Source of the DNA: an uncultured Gemmatimonadales bacterium
Lineage (GTDB): Bacteria; Gemmatimonadota; Gemmatimonadetes; Gemmatimonadales; Gemmatimonadaceae
Direction of reading: 5' to 3'
Length of the DNA: 64,000 nucleotides
NCBI GenBank assembly: GCA_963701965.1
Contig: OY969695.1
Coordinates: forward strand, 3,552,001-3,616,000
Part shown: positions 1-64,000 of the stretch, piece after piece
Position numbering within the stretch: the stretch's first letter is position 1
Layout: every line of letters begins with the position of its first letter
The notes under the pieces: model-generated
What the model saw: only the letters and a program-made list of their open reading frames with translations
The model's database searches: none
What the model was told of the DNA's origin: nothing
Made by a program: the position numbers and the translations under genes

Positions 1-1
1 C

Positions 2-487
2 CTCGACCAGTCCTATGATGCCTTCACCGGCGCGCCACTCGACACGCCCGCGCTCCCCGGTCATCCCGCCGTCTTGCATCTCCGATCGATCACCAAGGAC
101 CATGCGTTGGCGGGGCTGCGCGTGGGATTCGCCATCGGGCCCGCGCATCGCATTGCGGCTTTGTCGCGCGTGCGGGTCCCGTGGACGGTGTCGGCGCCCG
201 CACAGGCCGCGGCCGCTGCGGCCATGACGAACGAAGCTGAGGCCCACGTGACGCGGACGATTGCGCTGCTCCGTGCGCACGCGGCGGAGCTGTGGCGGCA
301 CTGCGACGCCGCCGGCATTCGACGCGTTCCCAGTGACACCCATTATGGGTTGTTGCGCGCCCACGCCAACGGCGTGTCCGTCCGGGACTGCCGATCCTTC
401 GGTCTCCCGGGTTGGATCCGCGTGGCGGTCCGCACGCCGCCCGAAAACGCGGCGCTCACCCGAGCTCTTGGAGCCAGAGATGGCTGA
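2..487 (+). CDS. cobD: PLP-dependent class I/II aminotransferase-fold enzyme, threonine-phosphate decarboxylase (CobD/CobC)-like; 5'-truncated by window edge
   Basis: Frame open from base 2: LDQSY...LRSITKDHALAGLRVG (PLP lysine motif) and C-terminal VRDCRSFGLPGWIRVAVR; overlaps cobO. Confidence 0.7.
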   Translation, partial: LDQSYDAFTGAPLDTPALPGHPAVLHLRSITKDHALAGLRVGFAIGPAHRIAALSRVRVPWTVSAPAQAAAAAAMTNEAEAHVTRTIALLRAHAAELWRHCDAAGIRRVPSDTHYGLLRAHANGVSVRDCRSFGLPGWIRVAVRTPPENAALTRALGARDG

Positions 488-1103
488 CCGTACCGATCCC
501 CTGGCCCCGCCGGACGAGGGGCCCAACGTCCCCAAGCCGAAGCTCAAGCGGCCGCGCCTTCGGCGCGTGCCGCCCCGCGAGCAGCGACACGGACTCGTGA
601 TCGTGCACACGGGCCACGGAAAGGGCAAGACGACCGCCGCCCTCGGCCTGCTGCTCCGCGCCGCGGGCCGGGGCATGACGGTCGGGATGTTCCAGTTCAT
701 CAAGAACGCCTCGGCCGACTACGGGGAGCACCGCGCCGCGCGCCAACTGGGCGTTGAGATCACTCCCCTCGGCGACGGGTTCACCTGGCTGACGGAGAAC
801 ATCGCCGAGGATCGCGCCTTGGCCGAGCGGGGTTGGACGCGCTGCGCCGAGGCGCTGACCGCTGGCGCGTTCGATGTACTGATTCTCGACGAGCTGACGT
901 ATCCGCTGACCTTCGGCTGGCTCGACATCGCCACCGTGTTGGCCACGATTGCGTCACGACCCCGCGGCACCCACGTCGTGATCACGGGGCGCGACGCTCC
1001 GCCCGCCCTCATTGAGGCCGCGGACCTGGTGACCGAAATGCGCTTGGTCAAGCATCCGTATCGGGAACGGGGCATCGGCGCGCAACCGGGGATTGAGTTA
1101 TAG
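480..1103 (+). CDS. cobO: cob(I)alamin adenosyltransferase CobO/BtuR
   Basis: ATG at 480; GLVIVHTGHGKGKTTAALG P-loop, QFIK, LILDE, VITGR, ADLVTEM..KHPY..G..AQPGIE. Confidence 0.93.
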   Translation: MADRTDPLAPPDEGPNVPKPKLKRPRLRRVPPREQRHGLVIVHTGHGKGKTTAALGLLLRAAGRGMTVGMFQFIKNASADYGEHRAARQLGVEITPLGDGFTWLTENIAEDRALAERGWTRCAEALTAGAFDVLILDELTYPLTFGWLDIATVLATIASRPRGTHVVITGRDAPPALIEAADLVTEMRLVKHPYRERGIGAQPGIEL

Positions 1104-1138
1104 CCGGGATGGGCGAAAATGATGGCGGCATCGTTGCA

Positions 1139-1172
1139 GGACACGCTCTCCGTCGGCGCGCTGAGCGTGTCC
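1139..1172. terminator. 10-bp perfect inverted repeat between convergent cobO and cobS; possible terminator or mRNA-stabilising hairpin
   Basis: GGACACGCTC (1139-1148) / GAGCGTGTCC (1163-1172), 14-nt loop, no clear U-tract. Confidence 0.3.
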
Positions 1173-1213
1173 GAGATCGAAGTGGAGATCACGACCGTCC
1201 CGCGCGTCCGTCT

Positions 1214-1972
1214 TTACTTCACCCACACCGCCGCGACCGTCGCGTAGGTCGCGAGCTCGACCAGCTGGTTGGCGGCGCCGAGGCAGTCGCCCGTGACGCC
1301 GCCAATCCGACGGCGGAAATAGAAGCCGGCCATCGCCGTCACAATCACGGCGACGAGTACCGGGCCAATCGCCCGGAATTGCATCACGCCAGCGGCAACA
1401 GCGACGGCGATCGCTGACGCGATCGCCAGCCGCATCGTCCCCACATCACTAAACGCCGCGCCCTTGCTAGCCGCCGACGTGCCGGCCGCCGAGCTGACGT
1501 AGGGATATCGCCAGAGTAGCGCGACGCTGGACCACCGGGCGAGTGTATGGGCGACGACCAACGCGCGCAGCGCGTCGAGTGGCGTGAGCGAAGCGAGCGT
1601 AGCGAGCTTCGCCACGATGACGAGTATCAGCGCGACGGCGCCGTACGTGCCAATTCGGCTGTCCTTCATGATGGCCAGCACCCGGTCCGGCGCCGTCCCG
1701 CCGCCAAATCCGTCGGCCGCATCGGCCAGCCCGTCTTCGTGCAGGGCTCCCGTGATCGTCACCGTCGTCGCCACCGCGGCGACGGCCGCGATCGCCGGTG
1801 GCCACAGCAGGCTGGCGAGCCAGAACGCCGCGGCCCCACCGACGCCAACGAGCGCGCCGACGACCGGGAAATAGATAGTCGCGCGTCCAAAGTCGGCCGG
1901 GTCGACGGGCCCGGGCAGCGGGATGCGCGTGAGAAACGTGACCGCCGCGCCGAACGCGCGCCGATGTCGCGT
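1214..1972 (-). CDS. cobS: adenosylcobinamide-GDP ribazoletransferase (cobalamin synthase) CobS; apparent ACG start
   Basis: FLTRIP, FPVVG, TGALHEDGLADAADG, IMKDSRIGTYG, GGVTGDCLGA motifs; only an ACG (1972-1970) sits at the expected start, 1 nt after the cobT stop. Confidence 0.9.
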   Translation of the reverse strand, partial: TRHRRAFGAAVTFLTRIPLPGPVDPADFGRATIYFPVVGALVGVGGAAAFWLASLLWPPAIAAVAAVATTVTITGALHEDGLADAADGFGGGTAPDRVLAIMKDSRIGTYGAVALILVIVAKLATLASLTPLDALRALVVAHTLARWSSVALLWRYPYVSSAAGTSAASKGAAFSDVGTMRLAIASAIAVAVAAGVMQFRAIGPVLVAVIVTAMAGFYFRRRIGGVTGDCLGAANQLVELATYATVAAVWVK

Positions 1973-1973
1973 G

Positions 1974-2993
1974 TTACGCCTCGCGCGACACGTTGGCGTT
2001 CGCGAACGTCGCCATGTCGGACAACACCGCGGCGGCCGACCGCAGCAGCGGGATGGCCATGGCCGCCCCCGTGCCTTCGCCCAGCCGGCACTTGAGATCC
2101 AGCATCGGCAGTGCCCCCAACGCGTCGAGCGCGATGCCATGTCCCCGCTCGGCCGATCGGTGCGCGAAGAACAGATTGGCGCCGGTCGCGGGATCCAGTC
2201 GTACCGCCGCCAATGTCGCGACGGTCGAGATGAACCCGTCGGCCACCACGACCATCCCGTGCGCCGTGGCCTCCAGGGCCGCACCGGCGATGGCCGCCAT
2301 CTCGAGGCCGCCCAGGGACGCCAGTAGATGGCGTGGGTCGTCCGACGCATGCCGGCCCACCGCCCGATCGACGACCCCGCGCTTGTGCGCCAATCGTTGG
2401 TCGTCGACGCCGGTGCCGCGTCCCACCGTCTCGACGGCCGGCGCACCCGTGAGGCCACTCAGGAGCGCCGCGGCGGCCGTCGTGTTCCCAATGCCCATCT
2501 CGCCGAGACCCACGGCGCGGACGCCGTCGGCCGCCGCCCGCCGCAACGCATCGCGCCCCGCGGCCATCGCGGCCGTGCACTCGGCGTCGGTCATCGCCGG
2601 TTCGTGCAGGAAGTTGCGCGAGCCCGACCGGACCTTCGCGTGCACCAGCGATGGGATCGACGAAAGGTCCGCATCGACCCCGACGTCGATGACCTCGACC
2701 TCCAGGCCATTGGCCCGGGCCAGCACATTGATGGCCGCGCCGCCGCGCGCGAAGTTCCGCATCATCTCCGCGGTCACCTGCGGGGGGTAGGCGCTGACGC
2801 CTTCGGCCGCCACACCGTGGTCGGCGCCAAACACCAGGATGCGCGCCCGGTCAATGCGCGGGGTCAGGGTCCCCTGGATACACGCCAACCGGACCGCCCA
2901 CGCCTCGAGTTCGCCGAGCGCGCCCAGCGGCTTGGTCTTCTCGTCGATCGCCTGTTGGGCGCGAGCCGCGAGGGTCCCGGTCGCCGTGATCAT
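1974..2993 (-). CDS. cobT: nicotinate-nucleotide:dimethylbenzimidazole phosphoribosyltransferase CobT
   Basis: KTKPLGALGELE, ADHGVAAEGVSAYP, GEMGIGNTT, RLGEGTGA, MATF; ATG overlaps upstream TGA (ATGA). Confidence 0.93.
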   Translation of the reverse strand: MITATGTLAARAQQAIDEKTKPLGALGELEAWAVRLACIQGTLTPRIDRARILVFGADHGVAAEGVSAYPPQVTAEMMRNFARGGAAINVLARANGLEVEVIDVGVDADLSSIPSLVHAKVRSGSRNFLHEPAMTDAECTAAMAAGRDALRRAAADGVRAVGLGEMGIGNTTAAAALLSGLTGAPAVETVGRGTGVDDQRLAHKRGVVDRAVGRHASDDPRHLLASLGGLEMAAIAGAALEATAHGMVVVADGFISTVATLAAVRLDPATGANLFFAHRSAERGHGIALDALGALPMLDLKCRLGEGTGAAMAIPLLRSAAAVLSDMATFANANVSREA

Positions 2994-4558
2994 TTGTCCT
3001 TGTAGCCCGGCACCGGCCACCCACCGCCGAGCGCGCGGTACAGGGACACGACGCCCACCAACTCCTGCCGCTCCGCCGCCGTCAGCGACAGCTCGGCGGT
3101 GAACAGCGAGCGCTCCGCGTTCAGGACGTCCAGGTAGCTCGACACACCGGCCGCGTAACGGTCGTTCGCCAACTGGAGCGCGCGCCGCAGCGCATTGACC
3201 TGCGTCTGCTGGGCGACGACTTGCTCCCGGTCGGTGCGGACCTCGACCAGCTGACCGTCGACCTCGCGCGTCGCGTTGAGCACCGTCTTCTCATAGGTGT
3301 AGCGCGCTTCTTCCCGCCGCGCCTGGGCCGCATCCTGCTGGCCCTGCAGCGCGCCGCCGTGGAAGATCGGCACGGACACGCCGGCGAAGATCTGATACAC
3401 CTGATTGTTGAGCGAAGTGAATTGTCCTTGGGGCAAATACCGTTGCGTGTCGAACGCCTCGGCCCCCCAGCTGCCGGTGATGGTGAACTTCGGCAACCGG
3501 TCGTCGAGCGCGGCGCCCACGCGCGCCGTCGCCGACACGAGATTGTGCTCGGCCAGCCGGACGTCCGGGCGCCGCTCGAGCAGTGTCGACGGCACGCCGA
3601 CCGGGATCTCGAATTGCGACAACACTTCGCTGAGCGCCCGCCCGCGCGGAATGGGTCCCGGGTGATGTCCGAGCAGGAAGGCAATGGTGTCCTCCTGCTG
3701 GCGGATCTGGCGCTCGTAGTTCGCGACCTGCGCCGCCGGATCGGCGACGTTCGCCTGGAACTGCCGCACATCCAGCTCCGAGATTACGCCGCGGTTGAAC
3801 CGTTGGCGGGACAGCTCCAGCGTCTGCTGGTTCGATGCCAGGGTGTTCTTGGAGATCTCGAGGTCGAGGTCCAGTTCCCGGAGATGCAGGTACGCCACGG
3901 CGACGGTCGCCACCAGGTCGACAACCACGGAGCGGCGGCTGTCTTCCTGCGCCAGTAAATCGTTCCGTGCGGCCTGTCGCGTGTTCCGGAGGCGGCCCCA
4001 GAAGTCCAGCTCCCAGGTCAGGTTCGCTTGTGCTTGCAGCACGTTGATGGGCGGGATCACGACCCCCGGGCCGAACGCGACCTTCTCGCGTCCCGATTGA
4101 CCCGTGGCATCGATCTGCGGAAAGAGCCCTCCGGTCGCCACGCCCAGGTCGCCGCGAAATTCCCGGATCGTCGCCACCGCGATGCGCACATTGCGGTTCT
4201 CGTTCAGCGCCGTGACCACCAGGTCTTTCAATACCGTGTCCTGGAACAGATCCAGCCACGTGATGTTGGCCGCGGAGTCCGACAGCTTGTAGTTCGGCGT
4301 CATGAAGCTGCCCGTCCGGCCGCCTGACGCTTCGCCGGCGGGCGGCGCGTGCATCGTGTCGCCGGGGAGGTGGATCATGGAGTCCCGGCTCGCGGCCAGG
4401 GAGTCGAACGTCGGCCGGAGCGAGTCCTCGAGCGTGCTTGGTGGACGATAGGCGCTGGGCGGCGGCGTCACATCGGGCCGGTGGTACCCCGGCCCGACGG
4501 GACAACCCGTGGCAAACGCCAACAACGCGATGGGCAAAAGACGTTTCATATCAGTCAT
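2990..4558 (-). CDS. RND efflux outer-membrane factor lipoprotein (OprM/NodT family)
   Basis: Lipobox FATGC, WELDFWGRLR, PSTLLERRPDVRLAE, LYRALGGGW; start 4558 (or 4549). Confidence 0.9.
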   Translation of the reverse strand: MTDMKRLLPIALLAFATGCPVGPGYHRPDVTPPPSAYRPPSTLEDSLRPTFDSLAASRDSMIHLPGDTMHAPPAGEASGGRTGSFMTPNYKLSDSAANITWLDLFQDTVLKDLVVTALNENRNVRIAVATIREFRGDLGVATGGLFPQIDATGQSGREKVAFGPGVVIPPINVLQAQANLTWELDFWGRLRNTRQAARNDLLAQEDSRRSVVVDLVATVAVAYLHLRELDLDLEISKNTLASNQQTLELSRQRFNRGVISELDVRQFQANVADPAAQVANYERQIRQQEDTIAFLLGHHPGPIPRGRALSEVLSQFEIPVGVPSTLLERRPDVRLAEHNLVSATARVGAALDDRLPKFTITGSWGAEAFDTQRYLPQGQFTSLNNQVYQIFAGVSVPIFHGGALQGQQDAAQARREEARYTYEKTVLNATREVDGQLVEVRTDREQVVAQQTQVNALRRALQLANDRYAAGVSSYLDVLNAERSLFTAELSLTAAERQELVGVVSLYRALGGGWPVPGYKDK

Positions 4559-7500
4559 CCCCGGCGGGTGCCGGGGCCAGGGCAGGCGACGGGGCGCGGC
4601 GACGGAAGACACCTTCCTCGCTCGCCCGTCGCACAATGACGAACAACGTGGGGATGAACACGACGCCAAAGAGCGTCTCCAACAGCATACCAAAGCACAC
4701 GCCGGTGCCGAGCGAATGCCGGCTTCCAGCGCCGGCGCCGGTGGCGAACAACAGCGGTGTGACGCCGAGAATGAAGGCGAACGACGTCATGAGAATCGGC
4801 CGGAGCCGTTCGCGACCGGCCTCGATCGCCGCTTCCTTGATCGAGCGGCCCGCTTCGCGGAGCTCGCGGGCAAACTCCACGATCAGAATGGCGTTCTTCG
4901 CTTCCAGTCCGATGACGACAATGAGGCCGATACGGAAGTAGATGTCGTTCGGCATCGTGCGCAGGAACACCGCGAGGAACGCGCCGAACACGCCAAACGG
5001 CACGCCCAACATGACCGCGAGTGGCGTCGACCAACTCTCGTATTGGGCGGCGAGGACCAAGAACGCCATTGCCACGCCGAGCCCCAGGACCAACACGATG
5101 CTGCGGCCGGCCAGCGTTTCCTGATACGACTGGCCGCTGAACGCGAAGCCCAAGCCCTTCGACTCGTATTTTTCGCGCGCCAGATTGGACACGGCTTGCA
5201 GCATCTCTCCCGAGCTCTTGCCTTCGGCCGGCGAGCCCAGCACCAGTGCCGATGTAAACCCGTTGAATCGATTCAGCACCGTCGGCCCGGCCCGGAAACT
5301 CGTACGGGCCAGCGCCGAGATCGGTACCATCTGTCCCGAGGCGGCGCGCACATAGAGCTTGCCGATATCCTCCGGCGTCTCGCGGTACTGCTGCTGCGCC
5401 TCGAGCTGCACGCGATACGTCTTCCCGTACAAGTTGAAATCGTTCACGTAGTACGTGGACAGCATGGACGACAGCGTCGTGAACACGTCGCCCATCGGGA
5501 TGCCCAGCGATTTGACGCGCGTGCGGTCCACGTCGACGTACAGTTGCGGCACGTCCACGCGCATGGTGCTCTGCACCCCCTTGAGCATCGGACGCCCACG
5601 GCGGTCCTTGAGTCCGTTCGCGTCGGCCGTGAACTGCTGAACGAGGCTGGCGAACTTCCGGACGTCGTTCACGCTCCGGTCCTGCAGCTGCATCTCGAGG
5701 CCGGCGCTCGTGCCCAGGCCCGGGATCTCCGGCGCGTTGAAGCCGAAAATCAGCGCTTCCTTGATGCCGAAGAACCGGAAGTTGGCGCGTTGCACGACGG
5801 AGTCGACGACCGAGCCGCGTTTCTTGCGCTCATCCCACGGCTTCATGACGGCGAACAGCGTGCCCGAGCTCGTCTGGTTCGTGCCGAGAATGAGGCTGAA
5901 CCCGGTGAGCGAAAAGACGTGGTCGACCTCCGGCTGCTTGAGCAGATATTGCTCGACCTCGCTCAGTGCCGCGCTGGTGCGCTGCGCCGACGCGCCGCCC
6001 GGAAGCTCGACGGCGACGATGAAGTAGCCTTTGTCCTCGGTCGGCAGGAAGCCGGTGGGGACCGTTCGCCCGAGCTCCACGACGCCGAACACGATCAACG
6101 CCACCAGGCCGAGGACAGGGATGGGATGGGCGACGATTTTCTCCATCGTGCCCACGTACCAGTGCCGGAACTCATCGAAGCGCCGGTTGAACCACCCGAA
6201 GAAGCCGGTCGTCGCCGGGGCGTCCGACCCTTCCTTGAGCAGGATGGCGCACAGCGCGGGCGTCAGCGTGAGCGCGACCAGGCCCGAGATGATGATCGCG
6301 ATACAGATCGTGATCGCGAACTGCTTGAAGAGCTGCCCCGTGATGCCGCTCAGAAAGGCGACGGGGACGAAGACCGACACCAGCACGAGCACGATCGCGA
6401 TCAGCGCGCCGGCCAGCTGGCGGATGCCCTTGTCGGCCGCCACGCGGGCCGAGACGTGCTCGTCGGCCATGATGCGTTCGACGTTCTCGATGACGACCAT
6501 GGCGTCGTCGACCACCACGCCGATCGCCAGGACCAGCGCGAACAACGTCAGCAGGTTGATCGACATCCCGAGCAGGGACAGACCCAGGAACGTGCCGATG
6601 ATCGAGACGGGCACCGCGATCAACGGGATGAGGGTCGACCGCCATTTCTGGAGAAAGATGAACACGACCAGCGTGACCAGCAGCATGGCGACGACGAGCG
6701 TGCTCACGACCTCCTTGATCGAGGCCGTGATGAACGGCGTGGTGTCGTAGCCCAGGACATAGTGAACGCCGGGCGGGAAATTCCGCTTCAGCTCTTCCAT
6801 GCGCTGGATGACGGCAGTCTTGACGCGGAGCGCGTTGGCGCCGTTCCGCAGATAGATGAGCATGCCGCCGACCGGCTGCCCATTGTAGCGACTGAAGTTG
6901 TCGTAGCTCTGGGAGCCGAGTTTCACCTTCGCCAGATCGCCGACGCGGAGCACCGATCCGTCGGGTCGGGCGCGGACCACGATATTGGCGAACTCCTCGG
7001 GCGTGCTGAGCCGGCCAATGGCGGTGACCGGAATCGTGAACTGATTGCCCGGCGGCGCCGGCTCCCGTCCGATGCGCCCCGAGGGATTGGTGGTGTTCTG
7101 CTCCTGGATGGCGGCGATGACGTCGGACACGGTGACGTTCATCTGGGCCATCTTCTGCGGGTCGAGACTCGTCAGCATCGAGAACTGCAGGTTGCCGAAC
7201 GTCAGGGCTTGGCCGACGCCTGGTACCCGGCTGATCTCATCCTGCACGTAGATGCGCGAATAGTTGCTGAGCGCCGCGGCATCCCAGCTGGGATCATCCG
7301 ACGTGAATCCGAAGGCCAGCAGAATATCGGTCTGCGCTTTCTGCACCGTGACGCCGATGCGCTGCACGTCCTGCGGGAGCAACGGCTTGGCGATTTCCAC
7401 GTAGTTCTGGACGTCGACGGCCGCCAGATCTTCATTGCGCGAGATGTCGAAGTAGCAGCGGATGCTGAGCGAGCCATCGCTGGCCGTCGACGTCTGGTAG

Positions 7501-7766
7501 TACAGCAAGCCGTCCAGCAATGCCAGCTGCTGCTCGATCGGCGCCGCCACCGCTGTCGACACTTCCTCCGCGCTCGCGCCCAGGTACTGGGTCGTGATCT
7601 GCACCGTCGGCGGCGTAATGCGGGGGTAGGTGTTGATGGGCAGACTGCTGACCGCCGCCAGGCCGAGGAGCACGATCACGATGGAGATGACCATCGCGAA
7701 AATCGGCCGTTGGACGAAGAAATAGTGCAGGTCGCCCTCGCGGGCGGGTTTGGTCGGAGTGGTCAT
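4551..7766 (-). CDS. RND efflux permease, AcrB/MexB (HAE1) family
   Basis: 1071 aa; FVQRPIFAMVISI, LAIGVVVDDAMVVIENVER, KNAILIVEFA, RLRPILMTSFAFILG. Confidence 0.95.
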   Translation of the reverse strand: MTTPTKPAREGDLHYFFVQRPIFAMVISIVIVLLGLAAVSSLPINTYPRITPPTVQITTQYLGASAEEVSTAVAAPIEQQLALLDGLLYYQTSTASDGSLSIRCYFDISRNEDLAAVDVQNYVEIAKPLLPQDVQRIGVTVQKAQTDILLAFGFTSDDPSWDAAALSNYSRIYVQDEISRVPGVGQALTFGNLQFSMLTSLDPQKMAQMNVTVSDVIAAIQEQNTTNPSGRIGREPAPPGNQFTIPVTAIGRLSTPEEFANIVVRARPDGSVLRVGDLAKVKLGSQSYDNFSRYNGQPVGGMLIYLRNGANALRVKTAVIQRMEELKRNFPPGVHYVLGYDTTPFITASIKEVVSTLVVAMLLVTLVVFIFLQKWRSTLIPLIAVPVSIIGTFLGLSLLGMSINLLTLFALVLAIGVVVDDAMVVIENVERIMADEHVSARVAADKGIRQLAGALIAIVLVLVSVFVPVAFLSGITGQLFKQFAITICIAIIISGLVALTLTPALCAILLKEGSDAPATTGFFGWFNRRFDEFRHWYVGTMEKIVAHPIPVLGLVALIVFGVVELGRTVPTGFLPTEDKGYFIVAVELPGGASAQRTSAALSEVEQYLLKQPEVDHVFSLTGFSLILGTNQTSSGTLFAVMKPWDERKKRGSVVDSVVQRANFRFFGIKEALIFGFNAPEIPGLGTSAGLEMQLQDRSVNDVRKFASLVQQFTADANGLKDRRGRPMLKGVQSTMRVDVPQLYVDVDRTRVKSLGIPMGDVFTTLSSMLSTYYVNDFNLYGKTYRVQLEAQQQYRETPEDIGKLYVRAASGQMVPISALARTSFRAGPTVLNRFNGFTSALVLGSPAEGKSSGEMLQAVSNLAREKYESKGLGFAFSGQSYQETLAGRSIVLVLGLGVAMAFLVLAAQYESWSTPLAVMLGVPFGVFGAFLAVFLRTMPNDIYFRIGLIVVIGLEAKNAILIVEFARELREAGRSIKEAAIEAGRERLRPILMTSFAFILGVTPLLFATGAGAGSRHSLGTGVCFGMLLETLFGVVFIPTLFVIVRRASEEGVFRRRAPSPALAPAPAGDD

Positions 7767-7777
7767 CGGCTACTCCC

Positions 7778-8996
7778 TCAGTTGCGCCGGTCGCGCACCA
7801 TCGGCACGGAGGGCGCCGCGATGGGATCGTCAGTGGGCACGCCGCTTGAATCGCGTGTCGCGACGTAGGCCACCGGGGTGACCGGCGCGCCGGGGAAGAA
7901 GATCTTCTGGGTGCCGTCGACGACGACGCGGTCGCCGGCTTTGAGGCCGCTGTTGATCACCCACTGCGAGCCTTGCCAGTTCGCCGCTTGGACGGGCCGG
8001 ATCGCGGTCTTGTTGCTGTCACCGACGACGAAGACGTACTGGCCGGTGATGCCCTGTTGCACGGCCCGCTGCGGCACGAGAATCGCCCCGAGGCGCTCGA
8101 AATCGAGCAGCGAGACGCGGACGAACTGGGCCGGCAGCATAATGTGTTGCGGGTTCGGGAAAGTCGCCCGCAGCGTCTGGGTCCCGGTCGATGAATTGAG
8201 CAATGTCGGCGAAGTTCACAATGCCGGGTTGCGGGAACACACTGCCGTCGCTCAATGCCACGCGCACGCGCAGCTTGCCATCGGGCAGCCGGAGCCGCTT
8301 TTCGGCCACCTCGCGCCGCCACTGCAGCACGTCCTGGTCCGAGGGGTTGAATCGCACGTACACGGGATCGACCTGGTCGAGCGACGTCAGGGAATCGCCC
8401 GGGCCGGTGACGCGCGAGCCCAGGACCATCCACGCAATGCCGACGCGCCCGGCCACCTGGGCGCGGACCTGCGTGTCATCGAGATCTTTCTTCGTCTTGT
8501 CGACGGTGCCCTGCGCCGCAATGACGTCGGCCGAGTCCTGGTGCACCTGCGCCTGGGCATTGTCGACGTCCTGTTGGGCGACCGCGCGTTCGGCGAGGAG
8601 CGGGACGTCGCGATTCAGCGTGATCTTGGCGTTCGCCAAGCGCGCGCGGGCATCTTCGAGCGTCCCGATCGCGTTGTCGTAGGCGGCTTTGTAGGTCGTC
8701 GGGTCGATCCGAAAGAGCAGGGCGCCCTGGGGGACATCCGTGCCCTCGACATACGGGCGCTCGACGATCACGCCGGTGACGTTCGCCCGCACGACAATGT
8801 GCTTCGACGCCTCGGCCTGGCCGACGTACTCGAAGTGGGCGGCCACGTCCTGCGGCGCGATGGTCATCACTGCTACCTGCGGCGGCGGCGGCGCGCCCTG
8901 TTGCGGGGCCGCGCGACAGCCGGCAAGAAGGCCGAGCGCACCGACAATACCCGCCGACCAGACGCGGGACCTGCGAAATGAGCCTGCTCCTTGCAC
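7778..8996 (-). CDS. RND efflux periplasmic adaptor (AcrA/MexA-like), split by a frameshift near 8200
   Basis: ORF 8019-8996 gives lipobox LLAGC and barrel-sandwich/hairpin; ORF 7778-8203 continues NSSTGTQTLRATFPNP..VPQRAV..GLKAGDRVVVDG; join FADIA|LNSSTGT needs a 2-nt insertion. Confidence 0.88.
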
Positions 8997-9132
8997 ATCC
9001 CCCTCCGTTCAATTGCTTCAATCAATCGTTTAATCCCACGGTGGAATCCTGCCAGGGTCGTACGAGTTCCGCTAGCGGAGGTTTCGTTGTTGTTTCGGGA
9101 ACCCGAACCGAGCGGACTGTACTTTTCCGCTA

Positions 9133-10704
9133 ATGTCTGCGACGGCGCTCCCGATTCCTGCCGACCGGTACGCGAACAAATGGCTCATCGCATTTGCCGT
9201 GACACTCGGCGCCGTGATCGAGCTGATTGACACGAGTATCATTAACGTCGCGCTGCCGCACATCAGCGCGAACCTCGGCGCGACCATCGAAGAAGTGACC
9301 TGGGTGTCGGTCGGCTACATCCTCGCGGCCGTGATCGTGCTCCCGATGACCGGTTGGTTGTCCGCGTTCTTCGGCCGCACGCGTTACTACGTCGGCTCCA
9401 TCATCCTGTTTACCATCGCGAGCTTCCTGTGCGGCGCCTCGCGCTCGCTGGACATGCTGGTGCTGTGCCGGATCATCCAGGGGATCGGCGGTGGCGCGCT
9501 GATCGCGACGTCGCAGTCGATCCTCTACGAGAGCTTCCCGCCCGACGAGCAGACGCTGGCGGCCGCGATCTTCGGCATCGGCATGATGATCGGCCCGGCG
9601 ATCGGGCCCACCCTCGGCGGCATCATCGTCGACCGGTACGATTGGCCGTGGATTTTTTACATCAATATTCCCATCGGGTTCCTGGCGACCGTCATGATCC
9701 TGTCGTTCGTCCGGGATCCGGTGCACGAGCACAAGGCCGGGCGCTTCGACTTCGTCGGGTTTACGCTGTTGGCCGCCGGGTTGGGCTGCCTCCAGTTCGT
9801 GCTCGAGCGCGGGGAACATTACGACTGGTTCGAGTCCCCGCTCATTCGCTCGCTGACGGCGTTTGCCGTCATCATGCTGTCGGTGCTCATCTGGTGGGAG
9901 CTGACGACGGACCAGCCGATGATCAATCTCCGTCTGCTCCGCCATCGAAACCTGGCCGCGGGATGTCTGGCCATGGCGGCCGTCGGGCTCGCGTTGTACG
10001 GGAGCATCTTCGCCGTTCCGTTGTTCACCCAGAACCTGCTCGGCTACGACGCGGCCACGACCGGTTGGGTGCTGTTCCCCGGCGCCGTCGGCAGCGCGGT
10101 CGCAATGTTTGGCATCACGCGCATGCCCAAAACTATCGACCGGCGCTACATCACGGTCACGGGCGCCTGCATCCTCGTGGTCGCCATGTTCATGCACTCG
10201 CAGTGGACGACCCAGTCCGGGCGTCCGGATATGTTCTGGCCGATCGTCCTGCGCGGGGTGGGCGCCGGGATGATGTTCGTGCCCTTGGCCGCGTCCACCG
10301 TGGCGGGGCTCAAGGGACCGGACATGGCGCAAGGCAGCGCGATGTTCAACCTCGCGCGCCAACTGGGCGGCAGCTTTGGCCTGGCGTGGCTGGCGACGCA
10401 ACTGACCACCGCCACGGCCATTAACCGGGGGAACTTGGTGTCCCACGTCACCATGTTCAATCCCGAGACGCAGCGCCGGCTGACGATGCTCACGGCCGCC
10501 ATGCGCACCCATGTCGGCGACCCAGTGCTGGCGGCCCGGCAGGCACAGGCGATTCTGGATCGCATGGTGCAGGGTCAAGCGCTGATGCTGACGTACGATC
10601 AGCTCTTCCGGGTCGTGGGCATCGTCATCTTCTGCTGCCTGCCACTACTCGTGCTGCAGCGGCGGCCCGCGGGTCCCGTCGAGGTGCCGACCGACTTGCA
10701 TTGA
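9133..10704 (+). CDS. DHA2-family MFS efflux transporter (EmrB/QacA)
   Basis: DTSIINVALP, motif A FGRTRYY, RIIQGIGGG, GPAIGPTLGG, WPWIFYINIPIG, many TM segments. Confidence 0.93.
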   Translation: MSATALPIPADRYANKWLIAFAVTLGAVIELIDTSIINVALPHISANLGATIEEVTWVSVGYILAAVIVLPMTGWLSAFFGRTRYYVGSIILFTIASFLCGASRSLDMLVLCRIIQGIGGGALIATSQSILYESFPPDEQTLAAAIFGIGMMIGPAIGPTLGGIIVDRYDWPWIFYINIPIGFLATVMILSFVRDPVHEHKAGRFDFVGFTLLAAGLGCLQFVLERGEHYDWFESPLIRSLTAFAVIMLSVLIWWELTTDQPMINLRLLRHRNLAAGCLAMAAVGLALYGSIFAVPLFTQNLLGYDAATTGWVLFPGAVGSAVAMFGITRMPKTIDRRYITVTGACILVVAMFMHSQWTTQSGRPDMFWPIVLRGVGAGMMFVPLAASTVAGLKGPDMAQGSAMFNLARQLGGSFGLAWLATQLTTATAINRGNLVSHVTMFNPETQRRLTMLTAAMRTHVGDPVLAARQAQAILDRMVQGQALMLTYDQLFRVVGIVIFCCLPLLVLQRRPAGPVEVPTDLH

Positions 10705-10732
10705 GCGGCGGCGGGGGAAACATTAGGCAGTC

Positions 10733-12076
10733 ATGCGGAGCCCAAGGATCGGGGGACCCGAGCCGGAGCCGGTCCAGACGGCGGTCGAGCATTTCGCCTT
10801 CTTCGAGGCGATGGCCGAGCTGGTGGAGCAGATCGAGCGCGACGGGTATCGCGCCGAGGATGCCGAGCACATGCAGCCGTACCTCGAGCTGCTCGCGGGT
10901 TTGCTCACCATGCGGCTGGTCGATCGCTGGGTCACCGGGGTCACGGGGGGATCGCCCCCGACGCTGCGTGAGCTGCAAAGCGCCCGAAAGGCCGTCCGGG
11001 ACGTCAATGCCGGCCCGATCCGTACCGCGCTGGGTGGGGTGCTGCGGGCCCTGACGGATTCGTGGGGCGCCCCATCCCGCCACGTTGGCGCCCACGCCTT
11101 CGCCTACGGGCAACTGTTGGAGGACCAACTCGCCGTGGGCATGGCCGCTGACGTTCAGCGATCGGTCATCGCCTGCGCCCAGGCGTCGGGCGATGAGGAG
11201 CTGCTGCCCAAGGTGTATCTGAGCCTGGGGAACAGCTATCGCATCGAGGGGCGCCTGTCGGAGGCCGAGCGCGCGTTTGGCCGGGCCGGCGCCACCGCCA
11301 ATCTCGTGCGGGACGATTACTCCGCGCTCTTGAGCCGGCACGGGCTCGCCTACGTCGTGTGGCAACGCGGAAATCTCCCGCGCGCTGGGGCGATGCTCGA
11401 CGCGCTCGTCCAGGACATCGAGGCTCTGATGCCGCGCGCGCCCGCGCTCCGGGACGTCTGGTGCAAGGCCAAGCATGACCGGGGTAACATCATGATCGTG
11501 AGGGGCGACTTCACGCGCGGGATCGCCGACGTGAGCAATGTGTTGGATGTCACGACCGATCCCAACATCCGCGGGCGCCTGCTGAATGATCTCGGGTATG
11601 CCTTCTTGATGATTGGCTGTCGGGGCGCGGCGCGCAATGCGTATCAGCTCACACTCGCGACCACGACGGAGCGCATGATTCAGGTCGTCGTTCGCATGAA
11701 CCTCATGGATATGGCCCGCGAGGATGGGGAAGAGACGGTGTTCGAACGCTGGCGGCGCGAGCTCGCCAGCGAGTCGCTCCCTCCGCACCGGGAGACGCAG
11801 TTCCTCGTGAATACGGCCGAGGGTCTGTACCGCTTTGGGCGGCGCGATGCCGCGCGCGACGCGATCGTGCGGGCCCTCGTGCTCGCCGAGCGTCACCAGT
11901 ACAACGAGTACCTGATCAAGGCGGAAGCCTTGCAGGCCGAGATCGAGGGCGGCCCGTGGACCCCCGGGACCGGTGCCCCAGCCACCGATGCCCGCCCTGC
12001 GTCCCCAGCGGTCGCCAAAGTCGTCGATCGCCTCCGCCTGATGCGTCAGTGCACGACCATGACCCCGTGCATGTAG
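10733..12076 (+). CDS. TPR-containing protein of unknown function
   Basis: TPR-like helices (LSLGNSYRIEGRLSEAERAF; LLNDLGYAFL); N-terminal domain shared with 15586-16231. Confidence 0.7.
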   Translation: MRSPRIGGPEPEPVQTAVEHFAFFEAMAELVEQIERDGYRAEDAEHMQPYLELLAGLLTMRLVDRWVTGVTGGSPPTLRELQSARKAVRDVNAGPIRTALGGVLRALTDSWGAPSRHVGAHAFAYGQLLEDQLAVGMAADVQRSVIACAQASGDEELLPKVYLSLGNSYRIEGRLSEAERAFGRAGATANLVRDDYSALLSRHGLAYVVWQRGNLPRAGAMLDALVQDIEALMPRAPALRDVWCKAKHDRGNIMIVRGDFTRGIADVSNVLDVTTDPNIRGRLLNDLGYAFLMIGCRGAARNAYQLTLATTTERMIQVVVRMNLMDMAREDGEETVFERWRRELASESLPPHRETQFLVNTAEGLYRFGRRDAARDAIVRALVLAERHQYNEYLIKAEALQAEIEGGPWTPGTGAPATDARPASPAVAKVVDRLRLMRQCTTMTPCM

Positions 12077-12462
12077 GGGTGAATCCCGCAATGGTAGGCG
12101 AATGACCCCGCCGTCGGCGCGGTCACGGCGATCAATGTGTTCGATTCCCCCCCGCTGGTGCCGACCGTGTCCGCAGTGCCGGGGTGGGTGGGGCTATCCC
12201 AGACGATCTCGTGCTTCACATCCTCGTACCTGAACGTCACGCTGGACCCGACGGCGACGGAGTCGGGCGTCGGCGTGAAGTAATAGTTGCAGCTCGGCGT
12301 GCTGCCGTACGCGCCGCCGCCGCCGGAGCAGACCGAACTGCCGACCGCCGTGATCGTTAAGCTGCTGCCGGACACCGGTCCGCCGTTCGGAGATGTGCTC
12401 GATCCACAAGCCCCGGCGACGACGGCCCCGGCGCCCATGGCTAGCGCGTACAGTTTTCTCAT
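12046..12462 (-). CDS. plastocyanin/azurin-like type-1 copper lipoprotein (cupredoxin)
   Basis: GGAGG SD, ATG 12462, lipobox AGAC, upstream His (KHEIVW) and YHCGIHPYMHG copper-ligand loop. Confidence 0.85.
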   Translation of the reverse strand: MRKLYALAMGAGAVVAGACGSSTSPNGGPVSGSSLTITAVGSSVCSGGGGAYGSTPSCNYYFTPTPDSVAVGSSVTFRYEDVKHEIVWDSPTHPGTADTVGTSGGESNTLIAVTAPTAGSFAYHCGIHPYMHGVMVVH

Positions 12463-12582
12463 GATGTTCCTCCGGAAAGTGAAAATGGCCCCGGCTAGAA
12501 CGTAGACCCTCTCCGGCAACCCCCGGTGGGTTCTGGGGTGAGCATCTACTGCGATGTGGCGGAGAGCTATTATCCTCAGGCC

Positions 12583-14211
12583 ATGAAAACTGAAAGCCGC
12601 CGCTCGTTCGTTCTCTCCGGTCTGGCCACCGGAGCCGTGGCGCTGACCGGTCTCCCGCGGTTGCCCGATCGACGCAATGTGCCGGCCGAACAGGACTTCG
12701 CCCTCGCCGAGGCGACCGTGGCCCAGCTGCAAGAGGGCATGCAGTCCGGCCGTCTGACCGCGCGCAGTATCGCCGAGCAGTACTTGGCGCGCATGGACCA
12801 GGTCGACCGCCAGGGGCCGGCGATTGGCGCGGTGATCGAGCGGAATCCCGACGCCCTCAGGATCGCCGACGCGCTCGACGCCGAGCGCAAGGCCAAGGGC
12901 CCGCGCGGTCCGCTGCATGGGATCCCGGTGTTGATCAAGGACAACGTCAGCACCGCCGACCGCATGCAGACCACGGCCGGCTCGCTGGCGCTCGTCGGCA
13001 GCATGGTGCCGCGCGATGCCTTCATCGTCGCGCGGCTCCGCGCCGCGGGCGCGGTCATCCTGGGGAAGACGAACCTGAGCGAGTGGGCCAATTTCCGGTC
13101 CAGTCACTCCACTAGTGGATGGAGCGGCCGCGGCGGCCAGACGCGCAACCCCTACGCGCTCGACCGGACGCCGTCCGGCTCCAGCTCGGGCTCCGCCGCC
13201 GCGGCGGCGGCGAACCTGGCGGCTCTCACCATCGGGACCGAGACCGACGGGTCGATCCTGTCTCCGTCGTCCTGCAACTCATGCGTCGGTATCAAACCGA
13301 CCATTGGTCTCGTCAGCCGCGCCGGTATCGTGCCCATCTCCCACAACCAGGACACGGCCGGCCCGATCGTCCGGACCGTCCGCGATGCCGCGGTGCTGCT
13401 CACCGTGCTGGCGGGCATTGATCCGCGCGACAAGGCGACGGCGGCGAGTCGCGGCAAGGCGTCGCCCGACTACACGGCGTTCTTGAGCGAGACCGGCCTG
13501 CGCGGGAAGCGCATTGGGATCGCCCGATCGCATTTTTTTGGTTACAGCTACGTTACCGACGCGATCGTCAACGGGGCCATCGACGCCATGAAGCAGTTGG
13601 GCGCCGAGATCGTCGATCCCGCGGACATCGTGACCGCGGGCAAGTACGACGACGACGAGCAGGAAGTGCTGCTGTACGATTTCAAGGCCGATCTCAATGC
13701 GTACCTCGCCGAGCTGGGCGCCGGCGCTCCGGTGCGCACCCTGGCCGACATCATCGCGTTCAACACGGCGCACCAGGACGCCGAGATGCCGTACTTCCGC
13801 CAGGAGCTGATGGTGCAGGCCCAGGCCAAAGGGCCGTTGACGAGCCCCAAATACGTGGCGGCGTTGGCCCGCTGTCATCAATTGGCCCGCGCCGAAGGCA
13901 TCGACCATACGATGACCCTCCACAAGCTCGATGCCATCGTCGCGCCGACCGGCGGGCCGCCGTCAATGATCGATCTCGTGGATGGCGACGGCGGGGGCGG
14001 CGGGAGCAGCACCACGCCGACCGCGGTCGCGGGTTATCCGGCGGTCACGGTTCCCGCCGGCTACGCCTTCGGGTTGCCCGTGGGTGTCTCCTTCATGGGA
14101 CGGCCATTTTCCGAGGGGAAGCTCTTAGCGATGGCCTACGCCTTCGAACAGGCGACCAAAGTCCGACGTCCGCCGGAATTCCGGCCAACGGTTGTGTTGA
14201 CGCAAACGTAG
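12583..14211 (+). CDS. amidase signature family enzyme with Tat signal peptide
   Basis: SRRSFV twin-arginine signal; GPLHGIPVLIKDN, GKTNLSEWAN, SGSSSGSA, GTETDGSI. Confidence 0.92.
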   Translation: MKTESRRSFVLSGLATGAVALTGLPRLPDRRNVPAEQDFALAEATVAQLQEGMQSGRLTARSIAEQYLARMDQVDRQGPAIGAVIERNPDALRIADALDAERKAKGPRGPLHGIPVLIKDNVSTADRMQTTAGSLALVGSMVPRDAFIVARLRAAGAVILGKTNLSEWANFRSSHSTSGWSGRGGQTRNPYALDRTPSGSSSGSAAAAAANLAALTIGTETDGSILSPSSCNSCVGIKPTIGLVSRAGIVPISHNQDTAGPIVRTVRDAAVLLTVLAGIDPRDKATAASRGKASPDYTAFLSETGLRGKRIGIARSHFFGYSYVTDAIVNGAIDAMKQLGAEIVDPADIVTAGKYDDDEQEVLLYDFKADLNAYLAELGAGAPVRTLADIIAFNTAHQDAEMPYFRQELMVQAQAKGPLTSPKYVAALARCHQLARAEGIDHTMTLHKLDAIVAPTGGPPSMIDLVDGDGGGGGSSTTPTAVAGYPAVTVPAGYAFGLPVGVSFMGRPFSEGKLLAMAYAFEQATKVRRPPEFRPTVVLTQT

Positions 14212-14244
14212 CCCTGGCACGACGACTGCAGCAGGGAGTCTTTC

Positions 14245-15096
14245 GTGCTGATCGCTGATCGTCTCTCAGAGTCCGAGTGGAGCGCACGGGTCGGTGCGCT
14301 CCTCGGTGACGAAACACAATATCCCGAGGTCGAGGGGGCTTTTCCCTCCTCGACTTCCGCTTGGCCCATCCCCCGGGAACTGGGCCGGGTCCTGGCCCGC
14401 CTCGTGGTGCAGCTCGATCGGCGCAATGTGTTGGAGTTCGGCGCGGGCGCATCATCAATGGTCTTTGCCCAGTCATTGACCCGCCTCGGGGGTGGGCGGC
14501 TGACATCTGTCGAAGAGGACCCCCGCTGGACCTCGGCCCAATGGGCGTTCGTCTCCAACATGCTGGGCGTCGATGCGCACCTGGTGTCGTCCCGCGTGGC
14601 GTTCCGGTTGCGCCGTGAGGGCATGTACCACGGGTATACCGCCGAGGCGGAGGCGGTGATCGCCCGCCGGGCGCCGTACTCGTTGGTATTGATCGATGCA
14701 CCGGATGGGTACATCGGCCGGGATGGCGCGCTGCATCTGGCGTTCCCCTACCTGGCGCCCGGCGCGCTCATCGTCGTCGACGACGCCAGGCGCCGAAAGG
14801 AGCGGGACACGATCGCGCGCTGGCGCGCGACGTACCCGGGACTCCTGCTGCTCGCCGACGATCCGGCCCTGGGCCATGGCACGGCCATCCTCGGCTATAC
14901 CGGGGATGCCACGCGGCTCGTGTCGCCCCGCGCCATGCTCTCGAGCGCCATTCGCGAAGCGTATGCGTCCGTGCGGACGCTGTTCGACCCGCTCCCGACA
15001 CCGCCCGGAACCCAGGTGGTCGACGGCGTACAACTGGGTCATGACGATCAGCACAGTCCGGCCTACCCCGCGCTTCGTCGAAGTCGCGACAACTGA
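14245..15096 (+). CDS. class I SAM-dependent methyltransferase
   Basis: VLEFGAGASS motif I, LTSVEED, LVLIDAP, LAPGALIVVDD. Confidence 0.75.
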   Translation: MLIADRLSESEWSARVGALLGDETQYPEVEGAFPSSTSAWPIPRELGRVLARLVVQLDRRNVLEFGAGASSMVFAQSLTRLGGGRLTSVEEDPRWTSAQWAFVSNMLGVDAHLVSSRVAFRLRREGMYHGYTAEAEAVIARRAPYSLVLIDAPDGYIGRDGALHLAFPYLAPGALIVVDDARRRKERDTIARWRATYPGLLLLADDPALGHGTAILGYTGDATRLVSPRAMLSSAIREAYASVRTLFDPLPTPPGTQVVDGVQLGHDDQHSPAYPALRRSRDN

Positions 15097-15589
15097 CCAC
15101 GTGATCGGCCCGGCCAGCGCGCCGGTGACCCTCCTCATGTACGGCAATTACGAGTGCTTGCACTGCCGCCGGGCGTATCCCGCGGTGGCCGCGCTGCGCG
15201 CCGAGCTCGGTGCGCGGCTGCGCTTCGTGCATCGCCACTTTGCGATTTCCGCCGATTTCCCGCACGCCGAGATGGCGGCCGAGGCCGCGGAGTCAGCGGC
15301 GGCCCACGGAAAGTTCTGGGAGATGCACGAGGCGCTCTCCCTCCACGCGCCATTTCTCGATGAGCCCGCACTGCTCGCCGAAGCGGCCCGCATCGGGTTC
15401 GACATCGGGACGCTGGCTGGCGATCTCGATGCGCGCCGGTATCAGTCGCTGGTGCGTTCGCGCACGACCCAGGCGATCGAAGCCGGCGTGTGGAGCACGC
15501 CGACGTTTTTCGTGAACGGCGCGCACTTCGAAGAGGCGTGGGACCTGGAGAGCCTCGGCGCGACGTTGCGTCGTCTCGGCCGGGCTTAA
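15041..15589 (+). CDS. DsbA/thioredoxin-fold oxidoreductase
   Basis: DHVIGPASAPVTLLMYGNYECLHC (CxxC), GKFWEMH, GVWSTPTFFVNG. Confidence 0.88.
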   Translation: MTISTVRPTPRFVEVATTDHVIGPASAPVTLLMYGNYECLHCRRAYPAVAALRAELGARLRFVHRHFAISADFPHAEMAAEAAESAAAHGKFWEMHEALSLHAPFLDEPALLAEAARIGFDIGTLAGDLDARRYQSLVRSRTTQAIEAGVWSTPTFFVNGAHFEEAWDLESLGATLRRLGRA

Positions 15590-16231
15590 CCCGCCGTCGC
15601 CGCGGCGCGCAGCGCCAGCGCGCGTATCAATGGCACGCCCGCGCGCTCGGCGGCGCCGATCGTTTCGTTGAGGATGGCGTGGGCTTCGTCCGTGGCGCCG
15701 CGGCGCGACGCGACCGTCGCTTCCGCGACGCGCAACCGCAACTCGCCGACGACGTCGCCGCGCGTCAGCGCCAACGCCCGACCGGAGCGGAACGACTGCG
15801 TGGCTTCATCGAAACGTCCCAGCGCCCGGAGGCACTCGCCCGCGCGCTCGTACGTCTCGGCCACGTCGGATTCATCGACGGGCATCTCCGCGTGCGTCAG
15901 CAACGTCTCGTAGACGTCGGCGGCCAGCGCCCACTCCTCGAATGTCCTGCAGGTGACCCGCGTAGCGCGCCAGACCGGCAATGAGGCGTGGCCGCCGGCC
16001 GCTGATCGCGGCGCCGAGCAGCGCGAGCAAGGGCGCGCGGAGCGGCGAGTCGCGCCGGAGCTGGCCCACGGCGCGGCGCACGCGCCAGATCTGGCGCCAC
16101 GTCGGTTTGCGTCCGCCGGCGCGCGCGTCGGCGAGACGCACGGTCACGAGACCGGCCGCGGTCGCGCGCCAGGCGGCGCTCTCCGGCGTTTGCCGGTTCA
16201 AGACTTGAAAGAAGGGGAAGTGTGATGTCAA
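15586..16231 (-). CDS. shorter paralog of the 10733-12076 TPR protein, split by a frameshift near 15945
   Basis: ORF 15872-16231 (HFPFFQVL..AGLVTVRLAD..PTWRQ) continues in ORF 15586-15981 (FEEWALAADVY..AGECLRALGRFDEA). Confidence 0.65.
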
Positions 16232-16348
16232 AGGCTCTCAAGAATTGGCGGTGGCTCTGCAATGAAATGACGCGTACGCGCGTCGCGCGCTGCATGCCTC
16301 AGGAAGCGGGCATCGCGCGGTACGCGCGACGCCGGTAGATTTCCGCCA

Positions 16349-17596
16349 ATGAAAAGACGAGTCGTCGTCACCGGGATGGGCGCCCTGACGCCGATCGGGA
16401 ATACGGTGCACGAGTTCTGGACCGCCGCGCTGCGGGGTGAGAGTGGCGCCACGCCTATTACGCGGTTCGACGCGTCGGCGTTCGACACGCGCTTCGCGTG
16501 CGAGCTCAAGGGTTTCGATCCGCTCGAGTTCATGGATCGCAAGCTCATCAAGCGTCTCGACCCCTTCTGCCAATACGCGATCGTCGCCGGCAATGAGGCG
16601 CTACGCGATGCCGGCCTCGACCCGGCGACAATGTCGGCCAATGAGAAGGCCCGCTGCGGCGTGATCTTCGGCAGCGGCATCGGGGGCATTCAGACGCTGC
16701 AGGCGCAGTCCAAGGTGTTTCAGGAGAACGGTCCGCATCGTCTCTCGCCGTTTTTCGTGCCCATGATGATCTCGGACATGGCCGCGGGCATCATCTCGAT
16801 TCGCCACGGGTTCACGGGTCCCAACCACTGCGTCGTGTCGGCGTGCGCGACCGGCAATCACAACATCGGCGATGCCTTGGCCGCGATCCAGTCCGGCGAC
16901 GCGGACATCGTGTTATCCGGTGGCAGCGAAGCGGTGATCTGCGAGCTGGGCGTCGGTGGGTTCTGCGCGATGCGGGCAATGTCCACGCGCAACGATTGTC
17001 CGGCGATGGCGAGCCGGCCGTTCGACGCCACGCGCGATGGGTTCGTGATGGGCGAGGGCGCCGCGGCGCTGGTGCTGGAATCGCTCGAGCACGCCCAGGC
17101 GCGGGGCGCGCGGATCTACGCCGAGCTGCTGTCCGTCGGCGCGTCGGCCAATGCGTTTCACATGACGGCGCCGCACCCGGAGGGATTGGGAGCGAGATTG
17201 GCCATGGCGGCGGCGCTGCGCAATGGCGGGATTGGCTTGGACGAGGTCGACGCCATCAACATGCACGCGACGTCAACTCCGCTCGGCGACGAGTCGGAGT
17301 CGCGCGCCATCCGCACGCTATTCGGCGCGCGGGCCAATGCGATCACGGCGACATCGACCAAGAGTATGACGGGCCACATGCTGGGCGCCGCGGGTGCCGC
17401 GGAAGCGATCCTCTCCATCCTGAGCATTGTGCACGGGGTCGTGCCGCCGACCATCAACGTCCGGCAGCCCGATCCGAAGTGCGATCTGCGCTTCGCGTTC
17501 AATACGCCCGTCGAGCGCCCGGTCCGCATCGCGCTGAGCAATGCGTTCGGGTTCGGTGGGCACAACACCACGGTGGCATTCAGAGCCTTCGAGTAG
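16349..17596 (+). CDS. fabF: beta-ketoacyl-ACP synthase II
   Basis: RRVVVTGMGALTPIG, SACATG, SRPFDATRDGFVMGEG, HATST, KSMTGHMLGAAG, SNAFGFGGHN. Confidence 0.95.
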   Translation: MKRRVVVTGMGALTPIGNTVHEFWTAALRGESGATPITRFDASAFDTRFACELKGFDPLEFMDRKLIKRLDPFCQYAIVAGNEALRDAGLDPATMSANEKARCGVIFGSGIGGIQTLQAQSKVFQENGPHRLSPFFVPMMISDMAAGIISIRHGFTGPNHCVVSACATGNHNIGDALAAIQSGDADIVLSGGSEAVICELGVGGFCAMRAMSTRNDCPAMASRPFDATRDGFVMGEGAAALVLESLEHAQARGARIYAELLSVGASANAFHMTAPHPEGLGARLAMAAALRNGGIGLDEVDAINMHATSTPLGDESESRAIRTLFGARANAITATSTKSMTGHMLGAAGAAEAILSILSIVHGVVPPTINVRQPDPKCDLRFAFNTPVERPVRIALSNAFGFGGHNTTVAFRAFE

Positions 17597-19551
17597 CCGT
17601 CGCCGCCGCGCTGCGGCGGGACTCGGAACGCCTGGCGATCGAGCACGGCGTCCGCACGGCGATCGTCACGGTCGCGCCGCTGATCGCCGGCGACTGGATC
17701 GGACACCCGTTGGCGTTCGCCTGGGTCTCGCTGGGCGGTTTTCAAGCGGCGCTGGCCGACAATGGTGGGCCCTACCGATCCCGGGCCGCGGCCATGGCGA
17801 CCGTGGTCTTCGGTGGAGGCCTCGGCTGCCTCATCGGATCGCTGGCGGGACTCTCTCCGTGGCTCGCGGTGCCGTGGACGTTTGCCGCGGCGCTCCTCAG
17901 CGGGATGGTGCGGGTGTACGGGAACAATGGCTCGGTCGTCGGTCTGGCGAACCTGGTCGTGTTTCTCGTCGCCGTCGCGTCGCCGCTCCCCACGCTCGCC
18001 GCCGCGGGGACGCGCGCCGGCCTGTTTGTCGCCGGCGGCGCGGCGTCCGGTGTCCTGGCGCTGCTGCTGTGGCCCTTTCATCCCTACCTGCCCGCGCGGC
18101 GGCCGGTCGCCGAAGTGTGGCGGATGTTGAGCGCCCGGATCGTCGCGACCAATGGCCTCCCGTCCAATCACGAGATTCGCGAGCAGTTGGAGGAGGCCAA
18201 TCGGCAGTTGGTCGCCGTGCGGGCATCGCGCGATGGGACGACGCGTCGCGGGGAGGCGCTCCTGGCGACGCTGGTCGGCGCCGATCGGACGTTCGGTGTC
18301 GTCAACGGTGTGCCCGACGTGCTGGCGACCACCGGGGTCGCCCCTCCTCCCGTGCTCGGCGACGCATCGGTGGTCGCGGCCTCGATCGCCAATGTCGTGC
18401 TGGGGAAGCGCGCCGCGGCTGACACCAGTCGACTGGCCTCGGAGCGCGCGGGTCTTCCCGGGGACGCCACCAGGGTCCTCGAACACCTGACATCAGAGAT
18501 CGGTATTGCGGCGGCGGTCGCCGTGGGGATCGATCACGACGTGGCGGCGCCGATCAACGTCCACGGCGCCGGGGGCCGGCCGCACCCGCGCACTTTCTCC
18601 GACGTGTTCCTCGCGCCGCTGCGCGCCAGCTGGGCGCCCGGGTCGCTGGTCGCGCGCCATGCGCTGCGGCTGGCCGTCGGTGTCACCGGGGCGCATCTGC
18701 TCAGCACGGCGTTGGGACTGCCGCGGGGATACTGGATGACGCTGACGACGGCCGTCATCCTGCAGCCCTATGCCGGCGCCACAATGCATCGCGCGCTGCA
18801 GCGCGTGATCGGCACGATCCTCGGCGGTGTCCTTGCTGCCGCGTTGACCACGGTGGTGCACGGGGCGCTGGCAGTGTCGCTCGTGTTGGTGCCGCTCTGC
18901 GTCATGACGATCGCCGCACGGCCGCTGGGCTATACGTGGTTCGTGATGTTCCTGACGCCGCTCTTCGTGATCATCACGGAGGGAACGCACACCGATCCGC
19001 GGTTGGCGTTCGTGCGCATGTTGAATACGCTGCTCGGCGGCGCGCTGGCGCTTGCGTCGGGCGCGGCGCTGTGGCCGGATTGGGAAGGGGACTCGCTCAA
19101 CGACGCGCTGGCGGCGGCCGTGCAAGCCGTGCGCGCCTATCTCCGGGCGGCGCTCACGGGCGCGCCGTCGACGCCCGCGGCGCGGCGGGCGTCGGGGTTG
19201 GCGAGCAACAATGCCAATGTCGTGCTCCAGCGCATCGTCAGCGAGGGCGACCGGTCGGCGGCGCGGGTGGCGCCCGGTCTGGCCCTGGTCACGTTCGTGC
19301 GCCGACTCGCGGCCACCACCAGCGCGCTCGTGGCGCTCCGCGCGCCGGAAACGTTGGGTCCGTTCAGCGATGCCGCGGACGCGGCGCTCGCCGACATGGC
19401 CCAGGCGCTCCAGCACGGCACCGCTCCGGCGCCCGCGGTCGATCTGGCGTCGGCGAAACCGAGGCAGCTCTCATCGCCCACCGTGAGTGCGTTGCTCGAC
19501 CAGATCGCGCGCCAGATCGACGTGCTGCACCACGCCATCGCCGCGCGCTAA
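17593..19551 (+). CDS. FUSC/YccS-like membrane protein; start uncertain
   Basis: Hydrophobic N-domain (ADNGGPYRSR), second domain RHALRLAV..GYWMTLT..LQP..RALQRVIGT..LWPDWE; no canonical start near the fabF stop. Confidence 0.8.
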   Translation, partial: VAVAAALRRDSERLAIEHGVRTAIVTVAPLIAGDWIGHPLAFAWVSLGGFQAALADNGGPYRSRAAAMATVVFGGGLGCLIGSLAGLSPWLAVPWTFAAALLSGMVRVYGNNGSVVGLANLVVFLVAVASPLPTLAAAGTRAGLFVAGGAASGVLALLLWPFHPYLPARRPVAEVWRMLSARIVATNGLPSNHEIREQLEEANRQLVAVRASRDGTTRRGEALLATLVGADRTFGVVNGVPDVLATTGVAPPPVLGDASVVAASIANVVLGKRAAADTSRLASERAGLPGDATRVLEHLTSEIGIAAAVAVGIDHDVAAPINVHGAGGRPHPRTFSDVFLAPLRASWAPGSLVARHALRLAVGVTGAHLLSTALGLPRGYWMTLTTAVILQPYAGATMHRALQRVIGTILGGVLAAALTTVVHGALAVSLVLVPLCVMTIAARPLGYTWFVMFLTPLFVIITEGTHTDPRLAFVRMLNTLLGGALALASGAALWPDWEGDSLNDALAAAVQAVRAYLRAALTGAPSTPAARRASGLASNNANVVLQRIVSEGDRSAARVAPGLALVTFVRRLAATTSALVALRAPETLGPFSDAADAALADMAQALQHGTAPAPAVDLASAKPRQLSSPTVSALLDQIARQIDVLHHAIAAR

Positions 19552-19826
19552 CGCAGGAAGCGCTCGGCGAGTTGCTCCAGGCGATCATCGCCCTCGGCGC
19601 GCGCCCGCGCCAAAATGCGTTGGACGTGGGGAGCCAGCCGGGGCTCGCCCCAGTAATACCCGGTCGCCATCTCGGCCGACCCCGTCTCGCCATCCCGCGC
19701 CGCCTCGAGCAGCGCCTCGGCGGCCGCTTCATCGAAGCCCGGATCCTCGCGCGGTGGCAGCGCGAACCGCCGCGACGGGTCGCCCCAATGTCCGCCGGCG
19801 TCGTCGTCGACGAATGCCCGCGACAT
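19548..19826 (-). CDS. small hypothetical protein (MSRAFVxDD N-terminus)
   Basis: 92-aa ORF in a run of tightly packed minus-strand genes. Confidence 0.6.
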   Translation of the reverse strand: MSRAFVDDDAGGHWGDPSRRFALPPREDPGFDEAAAEALLEAARDGETGSAEMATGYYWGEPRLAPHVQRILARARAEGDDRLEQLAERFLR

Positions 19827-19831
19827 GCGCG

Positions 19832-20659
19832 CTACTGGCTCGCGGTGCGGACCGGCGGCAGGGGCTCGATTTCCGAGCGGATGACCTGCGTGCTCGCCGG
19901 CCCGTCGCCCGTCTCCGGGAACGACTCGACGATCCGGATGGTCTGCGTCGAACGGGAGCCCAGGAAGATGCCGGCGGCGTTCACGTACTGGACGCCCCGG
20001 ATAGTGCCGTCGCCCGTGACCTTGAGCGCGCGCCCGCCCTCCTGGCCTGCGCCATTCAACGCGACACTCCCCGCGCGCTCGATACGGAGGGCCCGTTGCC
20101 CGGCGTAGGTCGTGTCGCCCGTCACCCGCGCCAGGATCACCGTTTGCGTGCGGACGGAATCAAACGGTCCGCGCCGGCCCGCCTGCTCAATGGACGTATC
20201 GGCCCACGATGAGCCGATGCCGACCGGGGTGCGCAGCAGCGGCAGAAAGCGCCGAAATCCCGCGTACAACCCGCGCGTATTGGCGTCCACATCGGCGGGC
20301 GGCGCGAACGCATAAATGCGCCCGGTCGGCGAGACGGTCCCCACCATTTTCACGCCCTTCTCCCACGAGAGGTCCGGCCGCGGCGCATCGAGCGCCGACT
20401 CGATCCCGATCGAGTCGACCGTGACCGTGAGCGTCAGCGTATCCCGCGCCTTGGCCGCCAGGTTCACGGTGACCACCTGCGTTGCCGTATAGTCGAACTG
20501 AGCCGGCGCGCGGCCACCGTTCTGGTCCCGCTGATTGTTGTACGAGATCGAGATGCGATAGCGCTGAGTCCCGGCCGTGTAGGCGAATGGCTGAGTCTGA
20601 GCGAACGCCGGGACCGCAGTAAGGCAGAGGGCGAGAAGTGTCATGGCGCGACCGAACAT
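19832..20659 (-). CDS. secreted hypothetical protein, beta-rich
   Basis: Signal peptide ending AFA-Q; G-rich SD upstream. Confidence 0.7.
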   Translation of the reverse strand: MFGRAMTLLALCLTAVPAFAQTQPFAYTAGTQRYRISISYNNQRDQNGGRAPAQFDYTATQVVTVNLAAKARDTLTLTVTVDSIGIESALDAPRPDLSWEKGVKMVGTVSPTGRIYAFAPPADVDANTRGLYAGFRRFLPLLRTPVGIGSSWADTSIEQAGRRGPFDSVRTQTVILARVTGDTTYAGQRALRIERAGSVALNGAGQEGGRALKVTGDGTIRGVQYVNAAGIFLGSRSTQTIRIVESFPETGDGPASTQVIRSEIEPLPPVRTASQ

Positions 20660-20685
20660 CGTTCCCCCCGTAGTGGTGCCGTAAG

Positions 20686-21741
20686 CTAACGGCCCGCCGG
20701 CGGTGACGCGGTCATGATGCGCATCACCGGCTGGCCACCAATGTCCTGCAGTGGGAAATACAGGAGATGGGTGCGCGGGTCCACCGCCACCGAGTGCCCG
20801 GAGGGGAGCAGAAAGTCGCCCTCATGGACCAGATGCAGGCCGTCGCGTGCCATGATCTCCGTGAATGCCGACACCGTGCCCGACTCCGACGCGACGTACA
20901 CGCGGCCCCAGTCGGGATCGACCGCCAGGACATCGGGATCGGCGCCGATGGCGTAGGTCGCGATCACGCGACCGTTGTCGAGATCAAGCAGCGCCAGTCG
21001 CGCGTTCTTCTGGCCGGCCACGAACGCGACCCGCCGCGCGGCGTCGAGCGCGACCCCGTGCGGCGACACGATGCCCGGTACCGGCACGCGCGCGACGATC
21101 TTGTTGGTCTCCGGATCGATGACGGCAATGGCGTTCGAGTCGTGCACGGCCACCAAAATGCAGGCCGTTACCGGGTCGTAGATGGTGTTGCCGGCCTCGC
21201 CTCCCAGCGGGATGCGTTTGACGAGGGTGTCGGCGAACACGTCGAGGACGGCATCGGCGCGGCCATGCTCGTCGGACACGAACACGCGCCGCACGTTGGG
21301 TGCGTAGGCGATCCCATCCGGGTACTCGATGCCGCCTACGCGCGCCAGCACCGTCAGTCCCCGCGTGTCGACGACGACCACCTGCTGCCGCCCGGTCGCC
21401 GAAGCGTAGACCCGGTTGAGCTCGGGCACCGCCAGCACGCCATGCACGCTGGTGAACCCGTCGAGATTCGCCACGACCTGTCGGTTTTTCACATCGAACA
21501 CGAGCAGCGTGCCGGCGTCCATGTGCGCGACGTAGAGACGGTCGGCGGCCGTATCGAGGCTCGTATAGTCGAAGCGGACCGGCGCCCCCGGCAGCGGAAC
21601 ATCGACAATGGTGCGGAGCGCGAACGCGCCGCGGGTCGGGCCCGGCGGCGCCGGTGCCACGACCGGAGCCGATCGGTGACCCGGCGGCTCGCAGGTGGGA
21701 ATCAGCGGAAAGACGGCGAGCGCGATCGCGCCGAGTATCAC
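20686..21741 (-). CDS. YncE/YVTN-type beta-propeller protein
   Basis: GTG overlapping upstream TGA; RFDY..LD...RLYVAH, PDGIAY, PHGVALD, PDVLAVDP, HSVAVDP repeats. Confidence 0.8.
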   Translation of the reverse strand: MILGAIALAVFPLIPTCEPPGHRSAPVVAPAPPGPTRGAFALRTIVDVPLPGAPVRFDYTSLDTAADRLYVAHMDAGTLLVFDVKNRQVVANLDGFTSVHGVLAVPELNRVYASATGRQQVVVVDTRGLTVLARVGGIEYPDGIAYAPNVRRVFVSDEHGRADAVLDVFADTLVKRIPLGGEAGNTIYDPVTACILVAVHDSNAIAVIDPETNKIVARVPVPGIVSPHGVALDAARRVAFVAGQKNARLALLDLDNGRVIATYAIGADPDVLAVDPDWGRVYVASESGTVSAFTEIMARDGLHLVHEGDFLLPSGHSVAVDPRTHLLYFPLQDIGGQPVMRIMTASPPAGR

Positions 21742-22499
21742 GTGCGGTCGATCATGGCGCCGATGACCCCGCCCAGCAGGCCGCCCTTGGTCGCCGCCGC
21801 CGCCTCTCCTGCCACCGGCGGATGATAGTACATCGACTGGATGCCGACGCGGCCCGGACCCGTGAAGCGATTCCAGAAGATCTGACCGGCGCTCGCGAAC
21901 AATCCCGTCGAGAACCGCTGGAACTGCGTCTCCATGCGCACCGTGCGGTCCTTGTAGATCCAGCCGCCCGGCTCGATGTCGATCTGCTCCCCGGCCGCCA
22001 GCTCCACGGAGAACACGTTGCCGTACCCGTGCAGCCACACGATGCCGTCGGCCCCGTTGGCGGTGAACGTATCGATGAAGAACCCGCTCCCGCCGAACAG
22101 CATGTTGCTGACGCCTTTGACGCGCTCGAACGTGTAGTCCACGGCGCCCGTCGCGGCCAGGAACTGATGCTCGCGCACGTCGACGGATTGCCCGCGCGTC
22201 AAGTGCAGCGGCACGATCTGTCCCGCGCCGTCACGACTGAACGCGATATGTCCGGGTCCAGCGGCCTCGGTGAGAAAGATCGGTAGTCCCGCGATCATGC
22301 GGCTGAACGCCCCATCCAGCGCTTTGATGCCGACGGCGACTTGCGGATGCTTCCACAGCAGCACGTGGTGCTCGAAATACACGCGCATCTGCTCCAGCTC
22401 GAGGTGCAGCACGGGCACGAGCTCGCCCTCGAGATGGTACGTGACGCCGCCATAGCGCTCGTCGCGAACTTTGGTCGGGTGCAGCGTTGGGATGGCCAT
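21738..22499 (-). CDS. AIM24 family protein
   Basis: YHLEGELVPVL, GPGHIAFS, LFGGSGFF, VWLHGYGNVF, FTGPGRVGIQSM. Confidence 0.85.
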   Translation of the reverse strand: MAIPTLHPTKVRDERYGGVTYHLEGELVPVLHLELEQMRVYFEHHVLLWKHPQVAVGIKALDGAFSRMIAGLPIFLTEAAGPGHIAFSRDGAGQIVPLHLTRGQSVDVREHQFLAATGAVDYTFERVKGVSNMLFGGSGFFIDTFTANGADGIVWLHGYGNVFSVELAAGEQIDIEPGGWIYKDRTVRMETQFQRFSTGLFASAGQIFWNRFTGPGRVGIQSMYYHPPVAGEAAAATKGGLLGGVIGAMIDRT

Positions 22500-23350
22500 C
22501 AGTCCCCCATCCGCCAACGCGCCATCAACGCCGCGTACAGGCGTCCGGCGATCGGGCCCGGACGGCCGTGACCCACGGGACGGCCGTCGATGGAGACGAC
22601 CGGCATGACGTCGTTCGTCGTGCCCGTCAGGAAGCATTCGCTGAGATGCGGAAGGTCGTCGACGAAGAGCGGTGTCTCTTGGACCGGCACGTCGATCTCG
22701 GCGGCGACCTCCAACACGACCTCCCGCGTGACGCCCGGCAGGATGTAGTTCGACGTCGGATGCGTGTGCACGACGCCGTCGATCACGCCGAAGACGTTCG
22801 TGGCCGCGCCCTCGGTGACGGTGCCGTCGCGCAGCTGGATCGCTTCCCATGCCCCCGCGGCGATGGCTTTTTGCTTCGCCATGACGTTCGGCAGCAGGTT
22901 CACGGTCTTGAGATCGCACCGCGCCCACCGGAGGTCGGGCACCGTGATGGTCCCGACTCCCGTGCCCCGTTGGGCATGCGGGACGACGAATGCCGCGGCA
23001 TTCGCGTACACGGTCACCGGTGTGCCGGCGGGCGGATACTGATGCGTGCGCGGCGAAGCCGCGCCGCGGGTGATCTGCCAGTAGACGAGTGCGTCCCCAC
23101 GCGTAAGCCCGTTGTCGCGCAGGAGTTTCTGCGAGATCGTGGGGAGATCATCGGGCGAGAAGTCCAGGGCGAGCCCGGCGATGCCGCGCCGCAGCCGGCG
23201 CACGTGGCGCTCGAGCTCGAGCAGCACGCCGTCCCGCGCCCGCGTGACTTCGTAGACCCCGTCGCCGAACAAAAAGCCGCGATCGTCCACCGGGACGACC
23301 GCATCACGCCGGTCGACGTAGCGACCGTTGAGATACGCGAGAGCAGTCAT
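22499..23350 (-). CDS. dat: D-amino-acid aminotransferase (PLP class IV)
   Basis: DRGFLFGDGVYEV, YWQITRG, RWARCDLKTVNLLPN, TEGAATN, ILPGVTR. Confidence 0.85.
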   Translation of the reverse strand: MTALAYLNGRYVDRRDAVVPVDDRGFLFGDGVYEVTRARDGVLLELERHVRRLRRGIAGLALDFSPDDLPTISQKLLRDNGLTRGDALVYWQITRGAASPRTHQYPPAGTPVTVYANAAAFVVPHAQRGTGVGTITVPDLRWARCDLKTVNLLPNVMAKQKAIAAGAWEAIQLRDGTVTEGAATNVFGVIDGVVHTHPTSNYILPGVTREVVLEVAAEIDVPVQETPLFVDDLPHLSECFLTGTTNDVMPVVSIDGRPVGHGRPGPIAGRLYAALMARWRMGD

Positions 23351-23353
23351 GAT

Positions 23354-25879
23354 TCAAGTAGGATCCGCGGGTTGCAACAGCAGTTCGAAGGGCGCATATC
23401 CGTGAAGGGGATCGAATGCCTGATCCGTATGCAATGTTAGATCATAGGGCCGCCCTTCGCCAAACGACACGCGCAGGAACTGGACGGCCTGATCGCGCTG
23501 GCCAAGTTGCGCCGCGATCCGGGCCCGCTGGTAGGTGTTGCCACCGAACCGATAGGGGCGGTCCATGGCCGCCAACGCCGAGTCGCGCCGGGCCGCCTCG
23601 GCGCGGTCGCCGCGCCGCGCGGCCGACACCCCGAGCGCGCCGAGCGCCTCAATGTCGCTCGAAGGATCGGCGGCGAGCGCGAGCCAGATCGAGTCGGCGG
23701 CGGCCGGATGTCCCGACGCGTCCAGTGCCTCGGCGAGCCCGCTCCGCTCCAGCGGCCGCGCGCGTTCGGCCGCGGGTCGCGCCTCGTACCACCCGACCGC
23801 GCGCGTGGCGAATCCGCCGGCGACGGCGCCGTGCCCGTGGGCCCGGAGTTCCTCATACGCCAGCAGCATGAGCCGCCCGGCGTTCATCGTATCGCTCGGC
23901 GCCAACGGCGCACTCTCCTCGACCCGCGCCGTCAACTCATCGACCCGACCCAACGCCGCCAGCGCCCGGACCTCGGCCGAGAGGACGCGCCACGCGGTCG
24001 GGAACCGCGCGCGCCCCTCGCGCACGACCGCCAACTCGGCGCAATGGTCGCCCAGCAGGTGGTACGCCGCCGCCGGAAACTGCCAGTAGCCGTCCCACCC
24101 CTTCATCCAGCCCCGGTCGACGTCGACCTGCCGAAACGCGGCCAAGGCCGCGTGGGGGTGATCGAGCGCCAGCTCGAAATAGCCCACATCCAAGAGACCC
24201 TCACCCCCCGGCGCCGCCTCCACCATCTGATGCGCCGTGCGGACCGCCGCCGGCCAATCGCCGTGAATCTGGGCGATGGAGTTGTCCAGAAACCACCGAT
24301 CGAACGGCGCCAGACGCGCGCGCGACGCCCCCAGCCGGCCAATCAGCGAGTCGGCGCCGGCATACTCGTGCATCGTGAGATACGCGTCGACCGCCCACAG
24401 CAGCGGCTGCACGTAGGTCGTGTCCAGCGCCGTCGCCCGCAGATAGTGGGCGATCGCCTCGCGTTTTTCTCCACGGCCGTGCAGGTCGAGGCCGGTCACG
24501 AACTCCTGATAGGCCGCGTACGTGGGTGGGGACGTCGCCCGCTGTATCCAGTCGCTCAGGCGCGGATTGTAGAGGAGCGCCAGCGCGCCGGTCACGTGCT
24601 CGCGGAGTCGGTCGACCGCGATCAGCGGCGCCCGCACCGGACCGCTGACCGGATCCACCCCGCGCAGCACCCGGCCCGCCCGGGCGTCGGAGATCTGCGC
24701 CTGGAACCGCAGGGAGTCCCCGTCGCGATAGTACGATCCCCAGACGACCGTGCCCGCTCCCGTCTGCTCGGCCAACGCGCGGACCGTGCGGGGCGTCGAT
24801 GCGCCGCCCGTCAGCATCGCCGTCCGCGCGTCCACGACGTCGACGAGGCCGGTCTCGGCGAGGCGCTGCGTCACCCAGTCCGCCGCCATTCGACCCACGG
24901 GGTTGAGCGCGGTATCGCCCGTGTTGTTCTCGAATGGCGCGACGAGCACACGATTGGCGACGAGCACAGGCTGCCGCGATTGTCGCCAGGCCACCGCCAG
25001 GATCACTCCCACACCGACCACGGTGAGCGCCGCGATGAGCCCCCATCCGATGTGACGCCGCGGCGGTTTCGCCGCCGCCGGCACACTGGCGCTGACCCGA
25101 TCGCTCGCGCGGCCGCTGGATCGCGGTGCTGGCGTCAGGCGCTTGGGTGGGGCCAGCACCTCGGCGGGAGCCTCGCGCAGCTGGGTGGCGAAGGCCGTGA
25201 TCGAGGAGTCCGGCGGGACGTCGAGCTCCTGGCGGAGCAGCGTCTCGTACACCCGCGCGTGCTGCAGGGCTGCGGACCGGTCGCCCGAAGCGGCGAGCGA
25301 CCGCATGAGGTCGAGCGCCACGCCCGCGTCGAGGGGATCGACCGAGGCCAATCGCCGGAACCACCCGGCCTCGGCGCGACGGTCGCCGCGATCCTTGGCC
25401 TCAGACGCCAGCATCCGCAGCGACCGGCGGTACCGCTCGGCGAGATGGGTGCGCTCTTCCTCGGCCCAGCGCTCGAACTCCGGCGCGTCGCTCAGATAGA
25501 ACCCGTCGAGAAACGGCCCCCGGTAGATGGCGACAGCGCGCTCGTACTCCTGTCGCCCGATCGCGGCATGGAACTCGGCGAGATCCGTCGTGATGGCGTC
25601 CGGATTCAGGCGGAGGTCGGTCGTGCCGAGCACCAGATCGTCGCGTCCCAAATCCCGGCGCAGGGTGTAGACCGTCTGCGCCAACACGCGCCGCGCCTTC
25701 TCCTCGTCGCTGTCGGCCCACAGCTGTTGGATCAGCTTGGCGCGCGGGACCGCGCGCTCCCCCGCCCCCGCCAGCATGGCGAGCAGGGCCAAGGGACGCC
25801 GTTGCGCGGCAGCGCCGCCCAGACCCTCGGACGCCTCACGATCAATCGACAGGCCGCCAAACGTGCGAAGCCGTAGCAT
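23354..25879 (-). CDS. SARP/BTAD transcriptional-activator domain + TM helix + TolB-N-like + TPR protein
   Basis: LRLRTFGGL..QRRPLALLA..LRRDLG..YRGPFLDGF..FERW; TM IGWGLIAALTVVGVGVILAVAW; VLVAPFEN; TPR C-terminus. Confidence 0.85.
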   Translation of the reverse strand: MLRLRTFGGLSIDREASEGLGGAAAQRRPLALLAMLAGAGERAVPRAKLIQQLWADSDEEKARRVLAQTVYTLRRDLGRDDLVLGTTDLRLNPDAITTDLAEFHAAIGRQEYERAVAIYRGPFLDGFYLSDAPEFERWAEEERTHLAERYRRSLRMLASEAKDRGDRRAEAGWFRRLASVDPLDAGVALDLMRSLAASGDRSAALQHARVYETLLRQELDVPPDSSITAFATQLREAPAEVLAPPKRLTPAPRSSGRASDRVSASVPAAAKPPRRHIGWGLIAALTVVGVGVILAVAWRQSRQPVLVANRVLVAPFENNTGDTALNPVGRMAADWVTQRLAETGLVDVVDARTAMLTGGASTPRTVRALAEQTGAGTVVWGSYYRDGDSLRFQAQISDARAGRVLRGVDPVSGPVRAPLIAVDRLREHVTGALALLYNPRLSDWIQRATSPPTYAAYQEFVTGLDLHGRGEKREAIAHYLRATALDTTYVQPLLWAVDAYLTMHEYAGADSLIGRLGASRARLAPFDRWFLDNSIAQIHGDWPAAVRTAHQMVEAAPGGEGLLDVGYFELALDHPHAALAAFRQVDVDRGWMKGWDGYWQFPAAAYHLLGDHCAELAVVREGRARFPTAWRVLSAEVRALAALGRVDELTARVEESAPLAPSDTMNAGRLMLLAYEELRAHGHGAVAGGFATRAVGWYEARPAAERARPLERSGLAEALDASGHPAAADSIWLALAADPSSDIEALGALGVSAARRGDRAEAARRDSALAAMDRPYRFGGNTYQRARIAAQLGQRDQAVQFLRVSFGEGRPYDLTLHTDQAFDPLHGYAPFELLLQPADPT

Positions 25880-25882
25880 GGC

Positions 25883-25912
25883 TTGACAAGTTACAACGCA
25901 GCGGCCTACTCT
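25883..25912 (+). promoter_or_regulatory. sigma70-type promoter for the Cys leader / sulfurtransferase operon
   Basis: TTGACA (25883-25888), 18-nt spacer, TACTCT (25907-25912), 5 nt before leader ATG. Confidence 0.7.
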
Positions 25913-25917
25913 CCGAC

Positions 25918-26001
25918 ATGCATTGCGCTGTCACCATGCTGTGTTGTGCCCGTTGCGCCGCCGCCGTCAGGCGGTCGGGCGTGCTGGCGCGCAACGTGTG
26001 A
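25918..26001 (+). CDS. putative cysteine-rich attenuator leader peptide MHCAVTMLCCARCAAAVRRSGVLARNV (27 aa)
   Basis: 4 Cys codons in first 13 codons including tandem TGT TGT; directly after a promoter, upstream of a terminator and a sulfur-metabolism gene. Confidence 0.75.
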   Translation: MHCAVTMLCCARCAAAVRRSGVLARNV

Positions 26002-26030
26002 CGGACTGACACGATCCGCGATGGACCCCC

Positions 26031-26061
26031 GGCCGCTCTCAAACGAGCGGCCCTTTTTTTT
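26031..26061 (+). terminator. intrinsic terminator (attenuator) upstream of the sulfurtransferase
   Basis: GGCCGCTC-tcaaac-GAGCGGCC stem, C, then T8 (26054-26061); ends 17 nt before ATG 26079. Confidence 0.85.
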
Positions 26062-26078
26062 CACTGGAGCCTGCCGTC

Positions 26079-26975
26079 ATGTCGAGTACACTCACCGCTG
26101 AACCGGATGTCGCCAAGAAGGGGTATGTGCATCCCGAGGTGCTGGTCACGACCGCGTGGCTGGCCGAGCACCTGAACGATCCCAAGCTCCGCGTGCTGGA
26201 GAGCGACGAGGATGTCCTGCTCTATGACACCGGCCATATCCCGGGCGCACAGAAGATCGACTGGCACCACGACCTGAACGATCAGGTCGTCCGCGACTAT
26301 ATCTCGTCCGCGCAGTTCGAGGCGCTGCTCCGCCGCCTCGGCATCGACGAGACGACACCGGTCGTCTACTACGGCGACAAGAACAACTGGTGGGCGACGT
26401 ACGCGTTCTGGGTCTTCAAGCTCTTTGGCTTCGAGAATGTCCGCGTGCTCGATGGCGGACGGGCCAAGTGGGAAGCCGAAGGACGGCCGATGGTGACCGA
26501 CAAGAAGGCCTTTCCGCCGACGTCGTACAAGGCGCCCCAACGCTCCGACGGCAAGATTCGGGCGTTCATCGACGATGTGAAGAAGCACCTCGCGGCCCAT
26601 GGGAAGCTCGTGGACGTGCGCTCGCCGCAGGAGTACACGGGCGAGAAGATCCACATGCCCGACTACCCGCAAGAGGGCACGCTGCGCGGCGGGCACATCC
26701 CGACGGCCAAGAGCGTCCCCTGGGCGCGGGCGGCCAACGCCGACGGCACGTTCAAGTCCGCCGACGATCTACGCGCGATCTACGAAAAGGAGCAGGGCCT
26801 CGCCAAGACCGATGACGTCATCGCCTACTGCCGCATTGGCGAGCGGTCGTCGCACACGTGGTTCGTCCTCACCTACCTGCTCGGCTACGACCGCGTGCGC
26901 AACTACGACGGCAGCTGGACGGAGTGGGGGAACGCGGTGCGGGCGCCCATCGAGAAAGGCACCGGCACGCCGTGA
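26079..26975 (+). CDS. sseA: two-domain rhodanese/sulfurtransferase (SseA/CysA-like)
   Basis: [30 protein letters not shown], active-site [19 protein letters not shown]. Confidence 0.93.
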
Positions 26976-28156
26976 ACGTGCACGTCGCGCCCCGGGCCGC
27001 CGAGCTCGGAGTCGAAGGCGCATTCGCCGTGTACGCGGCCGGTCGTCAGTTGGAAGCCGAGGGGCGCGACGTCATCCATCTGGAGATCGGCGAACCGGAT
27101 TTTCCGACGCCGCCCCACATCGTGGAGGCCGGCATCCGCGCGATGCGGGACGGCCACACGGGCTACACGGAATCCGCCGGCATCCCCGCGCTCCGTATGC
27201 GGATCGCCGAGGCGATGGCGCCGCGTGGCGTTCCCGCCGGTCCGGAGAACGTCGTCGTGACACCGGGCACGAAGCAGCTGGTGTTCCTGGCCCTGCAGGC
27301 CCTGCTCGAGCCCGGCGACGAAGTGCTCGTGCCCGACCCCGCGTATCCGGCGTACTTCGAATCGACCCGGTTCGCCGGCGGTCGCCCCCTACGCTATAGC
27401 GTGCACGCAGAGCGGTCGGATGGCGTCGATCTGGCCGAAATCGCGGGGCGCATCACGCCCCGGACGCGCGCGCTGGTGATCAGTTCGCCGCACAACCCGA
27501 CGGGGCACTCCCTGCCGTTACCCGTGCTCGAGGCGCTGGCCGAATTGGCGGTGCGGCACGATCTCGTCGTGCTCACCGACGAGATCTATCACCAACTGAC
27601 GTTCGCCGCCGCTCCCGCGCCGTCGATCGCCGCGTTTCCGGGGATGGCGGAGCGGACGATCGTCGTGGACGGCTTCTCCAAAGCGTACGCCATGACCGGT
27701 TGGCGTCTGGGCTATGGCGTGATGCCCGAGGCCTTGGCGCGCACAGTGACGAAGCTCCTCAACAACAGCAATGCCTGCGTCACGACGTTCGTGCAGCACG
27801 CCGGCATCGCCGCGCTCACCGGCCCGCAGGACGCCGTGTGGGCCATGCGCGACGAGTATCGGGCGCGGCGGGATCTGGTGGTCGACGCGCTCAATGCGAT
27901 CGATGGCGTGACGTGCGCGCGGCCGGGCGGGGCGTTCTACGCGTTCCCGCGCGTCCCCGGCGACGCCGACGCGCTGGCCCGCCGGCTCCTCCACGAGCAC
28001 GGGGTCGGCGCACTGAGCGGGACCGCGTTCGGCCCGGGAGGGCTGGGGTCTCTGCGATTCTCGTTCGTCCGTTCGCGCGCGCAGCTGACGGAGGCCATGC
28101 GGCGGTTCACACTCGCCGTGCAATCATCCGCATCCCGTGACGCGGTCGTAGCGTGA
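26972..28156 (+). CDS. PLP-dependent class I aminotransferase (aspartate aminotransferase-like)
   Basis: GTGA overlap; [45 protein letters not shown]. Confidence 0.9.
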
Positions 28157-29441
28157 GGACGGGCTTCGGAGCGACGATGTGTCCGGGGGCGAGATCGAAT
28201 CGCCACTGCTGGGCGATCGTGGCCAGCACCAGGATGATCTCGGTCCAGGCGAACGACTCCCCGATGCAGAGACGCGACCCGCCGCCGAACGGGAAATAGG
28301 CGAACTTGGGGCGGCTGTCCGCCGCCCCACCGAGCCACCGCGTGGGATCGAAGCGCTCGGCATCGGGCCAGTATCGCGGATCCCGCTGCGTGATCCAGGG
28401 CGAGAGGAACACGTACGTGCCGGCCGGCAGGTCGTACCCGCCGACCCGATAGTCGGCCAGGGCGCGGCGGCCGATGATCCACGCGGGCGGATAGAGGCGC
28501 AATCCTTCCGACGCCACGGCGCGCGTGTATGCGAGGCGCGGGAGGTCGTCCGGTGTCAGCGTTCGGTCACCCAGGGCGGCCACCTCGGCATACAGCGCGT
28601 CGGCGACGGCAGGCGCCTGGGACAGGGCGTACCAGATCCAGGTCAGCGCATTGGCCGTCGTCTCGTGACCCGCCAGAAAGATCGTGAGCAGCTCGTCGCG
28701 CAGCTGGGCGTCCGACATGCCGCTGCCATCGCCCTCGGTGTCGCGCGAATCCAGCAGCATCGAGAGCAGATCGGTGCGCCGCGTCGCGCCCCGCCGCTCG
28801 GCGATCATGCGATAGATGATCGCGTCGAGTCGGGCCTTCGCCCGCCGGGTCTTGAGCACCCAGGGCATTGGCAGGCGGTCGAACACCTCGGTGAACGGGA
28901 GCGAGGCGATCCGAAAAGCATCGAGCGCGGTGTCGATCGCGTCGCGGATGGCCAGCGTCTCCGCCTCCACGTCGGCACCAAACAACGTCTTGCCGACGAT
29001 GGACAGTGTCAACGTTGTCATCTCGTTGGCGAGCTCCACGGTCTCGCCATCGCGCCACCGCGTGCGCGCAATCGCGGTCTCGTCGATCATGGTGCGGGCG
29101 TACGCCGCGACCCGGTCTCGGTGAAACGCGGGCTGGGCCAACCGGCGTTGTCTCAGGTGGAACTCGCCCTCACTCGTGAGCAGCCCATCGCCGAGGAGCG
29201 GTTTCGTGCGCTCGAGTCCACGGCCTTTCTTGAAGAGGCGCTGATTGGTGACGAGGACATTGCGAACGGTATCCGGGTGAGTCAGGAGCACCAGCGGTCG
29301 TGACAGCACGCGAAGCGCCACCACGTCGCCATACTCGCGCGCGAGGAAGTGCAGATACCCCAGGGGGTCCCGACGAAACGCGACCAACCCCTGCCCAGGC
29401 CACCGCGACTTGGGACCCGGCGGCAGGTTGTAAGTGACCAC
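28107..29441 (-). CDS. cytochrome P450
   Basis: LPPGP, GLLTSEG, AGHETTA, EGLRLYPP (ExxR), FGGGSRLCIG heme Cys; GGGAG SD, GTG 29441. Confidence 0.95.
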   Translation of the reverse strand: MVTYNLPPGPKSRWPGQGLVAFRRDPLGYLHFLAREYGDVVALRVLSRPLVLLTHPDTVRNVLVTNQRLFKKGRGLERTKPLLGDGLLTSEGEFHLRQRRLAQPAFHRDRVAAYARTMIDETAIARTRWRDGETVELANEMTTLTLSIVGKTLFGADVEAETLAIRDAIDTALDAFRIASLPFTEVFDRLPMPWVLKTRRAKARLDAIIYRMIAERRGATRRTDLLSMLLDSRDTEGDGSGMSDAQLRDELLTIFLAGHETTANALTWIWYALSQAPAVADALYAEVAALGDRTLTPDDLPRLAYTRAVASEGLRLYPPAWIIGRRALADYRVGGYDLPAGTYVFLSPWITQRDPRYWPDAERFDPTRWLGGAADSRPKFAYFPFGGGSRLCIGESFAWTEIILVLATIAQQWRFDLAPGHIVAPKPVLTLRPRHGMRMIARRV

Positions 29442-29470
29442 TTGCTTGCATCTCCCTAGGTTGTTACGTT
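29430..29470. promoter_or_regulatory. TetR promoter and candidate operator palindrome in the divergent P450/TetR junction
   Basis: GTAAGTG-ac-CACTTGC imperfect inverted repeat (29430-29445); TTGCTT-17-TACGTT (29465-29470) with TG extension. Confidence 0.45.
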
Positions 29471-29478
29471 CGCTCGCC

Positions 29479-30066
29479 ATGAGGCCAGTCGTCGACCGCA
29501 GCAAGCTGCTGGACGCCGCGCTCCGGGTCTACGCCGAGTACGGTTTTCGCGGCGCCACCACACGGCGGATCGCCGACGAAGCGGGCATCAACGAGATCAC
29601 GATCTTTAGACAGTTCGGGTCCAAGGAAGCCCTCATAACCGCGGCCATCCAGGCGCATGGCACCGACGGGGTGGGGCCATTGTTTCCCGACGTGCCGGTC
29701 GACCCGGAGCAGGAGCTCGTGGCCTGGTGTGACGCTGGGCTGACATCGATCCGGCAAAACCGGGCCATGCTGCGGCGGGCATTGGCCGAGATGTTGGAGT
29801 TGCCGGACAGCGCGGCCCATGTCATGGACGGCGCGCGCGATGCGCGGCGCGAGCTCGACGCCTATGTCGGCCGTCTGACGTCACACGGTTTCGTGCCCGC
29901 GGTCGACGATGCCGAGCGGGGCGCGGCCATCTCGATGCTGCTGGCGGCCATTCGGAATGACGGGATGACGCGCGAGCTGGCGCCCGAGATCTTCCCGCAA
30001 CCCGCGGAGCGGGCCGCGGGTCTCTACGTCCGGTTATTTCTTCGGGTACTAGGAGTGCGATCATGA
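29479..30066 (+). CDS. TetR/AcrR family transcriptional regulator
   Basis: AALRVYAEYGFRGATTRRIADEAGINEITIFRQFGSKEAL HTH. Confidence 0.93.
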   Translation: MRPVVDRSKLLDAALRVYAEYGFRGATTRRIADEAGINEITIFRQFGSKEALITAAIQAHGTDGVGPLFPDVPVDPEQELVAWCDAGLTSIRQNRAMLRRALAEMLELPDSAAHVMDGARDARRELDAYVGRLTSHGFVPAVDDAERGAAISMLLAAIRNDGMTRELAPEIFPQPAERAAGLYVRLFLRVLGVRS

Positions 30067-31718
30067 GCTACACGCGCGTACTCGCGATCGGTGTGGCGAT
30101 CGGGGCCGCCCAGGCCGTGGCGCAGCCGCCGGCCCGGAGCCTGTCGCTCGGGGACGCCGTCCGCGTCGCGTTGACACAAAGCGAGGCCCTGGCGATCGCC
30201 CAGGCTGGCGTGACGCGCGCGCGCGGACAGGTGATGCAGGCGCGATCCGAGTTCTGGCCCCAGTTGTATGGCACCGCGGGCTATACCCGCACCCTCAAGT
30301 CGCAGTACGCGTCCCTGGCATCGAGCTCGGCGTTCGGCCCGCCCCCGAGCAGCCGCGACTTCCAGCTGTGCACGATCCAGCTCGACTCGAACGCGACGAC
30401 GGCTCAGCGGCAGGCGGCGTTGGCGGCCGCCCAGACGTGCCCCGCGGCATTCTCCGGCAACATCTTCTCGAACGTCGGCTTCGGCTCGCTCAACGCGTAC
30501 AACATCGGGTTGTCCTTCAGCCAGGCGATCTTCAACGGCCAGTTCCTCGCCGCGCAGCGCGCGGCATCGGCGCCGCGGCAAGCGGCGGACGTCGAGGTCG
30601 CGGCCCAGCGCGCCCAGGTGATCTATGACGTCGCGCAGGCGTACTACGATGCGGCACTGGCGGATGCGCTGGTGTCGATCGCCGACTCGACGCTGGCGCA
30701 GAACGAGCGGACGCTGGGGCAGGCGCGCCTCGCCCGGCGCGTGGGCACGCAGTCCGAGTACGATCTCTTGCAGACGCAGGTGACGCGCGACAATCAGGTG
30801 CCGGTGCTCGTGCAGGCCCGCAACGATCGAGATCAGAGATACTACCGGCTCAAGCAGCTCATCAAGATGCCGCTCGACGCGCCGCTGGAGCTGACGACGA
30901 CTGTCGAAGACTCGACGGACCTTCCCGGTGGCGTCCGGCTGGTGTCGCTGACCGACAGTACGCCGGCGGTCATCGGCGACACGGTGGCCGAGCATCGCTC
31001 GTCGGTCCGGGAACAGGGCTACGCCATCGTCGAGTACAAAGCGCTAGTGTCACAGGCGCGCGCCGAGTATCTGCCGATCCTGACCTTGTCGTCGGACTAT
31101 TCGCGAGTGGCCTATCCGTTTGGCGGCTTGCCGGCGTGGAACAACTTTCTCACGAATTGGACGATCGGTCTCACCGCCTCCGTGCCGATCTTCAACGGAT
31201 TCAAGACCCACGGCGATGTGTTGATCGCCCAGGCGAACCTCAAGGAGCAGCAGGCGCGCTTGACGCAGGCGCACGACCTGGCCGCGCTCGATGCGCGGAC
31301 CACCATCGCCGATCTGCGGGCGGCGGAAGCCAGTTGGGCCGCCGTGTCGACGTCGTGGCGGCAGGCGGTGCAGGCGTACCAGATCGCCGAGATCCGCTAC
31401 CAGCAGGGGCTGTCCACCTTGGTGGAGCTCAACGCGTCCAGCATCGCGAAGCAGCAATCGTTCTCCAACCGCGCGCAGAGCGCCCGCAATCTCCAGGTCG
31501 CGCGCGTGAAGGCGGCGCTCATCCGCGATCTTCCCGTGTCCGCGGGAGGGGCGGGCGCCAGTGCGGCGCCGTCGGCGCAGCAGCAGGCGCAGAATGCCCA
31601 GCAGCGGCCACAGTCGCAGACCCAAACTCCGATATTAGGGACCGGCCAATTCAATCCAGCGTACGGGTTGCCCATAAGCCAGGCTTCCCCCGGTATTCCG
31701 GGGCAGCCAACACCATGA
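30063..31718 (+). CDS. TolC family outer-membrane efflux protein
   Basis: Signal peptide, LSLGDAVRVAL, two OEP-like repeats, Q/P-rich tail; precedes MFP and RND. Confidence 0.88.
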   Translation: MSYTRVLAIGVAIGAAQAVAQPPARSLSLGDAVRVALTQSEALAIAQAGVTRARGQVMQARSEFWPQLYGTAGYTRTLKSQYASLASSSAFGPPPSSRDFQLCTIQLDSNATTAQRQAALAAAQTCPAAFSGNIFSNVGFGSLNAYNIGLSFSQAIFNGQFLAAQRAASAPRQAADVEVAAQRAQVIYDVAQAYYDAALADALVSIADSTLAQNERTLGQARLARRVGTQSEYDLLQTQVTRDNQVPVLVQARNDRDQRYYRLKQLIKMPLDAPLELTTTVEDSTDLPGGVRLVSLTDSTPAVIGDTVAEHRSSVREQGYAIVEYKALVSQARAEYLPILTLSSDYSRVAYPFGGLPAWNNFLTNWTIGLTASVPIFNGFKTHGDVLIAQANLKEQQARLTQAHDLAALDARTTIADLRAAEASWAAVSTSWRQAVQAYQIAEIRYQQGLSTLVELNASSIAKQQSFSNRAQSARNLQVARVKAALIRDLPVSAGGAGASAAPSAQQQAQNAQQRPQSQTQTPILGTGQFNPAYGLPISQASPGIPGQPTP

Positions 31719-32812
31719 CGCGACGCCTGGCCCTGCTGTCGGTCCTGCTCGCCGCCGCGAGTTGCCGCCCGACGCGTGACCCAAAGAAAGAGACCGCCGT
31801 GCCCGTGATCGAGCTGGGCGCGGAGAACGTGACGGTCGTGTCCGCAGACATCGTGCGGAGTGGTCCGCTGATCTCGGGGACGCTGGCGCCGGTGCGCAAC
31901 GCGCAGATCCGGGCGCAGGTCTCGGGGTCCGTGCTCGACATCAAGGTCGAGCAAGGCCAGCGGGTGTCGGCGAATCAGCTACTGGCCCAGATCGACGCGG
32001 CGGCCCTGCGCGACGCCTATCTCTCCGCCAAATCCTCCGTGTCGTCGGCGCAGCTGGCCGCCGACTACGCCGTGCATCAGAAGCAGCGCTACGACACGCT
32101 GCTGGCGGCGGGCGCGGTCTCCGACCGCGACCGCGAGAGCGTGCTGCAGCAGGACGCCCAAGCCCAAGCCGCGCTGGAGAACGCCCGCGCGTCGCTGGTG
32201 CAGGCCGAGAAGCAACTCGGCTACACCGAAGTCCGCTCACCGTTCGCCGGGGTCGTCAGCGAGCGCAATGTCAGCGCGGGCGATGTCGTGCAGATGGGCA
32301 GCCCGCTTTTCGGCGTGGTCGATCCCACCCGGCTCCAGTTCCAGGCCGCGGTGCCGGCCGAGCAGATCGGCGCCGTGCACGTCGGCGATTCGGTGACGTT
32401 CACGCTCAATGCCTACGCGGGACGGACATTCGACGGCTCGGTCGTGCGTATCAATCCGGTCGCCGATCCCTCGACCCGGCAAGTGCAGGTCTTCACCGAA
32501 CTGCCGAATCCCACCGGCAGCATCGTCGCCGGTCTCTTCGCCACGGGCCGCGTCGTCACCCAGTCCCAGCGTGGTCTGGTCGTGCCGGTCTCGGCGATCG
32601 ACACACGCAATCTGCATCCCAGCGTACTCCGCGTGCGCCGCGGAGTCGTCGAGCGCGTCGACGTCGGGCTCGGCCTCCGCGACGCCATCGCCGAGCGGGT
32701 CGAGATCACCGCCGGTGTGTCGGCCGGGGATACGCTGCTCTTGGGGCAAGCGCAGGGACTGACACCGGGCACGCCGGTGCGCGTGCTGGCTCCCACGACT
32801 GCCGAGCGCTAG
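31715..32812 (+). CDS. RND efflux periplasmic adaptor (MFP) lipoprotein
   Basis: ATGA overlap; lipobox AASC, IRAQVSG, VRSPFAGVV, RINPVADPSTRQV. Confidence 0.9.
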   Translation: MTRRLALLSVLLAAASCRPTRDPKKETAVPVIELGAENVTVVSADIVRSGPLISGTLAPVRNAQIRAQVSGSVLDIKVEQGQRVSANQLLAQIDAAALRDAYLSAKSSVSSAQLAADYAVHQKQRYDTLLAAGAVSDRDRESVLQQDAQAQAALENARASLVQAEKQLGYTEVRSPFAGVVSERNVSAGDVVQMGSPLFGVVDPTRLQFQAAVPAEQIGAVHVGDSVTFTLNAYAGRTFDGSVVRINPVADPSTRQVQVFTELPNPTGSIVAGLFATGRVVTQSQRGLVVPVSAIDTRNLHPSVLRVRRGVVERVDVGLGLRDAIAERVEITAGVSAGDTLLLGQAQGLTPGTPVRVLAPTTAER

Positions 32813-32814
32813 CC

Positions 32815-35800
32815 ATGTTCATCTCCGACTTCGCGATTCGCCGGCCGATCGTGACGACGGTCGTCATGATCGCGCTCGTCACCTTCGGCATCTTCGCCCT
32901 GGTCAAGACCGACGTCGACGAGTACCCCGACATCTCGGCGCCCGTCATCTTCGTCGCCGTCGCCTATCCCGGCGCGTCGCCGCGGCAGGTCGAGCGGGAA
33001 GTCGTGGATCGGATGGAAGAGCAGTTCAACGGCATCAGCGGTCTCGACCGCATTGAGTCGAAATCGACGGACGGGTTCGCGCAGATCACGGTGTTCTTCC
33101 AGTTCAGCAAGAACGTCGACGAAGCCTCGCAGGACATCCGCGACGGGATCTCGGAAATCCGGGACAAGCTGCCCGCCGAGATGCGGGAGCCCATCATCAA
33201 GAAGTACGATCCGTCCGACTTGCCGATCGTGTCGCTGGCCATGACGTCCCAGGCGCTGAGTCCGCCCGAGTTGACGATTCTGGCCGATCCCGGCGTGACC
33301 AAAGAGCTGCGCGGCATCCCCGGCGTGGCGCAAGTGACGGTCGACGGTGGCGACGATCGGACCATCGCCGTCAATGTTCGGCCGCGGGACCTGGAAGCCG
33401 CCCACGTGAGCGTGGCCGAGGTGGTCAACGCGCTCAATACGCAGAACCTCGCCGCGCCCGTCGGCAGCGTGAACGGCACGCTGACCGAGCGCACCATCCG
33501 CCTCAACGGGCGCTTGGCGACCCCGCAGGATTTCCTGCAGCTCGTCGTCGCCGAGCGGGGCGGCCAGCTCATTCGGCTCGCCCAGGTCGCCGACGTCAAG
33601 GACACCGCGATCGAGCCCCGGTCGTTGGCGCTCTATAACGGTCGCGCGGGCGTGGGGATCGATGTCACGAAGAGCAAAGGCGTGAGCACGACGCGGGTCG
33701 CCGATGCCGTGAAAGCAAAGGTGGCCGATCTGCGCAAGACGCTGCCGCCCGGCGTCGACCTCGCGATCGTACAGGATGCCGGAGTCCGCGTGCTCCAATC
33801 CGTGCGGAATGTCGAGGAGATGCTGGTGGAGGGCGCCATCCTCACCGTCCTCGTCGTCTTTCTCTTCTTGAATTCCTGGCGTTCGACCGTCATCACGGGT
33901 CTGGCGTTGCCCGTGTCGACGCTGGCGGCGTTCATCGCCGTCTGGGCCTGCGGCTTCACGTTGAACACCATGTCGTTGCTCGGCCTGTCGCTGGCCATCG
34001 GGATCCTCATCGATGACGCGATCGTCGTGCGCGAGAACATCGTACGACACATCGAGATGGGGGAAGATCATTTCGCCGCCGCCCATCGGGGCACGGATGA
34101 AATCGGGCTCGCCGTCACGGCCACCACGTTCTCGATCGTCGCCGTTTTCGTGCCGGTGGCGTTCATGCGGGGCGAAGCGGGTCAATGGTTCAAGCCGTTC
34201 GCCCTCACGATCGCCTGCGCCGTGCTGGTATCGTTGTTCGTGTCGTTCTCGTTGGACCCCATGTTGTCGGCCTACTGGCCTGATCCGCAGCTGGAAGCGC
34301 ACCAACGGCGGAACGCGCTGTCCCGGGCCCTCGACCGGTTCAACCAATGGTTCGACCGGCAAGCCGACGGTTATCGCTCGCTCATTGGATGGGCGCTCGA
34401 CCACCGCTGGATCATGGTCGGACTGGCCGGCGCCTCGTTCGTCGGCGCGCTGCTCATCCAGAAGTATTTCGGCGGCGCCGATTTCGTCCCCAAGAGCGAT
34501 CGCTCCGAGCTCAACATCGCCGTCGAGACACCGCCGGGCTCGAACCTCGACTACATCCGGCTCAAGATCGCCGAGATCGAGCGCGTCGTCCGTGCCCATC
34601 CCGAGGTCCGCTACACCTACTCGACTGTCGGCAGCGCGGTCGGATCGGGCGAAGTGGACGTGGGCAACATCTACGTGCGGCTCGTGCCCAAATCGGAGCG
34701 GCGCATATCGCAGGACGACCTCGGCGCCGTGTTCCGGCCGGAGCTGACGCGCATCGGCGGGGTGACGGCGTACGTGTTCGACGCCGGATTCGGGGGCAAC
34801 CGGAAGCAGATCCAGGTGCACTTGCGGGCCGCGGGCGTCGACGAGGCGACGCTGGGCCGGTTCGCGACGCAGGTCATCGACGCCGTCCGCCAGGTGCCGG
34901 GCGCCGCGGACATCGGGCTCTCGACGAAAGGCGAGCGGCCGGAACTGCAGATCGATCTCAACCGGCCGCTGGCCGGCGTCCTCGGTGTCACCGTCAACGA
35001 CGTGGCGGCGTCACTGCGGCCGGCGTTCGCCGGCCTCCACGCCAGCGACTGGGTCGATCCCACGGGCAAGACGCGCGACGTGACGGTGCGCCTCGCACCC
35101 GAGGCCCGCACGAACATGACCGATCTGGAACAGTTGCCGCTCGTCCTCTCGGGCGCGCAACAGGCGGCCGCCGGCGCCGTGGGCGCTTCGATCCCATCGG
35201 CGATCCCGCTGGGCGCCGTGGCCTCGATCACGAGCGCGGTGGGGCCGGCCGAAGTCGATCACTTCAATCGCGATCAAGTCATCACGGTCGAAGCGAACGC
35301 CGAGGGGCGCTCCTTGAGCGAGGTGTCGAACGACATCAATGCGCGGATCAAGTCCTTGACGCTGCCGCCGGGGATCCGCATCACGCAGGGCGGGGAGGTC
35401 AATGATCAGGCCGAGGTCTACGGCGATATTTTCGCGGCCCTGGGGTTGGCGGTGCTCCTCATGTACCTGATTCTGGTCGTGCAATTTGGATCGTTCCTCG
35501 ACCCGCTGACCATCATGATGTCCCTGCCGCTGTCCCTGATCGGCGTCGTGTTGGCGCTCAAGGCCACGGGCGAGTCGCTCAATATCATGAGTCTCATTGG
35601 CGTGATTCTGCTCATGGGCATCGTGACGAAGAACGCGATTTTGCTGGTGGATTTCGCCATCTGGTCCAAGGAGCAGCGCAAGCTGTCGACGCGCGATGCC
35701 CTGATCGAAGCCGGACGCATTCGTTTGCGGCCGATTCTCATGACCACGCTGGCGCTGATTGCCGGCATGGTGCCGGTCGCCATCGGGGCCGGCGAGGGCG

Positions 35801-35982
35801 GCGACTTCCGGAAATCCCTCGGCATCGCGGTCATTGGCGGGGTGATCACCTCGACGTTTCTCACGCTGCTCGTGATCCCGACGTTCTACGAGATCCTGGA
35901 CGAGACCCGATCGTGGTTCCTGGGCGCAGTGGGACGGCGCCCCGGCGCCGCGGTTTTCCCCGAGGGCGCGCCAGGGGACTAG
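32815..35982 (+). CDS. RND efflux permease (AcrB/AcrD/AcrF family)
   Basis: 1055 aa; AIRRPI, GILIDDAIVVRENI, KNAILLVDF, RLRPILMTT. Confidence 0.95.
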   Translation: MFISDFAIRRPIVTTVVMIALVTFGIFALVKTDVDEYPDISAPVIFVAVAYPGASPRQVEREVVDRMEEQFNGISGLDRIESKSTDGFAQITVFFQFSKNVDEASQDIRDGISEIRDKLPAEMREPIIKKYDPSDLPIVSLAMTSQALSPPELTILADPGVTKELRGIPGVAQVTVDGGDDRTIAVNVRPRDLEAAHVSVAEVVNALNTQNLAAPVGSVNGTLTERTIRLNGRLATPQDFLQLVVAERGGQLIRLAQVADVKDTAIEPRSLALYNGRAGVGIDVTKSKGVSTTRVADAVKAKVADLRKTLPPGVDLAIVQDAGVRVLQSVRNVEEMLVEGAILTVLVVFLFLNSWRSTVITGLALPVSTLAAFIAVWACGFTLNTMSLLGLSLAIGILIDDAIVVRENIVRHIEMGEDHFAAAHRGTDEIGLAVTATTFSIVAVFVPVAFMRGEAGQWFKPFALTIACAVLVSLFVSFSLDPMLSAYWPDPQLEAHQRRNALSRALDRFNQWFDRQADGYRSLIGWALDHRWIMVGLAGASFVGALLIQKYFGGADFVPKSDRSELNIAVETPPGSNLDYIRLKIAEIERVVRAHPEVRYTYSTVGSAVGSGEVDVGNIYVRLVPKSERRISQDDLGAVFRPELTRIGGVTAYVFDAGFGGNRKQIQVHLRAAGVDEATLGRFATQVIDAVRQVPGAADIGLSTKGERPELQIDLNRPLAGVLGVTVNDVAASLRPAFAGLHASDWVDPTGKTRDVTVRLAPEARTNMTDLEQLPLVLSGAQQAAAGAVGASIPSAIPLGAVASITSAVGPAEVDHFNRDQVITVEANAEGRSLSEVSNDINARIKSLTLPPGIRITQGGEVNDQAEVYGDIFAALGLAVLLMYLILVVQFGSFLDPLTIMMSLPLSLIGVVLALKATGESLNIMSLIGVILLMGIVTKNAILLVDFAIWSKEQRKLSTRDALIEAGRIRLRPILMTTLALIAGMVPVAIGAGEGGDFRKSLGIAVIGGVITSTFLTLLVIPTFYEILDETRSWFLGAVGRRPGAAVFPEGAPGD

Positions 35983-35991
35983 GTTTGAGCC

Positions 35992-36642
35992 GTGCATTGG
36001 TTGACACAGCTCTCGGGATCGTTCTGGGCCTACATCGTGCTCGGCGCTATGAGCATCGTCGCCGAGGAGTTGGCTCCCGTGGGCGGCGGCTACGCGGCGC
36101 ACGAGGGGCGCTTGGGCCTCATGCGCGTAGCCCTCAGCATCTTCATCGGCACGTGGTCCAGCGGCATCGGGCTCTACTACCTGGGGCGCGCCCGCGGCGT
36201 CTGGCTGCGGCGGCGCTATCCGCACTTCGGCCGGCTCTTCACGCGGGCGCTCATGGTGGTGCGCCGGCGCCCGTGGCGCGCGTCGCTCGCGGTGCGCTAC
36301 GCCTTCGGATTGCGTATCGCACTACCGGTCGCGTGCGGCGCGGCCCACGTCCCCGTCTGGGAGTACGTGATCGGCAGCGGTATCAGCTCCCTCACGTGGT
36401 CCAGCCTGTTCACGGTGGTCGGCTGGGCGTTTGGCCGTTCGGCGGACGCCGTGATGCGTCACCTGCACCGCTACGAGGACGTGCTCACGCTCGCCGCCAC
36501 GGGCGCCATCGGCATCATTCTCTTTGCCTATCTCCGGCGCAGCGCCGTGAGAGACGAGGAGGAGATCGATGAGTTTGGCAAGCATCTCGACCGGCTGAGC
36601 GGCGAATTTCCCACCTACCGCGAGCACAACGACGCCAGCTAG
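35992..36642 (+). CDS. DedA/VTT family membrane protein
   Basis: IVAEEL..GGYAA..YYLGR..RYAFGLRIALPVACG. Confidence 0.82.
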   Translation: MHWLTQLSGSFWAYIVLGAMSIVAEELAPVGGGYAAHEGRLGLMRVALSIFIGTWSSGIGLYYLGRARGVWLRRRYPHFGRLFTRALMVVRRRPWRASLAVRYAFGLRIALPVACGAAHVPVWEYVIGSGISSLTWSSLFTVVGWAFGRSADAVMRHLHRYEDVLTLAATGAIGIILFAYLRRSAVRDEEEIDEFGKHLDRLSGEFPTYREHNDAS

Positions 36643-37637
36643 TGCGAGGCGTGGGCGCGGCGGAACACGTTCAGGAGATACCACAGCGAGGGGAGGAGAA
36701 CGGCCGCGCCAATGGCGATGGCCACGACGAACGCCCGGAGGGTCGCGGGCGGCGAAGCGGCGTCCGTGATCGTGAGCCGGGGCGGAATGAGATAGGGATA
36801 CTGCGCGATCATCCACCCCCAGAGGACGAGGCCAGCCAACGCCACCATGGCGGCGCGGGCCGCCCGATATCGGTGCCTCCCGAGCGCGATGAGCGCCGCC
36901 AGTCCGGCAAGAAAGGCCGCGCCTTGCACGGGAAACGGGGGTGCCTGGGCCTTGGAGAGCGCCAACGTCGCGTAGGCCGCCACCGGGAGCAGGACGGCGG
37001 CGCCGATCGCGCGCCAGCGAAAATCATTCGCCAGGGCGGGGTCACCGGACGCTTCGACCGTCAGATAGGTGGCAGCCAGCAGCGCGCAGAGGACCAGGGC
37101 CATGAGCCCGACGCCGATCGTGAAAGGGGTGAGCCACGGGCCAATGTAGACGTCCGTGAACGGCGCGCCTCCGCGGGCCGCGGACGCCAGCGCGATGCCG
37201 ACGTTGCCCGACGCGATGGCGCCCACGATCATCCCGAGCACGACCGGCGTGAGCATGCTGGCGATCGCGAAGAGGAGTCCCCAGCGCTCCTGCGCGGCGC
37301 TGGGTCGGTCTTCGTAGGAGCGGAACGCGAACGCCGATCCCCGCAGGACGATGCCGATCAAGAGCACCGACAGCGGGATGTGCAGGACCGTGGCGAGCGC
37401 CGCGAACGCCGGCGGGAAGCAGGTGAACAGGAGCACGATCACCAGGATGAGCCACACGTGATTCGCTTCCCACACCGGTCCCATGGCGTGCGCGATGAGC
37501 GCCCGCTGGGTCGCCTGGCGCGGACCCGATGCCAGGAGGTCCCAAATGCCGCCGCCGAAATCGGCGCCGGCCATCACCACGTACGCGGTGAGCGCGACGC
37601 CCGCGATGCCGGCAATCACGACGGGCAGCGACGGCAC
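36639..37637 (-). CDS. cydB: cytochrome bd ubiquinol oxidase subunit II
   Basis: GADFGGG, GPVWEANHVWL, LRGSAFAFR. Confidence 0.92.
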   Translation of the reverse strand: MPSLPVVIAGIAGVALTAYVVMAGADFGGGIWDLLASGPRQATQRALIAHAMGPVWEANHVWLILVIVLLFTCFPPAFAALATVLHIPLSVLLIGIVLRGSAFAFRSYEDRPSAAQERWGLLFAIASMLTPVVLGMIVGAIASGNVGIALASAARGGAPFTDVYIGPWLTPFTIGVGLMALVLCALLAATYLTVEASGDPALANDFRWRAIGAAVLLPVAAYATLALSKAQAPPFPVQGAAFLAGLAALIALGRHRYRAARAAMVALAGLVLWGWMIAQYPYLIPPRLTITDAASPPATLRAFVVAIAIGAAVLLPSLWYLLNVFRRAHASH

Positions 37638-38901
37638 TCAGGCCGTCGTCCGCAAGACTTGCTGGTACATGAGCCAGGTGACGATGGCGCCAAGGGCCAA
37701 GTACAGCGCCGTGAAGGTCAGGAACGGCACCACGAGGCCGGGCATGGGCGTGACGGCATCCGCGGTGCGGAGGAGCCCCGTCACGATCCACGGTTGCCGC
37801 CCCACCTCGGTCACCGTCCACCCCGCCTCCACGCAAATGACCCCCAGCGGCGTGGCGGCGGCCAGCGCGCGCAGCAGCCACCGTCGCCGCGCGAGATCGC
37901 GGCGGCGCGCCAACACCCAGAGCGCCCAGCCGGCCACGATGGCCAGCATCGTCCCGAGCCCGACCATGATCTCAAACGCCACGTGCACGATGGGAACGGG
38001 CGGCCACCGGTCGGGGGGCACGTCGTCCAATCCCACCACCTTGGCGTGCACGTCGTGGTAAGCGAGAAACGAGAGCGCGCCGGGGATTTCAATGACGCCG
38101 CCAATGTCCAGCGGCGCCCCGGTCTCCGTTTTGAACTGTCCTTCCAGCGACGCCAATTTGACGGGCTGCGTGTCGGCCACCATCCGGCCGGCGATGTCGC
38201 CCGAGATGGGCTGGAGCACCGCCGCGGGCGCGCCCACGAGCAGGGCGACGACCAGCGCCCGCCGGTGGAAGCCGCTCGAATGGGTCCCGAAGCAGGAGGA
38301 ACGCGTGGATGCCGGCCACGGCCATCCCCAGCGTCGCATAGGCAGCCAGGGTCATGTGGAGCGTCTCGGCGAACGCGGCCGGGTTGGCCATGGCGGCCAT
38401 GGGGTGCACGTCGACGGGCTGCCCGTCGACGATCCGGAACCCGGCTGGAGTATTCATCCAGGCGTTGGCGATGACCACGAAGATGCCGGAGAGGACCCCG
38501 GAGAAGGCGACGATCGCGCCGGCCGCGAGGTGGGTTCGTGGAGGGATCCGGTTCCACCCGTACAGGTAGACACCGAGGAAGATCGCCTCCGTGAAGAACG
38601 CGAAACCCTCGAGTGAGAACGGCATCCCAATGATCCCGCCGGCGTACTGCATGAACCGCGGCCACAGCAGGCCCAGCTCGAACGAGAGGACGGTGCCGGA
38701 GACGGCGCCGACCGCGAACATGATCGCGGTGCCCCGGGCCCAACGGCGCGCCAGTTCCAGGTACGTGGCCTCTCCGGTCGCTTGCCACCGCCACTCGGCG
38801 ATGACCATGAGCAAGGGCATCCCGATCCCGACAATGGCGAAGACGATATGGAAGGCAAGCGACATCGCCATCTGCGATCGTGCCGCGAGGAGATCGCTCA
38901 T
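37638..38901 (-). CDS. cydA: cytochrome bd ubiquinol oxidase subunit I, short Q-loop type; frameshift at 38279-38280
   Basis: AARSQMAMSLAFHIVF, GAVSGTVLSFE, ANAWMNTP in one frame; QPVKLASLEG, EAGWTVTEVGRQPW in the next; removing one base gives LLRDPSSGFHRRAL. Confidence 0.92.
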
Positions 38902-38940
38902 CGGGTGGAAATATAGGCCGGGCGGCATTATGGTGGTCGC

Positions 38941-39573
38941 GTGAGCGAGCCGACCCCGAGCAGTATCGACGTGGTACGCCGCCGCCGCACGAACTTCCGC
39001 ATCGTGATCGGCGTCGTCATCGTGTTCATGCTCGCCTGGTGCTACAGCATCGGGCGCCGTCTCACGACACTCGTGCAGACCGGGAAGACGCTCGCGCACG
39101 GTTCGTCGCGGCTGGAGCGCGTCGACACCGTCCTGGCGCCGGGCTCCCGCGTCGAGTTCGAGGGCGCCACCATCGCCGATCTCCGGAGCACGGGCCATCT
39201 GGGTCCCGCGGCGGCGCATCCGCAAATCGACACGGTCGCGCTCTTCCAGCGTTGGCCGGCGTTGACGGCGTTCATTACGCGCGACTCGGCGCGTTTCAAG
39301 GCGGCCGATCGCCAGGGCCCTACACCGGGTCTGGATGGGGCAGCCGGATTCATCAATAGTCCGAACGCCGGCGACCTCTATCTCGCCGAGTTCGTCGCGG
39401 CCGCCGACACCGCCCACGTCGCCCACGACACGACAATGTATGCGACGGTCGACGCTCCTCCGGATACCGCGGCCCCAATCATCCTGCGCCTGCACCGCGG
39501 GCCGGCACCGGCCGCGACGCCCCGGGGCGAGCTCTTCATTGGCCCGCCAACCGCGCTCTATCGCGTGTACTGA
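38941..39573 (+). CDS. hypothetical protein with N-terminal membrane anchor
   Basis: RRRR followed by one hydrophobic helix; TATGGT box 6 nt before GTG. Confidence 0.6.
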   Translation: MSEPTPSSIDVVRRRRTNFRIVIGVVIVFMLAWCYSIGRRLTTLVQTGKTLAHGSSRLERVDTVLAPGSRVEFEGATIADLRSTGHLGPAAAHPQIDTVALFQRWPALTAFITRDSARFKAADRQGPTPGLDGAAGFINSPNAGDLYLAEFVAAADTAHVAHDTTMYATVDAPPDTAAPIILRLHRGPAPAATPRGELFIGPPTALYRVY

Positions 39574-40088
39574 GTCGCCGCCCCGAGATGCGCGGCGAGC
39601 GCCGTGAGATACGCGTCGATCGTCGCGTGGTAGCCCATCACGTATCGCGAGACAAACCGGAAGACCGGGTTGTAGACCTCGCCGTACTCGGTGATCGTAA
39701 GGCGCGTCGCTCCCGGCTTGGTCACGGCAATGTCGTATTCCCACCGTCCGCCGAACGGCAGGGTCCGGTCCGTGATCTGCGTGACCAGCCGCGTGGGAGG
39801 GGCGGTCGAGACCATCTCGAATGTGATGGCACCGTCGGCACCCTGCTCTCGCCACACCGTGTGCCCATCGTGTGGCGCGAGGATGGTCACCTGGCTGACC
39901 CTCGGTCGCCACGACGGGAATGCCCCGACATCGGTCAGGGCGGCCCAGACGCGCTCGGGCGGCGCTGGCAGGTCAGCCGAACGCTCGGCCGTGTGTTTGA
40001 CCGGCAGGAGCGCGCCAATGGCGAGCACGATCGCAATGAGGACCACCACGGCTGCCACCACGGCGGCCGCTATCGGGAGCCATCTCAC
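39558..40088 (-). CDS. SRPBCC/START-fold protein with N-terminal anchor
   Basis: APPERVWAALTD..FPSWR, FGGRWEY, TRLTITEYGEVYNP; GGAGG SD. Confidence 0.85.
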   Translation of the reverse strand: MRWLPIAAAVVAAVVVLIAIVLAIGALLPVKHTAERSADLPAPPERVWAALTDVGAFPSWRPRVSQVTILAPHDGHTVWREQGADGAITFEMVSTAPPTRLVTQITDRTLPFGGRWEYDIAVTKPGATRLTITEYGEVYNPVFRFVSRYVMGYHATIDAYLTALAAHLGAATQYTR

Positions 40089-40133
40089 GCCACCTCCGAA
40101 ACTTGCGCCAGTTCTCGGGCGTATTGAGAAACC

Positions 40134-42329
40134 GTGCTCGCGCTCTGGGCCTTAATGTTGTTGCAACAGGACTCGTCCGCCAAGATGGCCGCAAAGGCGG
40201 CGCGCGTCGTTCCCGTTACGCCCGATCTGAGCGCCAGCGCCTACGACTCACCCCGGACGCGCGATCTCGTGGCGCTGGCCCGGGCCGCGCGCCACGAGGA
40301 TGACCTTCGCCTGCGGGCCTACGACGCCACGGCCCTGCAGCGCATGACGGTGGATTGGAACGCGGCCCGGTTCGTCGGGACCCGTATGCTCTTTCGGAAG
40401 GAGACCGCGGCCCGCGTCCAATGGGAGCGCAGCGTGGGCGCCGTCGTCGACGTCACGGGCGACCGCACGGCCATCCCTATGGCCCCGGCCGCGCACGCCG
40501 AAGTCGACGACGAGACCGACTTGATCCCGCTGCCCTACGTGCCCGGGCGCCCGATCCCGTGGCAGCACGCATCGCACGACACGATCGACCCGGACGACTG
40601 GATCGACCCGCTCCAGCCCGGCGCCGAGGCCTACTATCGCTATGCTGCGGGCGACTCCCAGACGGTGAAAGCGCCGGGGGTCGAGCCGGTGCATCTGCGC
40701 GAGCTCGTCCTGCACCCCCGCGGGCCCGAGTGGAACCTGGGCGTCGGCGCGCTGTGGATCGACATCGCCTCCGGCCATCTCGTCCGTGCCGTGTACCGCT
40801 TCGCCGCGCCCATGAACATCGTCGCGGTGGCGAAGAGCGACGATCCGCACGCGTTCGACGACGTGCCGATCTGGGTGCGTCCGTTCATCACGCCAATGGT
40901 CGCCAACGTCTCCGCCGTCATCATGGAGTACGGGCTGCTCGAGGCCCGGTTTTGGCTGCCGAGCAGCGCTCTGCTCGAAGGCACGGCCCAGGTCGGGCAT
41001 CTGCACTTTCCTTTCGCGATGGAGACGCGGTACCGCTACACGAGCATCAATGCCGCGGACTCCCTCCCGCCCATCGCGCGCCCATCCCCCGACTCCTTGC
41101 GCGATAGCGTGCGCCGCGCCGAGTGCGCGGCCGGCACCATGTGGACGCACGTCGACACGGCGGGTTCTGCCGGCGTCCCGGTCCTCACCCGCATCCCGTG
41201 CGATACCGCCGCGCTGGCGCATTCTTCCACGCTGCCACCGAGTACGTTCAGCGCCGCGGACGTCGGCCCCTCATCGGCGCAGGTGAACGATCTCCTGCAC
41301 GCCATCGGTATGGGAGCACAGCCCGATTGGGCGCCGCAGGACATCCATCTGCACTACGGCTTGGATCACAACCTCGTCCGGTTCAATCGCATCGAAGGGC
41401 TCTCGGTCGGCCTGGGGGTGAGCCAGGAGTTGGGCCGCGGGTACACGTGGTATGGCGAGGCGCGGTTCGGGGTCGCCGACCGACAACCGAACGCCGAGTT
41501 GCGACTCGATGAGTCCGACGGCCGCTCCACGATCGGCTTGGCCGTCTACCGTCGCCTGGCCTCGGCGAACGACTGGGGTGACCCGTTCTCGCTCGGCAGT
41601 TCACTCGGCGCGTTGGTGCTCGGCGACGATGAGGGCTTCTACTACCGCGCCTGGGGCGCCGAGATTCGCGGCCAGAGCACCGCGGGCGCGCCGCTCAGCT
41701 GGCGCCTGTTCGCCGAAGGCCAGGGCACCGCGGCCGTGAGCACCGATTTCTCGTTCACGCACGCGCTCGATGGGCCCCACGCGCCACCCAATCTCGTCGC
41801 GCGCGAGGGCGCCTATGCTGGCGCTGGCGTCCGCTTCGCGCCGTCGCTGGGAGAGGATCCGCACGGCTTCCGCCTCGCGTCCGATCTCCGCGCCGAAGCC
41901 GCGGCGGGCACGGCGGCGTACGTGCGCGGCGCCGCGGACATCACGGTGTCGCACGGCGTGACGCCGTTCGCCGACGCCTCGCTCACCGTCGGCGCGGGCA
42001 TGTCGGGTGGCGACGTGCCAGCCCAGCGTCTCTGGTACCTCGGTGGCCTGCAAACGGTGCGCGGACTCGCGCCGGGTACCGAGGCCGGCGACGCGTACTG
42101 GCTGACGCGCGCCGAATTGGGACCGCGTTGGGTCACCGTCAAACCCGTGGTGTTCTACGATCTCGGCTGGGCCGGCGATCGGAATGCGTGGGGACATCAA
42201 GGACGCGCGCTGAGCGGCGCCGGTGCCGGCGTGTCGTTTCTCGATGGACTCATCCGCATCAATGTCGCGCGCGGCATCTCGCCGACGAACGGCTGGCGGG
42301 TGAACGTGTATCTGAACGGCGCCTTCTAA
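40134..42329 (+). CDS. putative outer-membrane beta-barrel protein (Omp85/ShlB-like C-terminus)
   Basis: RFNRIEGLS, QRLWYLGGLQTVRG (VRG motif), amphipathic strands, terminal Phe. Confidence 0.7.
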   Translation: MLALWALMLLQQDSSAKMAAKAARVVPVTPDLSASAYDSPRTRDLVALARAARHEDDLRLRAYDATALQRMTVDWNAARFVGTRMLFRKETAARVQWERSVGAVVDVTGDRTAIPMAPAAHAEVDDETDLIPLPYVPGRPIPWQHASHDTIDPDDWIDPLQPGAEAYYRYAAGDSQTVKAPGVEPVHLRELVLHPRGPEWNLGVGALWIDIASGHLVRAVYRFAAPMNIVAVAKSDDPHAFDDVPIWVRPFITPMVANVSAVIMEYGLLEARFWLPSSALLEGTAQVGHLHFPFAMETRYRYTSINAADSLPPIARPSPDSLRDSVRRAECAAGTMWTHVDTAGSAGVPVLTRIPCDTAALAHSSTLPPSTFSAADVGPSSAQVNDLLHAIGMGAQPDWAPQDIHLHYGLDHNLVRFNRIEGLSVGLGVSQELGRGYTWYGEARFGVADRQPNAELRLDESDGRSTIGLAVYRRLASANDWGDPFSLGSSLGALVLGDDEGFYYRAWGAEIRGQSTAGAPLSWRLFAEGQGTAAVSTDFSFTHALDGPHAPPNLVAREGAYAGAGVRFAPSLGEDPHGFRLASDLRAEAAAGTAAYVRGAADITVSHGVTPFADASLTVGAGMSGGDVPAQRLWYLGGLQTVRGLAPGTEAGDAYWLTRAELGPRWVTVKPVVFYDLGWAGDRNAWGHQGRALSGAGAGVSFLDGLIRINVARGISPTNGWRVNVYLNGAF

Positions 42330-42407
42330 AAATTTCCGCGCGCCGCGGCGCGCAATGGTCACGCACTTGCACGCCACCGCCTCACTCTCTGTGAGCTGGG
42401 TACTGAC

Positions 42408-43547
42408 GTGCGTCGTGGCGTCTCGTATTGCAGTCGCAGTCTTCTCGTGCTAGTCGTCGCCTGTAGCGACGACTCACCAATCATGCCGCACGCGAACAAC
42501 GTCTCGACCGTACTGGTGTCGGGGCGACACGCTGTCGCGTTGTCGGCGGGTCAAATGCACACCTGCGCGCTGCACTCAGGTCTTGTCGTGTGTTGGGGAT
42601 CGACCATTCGCGGCGCCACGGGTCAGGGTCCGCCGGCCGCCATCGGCAGCATTGCCGCGGGAACGGAATTCACCTGCGGGATCGCGGGAACGACGACGTA
42701 TTGCTGGGGAGACGATGCGCGCGGGGAGTTGGGTGACCGCACGGTCATCACTGGCGCGACGCCGCGCGTGGTGAGCGGCGGCATCGCGTTCACCAATGTC
42801 GCCGCGGGCAACGGCTTCGCGTGCGGACTCGACGGCGGCGGGCGCGCGTACTGTTGGGGCGCGAACAGCCTCGGACAACTGGGCGATCGCTCGGTGCGCG
42901 ACCGACTCGCGCCGTCCACCAACACGCCGTTGCCGGGCGCGCCGCGCTTTGCGTCGATCGCGGCGGGTGCGTTTCACGCGTGCGCGTTGACGGCGGCTGG
43001 CGTCGCCTATTGCTGGGGCGGCAACGCCGACGGGGCGCTGGGCCGGGGGAATACCACATCGTCGGCCGACCCAATGCCGGTCGTGGCGTCGTCGATGTTC
43101 GCCTCACTGGCCTTGGGCAATGGATTCACCTGCGGGATCACCGCGCAGGGCCAGGTGCAGTGCTGGGGCGCGAACCACGTGGGCGCGCTGGGCGACGGGA
43201 GCACGCACAATCGCAGCACGCCGTCGCCGATCGCGGCGGGCGCCGAACGCTTCGCCGCGGTCGCCGCGGGTGCCTACCACGCGTGCGCGCTGACAGCGGC
43301 CGGAGCCGTGTACTGTTGGGGTGACAACAGCCGCGGACAGATCGGCAACGGGACTCGCATCGACGCGCCGACACCGACGCGGGTCGCCGCGCCCGCGCCG
43401 TTCATCGCCATCTCGGCCGGGTTCGCGCACACCTGCGCGCTCACCGGCGACAGCACGGTCTACTGTTGGGGCGACAACACGCTCGGACAGGTCGGCGGCA
43501 CGGGCGCCGCACCGCGCCCGACGCCAACGGCGGTTTCCCTGCCATGA
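42408..43547 (+). CDS. RCC1-repeat beta-propeller lipoprotein
   Basis: Lipobox VVAC; repeated AGxxH/FxCxL/IxxxGxxYCWGxNxxGxLG units. Confidence 0.9.
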   Translation: MRRGVSYCSRSLLVLVVACSDDSPIMPHANNVSTVLVSGRHAVALSAGQMHTCALHSGLVVCWGSTIRGATGQGPPAAIGSIAAGTEFTCGIAGTTTYCWGDDARGELGDRTVITGATPRVVSGGIAFTNVAAGNGFACGLDGGGRAYCWGANSLGQLGDRSVRDRLAPSTNTPLPGAPRFASIAAGAFHACALTAAGVAYCWGGNADGALGRGNTTSSADPMPVVASSMFASLALGNGFTCGITAQGQVQCWGANHVGALGDGSTHNRSTPSPIAAGAERFAAVAAGAYHACALTAAGAVYCWGDNSRGQIGNGTRIDAPTPTRVAAPAPFIAISAGFAHTCALTGDSTVYCWGDNTLGQVGGTGAAPRPTPTAVSLP

Positions 43548-45259
43548 TCCTCCCCATGATCACCCGACGACACGTGACCTTCGTAGGATTGGCCGCCCTG
43601 ACGCCGTGGCTCACCAGCGGCATGAGCGATCCGACGCTCATCACGCTGGCCTATTCGTGCGCCAACACCTTTCGCGTGCGGAACGCCAACGCGACCGTCG
43701 CCACGCTCACCTACACGGTCTACCGGACGAGCGAGACGGGGACGCTCGCGCTCCCGGCACAGCCACCGGGATTTCCGTATAGCGAGACGTACCTGTCGAC
43801 GCAGAACCGTGGCACGCTTCAGCTCACGCTTGCCGGGAAACTGATCGCGACGCAGCCCAACGGCGGCTCAGCCTGCGCCGCGGTGACGACGACCGGCGCC
43901 TGGACGTCGCTCATTCCCTGGCCGGTCGTCGCCATTCACGTGGCGCTTTTGCCGACGGGAAAGGTGCTGAGCTGGGGCCGCATGGATTTCTCGCCGCCCG
44001 GATATCCCGTCGTGTGGGACCCGGCCGCTGATCCGGGCGCGACCAAGCCGCAAACCCAGTATCCGGTAGCGGGCAACCCGTTCTGCGGTGGGGCGGCGAT
44101 GACGGCGGACGGGCGCGTTCTCGTCGCCGGCGGACATTTCAACAACAATTCGGGCCGGCCTTCGGCGATCACGTTCTCCACCGTGACCAACACGTGGACG
44201 ACGCTCCCCCCAATGGCGGTGGGCCGCTGGTATCCGACGGTGACCGCACTCGCCAACGGAGAGATGCTCGTCGAATCCGGCACCGACTCGCTCCTGCAAA
44301 ACGACTCGACGCCCGAGGTGCTGCAGACCAGCAATACCTGGCGATCGTTGACCCGCATCAAGCGATGGCCGCAATACTATCCGTGGAACTTCGTGGCGCC
44401 CAACGGCCTCGTGTTCTCCGCGGGCCAGACCGACACCACCCAGTACATCACGACGAGCGGGACCGGGGCCCTCGGCCCGGTCATTGCCCACGCGTTCCCG
44501 GTGCTCCGGGACTACGGATCGGCGGTCATGTACGCGCCCGGCAAGATCGTGGTCATGGGCGGCGGGTACACGGAGCGCACCGCGGAAGTGATCGACCTCA
44601 ATCAGGCGGCCCCGCAATGGAAATCGACGGGATGGATGGTGCATCCGCGGCGCCAGATGAACGCCACCATCCAGGCCGATGGGCAGGTGCTCGTCACCGG
44701 CGGCGGGGCGGGCGACTTCCGCGGCAGTCAGAATCCGGTTCTGATCCCCGAGACGTGGAATCCCAATACAGGCCACTGGACCTCCATGGCGCCGATGCAC
44801 GTCGCCCGCCTCTATCATTCCACGGCGCTCCTCCTGCCTGATGGCCGCATCCTGTCGGCCGGCAGCGGTCAACCGGCGGCGACCGGGCAGCAGGATCAAC
44901 GCAACGCCGAGCTCTTCTCGCCGCCCTATCTCTTCAACCCCGACGGCACCCCGGCCACAGCGTCGCGGCCGATCGTCACGTCGGTGCCCGCCACCGTCGG
45001 CTACGGGCAGACGTTCGCCGTCTCCACCCAGAACGTCATCGCCGCCCGGGTGCTGTGGATCCGGCTCGGCGTCACGACCCACTCATTCAACGAGAATCAG
45101 CGACTCAACAACCTGGCGTTCACCCAGAGTGGAAACGGCCCGCAGCTCGCGGTCACGGCGCCAGCCAGCGCCAACCTGGCGCCGCCGGGCCATTACCTGT
45201 TGTTCGTGCTCAACGCGCGGGGGGTGCCGTCGGTCGGCAAAATCGTGCGCATTCGCTAG
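43544..45259 (+). CDS. galactose oxidase/glyoxal oxidase-like copper radical oxidase (AA5; Kelch + C-terminal Ig-like domain)
   Basis: FCGG Cys, RWYPT Tyr, RLYHS Tyr-His, THSFN His, ELFSPPYLF, APPGHYLLFV. Confidence 0.88.
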   Translation: MILPMITRRHVTFVGLAALTPWLTSGMSDPTLITLAYSCANTFRVRNANATVATLTYTVYRTSETGTLALPAQPPGFPYSETYLSTQNRGTLQLTLAGKLIATQPNGGSACAAVTTTGAWTSLIPWPVVAIHVALLPTGKVLSWGRMDFSPPGYPVVWDPAADPGATKPQTQYPVAGNPFCGGAAMTADGRVLVAGGHFNNNSGRPSAITFSTVTNTWTTLPPMAVGRWYPTVTALANGEMLVESGTDSLLQNDSTPEVLQTSNTWRSLTRIKRWPQYYPWNFVAPNGLVFSAGQTDTTQYITTSGTGALGPVIAHAFPVLRDYGSAVMYAPGKIVVMGGGYTERTAEVIDLNQAAPQWKSTGWMVHPRRQMNATIQADGQVLVTGGGAGDFRGSQNPVLIPETWNPNTGHWTSMAPMHVARLYHSTALLLPDGRILSAGSGQPAATGQQDQRNAELFSPPYLFNPDGTPATASRPIVTSVPATVGYGQTFAVSTQNVIAARVLWIRLGVTTHSFNENQRLNNLAFTQSGNGPQLAVTAPASANLAPPGHYLLFVLNARGVPSVGKIVRIR

Positions 45260-46161
45260 GCCGCGTAGATACTCCCTTCGCCTACCAGGACCGACTGGCC
45301 CCCGACGCGCACTCCGGTGACCGCGCCGCTGGGCGCCGCATCGACTTCGATCTCGATCGCGCCGGGGCGACCCATGTCGGCGCCTTGCTCGATGGTGAAG
45401 CGCCCGGTGGTGCCCGGCGCCACGCGTTCGTGCCAGGCCAGATACCCCGCGAGACAGGCGGCCGCGCCGCCGGTCGCCGGATCCTCCGTGATGCCGGAAG
45501 CCGGCGCGAACATGCGGGCGTGGAGTCGCGTCGCGTCTTCCGCATCATCCGTGAACAGGTACGTCTCGGTCACGGAGCCCAGCGGCCTCGCCCGCCGCAG
45601 CGCGTCGCGCGACCGGACCGGTACGAGCAGAAACGGCACGCCACACGAGATGTACTGCAGGGCGTCACGGCCGGAGACCAGGTCCTCGGGGTCGAGCGAG
45701 AGTAGCGCCGCGACGTCCGTCGCCCGTGGCGCGGGCGCGGCAATGGTCGGGAGCTGGGCGACGGACAACTGCGTGAACTCGGGCACGGTGCCCCGCGAGC
45801 GGATCAGCACCGGGACAGCGCCGACGCCTTCCTCGAACACGATGCGGGACTCCGACGACGAGAGCGTCAGCTCCCCGAGGGCGGCCAGCACGAACGCGGT
45901 GCCGACGGTCGGATGCCCGGCGAACGGCAGTTCCTTGAATGGCGTGAAGATGTACAAGCGCCGCGTGTGCGCCGGGTCGGCGGCCGGCAGCACGAACACC
46001 GTCTCCGACAAGTTCAGCTCACGGGCGATCGCCGCCATTTGCGCCGTCGTCAGGCCGCGCGCATCGGGAAATACGGCCAGCGGGTTCCCACCGAACCGCC
46101 GGTCGGTGAACACATCGGCGGTCACATAGCGATACCGCGGCGCGCCCGCGGACGCGTTCAC
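45256..46161 (-). CDS. PhzF family isomerase/epimerase
   Basis: DVFTDRRFGGNPLAV, NLSETVF, ELPFAGHPTVG, EDPATG, EQGADMGRP. Confidence 0.92.
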   Translation of the reverse strand: MNASAGAPRYRYVTADVFTDRRFGGNPLAVFPDARGLTTAQMAAIARELNLSETVFVLPAADPAHTRRLYIFTPFKELPFAGHPTVGTAFVLAALGELTLSSSESRIVFEEGVGAVPVLIRSRGTVPEFTQLSVAQLPTIAAPAPRATDVAALLSLDPEDLVSGRDALQYISCGVPFLLVPVRSRDALRRARPLGSVTETYLFTDDAEDATRLHARMFAPASGITEDPATGGAAACLAGYLAWHERVAPGTTGRFTIEQGADMGRPGAIEIEVDAAPSGAVTGVRVGGQSVLVGEGSIYAA

Positions 46162-47783
46162 GGCTCGGCCATGAACGGGTACCGCCAATCCGTCGGCGAG
46201 ACGAGCGTCTCCTTGATGGCCCGCGCGCTCACCCATCGCGTGAGATTGAGCTTCGAGCCCGCCTTGTCGTTCGTGCCCGAGGCCCGGCTTCCGCCGAACG
46301 GTTGCTGGCCGACGACGGCGCCCGTCGGCTTGTCGTTGATGTAGAAATTCCCCGCGGTCTGGCGGAGCGCGGCGGCGGCCTCGCGGATGGCGGCCCGGTC
46401 GCGCGCGAAGACGGCGCCCGTGAGCCCGTACGCCGACGTCCGGTCGATCAGCGTCAACGTCTCCCGCCACCGCGCATCGGGATAGGGGTGGACCGTCACC
46501 ACGGGTCCAAAGATCTCCTCGCAGAGGAGGCGATAGCCCGGATCAGCGGTCTCGACCAATGTCGGCTCGATGAACCATCCGTGCTCGCCGTGGGCGCCGC
46601 CGCCGTGGACGATGGTGGCGTTGGCCTTGGCGTCGGCGATGTATCCGCTGATCTTGGCAAAGGCACGTTTGTCGATCACCGCGCCCATGAAGTTCCGGAA
46701 GTCGGTGACATCCCCCATCCGGATCTCCTGCATGATCGCGACCGTGCGTTCTTTCACATCCGGCCAGAGGGACGTGGGCACGTACACCCGACTGGGCGCC
46801 GAGCACTTCTGCCCTTGATATTCGAACCCACCGCGGGCGATCGCGACCGCCAGCGCCTGCGGATCCGCCGAGGCGTGCGCCACGATGAAGTCTTTCCCGC
46901 CCGTCTCGCCGACGATCCGCGGGTACGACCGATAGCGCGCGCTCGCCGAGTGGGCGCCGATCGTGTTCCACATGCTGTTGAACACCGACGTGCTGCCGGT
47001 GAAATGCACGCCGGCCAGGTCGCGGGAGCCCAGCAGCACTTCCGAGATCATGACCGGATCGCCCGGGACGAAGTTGATGACGCCCGGCGGCAGGCCGGCC
47101 GCTTCCAGCACGCGCAGCACGGACCACGCCGAGAGCATGGCGTTCTGCGCCGGTTTCCACACGACCGTGTTCCCCATGAGCGCGGGCGCGGTCGGCAGGT
47201 TGCCGGCGATCGACGTGAAGTTGAACGGCGTGGCGGCGTAGACGAACCCCTCGAGCGACCGGTAGTCGAGCTGGTTCCACATCGTGCGGTCGCTCAGCGG
47301 TTGCTCGGCGTACAGCGATTCCGCGTAGAACGGATTGAAACGCCAGAAGTCGATCAGCTCGGCGGCCGCGTCGATTTCGGCTTGGAACGCCGTCTTCGAC
47401 TGCCCCAGCATGGTCGCCGCGTTGACCGCCGCGCGGTGGGTCGTCGCCAGGAGCTCCGCCGCCTTGAGAAACACGGCGGCGCGGTCCTCCTGGGGCCACG
47501 CGGACCACTCGTGCCACGCCGCGCCGGCGGCGCCAATCGCGTGCTCGACGTCCTGGCGGCGCGCGAGATGCCAATCGGCGAGGATATGGCGGTGGTCATG
47601 GGGCATGACCGCCTGCGCCAGCTCGCCGGTGCGAATCTCCTTTCCGCCGATCACCAGCGGGATGTCCAGGCGCTCGCCGGCCACCGCGGCGAGCCGCTGC
47701 TTGAGCTCTACTCGTTCCGGCGAGCCCGGAGCATAACTCTTGACAGGCTCATTTATCGGGCGCGGGACCGCAGATTGAGGCAT
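46158..47783 (-). CDS. pruA: L-glutamate gamma-semialdehyde (P5C) dehydrogenase
   Basis: NEPVKSYAPGS, PFNFTSI, FTGST, GETGGKDF, FEYQGQKCSA, EEIFGP, QPFGGSRASGTNDKAG. Confidence 0.93.
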   Translation of the reverse strand: MPQSAVPRPINEPVKSYAPGSPERVELKQRLAAVAGERLDIPLVIGGKEIRTGELAQAVMPHDHRHILADWHLARRQDVEHAIGAAGAAWHEWSAWPQEDRAAVFLKAAELLATTHRAAVNAATMLGQSKTAFQAEIDAAAELIDFWRFNPFYAESLYAEQPLSDRTMWNQLDYRSLEGFVYAATPFNFTSIAGNLPTAPALMGNTVVWKPAQNAMLSAWSVLRVLEAAGLPPGVINFVPGDPVMISEVLLGSRDLAGVHFTGSTSVFNSMWNTIGAHSASARYRSYPRIVGETGGKDFIVAHASADPQALAVAIARGGFEYQGQKCSAPSRVYVPTSLWPDVKERTVAIMQEIRMGDVTDFRNFMGAVIDKRAFAKISGYIADAKANATIVHGGGAHGEHGWFIEPTLVETADPGYRLLCEEIFGPVVTVHPYPDARWRETLTLIDRTSAYGLTGAVFARDRAAIREAAAALRQTAGNFYINDKPTGAVVGQQPFGGSRASGTNDKAGSKLNLTRWVSARAIKETLVSPTDWRYPFMAEP

Positions 47784-47811
47784 AATGCTTGAAGGTAGAC
47801 GGAGGAGTCGG

Positions 47812-48651
47812 GTGGGCAAAGTTACGACATGGGTCGTCGCGGTCGCGTCGCTCGTCGTGTCGCTCGTGGCATGCGAGCGCCCGCCCGTCGTGTGGGATGG
47901 GCCGCCGATGCCAGCGGCGAGCGCGCTGGCACCTGGCGTGGCGATCGTTCCCGAGTCGGCCGGGCGTCCGCCTCAGATTGTCACGGCTGCGCCCCACGGA
48001 AGCCCGAAGCGCGAGCGGCGGCAATGCACGGTGACGATGCGATTCGCCAACGGGCCGGGCCGTGTCGTATATGCTGCATGGTGGACGGCGCGCCAGGATT
48101 CGAGCGGCATGCTCCGCATCGCGCGCTCCGCGGATGGCGGCACACACTGGGCCGCCGCGGTTACCGCGGAGGAGCGCGATCGCTCCGTGCGCGGGTGTTC
48201 CCGGCCGGCGCCCGCGATCGCGGTGGATCCCGACAGCGGGTACGTGCATCTCGCCTATTACCTGGAGACCCTCGACGGGTCGGGCATCTTCTACCGCCAC
48301 TACATGCAGGGAATGTTTCACGCGCCCGTGGTGATCGTCTACGGCGAAAGGCCGGTGGCGGCCGCCATCGCCGCGGTGGGAGACACGGTCGTGGTCGCCT
48401 ATGAAGATCCCACCCGCCGGACGCCGCAGATCGTGTTGGCCCTCTCCAACACCGCGGGACACTTGTTCGAGACGCGCGTTCCGGCGTCGGGGGATGAAGT
48501 CGACGCGCGCGCGCCGGTCGTGGGGTTGGCGCCCGGGCGTATCGCGGTGGGGTGGGCGCAGACCGGAGTCGGGCGGGAGGACGACGAGAATCAGGCGGCG
48601 GCCGCCGCCGCCGACATGGTGCGCGAGGGAACAATGACGGGGCACCGATGA
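47812..48651 (+). CDS. lipoprotein with BNR/Asp-box (sialidase-like) segment
   Basis: GGAGGA SD, lipobox LVAC, Asp-box RSADGGTHW. Confidence 0.65.
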   Translation: MGKVTTWVVAVASLVVSLVACERPPVVWDGPPMPAASALAPGVAIVPESAGRPPQIVTAAPHGSPKRERRQCTVTMRFANGPGRVVYAAWWTARQDSSGMLRIARSADGGTHWAAAVTAEERDRSVRGCSRPAPAIAVDPDSGYVHLAYYLETLDGSGIFYRHYMQGMFHAPVVIVYGERPVAAAIAAVGDTVVVAYEDPTRRTPQIVLALSNTAGHLFETRVPASGDEVDARAPVVGLAPGRIAVGWAQTGVGREDDENQAAAAAADMVREGTMTGHR

Positions 48652-49325
48652 AGATCCTGGTGGCGGACGACGACGAAGACATGCGTGCCCTCATCGAGGT
48701 GGTCCTGGCCAGCGCGGGACACGACGTGGCCTGCGCCGGAGACGGCCTCGAGGCGTGGGCGGCGTTCGAGCAGGCGCCCCCGGAGCTGGTCGTCCTCGAC
48801 TGGCAAATGCCCGGGCTTTCCGGCGTGGAGCTGTGCGAGCGGATTCGCCAAACGGACGCCGGCCGGCACGTGTTCATCCTCATGGCCACCGCCCGCGGGG
48901 CGACGGACGACCTGCAACGCGTACTGGCCGCGGGCGCCGACGACTATCTCTCGAAACCGTTGACGGCCGAAGCGCTCAGTACGCGGATCGTGATCGCCGA
49001 GCGGCGGATGGCCGGCGACCGCGCGCGGCGCCAGGCCGAGGACGCGCTCAAGCGGGCGCAGTGGCTGGCCGGGATCGGCGAGACGGCGATCGCCATTCAG
49101 CACGAAGTGAACAACCCGCTCACGGCCCTCCTGGGGAACCTGGCCCTTCTCGAGGACGCTACGCTGACGCCCGCCGAGCGGGCCGAGTGCGTGGTGACGA
49201 TCACCGAGCAGGCCACGCGCATCAGCGCGGTCGTCCGTCGGCTGTCCACCCTGCGCGATCCGCGCTCCGTCGAGTACATCAGGGGCTCGCGGATGATCGA
49301 TTTGTCAGAGCCGAAAAAGTCGTAG
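48648..49325 (+). CDS. response-regulator receiver fused to HisKA dimerisation domain, no HATPase domain
   Basis: ILVADDD, VLDWQMP, GADDYLSKP, then HEVNNPL H-box; protein ends about 75 aa later. Confidence 0.85.
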   Translation: MKILVADDDEDMRALIEVVLASAGHDVACAGDGLEAWAAFEQAPPELVVLDWQMPGLSGVELCERIRQTDAGRHVFILMATARGATDDLQRVLAAGADDYLSKPLTAEALSTRIVIAERRMAGDRARRQAEDALKRAQWLAGIGETAIAIQHEVNNPLTALLGNLALLEDATLTPAERAECVVTITEQATRISAVVRRLSTLRDPRSVEYIRGSRMIDLSEPKKS

Positions 49326-49430
49326 GGAGCGCATTCTCCCTCGTGCTCTCTTGCGTCTGTCGAGGGGCAATGTACTTTGCAGCCGCAACACCGCTGCACT
49401 CGTCGCCTCACCTCTCCGGAGACACACGCG

Positions 49431-49787
49431 ATGGCAATAGCCAAGAAAAAAGGTGCGAAGAAGGCCGCGAAGCGGAAGGTCGCCAAGCGTCCTGCCGCGA
49501 AAAAGAAGACAGCTAAAAAGGCGTCGAAGCGGAAGCCGAACGCGGCATTCATGAAGCCAATGCAGCCGAGCGCTCAGCTCTCGGTCGTGGTCGGCAGCGC
49601 GCCGCTTCCCCGCACCGAAGTCACCAAGAAGCTGTGGGCCTACATCAAGCGGAAGGGCCTGCAGGATGCGAAGGAGCGGCGCATGATCAACGCCGACGAC
49701 GCCTTGAAGCCGATCTTCAACGGCAAGGGCAAGGTGTCGATGTTCGACATGACGAAACTGGTCAACAAGCATCTCAAGGACGCGTGA
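49431..49787 (+). CDS. SWIB/MDM2 domain protein with Lys/Ala-rich histone-H1-like N-terminus
   Basis: AKKKGAKKAAKRK..., PNAAFMKP, RTEVTKKLWAYIK..LQD, MFDMTKLVNKHL. Confidence 0.9.
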   Translation: MAIAKKKGAKKAAKRKVAKRPAAKKKTAKKASKRKPNAAFMKPMQPSAQLSVVVGSAPLPRTEVTKKLWAYIKRKGLQDAKERRMINADDALKPIFNGKGKVSMFDMTKLVNKHLKDA

Positions 49788-50562
49788 TCGGGGGCGGGGA
49801 GAGGGCGCGAGCGACCAAACGCCCCCCCCGCGGCCCGCGCGGGAGAACGCCAAGAGCCTGATTGTTGCGGTGGCGATTTTCTTCGCCATCAGGCTCTTCG
49901 TCGTGGAAGCGTATCGGATCCCCTCCGGGAGCATGATTCCGACGCTCCTCGTCGGCGATTGGCTGTTCGTGAACAAGCTGGTGTACGGTCCGCACATTCC
50001 GTTCACCAACATCGTCTTGCCGGGGTACGCCAACCCGCACCATGGCGACGTGGTTGTGTTCGAGTCTCCGCTGCAGACCGACGCGGTTCCCGGTGAGGAC
50101 CCGCGGCCCACGCTGGTGAAGCGTCTGGTGGGCGAGCCCGGGGATACGCTGTTCATGCGGCATGGGACGCTGTACGTCAATGGCGTTCCCAAGCCGCAGG
50201 GCCCCGGGTTCAACGCCTACGACCCCAGCGACGCCGAGCACCAGTCGCCGCCCGACGACATCGCGCCCCAGTTCGATTGGCAAAAACGGGTCGGGCTCGC
50301 AATGTCGCGATTTGGCCCCGCGCCGCCGCAACCCACGCACGACAACTGGGGACCGTTCGTCGTGCCGCCGCGGCACTATTTCATGATGGGCGACAACCGC
50401 TACAGCTCGAAGGACAGCCGCTACTGGGGATTCGTCCCCCGGGAGAACGTCCGCGGCCAGCCCATGTTCGTCTACTACTCGTACGATCCGGAAGCCGGCC
50501 TCGAGTACTTTCGGGCGCTGACGGAGATTCGCTGGAGCCGGATCGGACACTGGGTGCGGTAG
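49784..50562 (+). CDS. lepB: signal peptidase I; N-terminal start uncertain (probable frameshift in C8 run, or GTG 49870)
   Basis: IPSGSMIPTLLVGD, LVKRLVG, MGDNRYSSKDSRYWG; TM segment ENAKSLIVAVAIFF begins upstream of first in-frame start. Confidence 0.88.
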
Positions 50563-50614
50563 CGTCGAGTTCCGGTGACGTGGCCGACATGACGCATCGG
50601 GCGTCCTAGGGTCA

Positions 50615-53416
50615 GTGACCGCCCATCGCCCGCTCGTCATCAGCCTGGGGACCGCCGGTGTCGCGGTGGCGCTCTCCCGTCTCGCCCTGGCGCTCGGCCA
50701 CCCCGAGTGGTCGTTCGCGGCCGCCGTCGTCGTCTATGCCGCCCTGATTGTCGGCGCGGCGGTGACGCTGGGCTGGCACCGGCGCGCCCGTCGGAATGAG
50801 CTGCTGCTCGACGTGTCCTTGCTCGTCTGCGCCGCCGCCGTCGTTGGCATCACGCTCGTCTATGGGACGGGGAAAGGGGGGACGCCATGGCTCATCGTCC
50901 AGCGAAGCGTGCCCATCGTCCTCCTGTCGCTGGTGGCGCTCCTCCTGGCCTCGCGGGGCAATCGCCTGGGGGCGACGGCCGCCAGCGCCCTGGGAGCCGG
51001 CGCGGTCGCGCTGGTCGCCTCCACGGAAATCGGGCGGTCAGGATGGTTGGACGGCGCGGCCGTCGCGGCGTTCGGTGTGGGGGTGTGGGCCCTGTCCCGC
51101 CAGTCCGGCGAGCGCCATGCGCCGGCGGGGGGCCCGCGCGAAGTGACCGGTTCGTCAGCCGTGCGCGCGCGCTTCATCATCGTGGCCACTGGCGTGGTCT
51201 CCGTCGCCACCTTCGTCCTGGGCTTCCGCGGAGAGCCCAGTCCTGCCCTGGCGGTCGCTGTGTCGCTCTTCGTGGCGTTGCTGGCCGCGCGCGCCGGCCG
51301 ATCGTTGACCACGCAAGGCGAGCAAGCGACGCTGTTGGCCCGCAGTGTGGATGCCGAGCGGGCCCTGTCCGCGACCCTGGAGCACCGGATCGCCGAGCGG
51401 AGCGGAGAACTGGCCCAAGCCGAGCGCGTGCTGCAACGCATGTGGATGCTCGGGCAACACGTGGCGCTGGAGCTGCATCCGGCCCGGGTGCTGGAGCGGT
51501 TCATGGAGGCCGTCATCGACGTCGCGCACGCCAATGGCGGCTCGATCGCCCTCGTCGTCGACGACAAGCGGACGCGCATCGCGGTGGCGTCCGGCACGTG
51601 CCGCGACACCATGGGGCTCGTCATTCCGCGCGAGGGTTCGGCTTCGGGCCGGGTGCTCAAGACCGGCCGCACCCTGTGCGTGGACAACGTGACGCAGCAT
51701 CCCGGCCTCCTGCACGAGTCGGTGGCGCATATGCTGGAGTCCATACGCTCCCTGGCGTTGGTGCCGCTGGTGCGCCGCGGGGAGCCGATCGGCATCGTCG
51801 CAATGGTCTCGCGCACACCGGGCGCGTTCTCGCCCGATGACATCTCCCGCGTCGAATCCATGTCCGACATGCTGTCCGTGGCGCTCGCCAACGCCGAGCT
51901 GGTCGAGGATCTGCGGCAGGCGGAGTCGCGGTTCCGGACGTTGTTTCGCGCGGCCCCGGACGCCGTCCTCACCGTGCAGCTGGGCGGCCGGATCCAGGAA
52001 GCGAACGACTACGTACGGGAAGTCGTCGGACTCGACCCGGCCGCGGTGGTGGGACGCGATCTCATCGAGTTCGTGGCGCCGAAGGACCAACGCCGCATGC
52101 GGGAGGCGCTCACCGCGGCGTTCGCCGGGATGCCCGCCCGCCTCGAGGTGGATGTCCTCCGGCAACGCCCCGGCGACGAGCCGCCGGAACCGCGCGTCGT
52201 GGCCTTGGCCGCCCGGCGGCTCCCCGAGACCGATCCGCCAACGATCCTCATCATCGGCCGGGACACGACCGGGGAGCGCGAGATGCGCGCGCGGCTCATG
52301 GAGACGGAACGACTGGCCGCGGTCGGCGAGCTCGTGGCCGGCGTGGCCCACGAGGTCAACAACCCGCTGAGCAGCATCAGCGCATTCGCCCAGCTTCTCC
52401 TGCGCGACGAGACGCTGACCGCCCAGCAGCGGGAGTCGGTCGACGTCATTCGGTCGGAGACCGGCCGCGCCAGCCAGGTCGTCCGCGATCTCCTCGCCTT
52501 CGCGCGCCGCAGCAGTCCCCACCGGGAGGCGCTCGACCTCAACCAGGTCGTGGAGCGCACCGTGCGCCTCCGGAACTACCAGCTGACGTCGAGCGGGGTG
52601 AAAACCGTCATCGACCTGTCGCCGGAGATTCCGGCGGTGCTGGGCGATGCGCGGCAGCTGCAGCAGGTCGTGCTCAATCTCGTGACCAACGCCATTCAGG
52701 CGATGGCGGGCGTCGGCGGCGGCACGCTCTCGTTGGCGACGCGCGTCGACGGGGGCCGCGTCATGCTGGAGGTGGGCGACACGGGACCGGGGATCGCCCC
52801 GAATCTGCGGGCCCGCGTGTTCGAGCCATTCTTCACGACCAAGCCCGAAGGCGAGGGCACGGGGCTCGGTCTCTCGGTGAGCTATGGGATCGTCACCGCC
52901 CATGGAGGAACGATCACCCTGACCGACGAAGGCGCTGGTGCCCGTTTTGTCGTCACACTGCCCGCCGTCGAGGAGCGCGCGGGCCGCACGGTGAGCGGTG
53001 AAGTGCCCGCCTATGCCTCGCGCTCGCCGCTGGCGGGACTCACGGTGCTGTTCGTCGACGACGAGGCCTCCCTGCGTCAGGGATTCGAGGCGTTTGGCCG
53101 GCTCCGCGGCTTCACGGTGGTGCAGGCGGGCGATGGCCGGGCCGCGCTCGAGGCGCTGCGCGGCGCGCGCGTCGACGCCATCGTCACCGATCTCCGCATG
53201 CCGGTGATGGACGGGGTGGCGCTATACGACTCGCTCGTCGCCGAGCAGCCCGCCCTGGCGGCGCGCACGGTGTTCATCACGGGGGACCTGGTGACCATGG
53301 GCGGGCGCGTGGCCGAGGACCGGCCGATGCTCACCAAGCCATTCAGCTTCGAGCGCCTCGAAGACACGCTGGTGGATGTGCTCTCTGTCGGTGGGACGGG
53401 GAATTCCGTAGGTTAG
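50615..53416 (+). CDS. membrane hybrid sensor histidine kinase (TM-GAF-PAS-HisKA-HATPase-REC)
   Basis: AHEVNNPL, NLVTNA, DTGPGI, FFTTKPEGEGTGLGL, VLFVDDE..TDLRMP. Confidence 0.92.
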   Translation: MTAHRPLVISLGTAGVAVALSRLALALGHPEWSFAAAVVVYAALIVGAAVTLGWHRRARRNELLLDVSLLVCAAAVVGITLVYGTGKGGTPWLIVQRSVPIVLLSLVALLLASRGNRLGATAASALGAGAVALVASTEIGRSGWLDGAAVAAFGVGVWALSRQSGERHAPAGGPREVTGSSAVRARFIIVATGVVSVATFVLGFRGEPSPALAVAVSLFVALLAARAGRSLTTQGEQATLLARSVDAERALSATLEHRIAERSGELAQAERVLQRMWMLGQHVALELHPARVLERFMEAVIDVAHANGGSIALVVDDKRTRIAVASGTCRDTMGLVIPREGSASGRVLKTGRTLCVDNVTQHPGLLHESVAHMLESIRSLALVPLVRRGEPIGIVAMVSRTPGAFSPDDISRVESMSDMLSVALANAELVEDLRQAESRFRTLFRAAPDAVLTVQLGGRIQEANDYVREVVGLDPAAVVGRDLIEFVAPKDQRRMREALTAAFAGMPARLEVDVLRQRPGDEPPEPRVVALAARRLPETDPPTILIIGRDTTGEREMRARLMETERLAAVGELVAGVAHEVNNPLSSISAFAQLLLRDETLTAQQRESVDVIRSETGRASQVVRDLLAFARRSSPHREALDLNQVVERTVRLRNYQLTSSGVKTVIDLSPEIPAVLGDARQLQQVVLNLVTNAIQAMAGVGGGTLSLATRVDGGRVMLEVGDTGPGIAPNLRARVFEPFFTTKPEGEGTGLGLSVSYGIVTAHGGTITLTDEGAGARFVVTLPAVEERAGRTVSGEVPAYASRSPLAGLTVLFVDDEASLRQGFEAFGRLRGFTVVQAGDGRAALEALRGARVDAIVTDLRMPVMDGVALYDSLVAEQPALAARTVFITGDLVTMGGRVAEDRPMLTKPFSFERLEDTLVDVLSVGGTGNSVG

Positions 53417-53420
53417 CGGT

Positions 53421-53957
53421 ATGCCCGAGTTCTTCCCGCGGCGCACGATCGTGTGGAAAGCCGAGTCGCTCACGGCCTGGCGCACGCTCACGCTGTCGGT
53501 CGTCGAGATCGGCCTCCTCACGGGAATCGTCCTGCGGCTGGTGCGGGCGATCGCGATTCCGCGCACGCCGGAGCCCGCGCTCTGGGTCTACTGGCTCTTC
53601 GTGGCGCTGGCGCTGTGCGCGGCGGCCGTGCTCCATCTCTCGAACTACACGGTGCGGCACTGGGCGTGGCGGGCGCCCGCGTTCGCCCTGGCCACGGCCG
53701 CGGGTGAAGCCTTGACCAGTCTCTTGCTCATCGCGCTGCATCGCGAGCCGTTCGGAACGGAGCGGGCGGCGTTGCACGACTGGCCCCAGCTCGCGGTCAA
53801 CTCCCTCGAAATCACCGGGGCGATCGTCTGCGCGTTCGCCCTGCTCCTGGGGCTCGTGGTCCAGGTCGTGCGCTACATCCTGCTGCTGAGCGAGCACCGC
53901 GCGCATACCGTCGGGGCCATCCATGCCGAGCGTGCACGCGACGAAGAGCAGGGTTAG
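53421..53957 (+). CDS. hypothetical membrane protein
   Basis: About four hydrophobic helices; packed in + strand run. Confidence 0.7.
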   Translation: MPEFFPRRTIVWKAESLTAWRTLTLSVVEIGLLTGIVLRLVRAIAIPRTPEPALWVYWLFVALALCAAAVLHLSNYTVRHWAWRAPAFALATAAGEALTSLLLIALHREPFGTERAALHDWPQLAVNSLEITGAIVCAFALLLGLVVQVVRYILLLSEHRAHTVGAIHAERARDEEQG

Positions 53958-53966
53958 CTTCGGAGC

Positions 53967-54251
53967 ATGGCCCGCGCGACCTGGAAAGGCGCGGTACTCG
54001 CCGAGAGCGACCGCGTAGAAATCGTCGAAGGCAACATCTACTTCCCTCCCGACGCGGTGCGCCGGGAGCACGTGCGCGACAGCGCGACGCACAGCACCTG
54101 CCCCTGGAAGGGCATCGCCAGCTACTACGACGTCGTGGTCGATGGGGAGACCAACCGCGACGCGGCGTGGTACTATCCGTCGCCCAAGTCGGCCGCCGCG
54201 AACATCCTGAATCATGTCGCATTCTGGCGCGGCGTGACGGTCGAGCGCTGA
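53967..54251 (+). CDS. DUF427 domain protein
   Basis: VEGNIYFPP, TCPWKGIASYY, AAWYYP, HVAFW. Confidence 0.9.
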   Translation: MARATWKGAVLAESDRVEIVEGNIYFPPDAVRREHVRDSATHSTCPWKGIASYYDVVVDGETNRDAAWYYPSPKSAAANILNHVAFWRGVTVER

Positions 54252-55180
54252 ACGCGCCGCTCAATGGGGCACCGCGCGCGGCCCGCGTGCGCGTGCCCGC
54301 CAGCACCTCCAATCTCGGCTCCGGCTTCGACTGCATCGGTCTCGCCGTCAGCCGCTATTTGACGGCGGAGTTCACGCCGGGGCCGGAACCACTGCGCGCC
54401 GAGCGCCGCGGCACCCTGGCGACGATCGCCGACGACCGGGACGTGTTCGTGCGCGCATTCCGGGCGGGTGTCGGGTGCCCGGTGGGCGGCACCCTGACAC
54501 TGGACTCCGAGATTCCCGTCGGCCGCGGGCTCGGATCCTCCGCCGCCTCCGTGGTCGGCGGCCTGGCGCTCGGCGCCGCCGTCAGCGGGCGGGCGTGGGA
54601 CCCCGAGGACATCCTCCGGGCGGCGCTACAGTGGGAGTCGCATCTCGACAACGTGGCCCCGTGCCTGCTCGGCGGCCTGATCGCCGTCGCGCCGGGCGAC
54701 GCCGGTCGCCCGCGGGCCTTCCCCATGCCGCTGGCCACCGGCGCCGGATTCGCCTACGCCGCGCCCGGTGCGCCGCTGGAGACAGCCCGGGCCCGCGCCG
54801 CGCTTCCGCCGACGGTCCCTCACGCCGAGGCGGCCCATGCCCTCGGTCGCCTGGCGGCGCTGCTGCGGGGACTGGCCACGGCCGATGCCGAGCTCCTGGC
54901 GATCGGATTCACCGATCACCTTCACGTGCCGTACCGGCTCCCGCTCATCCCCGGCGGTGACGCGGCAAGGGAGGCGGGACGGCGCGCCGGCGCCTGGGGC
55001 GTCACGGTGTCGGGCGCCGGCTCGGGCCTCGTAGCCGTCGGACCGCCCGATCGGACCAGCGCCATCGCCGAGGCGATGGGGGCGGCGTTTCGCGCGACGG
55101 CGGGCCCGGACGGCGTCGTCGCTTTCCCGATCGTCCCTGACCCGCGCGGCGTGACACTTGACGCGTTGACGCGTTCTTGA
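54248..55180 (+). CDS. thrB: homoserine kinase; start CTG 54248 (overlapping stop) or GTG 54287
   Basis: VRVPASTSNLGSGFDC, IPVGRGLGSSAA, HLDNVAPCLLGG, SGAG. Confidence 0.9.
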   Translation: MNAPLNGAPRAARVRVPASTSNLGSGFDCIGLAVSRYLTAEFTPGPEPLRAERRGTLATIADDRDVFVRAFRAGVGCPVGGTLTLDSEIPVGRGLGSSAASVVGGLALGAAVSGRAWDPEDILRAALQWESHLDNVAPCLLGGLIAVAPGDAGRPRAFPMPLATGAGFAYAAPGAPLETARARAALPPTVPHAEAAHALGRLAALLRGLATADAELLAIGFTDHLHVPYRLPLIPGGDAAREAGRRAGAWGVTVSGAGSGLVAVGPPDRTSAIAEAMGAAFRATAGPDGVVAFPIVPDPRGVTLDALTRS

Positions 55181-55187
55181 GAATACT
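55158..55187 (+). promoter_or_regulatory. candidate promoter for thr leader, within the thrB 3' end
   Basis: TTGACG (55158-55163, duplicated at 55166), 18 nt, AATACT (55182-55187). Confidence 0.45.
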
Positions 55188-55196
55188 ACGGACGAT

Positions 55197-55277
55197 ATGA
55201 GACACTCCGCGCCTATGCCCACGACGGTCACGACGACGCGGTCCCTTTCCGGGGACGGCGCGACGGATCGCGACTAG
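55197..55277 (+). CDS. threonine-rich attenuator leader peptide MRHSAPMPTTVTTTRSLSGDGATDRD (26 aa)
   Basis: Five ACG Thr codons in six consecutive codons (55221-55238), upstream of a terminator and hom-thrC. Confidence 0.85.
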   Translation: MRHSAPMPTTVTTTRSLSGDGATDRD

Positions 55278-55298
55278 CTGGCGCTCAGTCGGACCGAC

Positions 55299-55336
55299 GC
55301 GGCCCCCCGGACCAGCCGGGGGGCCGCTTTGTTTTT
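55299..55336 (+). terminator. intrinsic terminator (thr attenuator)
   Basis: 12-bp perfect stem GCGGCCCCCCGG-accag-CCGGGGGGCCGC followed by TTTGTTTTT. Confidence 0.9.
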
Positions 55337-55362
55337 GGCAGCAGCCCTGTGGAGACATTCGT

Positions 55363-56341
55363 ATGACAACCGCTCGAATGCAATCCTATCGGGGTTGCCG
55401 TTTACGGCCTCGGCACCGTCGGCTCGGCCGCCGTGGAGATCATGGCCTCGGGATCGGCCGATCTCTTCGCCCGACACGATCTCCGCCTCGCGGTGCGCCA
55501 CGTGGTCGTGCGCGACGTCGCGCGCGCCCGCGCCGTGGAGTTGGACCCCGCGCTCTTGACCGATGACTGGGTCCGCCCCCTCGAGGATCCGGGCGTCGGG
55601 CTCGTCGTCGAAGCCATGGGCGGTCTCGACCCGGCCGCCTCCGTCGTCCGCCGCGCGCTCGCCAGCGGCCGGCACGTGGTCACCGCCAACAAGGCGCTCA
55701 TCGCGTCCCAGGGGGCCGCGCTCGAAGCGCTGGCCGACGCCCACCGGGTGGCGCTCCGCTACGAGGCGGCGGTCGGCGGGGCGATCCCCTTGATCCACAC
55801 CCTCCGCGGCACGCTCGCGGGCAACCAGATTACCCGGGTGCGGGGCATCCTGAACGGGACGACCAATTTCATCCTGACGCGCATGAGCGATCACGGCATC
55901 TCGTTTGCCGCCGCGCTGGCCGAGGCCCAACGCCTCGGTTTCGCGGAAGCCGATCCCTCGGCCGACGTGTCGGGACTCGACGCGGCCCAGAAGCTCGTGA
56001 TCCTCGCGCGGCATGCCTTCGGTCACTGGGTGCCCGTGGAGTGCGTCGCCCGCACGGGCATCGCCGACATCTCGCCGCTGGAGATCGCCCAGGCGCGCCA
56101 CGCCGGCGAGACCTACAAGCTCATCGCCGAGGCCGTGCTGACCGAGGGCCGTCTGCGGCTGCACGTCGGTCCCCAGCGGCTCCCCGCGCGGGATCCCATG
56201 GCTAACGTCCGGGATGAGTACAACGCGGTGGCGATCGACGGCGATTTCGCCGGCTCGTTGACGTTCATCGGACGGGGCGCCGGCGCGTTGCCGACGGGTT
56301 CGGCGGTGTACGACGACATCGTCGCCACGCTCCGCAACTGA
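55363..56341 (+). CDS. hom: homoserine dehydrogenase, no C-terminal ACT domain; frameshift between 55363 and 55394
   Basis: GGAG SD + ATG 55363 is one base out of frame with VAVYGLGTVG; VVTANK, YEAAVGGAIP, GILNGTTNFIL, GFAEADP, GRGAG..PTGSAV. Confidence 0.9.
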
Positions 56342-56345
56342 TCGC

Positions 56346-57392
56346 ATGGGCATCGGTGTACTCGAGCGGTGGGCGTCGCTCCTGCCCGTCACCCCGGCCA
56401 CGCCGGCGCTGACACTGGGGGAAGGGGACACGCCGCTCCTGGCGGCGCCGCGGCTCGCCGCGTGGGTCGGCGTCGAAGAGCTGTACATCAAGTTCGAGGG
56501 CATGAACCCGACCGCATCGTTCAAGGACCGCGGCATGGTCGTGGCCGTGGCCAAGGCGATCGAGGAGGGGGCGCGCGTCGTAATCTGCGCGTCGACCGGC
56601 AACACGGCGGCCAGCGCGGCCGCCTACGCCGCCCGCGCCGGGCTCACGGCGATCGTGCTGTTGCCGGGCGGAAAGGTGGCCATCGCCAAGGTCGCCCAGG
56701 CCTTGGCCTACGGCGCGCGGGCCTTGGCCCTGGAGGGCGGATTCGATGCCGCGCTCGACGTGGCGCGCGAGTTGGTCGCCCACCATCCCGCGGCGCTCGT
56801 GAATTCCGTGAACCCGCACCGCATCGCGGGACAGGCGACCGCGGCCTACGAGATCTCGGATGCGCTGGGCTGCGCGCCCAATGTGCTCGCGCTGCCCGTG
56901 GGCAATGGCGGAAACATCACGGCGTACTGGGCCGGATTTCGACGCTACCTCGAGCGCGGCGTGACGGCGACGCTGCCGCGCATCGTGGGCGGCCAGGCGG
57001 CGGGAGCGGCCCCGCTCGTACTCGGCCATCCAGTCGAGAACCCCGAGACGATAGCGACCGCGATCCGTATTGGCCGGCCGGCGAGTTGGAACACCGCCGT
57101 TGCCGCCGTCGCCGAGTCCGGCGGCGAGTTCCGGGCGATCACCGACGAAGCGATTCTGGACGCGTACCGCCAGGTGTCGCGGCTCGAGGGCATTTTTTGC
57201 GAGCCCTCGTCGGCCGCTGGTATCGCCGCCCTCCGCGCGAGCGTCCTAGCAGGTGGCACGCCGTCGGCGACTCGCTGTGTTTGCGTCTGCACCGGGCATG
57301 GGCTCAAGGATGCCCAACAGGCAGTCCCGGACCGCGAGATCGCGACACTACCGGCCACGGCGCGGGCCGTTACAAACATATTGGGCTGGTAA
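56346..57392 (+). CDS. thrC: threonine synthase
   Basis: TLGEGDTPL, NPTASFKDRG, CASTGNT, PVGNGGNITA, ETIATAIRIG, TGHGLKD. Confidence 0.94.
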   Translation: MGIGVLERWASLLPVTPATPALTLGEGDTPLLAAPRLAAWVGVEELYIKFEGMNPTASFKDRGMVVAVAKAIEEGARVVICASTGNTAASAAAYAARAGLTAIVLLPGGKVAIAKVAQALAYGARALALEGGFDAALDVARELVAHHPAALVNSVNPHRIAGQATAAYEISDALGCAPNVLALPVGNGGNITAYWAGFRRYLERGVTATLPRIVGGQAAGAAPLVLGHPVENPETIATAIRIGRPASWNTAVAAVAESGGEFRAITDEAILDAYRQVSRLEGIFCEPSSAAGIAALRASVLAGGTPSATRCVCVCTGHGLKDAQQAVPDREIATLPATARAVTNILGW

Positions 57393-57425
57393 GGGTATCC
57401 TTTTTCGGCCAAGCGGAGGAACCAA

Positions 57426-59627
57426 ATGCACGTCCGTGGAGCGCGGTCCGCCATTGCGATAGCCATGGTGATCGCTTGTAGTACCATCATCGCGTCGTGC
57501 GGGGGCTCCCCGACGACGCCCGCAAACAAGAGCGCGCTCACACTCGCGGACACGGCGGTCACTTTCGTCTCCGAGCTCGGCACGGGCGATCCCGCTGCGC
57601 AAACCGTCGCCATCACCAACGGGGGTAGTGGCACGCTGTCCGGCCTGTCGCTGGGCACGGTGACCTATGGCGGCGGCGCGTCGGGCTGGCTCAGCGCCAC
57701 GCTGAGCGGCGCGAGCGCGCCGGCCACGATCTCGCTCAAGGCAAAAGCGGGACAGCTCGCGGTCGGCCTGTACACGGCGACGGTCCCGGTCACGGCCGCT
57801 GGCGGGTCGCCGCCGCGCTCGCTCGTCGTGGCGTTCAACGTGGCACCGGTCGCGGGCACGACGACGCTCTCGGCCGCGGGCGTGTCGCAGACGTTCCTCA
57901 CGAATGCGTCGTTCGCCACCAACCTCGCCGTCACCGCGGGCGCCCGATATCTGATCGCGGTCGTCAACACCGACACCAGCTCCGCGGTCAACGAAGACTT
58001 CACGCTGTTCGGCGCGACCCTGGGTGGCGGCGCGCAGGTCGTGACCGCCATGCCACCGCGACGGGCTCTGGTCCGCGCCGCGGTCGCGACCACCGCGCGG
58101 GCGCCGCGCTTCGAGCTGGGACCCAATGCCAAGCGGCTGGCGTCCCTCAAGCGGATGCAGGCGAATCACCTGCGCATGCTCGATCGCAACCGGACAATGG
58201 TTCAGCAATTCCGGGCGGCGGGACGGCTGTCGGCCGCGTCCGCCGCGCCGCGCCAACGGGCGCAAGGCGCGATCTCGCAGACGATCGGGACCGTGAACAA
58301 GATCTACATCGCGTCCTCGTTCGGCGGCACGTGCACTGACGTCGACTCGATCGGCGCCCGCACGGTCGCGGTGGGCCAGCACATCATCGTGCTCGCCGAC
58401 ACCAATCGGACGCTGTGGCCGGATTCGCTGCGCGACTCGGCCTTTTACCAGACGTTCGCCAATGAGTACGATGCCGTCACGTTCCCGCACATCAAGACCT
58501 TCATCGGCGATCCGCTGGCCCTCGATGCCCAGCTCTCGGGGCTGGGCAAGGTCACCGTGACGATCTCGCCGGTGCTGAACAACTTCGGCGGTGGCATCGT
58601 GGCGTTCGTCAACTCGTGCGACTTCTTCCCGGTTGTGGCGCCGGGCAAGGCGAACGCCGACTTGGACAACTTCACGGAGATGTTCTACTACTTCGCGCCC
58701 GACCCGAAGCTCGGGTGGACCATCAGTGGTGGCAACCCGTGGGGCATGCTGATGCGCGCCACGGCCGCGCACGAGACGAAGCACATCGTGTCGTACACGG
58801 ATCGCCTGACGAACAACAGCCCGTCGTTCGAGGAGCGCTGGCTGGAGGAGGGGCTGGCCCAGGAGTCGTCGGAGATCTGGGAGCGAAACTTCAGCCACGT
58901 CACCTGGAAGGGGAACGCGAACTTCGACCAGACCGTCGGCTGTGAGATTTTCCTGGGTCCCAACGGTCCGCAGTGCAACGTGGGTAACAACAATCCGATC
59001 GCGCTCACCGGCAGTCATCTGCCGTTCCTGTTCGACTACCTCAATGCCGAGAGCACCTCGCCGACGGGGCTCGGGTTCGGCAATGCCGGCAACAACGCCA
59101 CGCCGACCAACTACGGCGCGGGATGGGAATTCGCGCGCTGGGCCACGGACCAGTACGCGACGTCGGAGGCCACGTTCATCCAATCCCTGGTCAACGACCC
59201 GACGCTGACCGGGATGGCCAACGTGTCGCAGCATACCGGGAAGACGGTCCAGGAGCTGCTCGTCTACTGGAACCTGGCCACGGCGATCTTCGACACGGCG
59301 ACGTACACGGCCGCTGACGTGCGCACGACGATCCCCAGCTTCAATTTCGGCAACATTTTCTTCGTGGCCCAGTCGGACCTGACCTGCGGCGGAACACCCT
59401 GTGGATTGTTCACCCAGTCCGGCAAGCCGGTCTTCCCGATCCAACCCGACACGATGAGCACAGGGCCGATCAGCGCGACGGTGACGGGCATGCCCGGCAC
59501 CACGGCATCGTACTTCCTGCTCTCGGCGCCGGCGGCCGGCACGCAATACCTGCAGCTCTTGAGTGGCACGGGCGGCGCGCTGTCGACGTCGAGCGGGTTG
59601 CGCGTCGGAATTATTCGGGTCAAATGA
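57426..59627 (+). CDS. large lipoprotein with Ig-like N-terminal domain and HExxH zinc-metallopeptidase-like domain
   Basis: GGAGG SD, lipobox IASC, TAAHETKH followed by WLEEGLA. Confidence 0.75.
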   Translation: MHVRGARSAIAIAMVIACSTIIASCGGSPTTPANKSALTLADTAVTFVSELGTGDPAAQTVAITNGGSGTLSGLSLGTVTYGGGASGWLSATLSGASAPATISLKAKAGQLAVGLYTATVPVTAAGGSPPRSLVVAFNVAPVAGTTTLSAAGVSQTFLTNASFATNLAVTAGARYLIAVVNTDTSSAVNEDFTLFGATLGGGAQVVTAMPPRRALVRAAVATTARAPRFELGPNAKRLASLKRMQANHLRMLDRNRTMVQQFRAAGRLSAASAAPRQRAQGAISQTIGTVNKIYIASSFGGTCTDVDSIGARTVAVGQHIIVLADTNRTLWPDSLRDSAFYQTFANEYDAVTFPHIKTFIGDPLALDAQLSGLGKVTVTISPVLNNFGGGIVAFVNSCDFFPVVAPGKANADLDNFTEMFYYFAPDPKLGWTISGGNPWGMLMRATAAHETKHIVSYTDRLTNNSPSFEERWLEEGLAQESSEIWERNFSHVTWKGNANFDQTVGCEIFLGPNGPQCNVGNNNPIALTGSHLPFLFDYLNAESTSPTGLGFGNAGNNATPTNYGAGWEFARWATDQYATSEATFIQSLVNDPTLTGMANVSQHTGKTVQELLVYWNLATAIFDTATYTAADVRTTIPSFNFGNIFFVAQSDLTCGGTPCGLFTQSGKPVFPIQPDTMSTGPISATVTGMPGTTASYFLLSAPAAGTQYLQLLSGTGGALSTSSGLRVGIIRVK

Positions 59628-60091
59628 CCCGCGGTGTGCTGGCCCTCGCGCTCGCCGCTGGCCTGGCGGCCTGCGCGACGGCCGGCCGCGCGGCTCCCGT
59701 CCAGCGCGACTCGCTGGTCGGCCACTTGCAGATCGTGGGCACGGACGCGTTGCCGCGGACCGTGCTCGTGCCCGATGACGGAACCCTGTCCGTGACGTTG
59801 GTCGGACCGCCCGCGCTGCGCCGCCTGGGCGGACTGGGCGTCGAGATCGAGGGGACGCGGGCCGGAAGCCAGTTCACCGTGCAGCGTTTCACGGTCGTCT
59901 CCGCCAACGGTCTCGAGGCCACGGACGGGCGGCTCGTCGACGATGGCGGCACGCTCTCCATCGTCACCGCGGATGGCGTCCGCCACGCGCTGGTGCGCCC
60001 GTCCTCGAATCTCCGCGCCCACGTCGGGGGGCGCGTGTGGGTCTCGGGTCCGCTGGACCGCGAGCCCGTGGCCTACGGGATCATCGAGTAA
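59624..60091 (+). CDS. hypothetical lipoprotein
   Basis: ATGA overlap; lipobox LAAC. Confidence 0.7.
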   Translation: MTRGVLALALAAGLAACATAGRAAPVQRDSLVGHLQIVGTDALPRTVLVPDDGTLSVTLVGPPALRRLGGLGVEIEGTRAGSQFTVQRFTVVSANGLEATDGRLVDDGGTLSIVTADGVRHALVRPSSNLRAHVGGRVWVSGPLDREPVAYGIIE

Positions 60092-61062
60092 GCGGCCCGT
60101 TCGCGGAGCTGCTCGACATAGGCCGCGATGCCGCGCTCCAGCGACGCAAAGGGCGCGACATACCCCGTCTCCTCCCGCAGCCGCCGCACGTTCGCCTGCG
60201 TGAAGTACTGGTAGCGCGACCGGATCTCCGGCGGTGTGTCAATGAACGCCACGGTCTCGCCGACGCCGAGCGCCCGGCACACGCCACAGGCGAGGTCGAG
60301 ATACGTGCGCGAGACGCCGGAACCGAGGTTCCGAATGCCCCGGGGCACGCGCGCCACGAGCGCGTGGGACAGCACAGAGACGACGTCGCGCACATCGACG
60401 AAATCCCGCGACTGGTGTCCGTCCGGCACGTCCACCCGGTGGCTCCGGAAAAGCCGTACCGGCCCGCCTGCGCGCGCCTGGTCGTAGGCGTGCAGCACCA
60501 CGCTCGCCATCCGGCCCTTATGGCGCTCGCCGTAGCCGTACACGTTGAAGAACTTCCACCCGGACCACGCTGGAGGCGCCGCGCCCGCGCGCTCCTGGGC
60601 CAGCGCCCAGAGATCGAACGCCAGCTTCGACCTCCCGTACGCATTGAGGGGCACGAGTCGCGGCAACCGCGATTCGTCGTCGTCGTACCCGTTGGCGCCG
60701 TCCCCGTAGGTCGCGGCGCTCGACGCGTAGACGAACGGCACGCCGTGCGCGGTCGCAAAGGTCCACAACCGTTGGGAATACGCCACGTTGACGCGCGCCA
60801 GAAACTGCTCGTCGGTCTCGGTCGTATCGGTGCACGCGCCGAGGTGGACGATGCCCCCTAACGCCGGCTCCGTGGCCGCCAGCCAGTCGAACAGCGCGTC
60901 GCGGCCGACCATGGTGCCGAAATCCGCGCCCGCGTGTTCCGGCCGGGTGTCGAAATGCGCCGGTTCGTCGACCGAGATGACCGGAATCCCGTCGTGGCGG
61001 CACCGCTCCACGAATTGATACCCCACGAAACCCGCGGCGCCGGTGACGAGAATGGGCAGCAT
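60073..61062 (-). CDS. hldD: ADP-L-glycero-D-manno-heptose 6-epimerase
   Basis: ILVTGAAGFVG, HLGACTDT, YASSAATYGDG, PLNAYGRSK, FFNVYGYGERHKGRMASV, YQYFTQA. Confidence 0.9.
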   Translation of the reverse strand: MLPILVTGAAGFVGYQFVERCRHDGIPVISVDEPAHFDTRPEHAGADFGTMVGRDALFDWLAATEPALGGIVHLGACTDTTETDEQFLARVNVAYSQRLWTFATAHGVPFVYASSAATYGDGANGYDDDESRLPRLVPLNAYGRSKLAFDLWALAQERAGAAPPAWSGWKFFNVYGYGERHKGRMASVVLHAYDQARAGGPVRLFRSHRVDVPDGHQSRDFVDVRDVVSVLSHALVARVPRGIRNLGSGVSRTYLDLACGVCRALGVGETVAFIDTPPEIRSRYQYFTQANVRRLREETGYVAPFASLERGIAAYVEQLRERAAYSMIP

Positions 61063-61110
61063 GTCATGTATATTACAAGCAGACCCCACACGACGATGGA
61101 GCGGATTGCC

Positions 61111-61548
61111 ATGTATGATGAGCGGATGGTCGCCCCGATGCGGCAGGAACTGACACGGCTCGGCGTAGAAGAGCTTCGGACCGCGGATGCGGTGGATGCC
61201 AAGCTGCGCGAGACGCCAGGGACGACGCTGGTCGTCGTGAACTCGGTCTGCGGATGCGCGGCGCGCAACGCCCGGCCGGCGGTTGCCCGGGCTCTGCAGC
61301 ACGATGTCCGGCCTCAGGCGCTGACGACGGTGTTCGCCGGCCAGGATGTCGAAGCCACCCAGCGGGCGCGCGGGTACTTCGCGGGCTACGCGCCATCGTC
61401 TCCGTCGATCGGGCTCCTCAAGAACGGCAAGGTCGTGTTCATGCTGGAGCGGTATCAAATCGAGGGACGCTCGTCCGAGGACATCGCGCGCGACCTGACG
61501 GCGGCCTTCGACAAGCATTGCAACGAGACGCTGGCCGGCCGCCCGTAA
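61111..61548 (+). CDS. bacilliredoxin BrxA/BrxB (YphP/YqiW) family
   Basis: PMRQELTRLG, VNSVCGCAARNARP (CGC motif), TVFAGQD, PSSPSI, IEGR. Confidence 0.9.
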   Translation: MYDERMVAPMRQELTRLGVEELRTADAVDAKLRETPGTTLVVVNSVCGCAARNARPAVARALQHDVRPQALTTVFAGQDVEATQRARGYFAGYAPSSPSIGLLKNGKVVFMLERYQIEGRSSEDIARDLTAAFDKHCNETLAGRP

Positions 61549-61557
61549 CGCCTCCCG

Positions 61558-62226
61558 GTGCGCCTCCTGATCGTCGAAGACGATCCGGAGCTGGCGTCGA
61601 TCCTGGCGGAGGGATTCGGCGACCAGCGCCATGAAGTTGTGGTCGCGGCCGACGTACCAGCGGCCCGCGAGCGCGCGGCGCTCGGCACCTACGACGTCAT
61701 GATCCTCGACGTCATGCTCCCCGGCGGCAGCGGGTTCGACTTGTGCGCGCTGATCCGCTCGCGGGGCATCGCGACGCCGATCCTCATGCTGACGGCGCGC
61801 GACGCCGTCGACGACCGCGTGCGGGGCCTCGAGGCCGGGGCCGACGACTACCTCACCAAACCCTTTGCGTTTCGCGAGCTGCTGGCGCGGGTCCGCGCCC
61901 TGGCCCGCCGCCAGCCGGCGCTCGCCCCGCAGCGCGTCCGCGTGGCGGACCTCGACGTCGATCTCGATACGCGCGAGGTGCGCCGCGGACATCGCGCGAT
62001 CCCGCTGACCGCGAAGGAGTTCGCCCTCCTCGAGTTTTTCACGCGGCACGAAGGCAAGGTCGTGGACCGGGCGGCGATCGCCGCGCACGTGTGGGACGAC
62101 AACCACGATCCCTTCACCAACGTGCTGGAGGTGCTCGTCCGCCGGCTGCGCCGCAAGATCGACAATGAGTTCGAGCCCAAGCTGATCCACACCGTGCGCG
62201 GCGCGGGCTACCGGTTCGGCGTCTAG
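61558..62226 (+). CDS. OmpR-family response regulator (CusR/CzcR-like)
   Basis: LLIVEDD, ILDVMLP, GADDYLTKPF, LTAKEFALL, IHTVRGAGY. Confidence 0.93.
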   Translation: MRLLIVEDDPELASILAEGFGDQRHEVVVAADVPAARERAALGTYDVMILDVMLPGGSGFDLCALIRSRGIATPILMLTARDAVDDRVRGLEAGADDYLTKPFAFRELLARVRALARRQPALAPQRVRVADLDVDLDTREVRRGHRAIPLTAKEFALLEFFTRHEGKVVDRAAIAAHVWDDNHDPFTNVLEVLVRRLRRKIDNEFEPKLIHTVRGAGYRFGV

Positions 62227-62227
62227 C

Positions 62228-63523
62228 GTGCAGCCGCTCACCCGGCTGCGGCTTCGCCTTACGGCGTGGTACGCCGGGACGTTCAGCTTGATCCTCGCCG
62301 TCCTGGGGATCTCGGCGTTCACGATCATTGCGCGCCAGTTGTCGAACGAGCTGACGGAGTCCCTGCGCGCCGCGACGCGCGCCGCCGAGCGGGCCACGCA
62401 GATTCGCGAACGCGAGGCCGCGATGGGCTCGAGCCACGTCGTCAATGCCTTCGATGAGCTGGTCATTCCCGGCCGTTCGCTCTTTCTCTTCGATACCGCC
62501 GGCATCCCGATTACCCCCGCCAGCGCGCCAGGGTCGGTCCGCGCGTCGGCGATCCGGGCGGCCAAGGACGGCGTCGACGACAAGCACTTCAAGATGGCGC
62601 ACGATCTGCCCGACGAGCAGAAGTATCAGGTGCATTCGGAACGGTTCGCCGGTCCCAGTGGCCGGCACTACGTCGTCTCCGTGCTCGCCGACCGCATCGA
62701 GCTGGAGGACCGATACGCCGCGATCATTGCGGGGCTGGCGGCCGCCGCGGCGTTCGCGGTGTTGCTCGTGGCCGTGGGCGGGTGGTTTCTCGCCCGGAAG
62801 GCGATCGCGCCGATCGAGCGCAATCTGGCCTACGTCCGGCGTTTCGTGGCCGATGCCGCGCACGAGTTGCGCACGCCGGTCTCCGTGCTCCGGAGCCGGG
62901 CCGACGTCGCGCTCCAGCGCGAGCGGAAACCCGAGGCCTACGTCGACACGATCACCGCCGTCGGCCTGGAAGCCGCGCGCATGGGCCGGATCGTCGACGA
63001 TCTCCTCATGCTGGCCCGCGCCGACGCCGGCGAACGCACCATGGTCCGCGAGCGATTCTATCTGGATGACCTGGCGCTCGACGCGGTGAGCGGCGTCCGG
63101 GTGCTCGCCGGGACGCGCGACGTGGATGTCGACGTCCGGGACTTCGAGGAGGCGCCGGTCGATGGCGATCCTACGCTCATTCGCCAACTCTTGCTCATCC
63201 TCCTGGACAACGCGGTGAAATTCACACCGCCGGGCGGACGCGTGTCGCTCAGCGTGCGGTCCGGCGACGGGAAGGCTATCGTGAGCGTCGCCGACACCGG
63301 CGTCGGCATCACGCCAGCGGATCTGCCCCGCGTCTACGACCGCTTCTATCGCGGCGATGACGCCCGCCGCCGCACCAATGGCGCCGGTCTCGGACTTTCC
63401 ATCGCCAAATGGATCGCCGACGCGCACGGGGCGTCGATCGAGATGGTTTCCTCCCCTGGTCAAGGCACACGGGTCATCGTTCAATTTCCCTCTGCCCCAG
63501 CCGTCATCGCCTCGCCCGTGTAA
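62228..63523 (+). CDS. membrane sensor histidine kinase
   Basis: Two TM helices, ADAAHELRTP, LLDNAVKFT, DTGVGI, GAGLGLSI. Confidence 0.93.
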   Translation: MQPLTRLRLRLTAWYAGTFSLILAVLGISAFTIIARQLSNELTESLRAATRAAERATQIREREAAMGSSHVVNAFDELVIPGRSLFLFDTAGIPITPASAPGSVRASAIRAAKDGVDDKHFKMAHDLPDEQKYQVHSERFAGPSGRHYVVSVLADRIELEDRYAAIIAGLAAAAAFAVLLVAVGGWFLARKAIAPIERNLAYVRRFVADAAHELRTPVSVLRSRADVALQRERKPEAYVDTITAVGLEAARMGRIVDDLLMLARADAGERTMVRERFYLDDLALDAVSGVRVLAGTRDVDVDVRDFEEAPVDGDPTLIRQLLLILLDNAVKFTPPGGRVSLSVRSGDGKAIVSVADTGVGITPADLPRVYDRFYRGDDARRRTNGAGLGLSIAKWIADAHGASIEMVSSPGQGTRVIVQFPSAPAVIASPV

Positions 63524-63607
63524 TCCTGACGACAGGTCGCATCCGCTAGCGTTCGCCTGCGAGCCGGAGCGTGCTCCCGGTCCCTGCTTCTTCCTTTCGA
63601 CCGCCAG

Positions 63608-64000
63608 ATGCCGTTTCGGATAGCTCTCGTAGGCGCAATTGTTGGGCTTCTCGGTAGGGCGCTTCCCGCTCAAACTCCCCAACCGCTGACCTTGCGGGAC
63701 GCCGTCGACTCGGCGGAGGCGCGCGGCACGCGCGTGGCGCTGGCGCGGGCCGACTCCGCGGCCTCGCGCGCCGGGGTGACGGCGGCGCGCGAGTGGCCGA
63801 ATCCGGCCGTGAACTTTCAGTACACGCGGGACGAGCCCCACTATCACGGCTTCCTCGAACTGCCCATCGACTACCCCTGGCTCCGCCGCGCCCGCGTCCA
63901 CAGCGCCGAGCTGGCGAGCCACTCGGCCGGCTACCGGTTCGCCTTCGAACGCGCCGGCGCCCGGTTCGACGCCGAGACGACGTACGTGCGCGCCCAGGTG
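63608..64000 (+). CDS. TolC/CzcC-like outer-membrane efflux protein, 3'-truncated by window edge
   Basis: MPFRIALVGAIVGLLGRALPAQ signal, LTLRDAV, AAREWPNP, LPIDYPWLRRARV; frame open to the end. Confidence 0.75.
   Translation, partial: MPFRIALVGAIVGLLGRALPAQTPQPLTLRDAVDSAEARGTRVALARADSAASRAGVTAAREWPNPAVNFQYTRDEPHYHGFLELPIDYPWLRRARVHSAELASHSAGYRFAFERAGARFDAETTYVRAQV

Follow-up and report, generated by a model that had tools for sequence, protein, structure and literature searches.

The window (the whole 64-kb stretch of DNA analyzed, to which all plain positions refer) encodes on its plus strand, at 26079..26975, a tandem-rhodanese sulfurtransferase of the SseA/Thermus-rhodanese type, with two Pfam Rhodanese domains and the active-site motif CRIGER, which is assigned to thiosulfate sulfurtransferases in a passage of PMC6856128. 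Its closest named relatives come from Gemmatimonadota, with 72-76% identity, and its best PDB matches are 1uar, 8k55, 3p3a and 3hzu (SseA, E 1.8e-109), above 3hwi (CysA2, E 2.2e-89); judged by sequence, CysA2 is a more distant relation of the enzyme than are Thermus rhodanese and mycobacterial SseA. The next gene, for a class I/II PLP aminotransferase (26972..28156, plus strand), overlaps the sulfurtransferase stop codon by 4 nt, and the two are likely co-transcribed. Among the loci compared, the aminotransferase adjoins the sulfurtransferase only in L001, L006 and L009; other leader-bearing loci continue with SufE-, NifU-, OsmC- or ThrB-like proteins, labels that were given to the translations by eye.

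Upstream of the sulfurtransferase gene, on the same strand, a predicted promoter consists of a -35 hexamer, TTGACA (25883..25888), which is unchanged in all seven aligned close loci, and, after an 18-nt spacer, a -10-like hexamer of the form TANNNT, TACTCT (25907..25912), located 5 nt ahead of the ATG (25918) of a leader ORF. This placement of the -10 implies a leaderless transcript for the ORF, which spans 27 codons and a TGA at 25999-26001 (25918..26001 overall) and has Cys at codons 3, 9, 10 and 13 (25924, 25942, 25945 and 25954). Behind it come a predicted intrinsic terminator (26031..26061), composed of an 8-bp stem (26031-26052, -16.3 kcal/mol), one C and eight T residues (26054-26061), and then GGAG (26066..26069), the likely ribosome-binding site of the sulfurtransferase. 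In the classical scheme, the regions of an attenuator are numbered so that the alternative helices are 1:2, 2:3 and 3:4, and the leader RNA sequence contains three mutually exclusive pairings of this kind, plus the U-tract. The 5' strand of the antiterminator (region 2 core, 25970..25979), conserved in 14 aligned family loci, can form a duplex with the 3' strand (region 3, 26027..26037), which overlaps the 5' arm of the terminator; within these strands, nucleotides 25971-25979 can pair throughout with 26028-26036, once as G-U. The predicted 1:2, or anti-antiterminator, helix (25943-25965 with 25970-25995, thus spanning 25943..25995) appears in the minimum-energy, centroid and constrained folds. 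The promoter, leader, Cys codons, terminator and pairing segments all lie where the first-pass annotation had placed them, and the competing hairpin that it proposed at 25961-25974 is present as well, but only as the tip of the longer 1:2 helix.

Taken by itself, this locus is only suggestive; the evidence that goes beyond chance comes from conservation and the masked-folding tests. A terminator scan found two terminators, the one of the leader among them, where 0.9 would be expected from shuffles; the 164-nt RNA as a whole shows no unusual stability relative to shuffles (z -1.18), and an Rfam scan of the 64-kb window at gathering scores gave no match. One could imagine a short, constitutively terminated RNA with an incidental ORF, the sulfurtransferase being controlled otherwise, for example, by the divergent BTAD/winged-helix regulator, the gene for which begins at 25879 on the minus strand. 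The -10 is weak, matching only T, A and the last T, and the leader promoter was not listed by a consensus promoter scan, while four Cys codons occur in 496 of 20,000 base shuffles of the leader (2.5%). Nevertheless, we regard this explanation as very unlikely: the regulator is not conserved, with L002-L006 carrying a different, 322-aa divergent gene in its place and retaining the leader, and chance does not explain the fixed spacing and the folding switch reported below. The BTAD regulator was also rejected as a part of the system. At this junction (25880-25893), the promoters stand back to back, with a minus-strand -10-like hexamer, TAACTT, that overlaps the -35, lies 8 nt before the divergent ATG and is kept in L002-L005 despite the different divergent gene; the divergent gene looks leaderless, too.

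The genome to which the window belongs (G000, 95% complete) yields two cysK/M matches over the cut-off and a nitrite/sulfite reductase match, with no CysE over the cut-off and no PAPS reductase match. This gene set fits, and does not show, reliance on reduced sulfur. No leader was seen directly upstream of the two cysK/M genes. Elsewhere in the genome, a rhodanese matched in two pieces adjoins a PALP-family gene (C1:2677123-2679348), and a SAM-II riboswitch (C1:3860753-3860828) is divergent from a cysK gene.

We examined 233 sulfurtransferase loci; a terminator passed our filter in 77, and part of the latter were inspected by eye. The same layout was found at 39 of the 233 loci (36 from Gemmatimonadota and 3 from Chloroflexota); these curated leaders comprise 32 of the 153 loci in the genome set (the focal one included), 4 of the 22 records labelled Gemmatimonadota and 3 of the 18 labelled Chloroflexota, all of which are lower bounds. 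The majority of the orthologous sulfurtransferases have no leader and are located inside operons, and genome G012 contributes solely a locus in which the sulfurtransferase lacks the leader ORF. A selection made blindly to Cys required a terminator preceded by a -35-like hexamer, with an ORF that starts 35-40 nt after the hexamer and ends 10-55 nt short of the terminator; of the 20 ORFs obtained, all contained at least one Cys and 18 contained at least two, although at one of these loci, L141, a one-mismatch hexamer also allows an alternative that is free of Cys. In several homologs, the start codon lies 42-63 nt past the -35, and these look leadered. Across the 39 curated leaders, Cys accounts for 118 of the 995 codons (11.9%), compared with 78 of 1912 codons when the two remaining frames are read and 0.70% in the long ORFs of the focal genome. 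Most of these Cys codons are TGT (74 of 118, versus 988 of 5100 in long ORFs, a contrast inflated by close kin), and either codon, TGT or TGC, can stand at the sensing position. Related loci are kin and not independent. Side observations in this set include L166, L081 and L219, where a -35-like hexamer is followed almost immediately by a terminator-like hairpin before the sulfurtransferase, with no leader ORF, so that the leader has possibly been lost. There is also L088, from a record labelled Cellvibrionaceae, in which a 13-codon ORF with four Cys near the stop codon and a 13-bp terminator precede the sulfurtransferase; its masked scan is flat and its geometry different, and it was excluded from the curated leaders.

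A Cys-rich ORF of this kind might encode a functional small peptide, metal-binding or modified, with the terminator merely ending its gene, and CC and CxC patterns do recur in the leaders. However, apart from Cys, both length and sequence vary widely, an NCBIfam scan of the focal leader peptide found no family at E<=10, and downstream of the Cys codons, the RNA can base-pair with the terminator arm. We find this alternative very unlikely, the least probable of those considered here.

The position of the antiterminator core relative to the Cys codons is constrained. The core lies 17 nt past the start of a Cys codon in 10 of the 15 same-family loci and 11-20 nt past one in all 15, even though the leaders in this family span 21-50 codons. 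The spacing follows the last Cys, given that L002-L005 use Cys10 whereas the focal locus and L006 have three extra codons and use Cys13. The frame of the core is fixed as well, and an Arg-Pro/Arg-Ser motif recurs in the leader peptides. Across 14 aligned family loci, 83.6% of the cells of the core are paired. The core appears conserved rather than covarying: only 2 of the 10 pairs changed on both sides, and 34-61 of 500 shuffles scored as high, which is not significant; neither was a cross-pairing comparison, in which the cognate partner ranked first in only 2 of 30 tests.

To follow the ribosome through the leader, we masked the RNA as far as 13 nt beyond the first nucleotide of the codon in the A site, for each codon in turn, and recorded the free-energy gain from forming the terminator, a difference used in place of pair probabilities, which saturate. 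This gain is -16.7 kcal/mol with no ribosome, -12 with the ribosome at Cys9, -11 at Cys10, -2.7 at Cys13 and -13.7 at the stop codon. With footprints of 10-17 nt, the peak of the scan is never more than one codon away from Cys13; with 9 nt, it moves to codon 15. In the constrained folds, the long 1:2 helix is replaced by a 2:3 helix, which engages the 5' arm of the terminator; thus, by computation, the antiterminator excludes the terminator and is free only with a ribosome on the control codons. The difference between the Cys and stop positions amounts to 11.0 kcal/mol at the focal locus, compared with 0.6 +/- 2.0 in dinucleotide shuffles of the ORF, 0 of 36 of which were as high. Among the same-family leaders, 10 of 11 exceed all 36 shuffles, L144 being the exception, whereas outside the family, just 6 of 19 leaders exceed all 24 shuffles; in four of the latter group (L051, L058, L180 and L205), the chosen codon gives no switch, and the switch is small in L217 and L113. 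As positive controls, the His and Thr leaders of the same genome peak on His13 and Thr14, respectively, and the Ile/Leu/Val leader gives a plateau across the control codons. A circular-shift test placed the peak 1.95 codons from a Cys, compared with 4.75 (0 of 5000), but it is biased by the rarity of Cys near the stop codon, so we take the evidence from the shuffle tests instead. Owing to the long 1:2 helix, Cys13 (25954..25956), 17 nt ahead of the antiterminator core, rather than the Cys9-Cys10 pair, is the predicted sensing codon here.

The same folds bear on whether control could be translational, as in mycobacterial Ms5788A, such that the leader hides or frees the sulfurtransferase ribosome-binding site and the hairpin plays no part. 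This is how the proven cysteine attenuator operates, and it governs a sulfurtransferase as well, as reported in a section of 10.1101/834739; in the folds, placing the ribosome at Cys13 increases the computed unpaired probability of GGAG, from 0.10-0.21 to 0.34. Against this, the Cys region pairs inside the leader and not with the ribosome-binding site, and every curated locus has a hairpin with a U-rich tract, at a distance from the start codon (19-141 nt) so variable that no conserved pairing with the ribosome-binding site is possible. We consider purely translational control as improbable as constitutive termination.

The element matches a classical attenuator in every computable feature except covariation. 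It is likely a ribosome-mediated transcription attenuator, in which stalling on the Cys codons would lead to read-through of the intrinsic terminator into the sulfurtransferase gene, although both the sensing of cysteine and termination are inferred. Under this mechanism, transcription would start at or beside the leader AUG, and 70S ribosomes would load on the leaderless RNA. With no ribosome, region 1 would pair with region 2 and, in the computed folds, the terminator would be favored; a ribosome at the stop codon would cover region 2, with the same predicted outcome. With Cys13 in the A site, by contrast, region 1 would be covered and region 2 free for region 3, such that the computed advantage of the terminator would drop. 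When Cys-tRNA is low, a ribosome stalled at Cys13 might thus allow the 2:3 helix to form ahead of the synthesis of region 4, and the polymerase would continue. Given that the terminator is still favored by 2.7 kcal/mol at equilibrium with the Cys13 stall, read-through needs kinetic priority of the 2:3 helix. The putative purpose would be to make more sulfurtransferase to mobilize reduced sulfur when cysteine is short.

The first-pass annotation had proposed stalling on Cys codons with read-through under cysteine limitation, and this proposal gains support from the conservation of the Cys codons, the spacing and the terminator and from the folding switch, with cysteine sensing still an assumption. 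The expected Cys codons upstream of orthologous sulfurtransferases were borne out by the Cys-blind ORFs and the curated leaders; the antiterminator predicted about 15 nt past the last Cys and overlapping the terminator 5' arm has its spacing and its terminator conserved in the family loci; and folding with and without ribosome masking revealed a switch centered on the last Cys codon, as fits an attenuator. Stem covariation, which the annotation had also proposed as a check, did not reach significance; the core is conserved instead, and the Cys codons and the terminator are kept.

The signal might be something other than, or additional to, Cys-tRNA: the leader could sense Met codons too, or a thiol, persulfide or metal ligand could act on the Cys-bearing nascent peptide and cause ribosome arrest. 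Met is enriched in the leaders (45 of 995 codons, versus 8 of 1912 in the other frames), often just ahead of the Cys run, Met-rich leaders occur on the same scaffold, and the fixed core frame results in the recurring Arg-Pro/Arg-Ser motif. On the other hand, the scan peaks at Cys13, six codons beyond Met7, the leader peptides share little except Cys, and where the same scaffold precedes biosynthetic genes, the peak falls on His, Leu or Tyr codons in keeping with the pathway, as plain decoding predicts. A different or second signal is therefore unlikely in our view, although somewhat less so than the other alternatives, and attenuation by plain decoding of Cys codons remains the preferred reading.

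The scaffold itself was traced with a covariance model built from the 14 family loci and searched in 150 family genomes, which gave 41 non-training matches at E<=0.0016, of which 39 were examined, with one frame picked by hand where several leader frames were offered. Cys-bearing leaders were found in 18 of the 39, although the model included part of the Cys region, which makes the Cys content of the top matches partly circular. Of these 18 leaders, 17 precede sulfur- or thiol-linked families (9 rhodanese, 2 cysK, SBP56, TauE, 2 OsmC, ThiS and HemD-like), and 1 precedes a gene without an assigned family. Another ten matches are His leaders before hisG (7), a Leu leader before a leuC-like gene (1) and Tyr/Phe leaders before pheA and aroF (2), none of them with more than one Cys; the remainder comprise 5 Met-rich leaders, 1 Ile/Leu/Thr-rich leader, 2 SAM-II riboswitch loci without a clear leader and 3 matches with no leader. 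Since on one scaffold the sensor codons agree with the pathway encoded downstream, the best reading of the Cys codons at the focal locus is that they are the sensor.

In several of the loci, a SAM-II riboswitch (RF00521) lies upstream of the leader-plus-terminator unit (L256, L257, L261, L266, L268, L272 and L277). In these tandems, Met-rich leaders precede thrC-like, cysH, aminotransferase and panB-like genes, and the leaders of L266 and L277 are of the Cys type; the repeat in L261 encodes Met-Arg in the frame that bears the stop codon, and Cys-Ala/Glu in a different frame. L275 and L282 have a SAM-II riboswitch followed by the same terminator scaffold, with no clear leader, before panB-like genes. 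The tandems with a leader are candidate two-input switches and Met-codon attenuators.

A genome-wide leader detector examined 1164 short ORFs of the focal genome and listed 40, most of which are probably chance. A second Cys leader (C1:4733863, plus strand; L234, ~364-560), a further positive control of the masked scan, has a perfect -35, a 12-bp terminator and a masked peak at its Cys13, and was not retrieved by the covariance model; behind it lie the gene of a TonB receptor of the SusC type, which is apparently divided between two frames, and that of SusD, which suggests a sulfur-compound importer. Within the window, a Thr-rich leader ORF with a strong terminator (55197-55300, plus strand) precedes the genes for homoserine dehydrogenase and threonine synthase (55394-57389), and its masked peak falls on the last Thr; by its sequence features, this is an ordinary thr attenuator. 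A leaderless, Arg/Pro-rich ORF of 33 codons (C1:2542684, minus strand; L235), followed by a terminator and an operon with argB and argD, contains four different Arg codons with a broad masked-folding switch over them and is a candidate arginine attenuator. Genes named from their translations lie behind a leaderless His leader (C1:2565999, plus strand; hisG-like) and an Ile/Leu/Val leader (C1:4253458, minus strand; ilvB-ilvH-ilvC-like). A Trp leader candidate at C1:3146933 was rejected because it is inside the end of the frame of another gene and no trp gene is downstream.

These observations could be brought together in a broader proposal, which we put forward at even balance between acceptance and doubt, namely, that Gemmatimonadaceae have one reusable attenuator scaffold, with a shared core and terminator stem, in which the sensor codons are swapped per operon. 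The focal locus would then be the Cys version and a node of a termination-based sulfur "ribulon" that includes the sulfurtransferase, cysK, sulfur carriers and the SusC/SusD importer, with Met-codon versions stacked behind SAM-II riboswitches as two-input sulfur switches. The element leaves the textbook mechanism unchanged. It is, rather, small and fully specified, and as a test case it makes one sharp prediction, that Cys13 matters most; through the putative sensing, it links SseA-type sulfurtransferases, the role of which is uncertain, to cysteine shortage, and it extends leader-peptide attenuation, as a prediction, to the widespread phylum Gemmatimonadota.

In the literature searched, the only experimentally tested cysteine attenuator that we found acts on translation, and the termination type is represented by predictions only (PMC8632094, PMC4007540, in the portions available). 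A full-text search found no paper on leader-peptide attenuation for Gemmatimonadota, although most subscription journals are outside that search and an earlier description may be missed; the accessible sections of PMC13613805, PMC2965389 and PMC13236596 contain no Cys leader of the termination type. The first-pass annotation knew of no Cys leader working through an intrinsic terminator in this lineage, and this stands for Gemmatimonadota in what was found; the kind as such had, however, been predicted in Rhodobacterales, in the relevant part of PMC8632094.

In classical attenuation, as summarized in a passage of 10.1101/834739, a short ORF with cognate codons, alternative helices and an intrinsic terminator precede the gene. 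The focal element resembles the trpL, hisL and thrL attenuators in its cognate-codon ORF, the 1:2, 2:3 and 3:4 helices and an intrinsic terminator between the leader and the first gene, but differs from them in that cysteine would be sensed, the leader is apparently leaderless, and the target is a sulfurtransferase rather than a committed biosynthetic enzyme; in addition, it has no sequence match to Rfam families. In mycobacteria, cysteine attenuation has been proven to operate via translation, not termination (Canestrari et al., 10.1101/834739), and the authors state, in the section available, that they were aware of no previous case of cysteine attenuation mediated by a uORF. The focal element has in common with Ms5788A and the "Cys ribulon" a leaderless Cys-bearing sORF (leaderless by predicted geometry in our case), a sulfurtransferase under control (putatively so here) and several loci per genome. 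According to the same source, in Ms5788A the ribosome-binding site is hidden, the transcriptional reporter is unresponsive and the Cys run is at the 3' end, whereas in the focal leader, the Cys codons are in the middle of the ORF, 14 codons before the stop, a terminator follows, and the enzyme is nearer to SseA than to CysA2. The Cys leaders of actinobacterial cys operons are similarly Cys-codon ORFs before sulfur genes; for these, the portion available of Seliverstov et al. 2005 (PMC1262725) reports no conserved terminator hairpins and suggests Rho-dependent control, so that the focal element differs by its terminator. A Met/Thr/Cys leader in Streptomyces lividans is described, in a passage of PMC8079986, as having an unclear mechanism. 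Another related element is the cysS leader of Deinococcus deserti (de Groot et al. 2014, PMC4007540), a leaderless short ORF with two Cys and a mapped start, for which transcription attenuation has been proposed as it is here for our predicted leaderless ORF; that leader has ten codons and lies before cysS, and no terminator is described in the accessible text. A further counterpart is uORFC-8-2 of Rhodobacterales cysS, predicted by Brewer et al. 2021 (PMC8632094) to combine a Cys-Cys uORF and an intrinsic terminator; it shares with the focal element the tandem Cys codons in a short ORF, the ensuing terminator-like stem with a U run and the proposed mechanism. As described in the part available, uORFC-8-2 is found in Alphaproteobacteria, exclusively before cysS, whereas the focal type occurs in Gemmatimonadota and Chloroflexota, before sulfurtransferase or other sulfur genes, a distinction drawn by description. 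The element is thus not a member of the mycobacterial family or of the Rhodobacterales family, the latter being set apart by gene and lineage. What is new is the phylum, the combination of a predicted leaderless ORF with a terminator, the sulfurtransferase target and the shared scaffold, for a probable attenuator of a kind already predicted in print.
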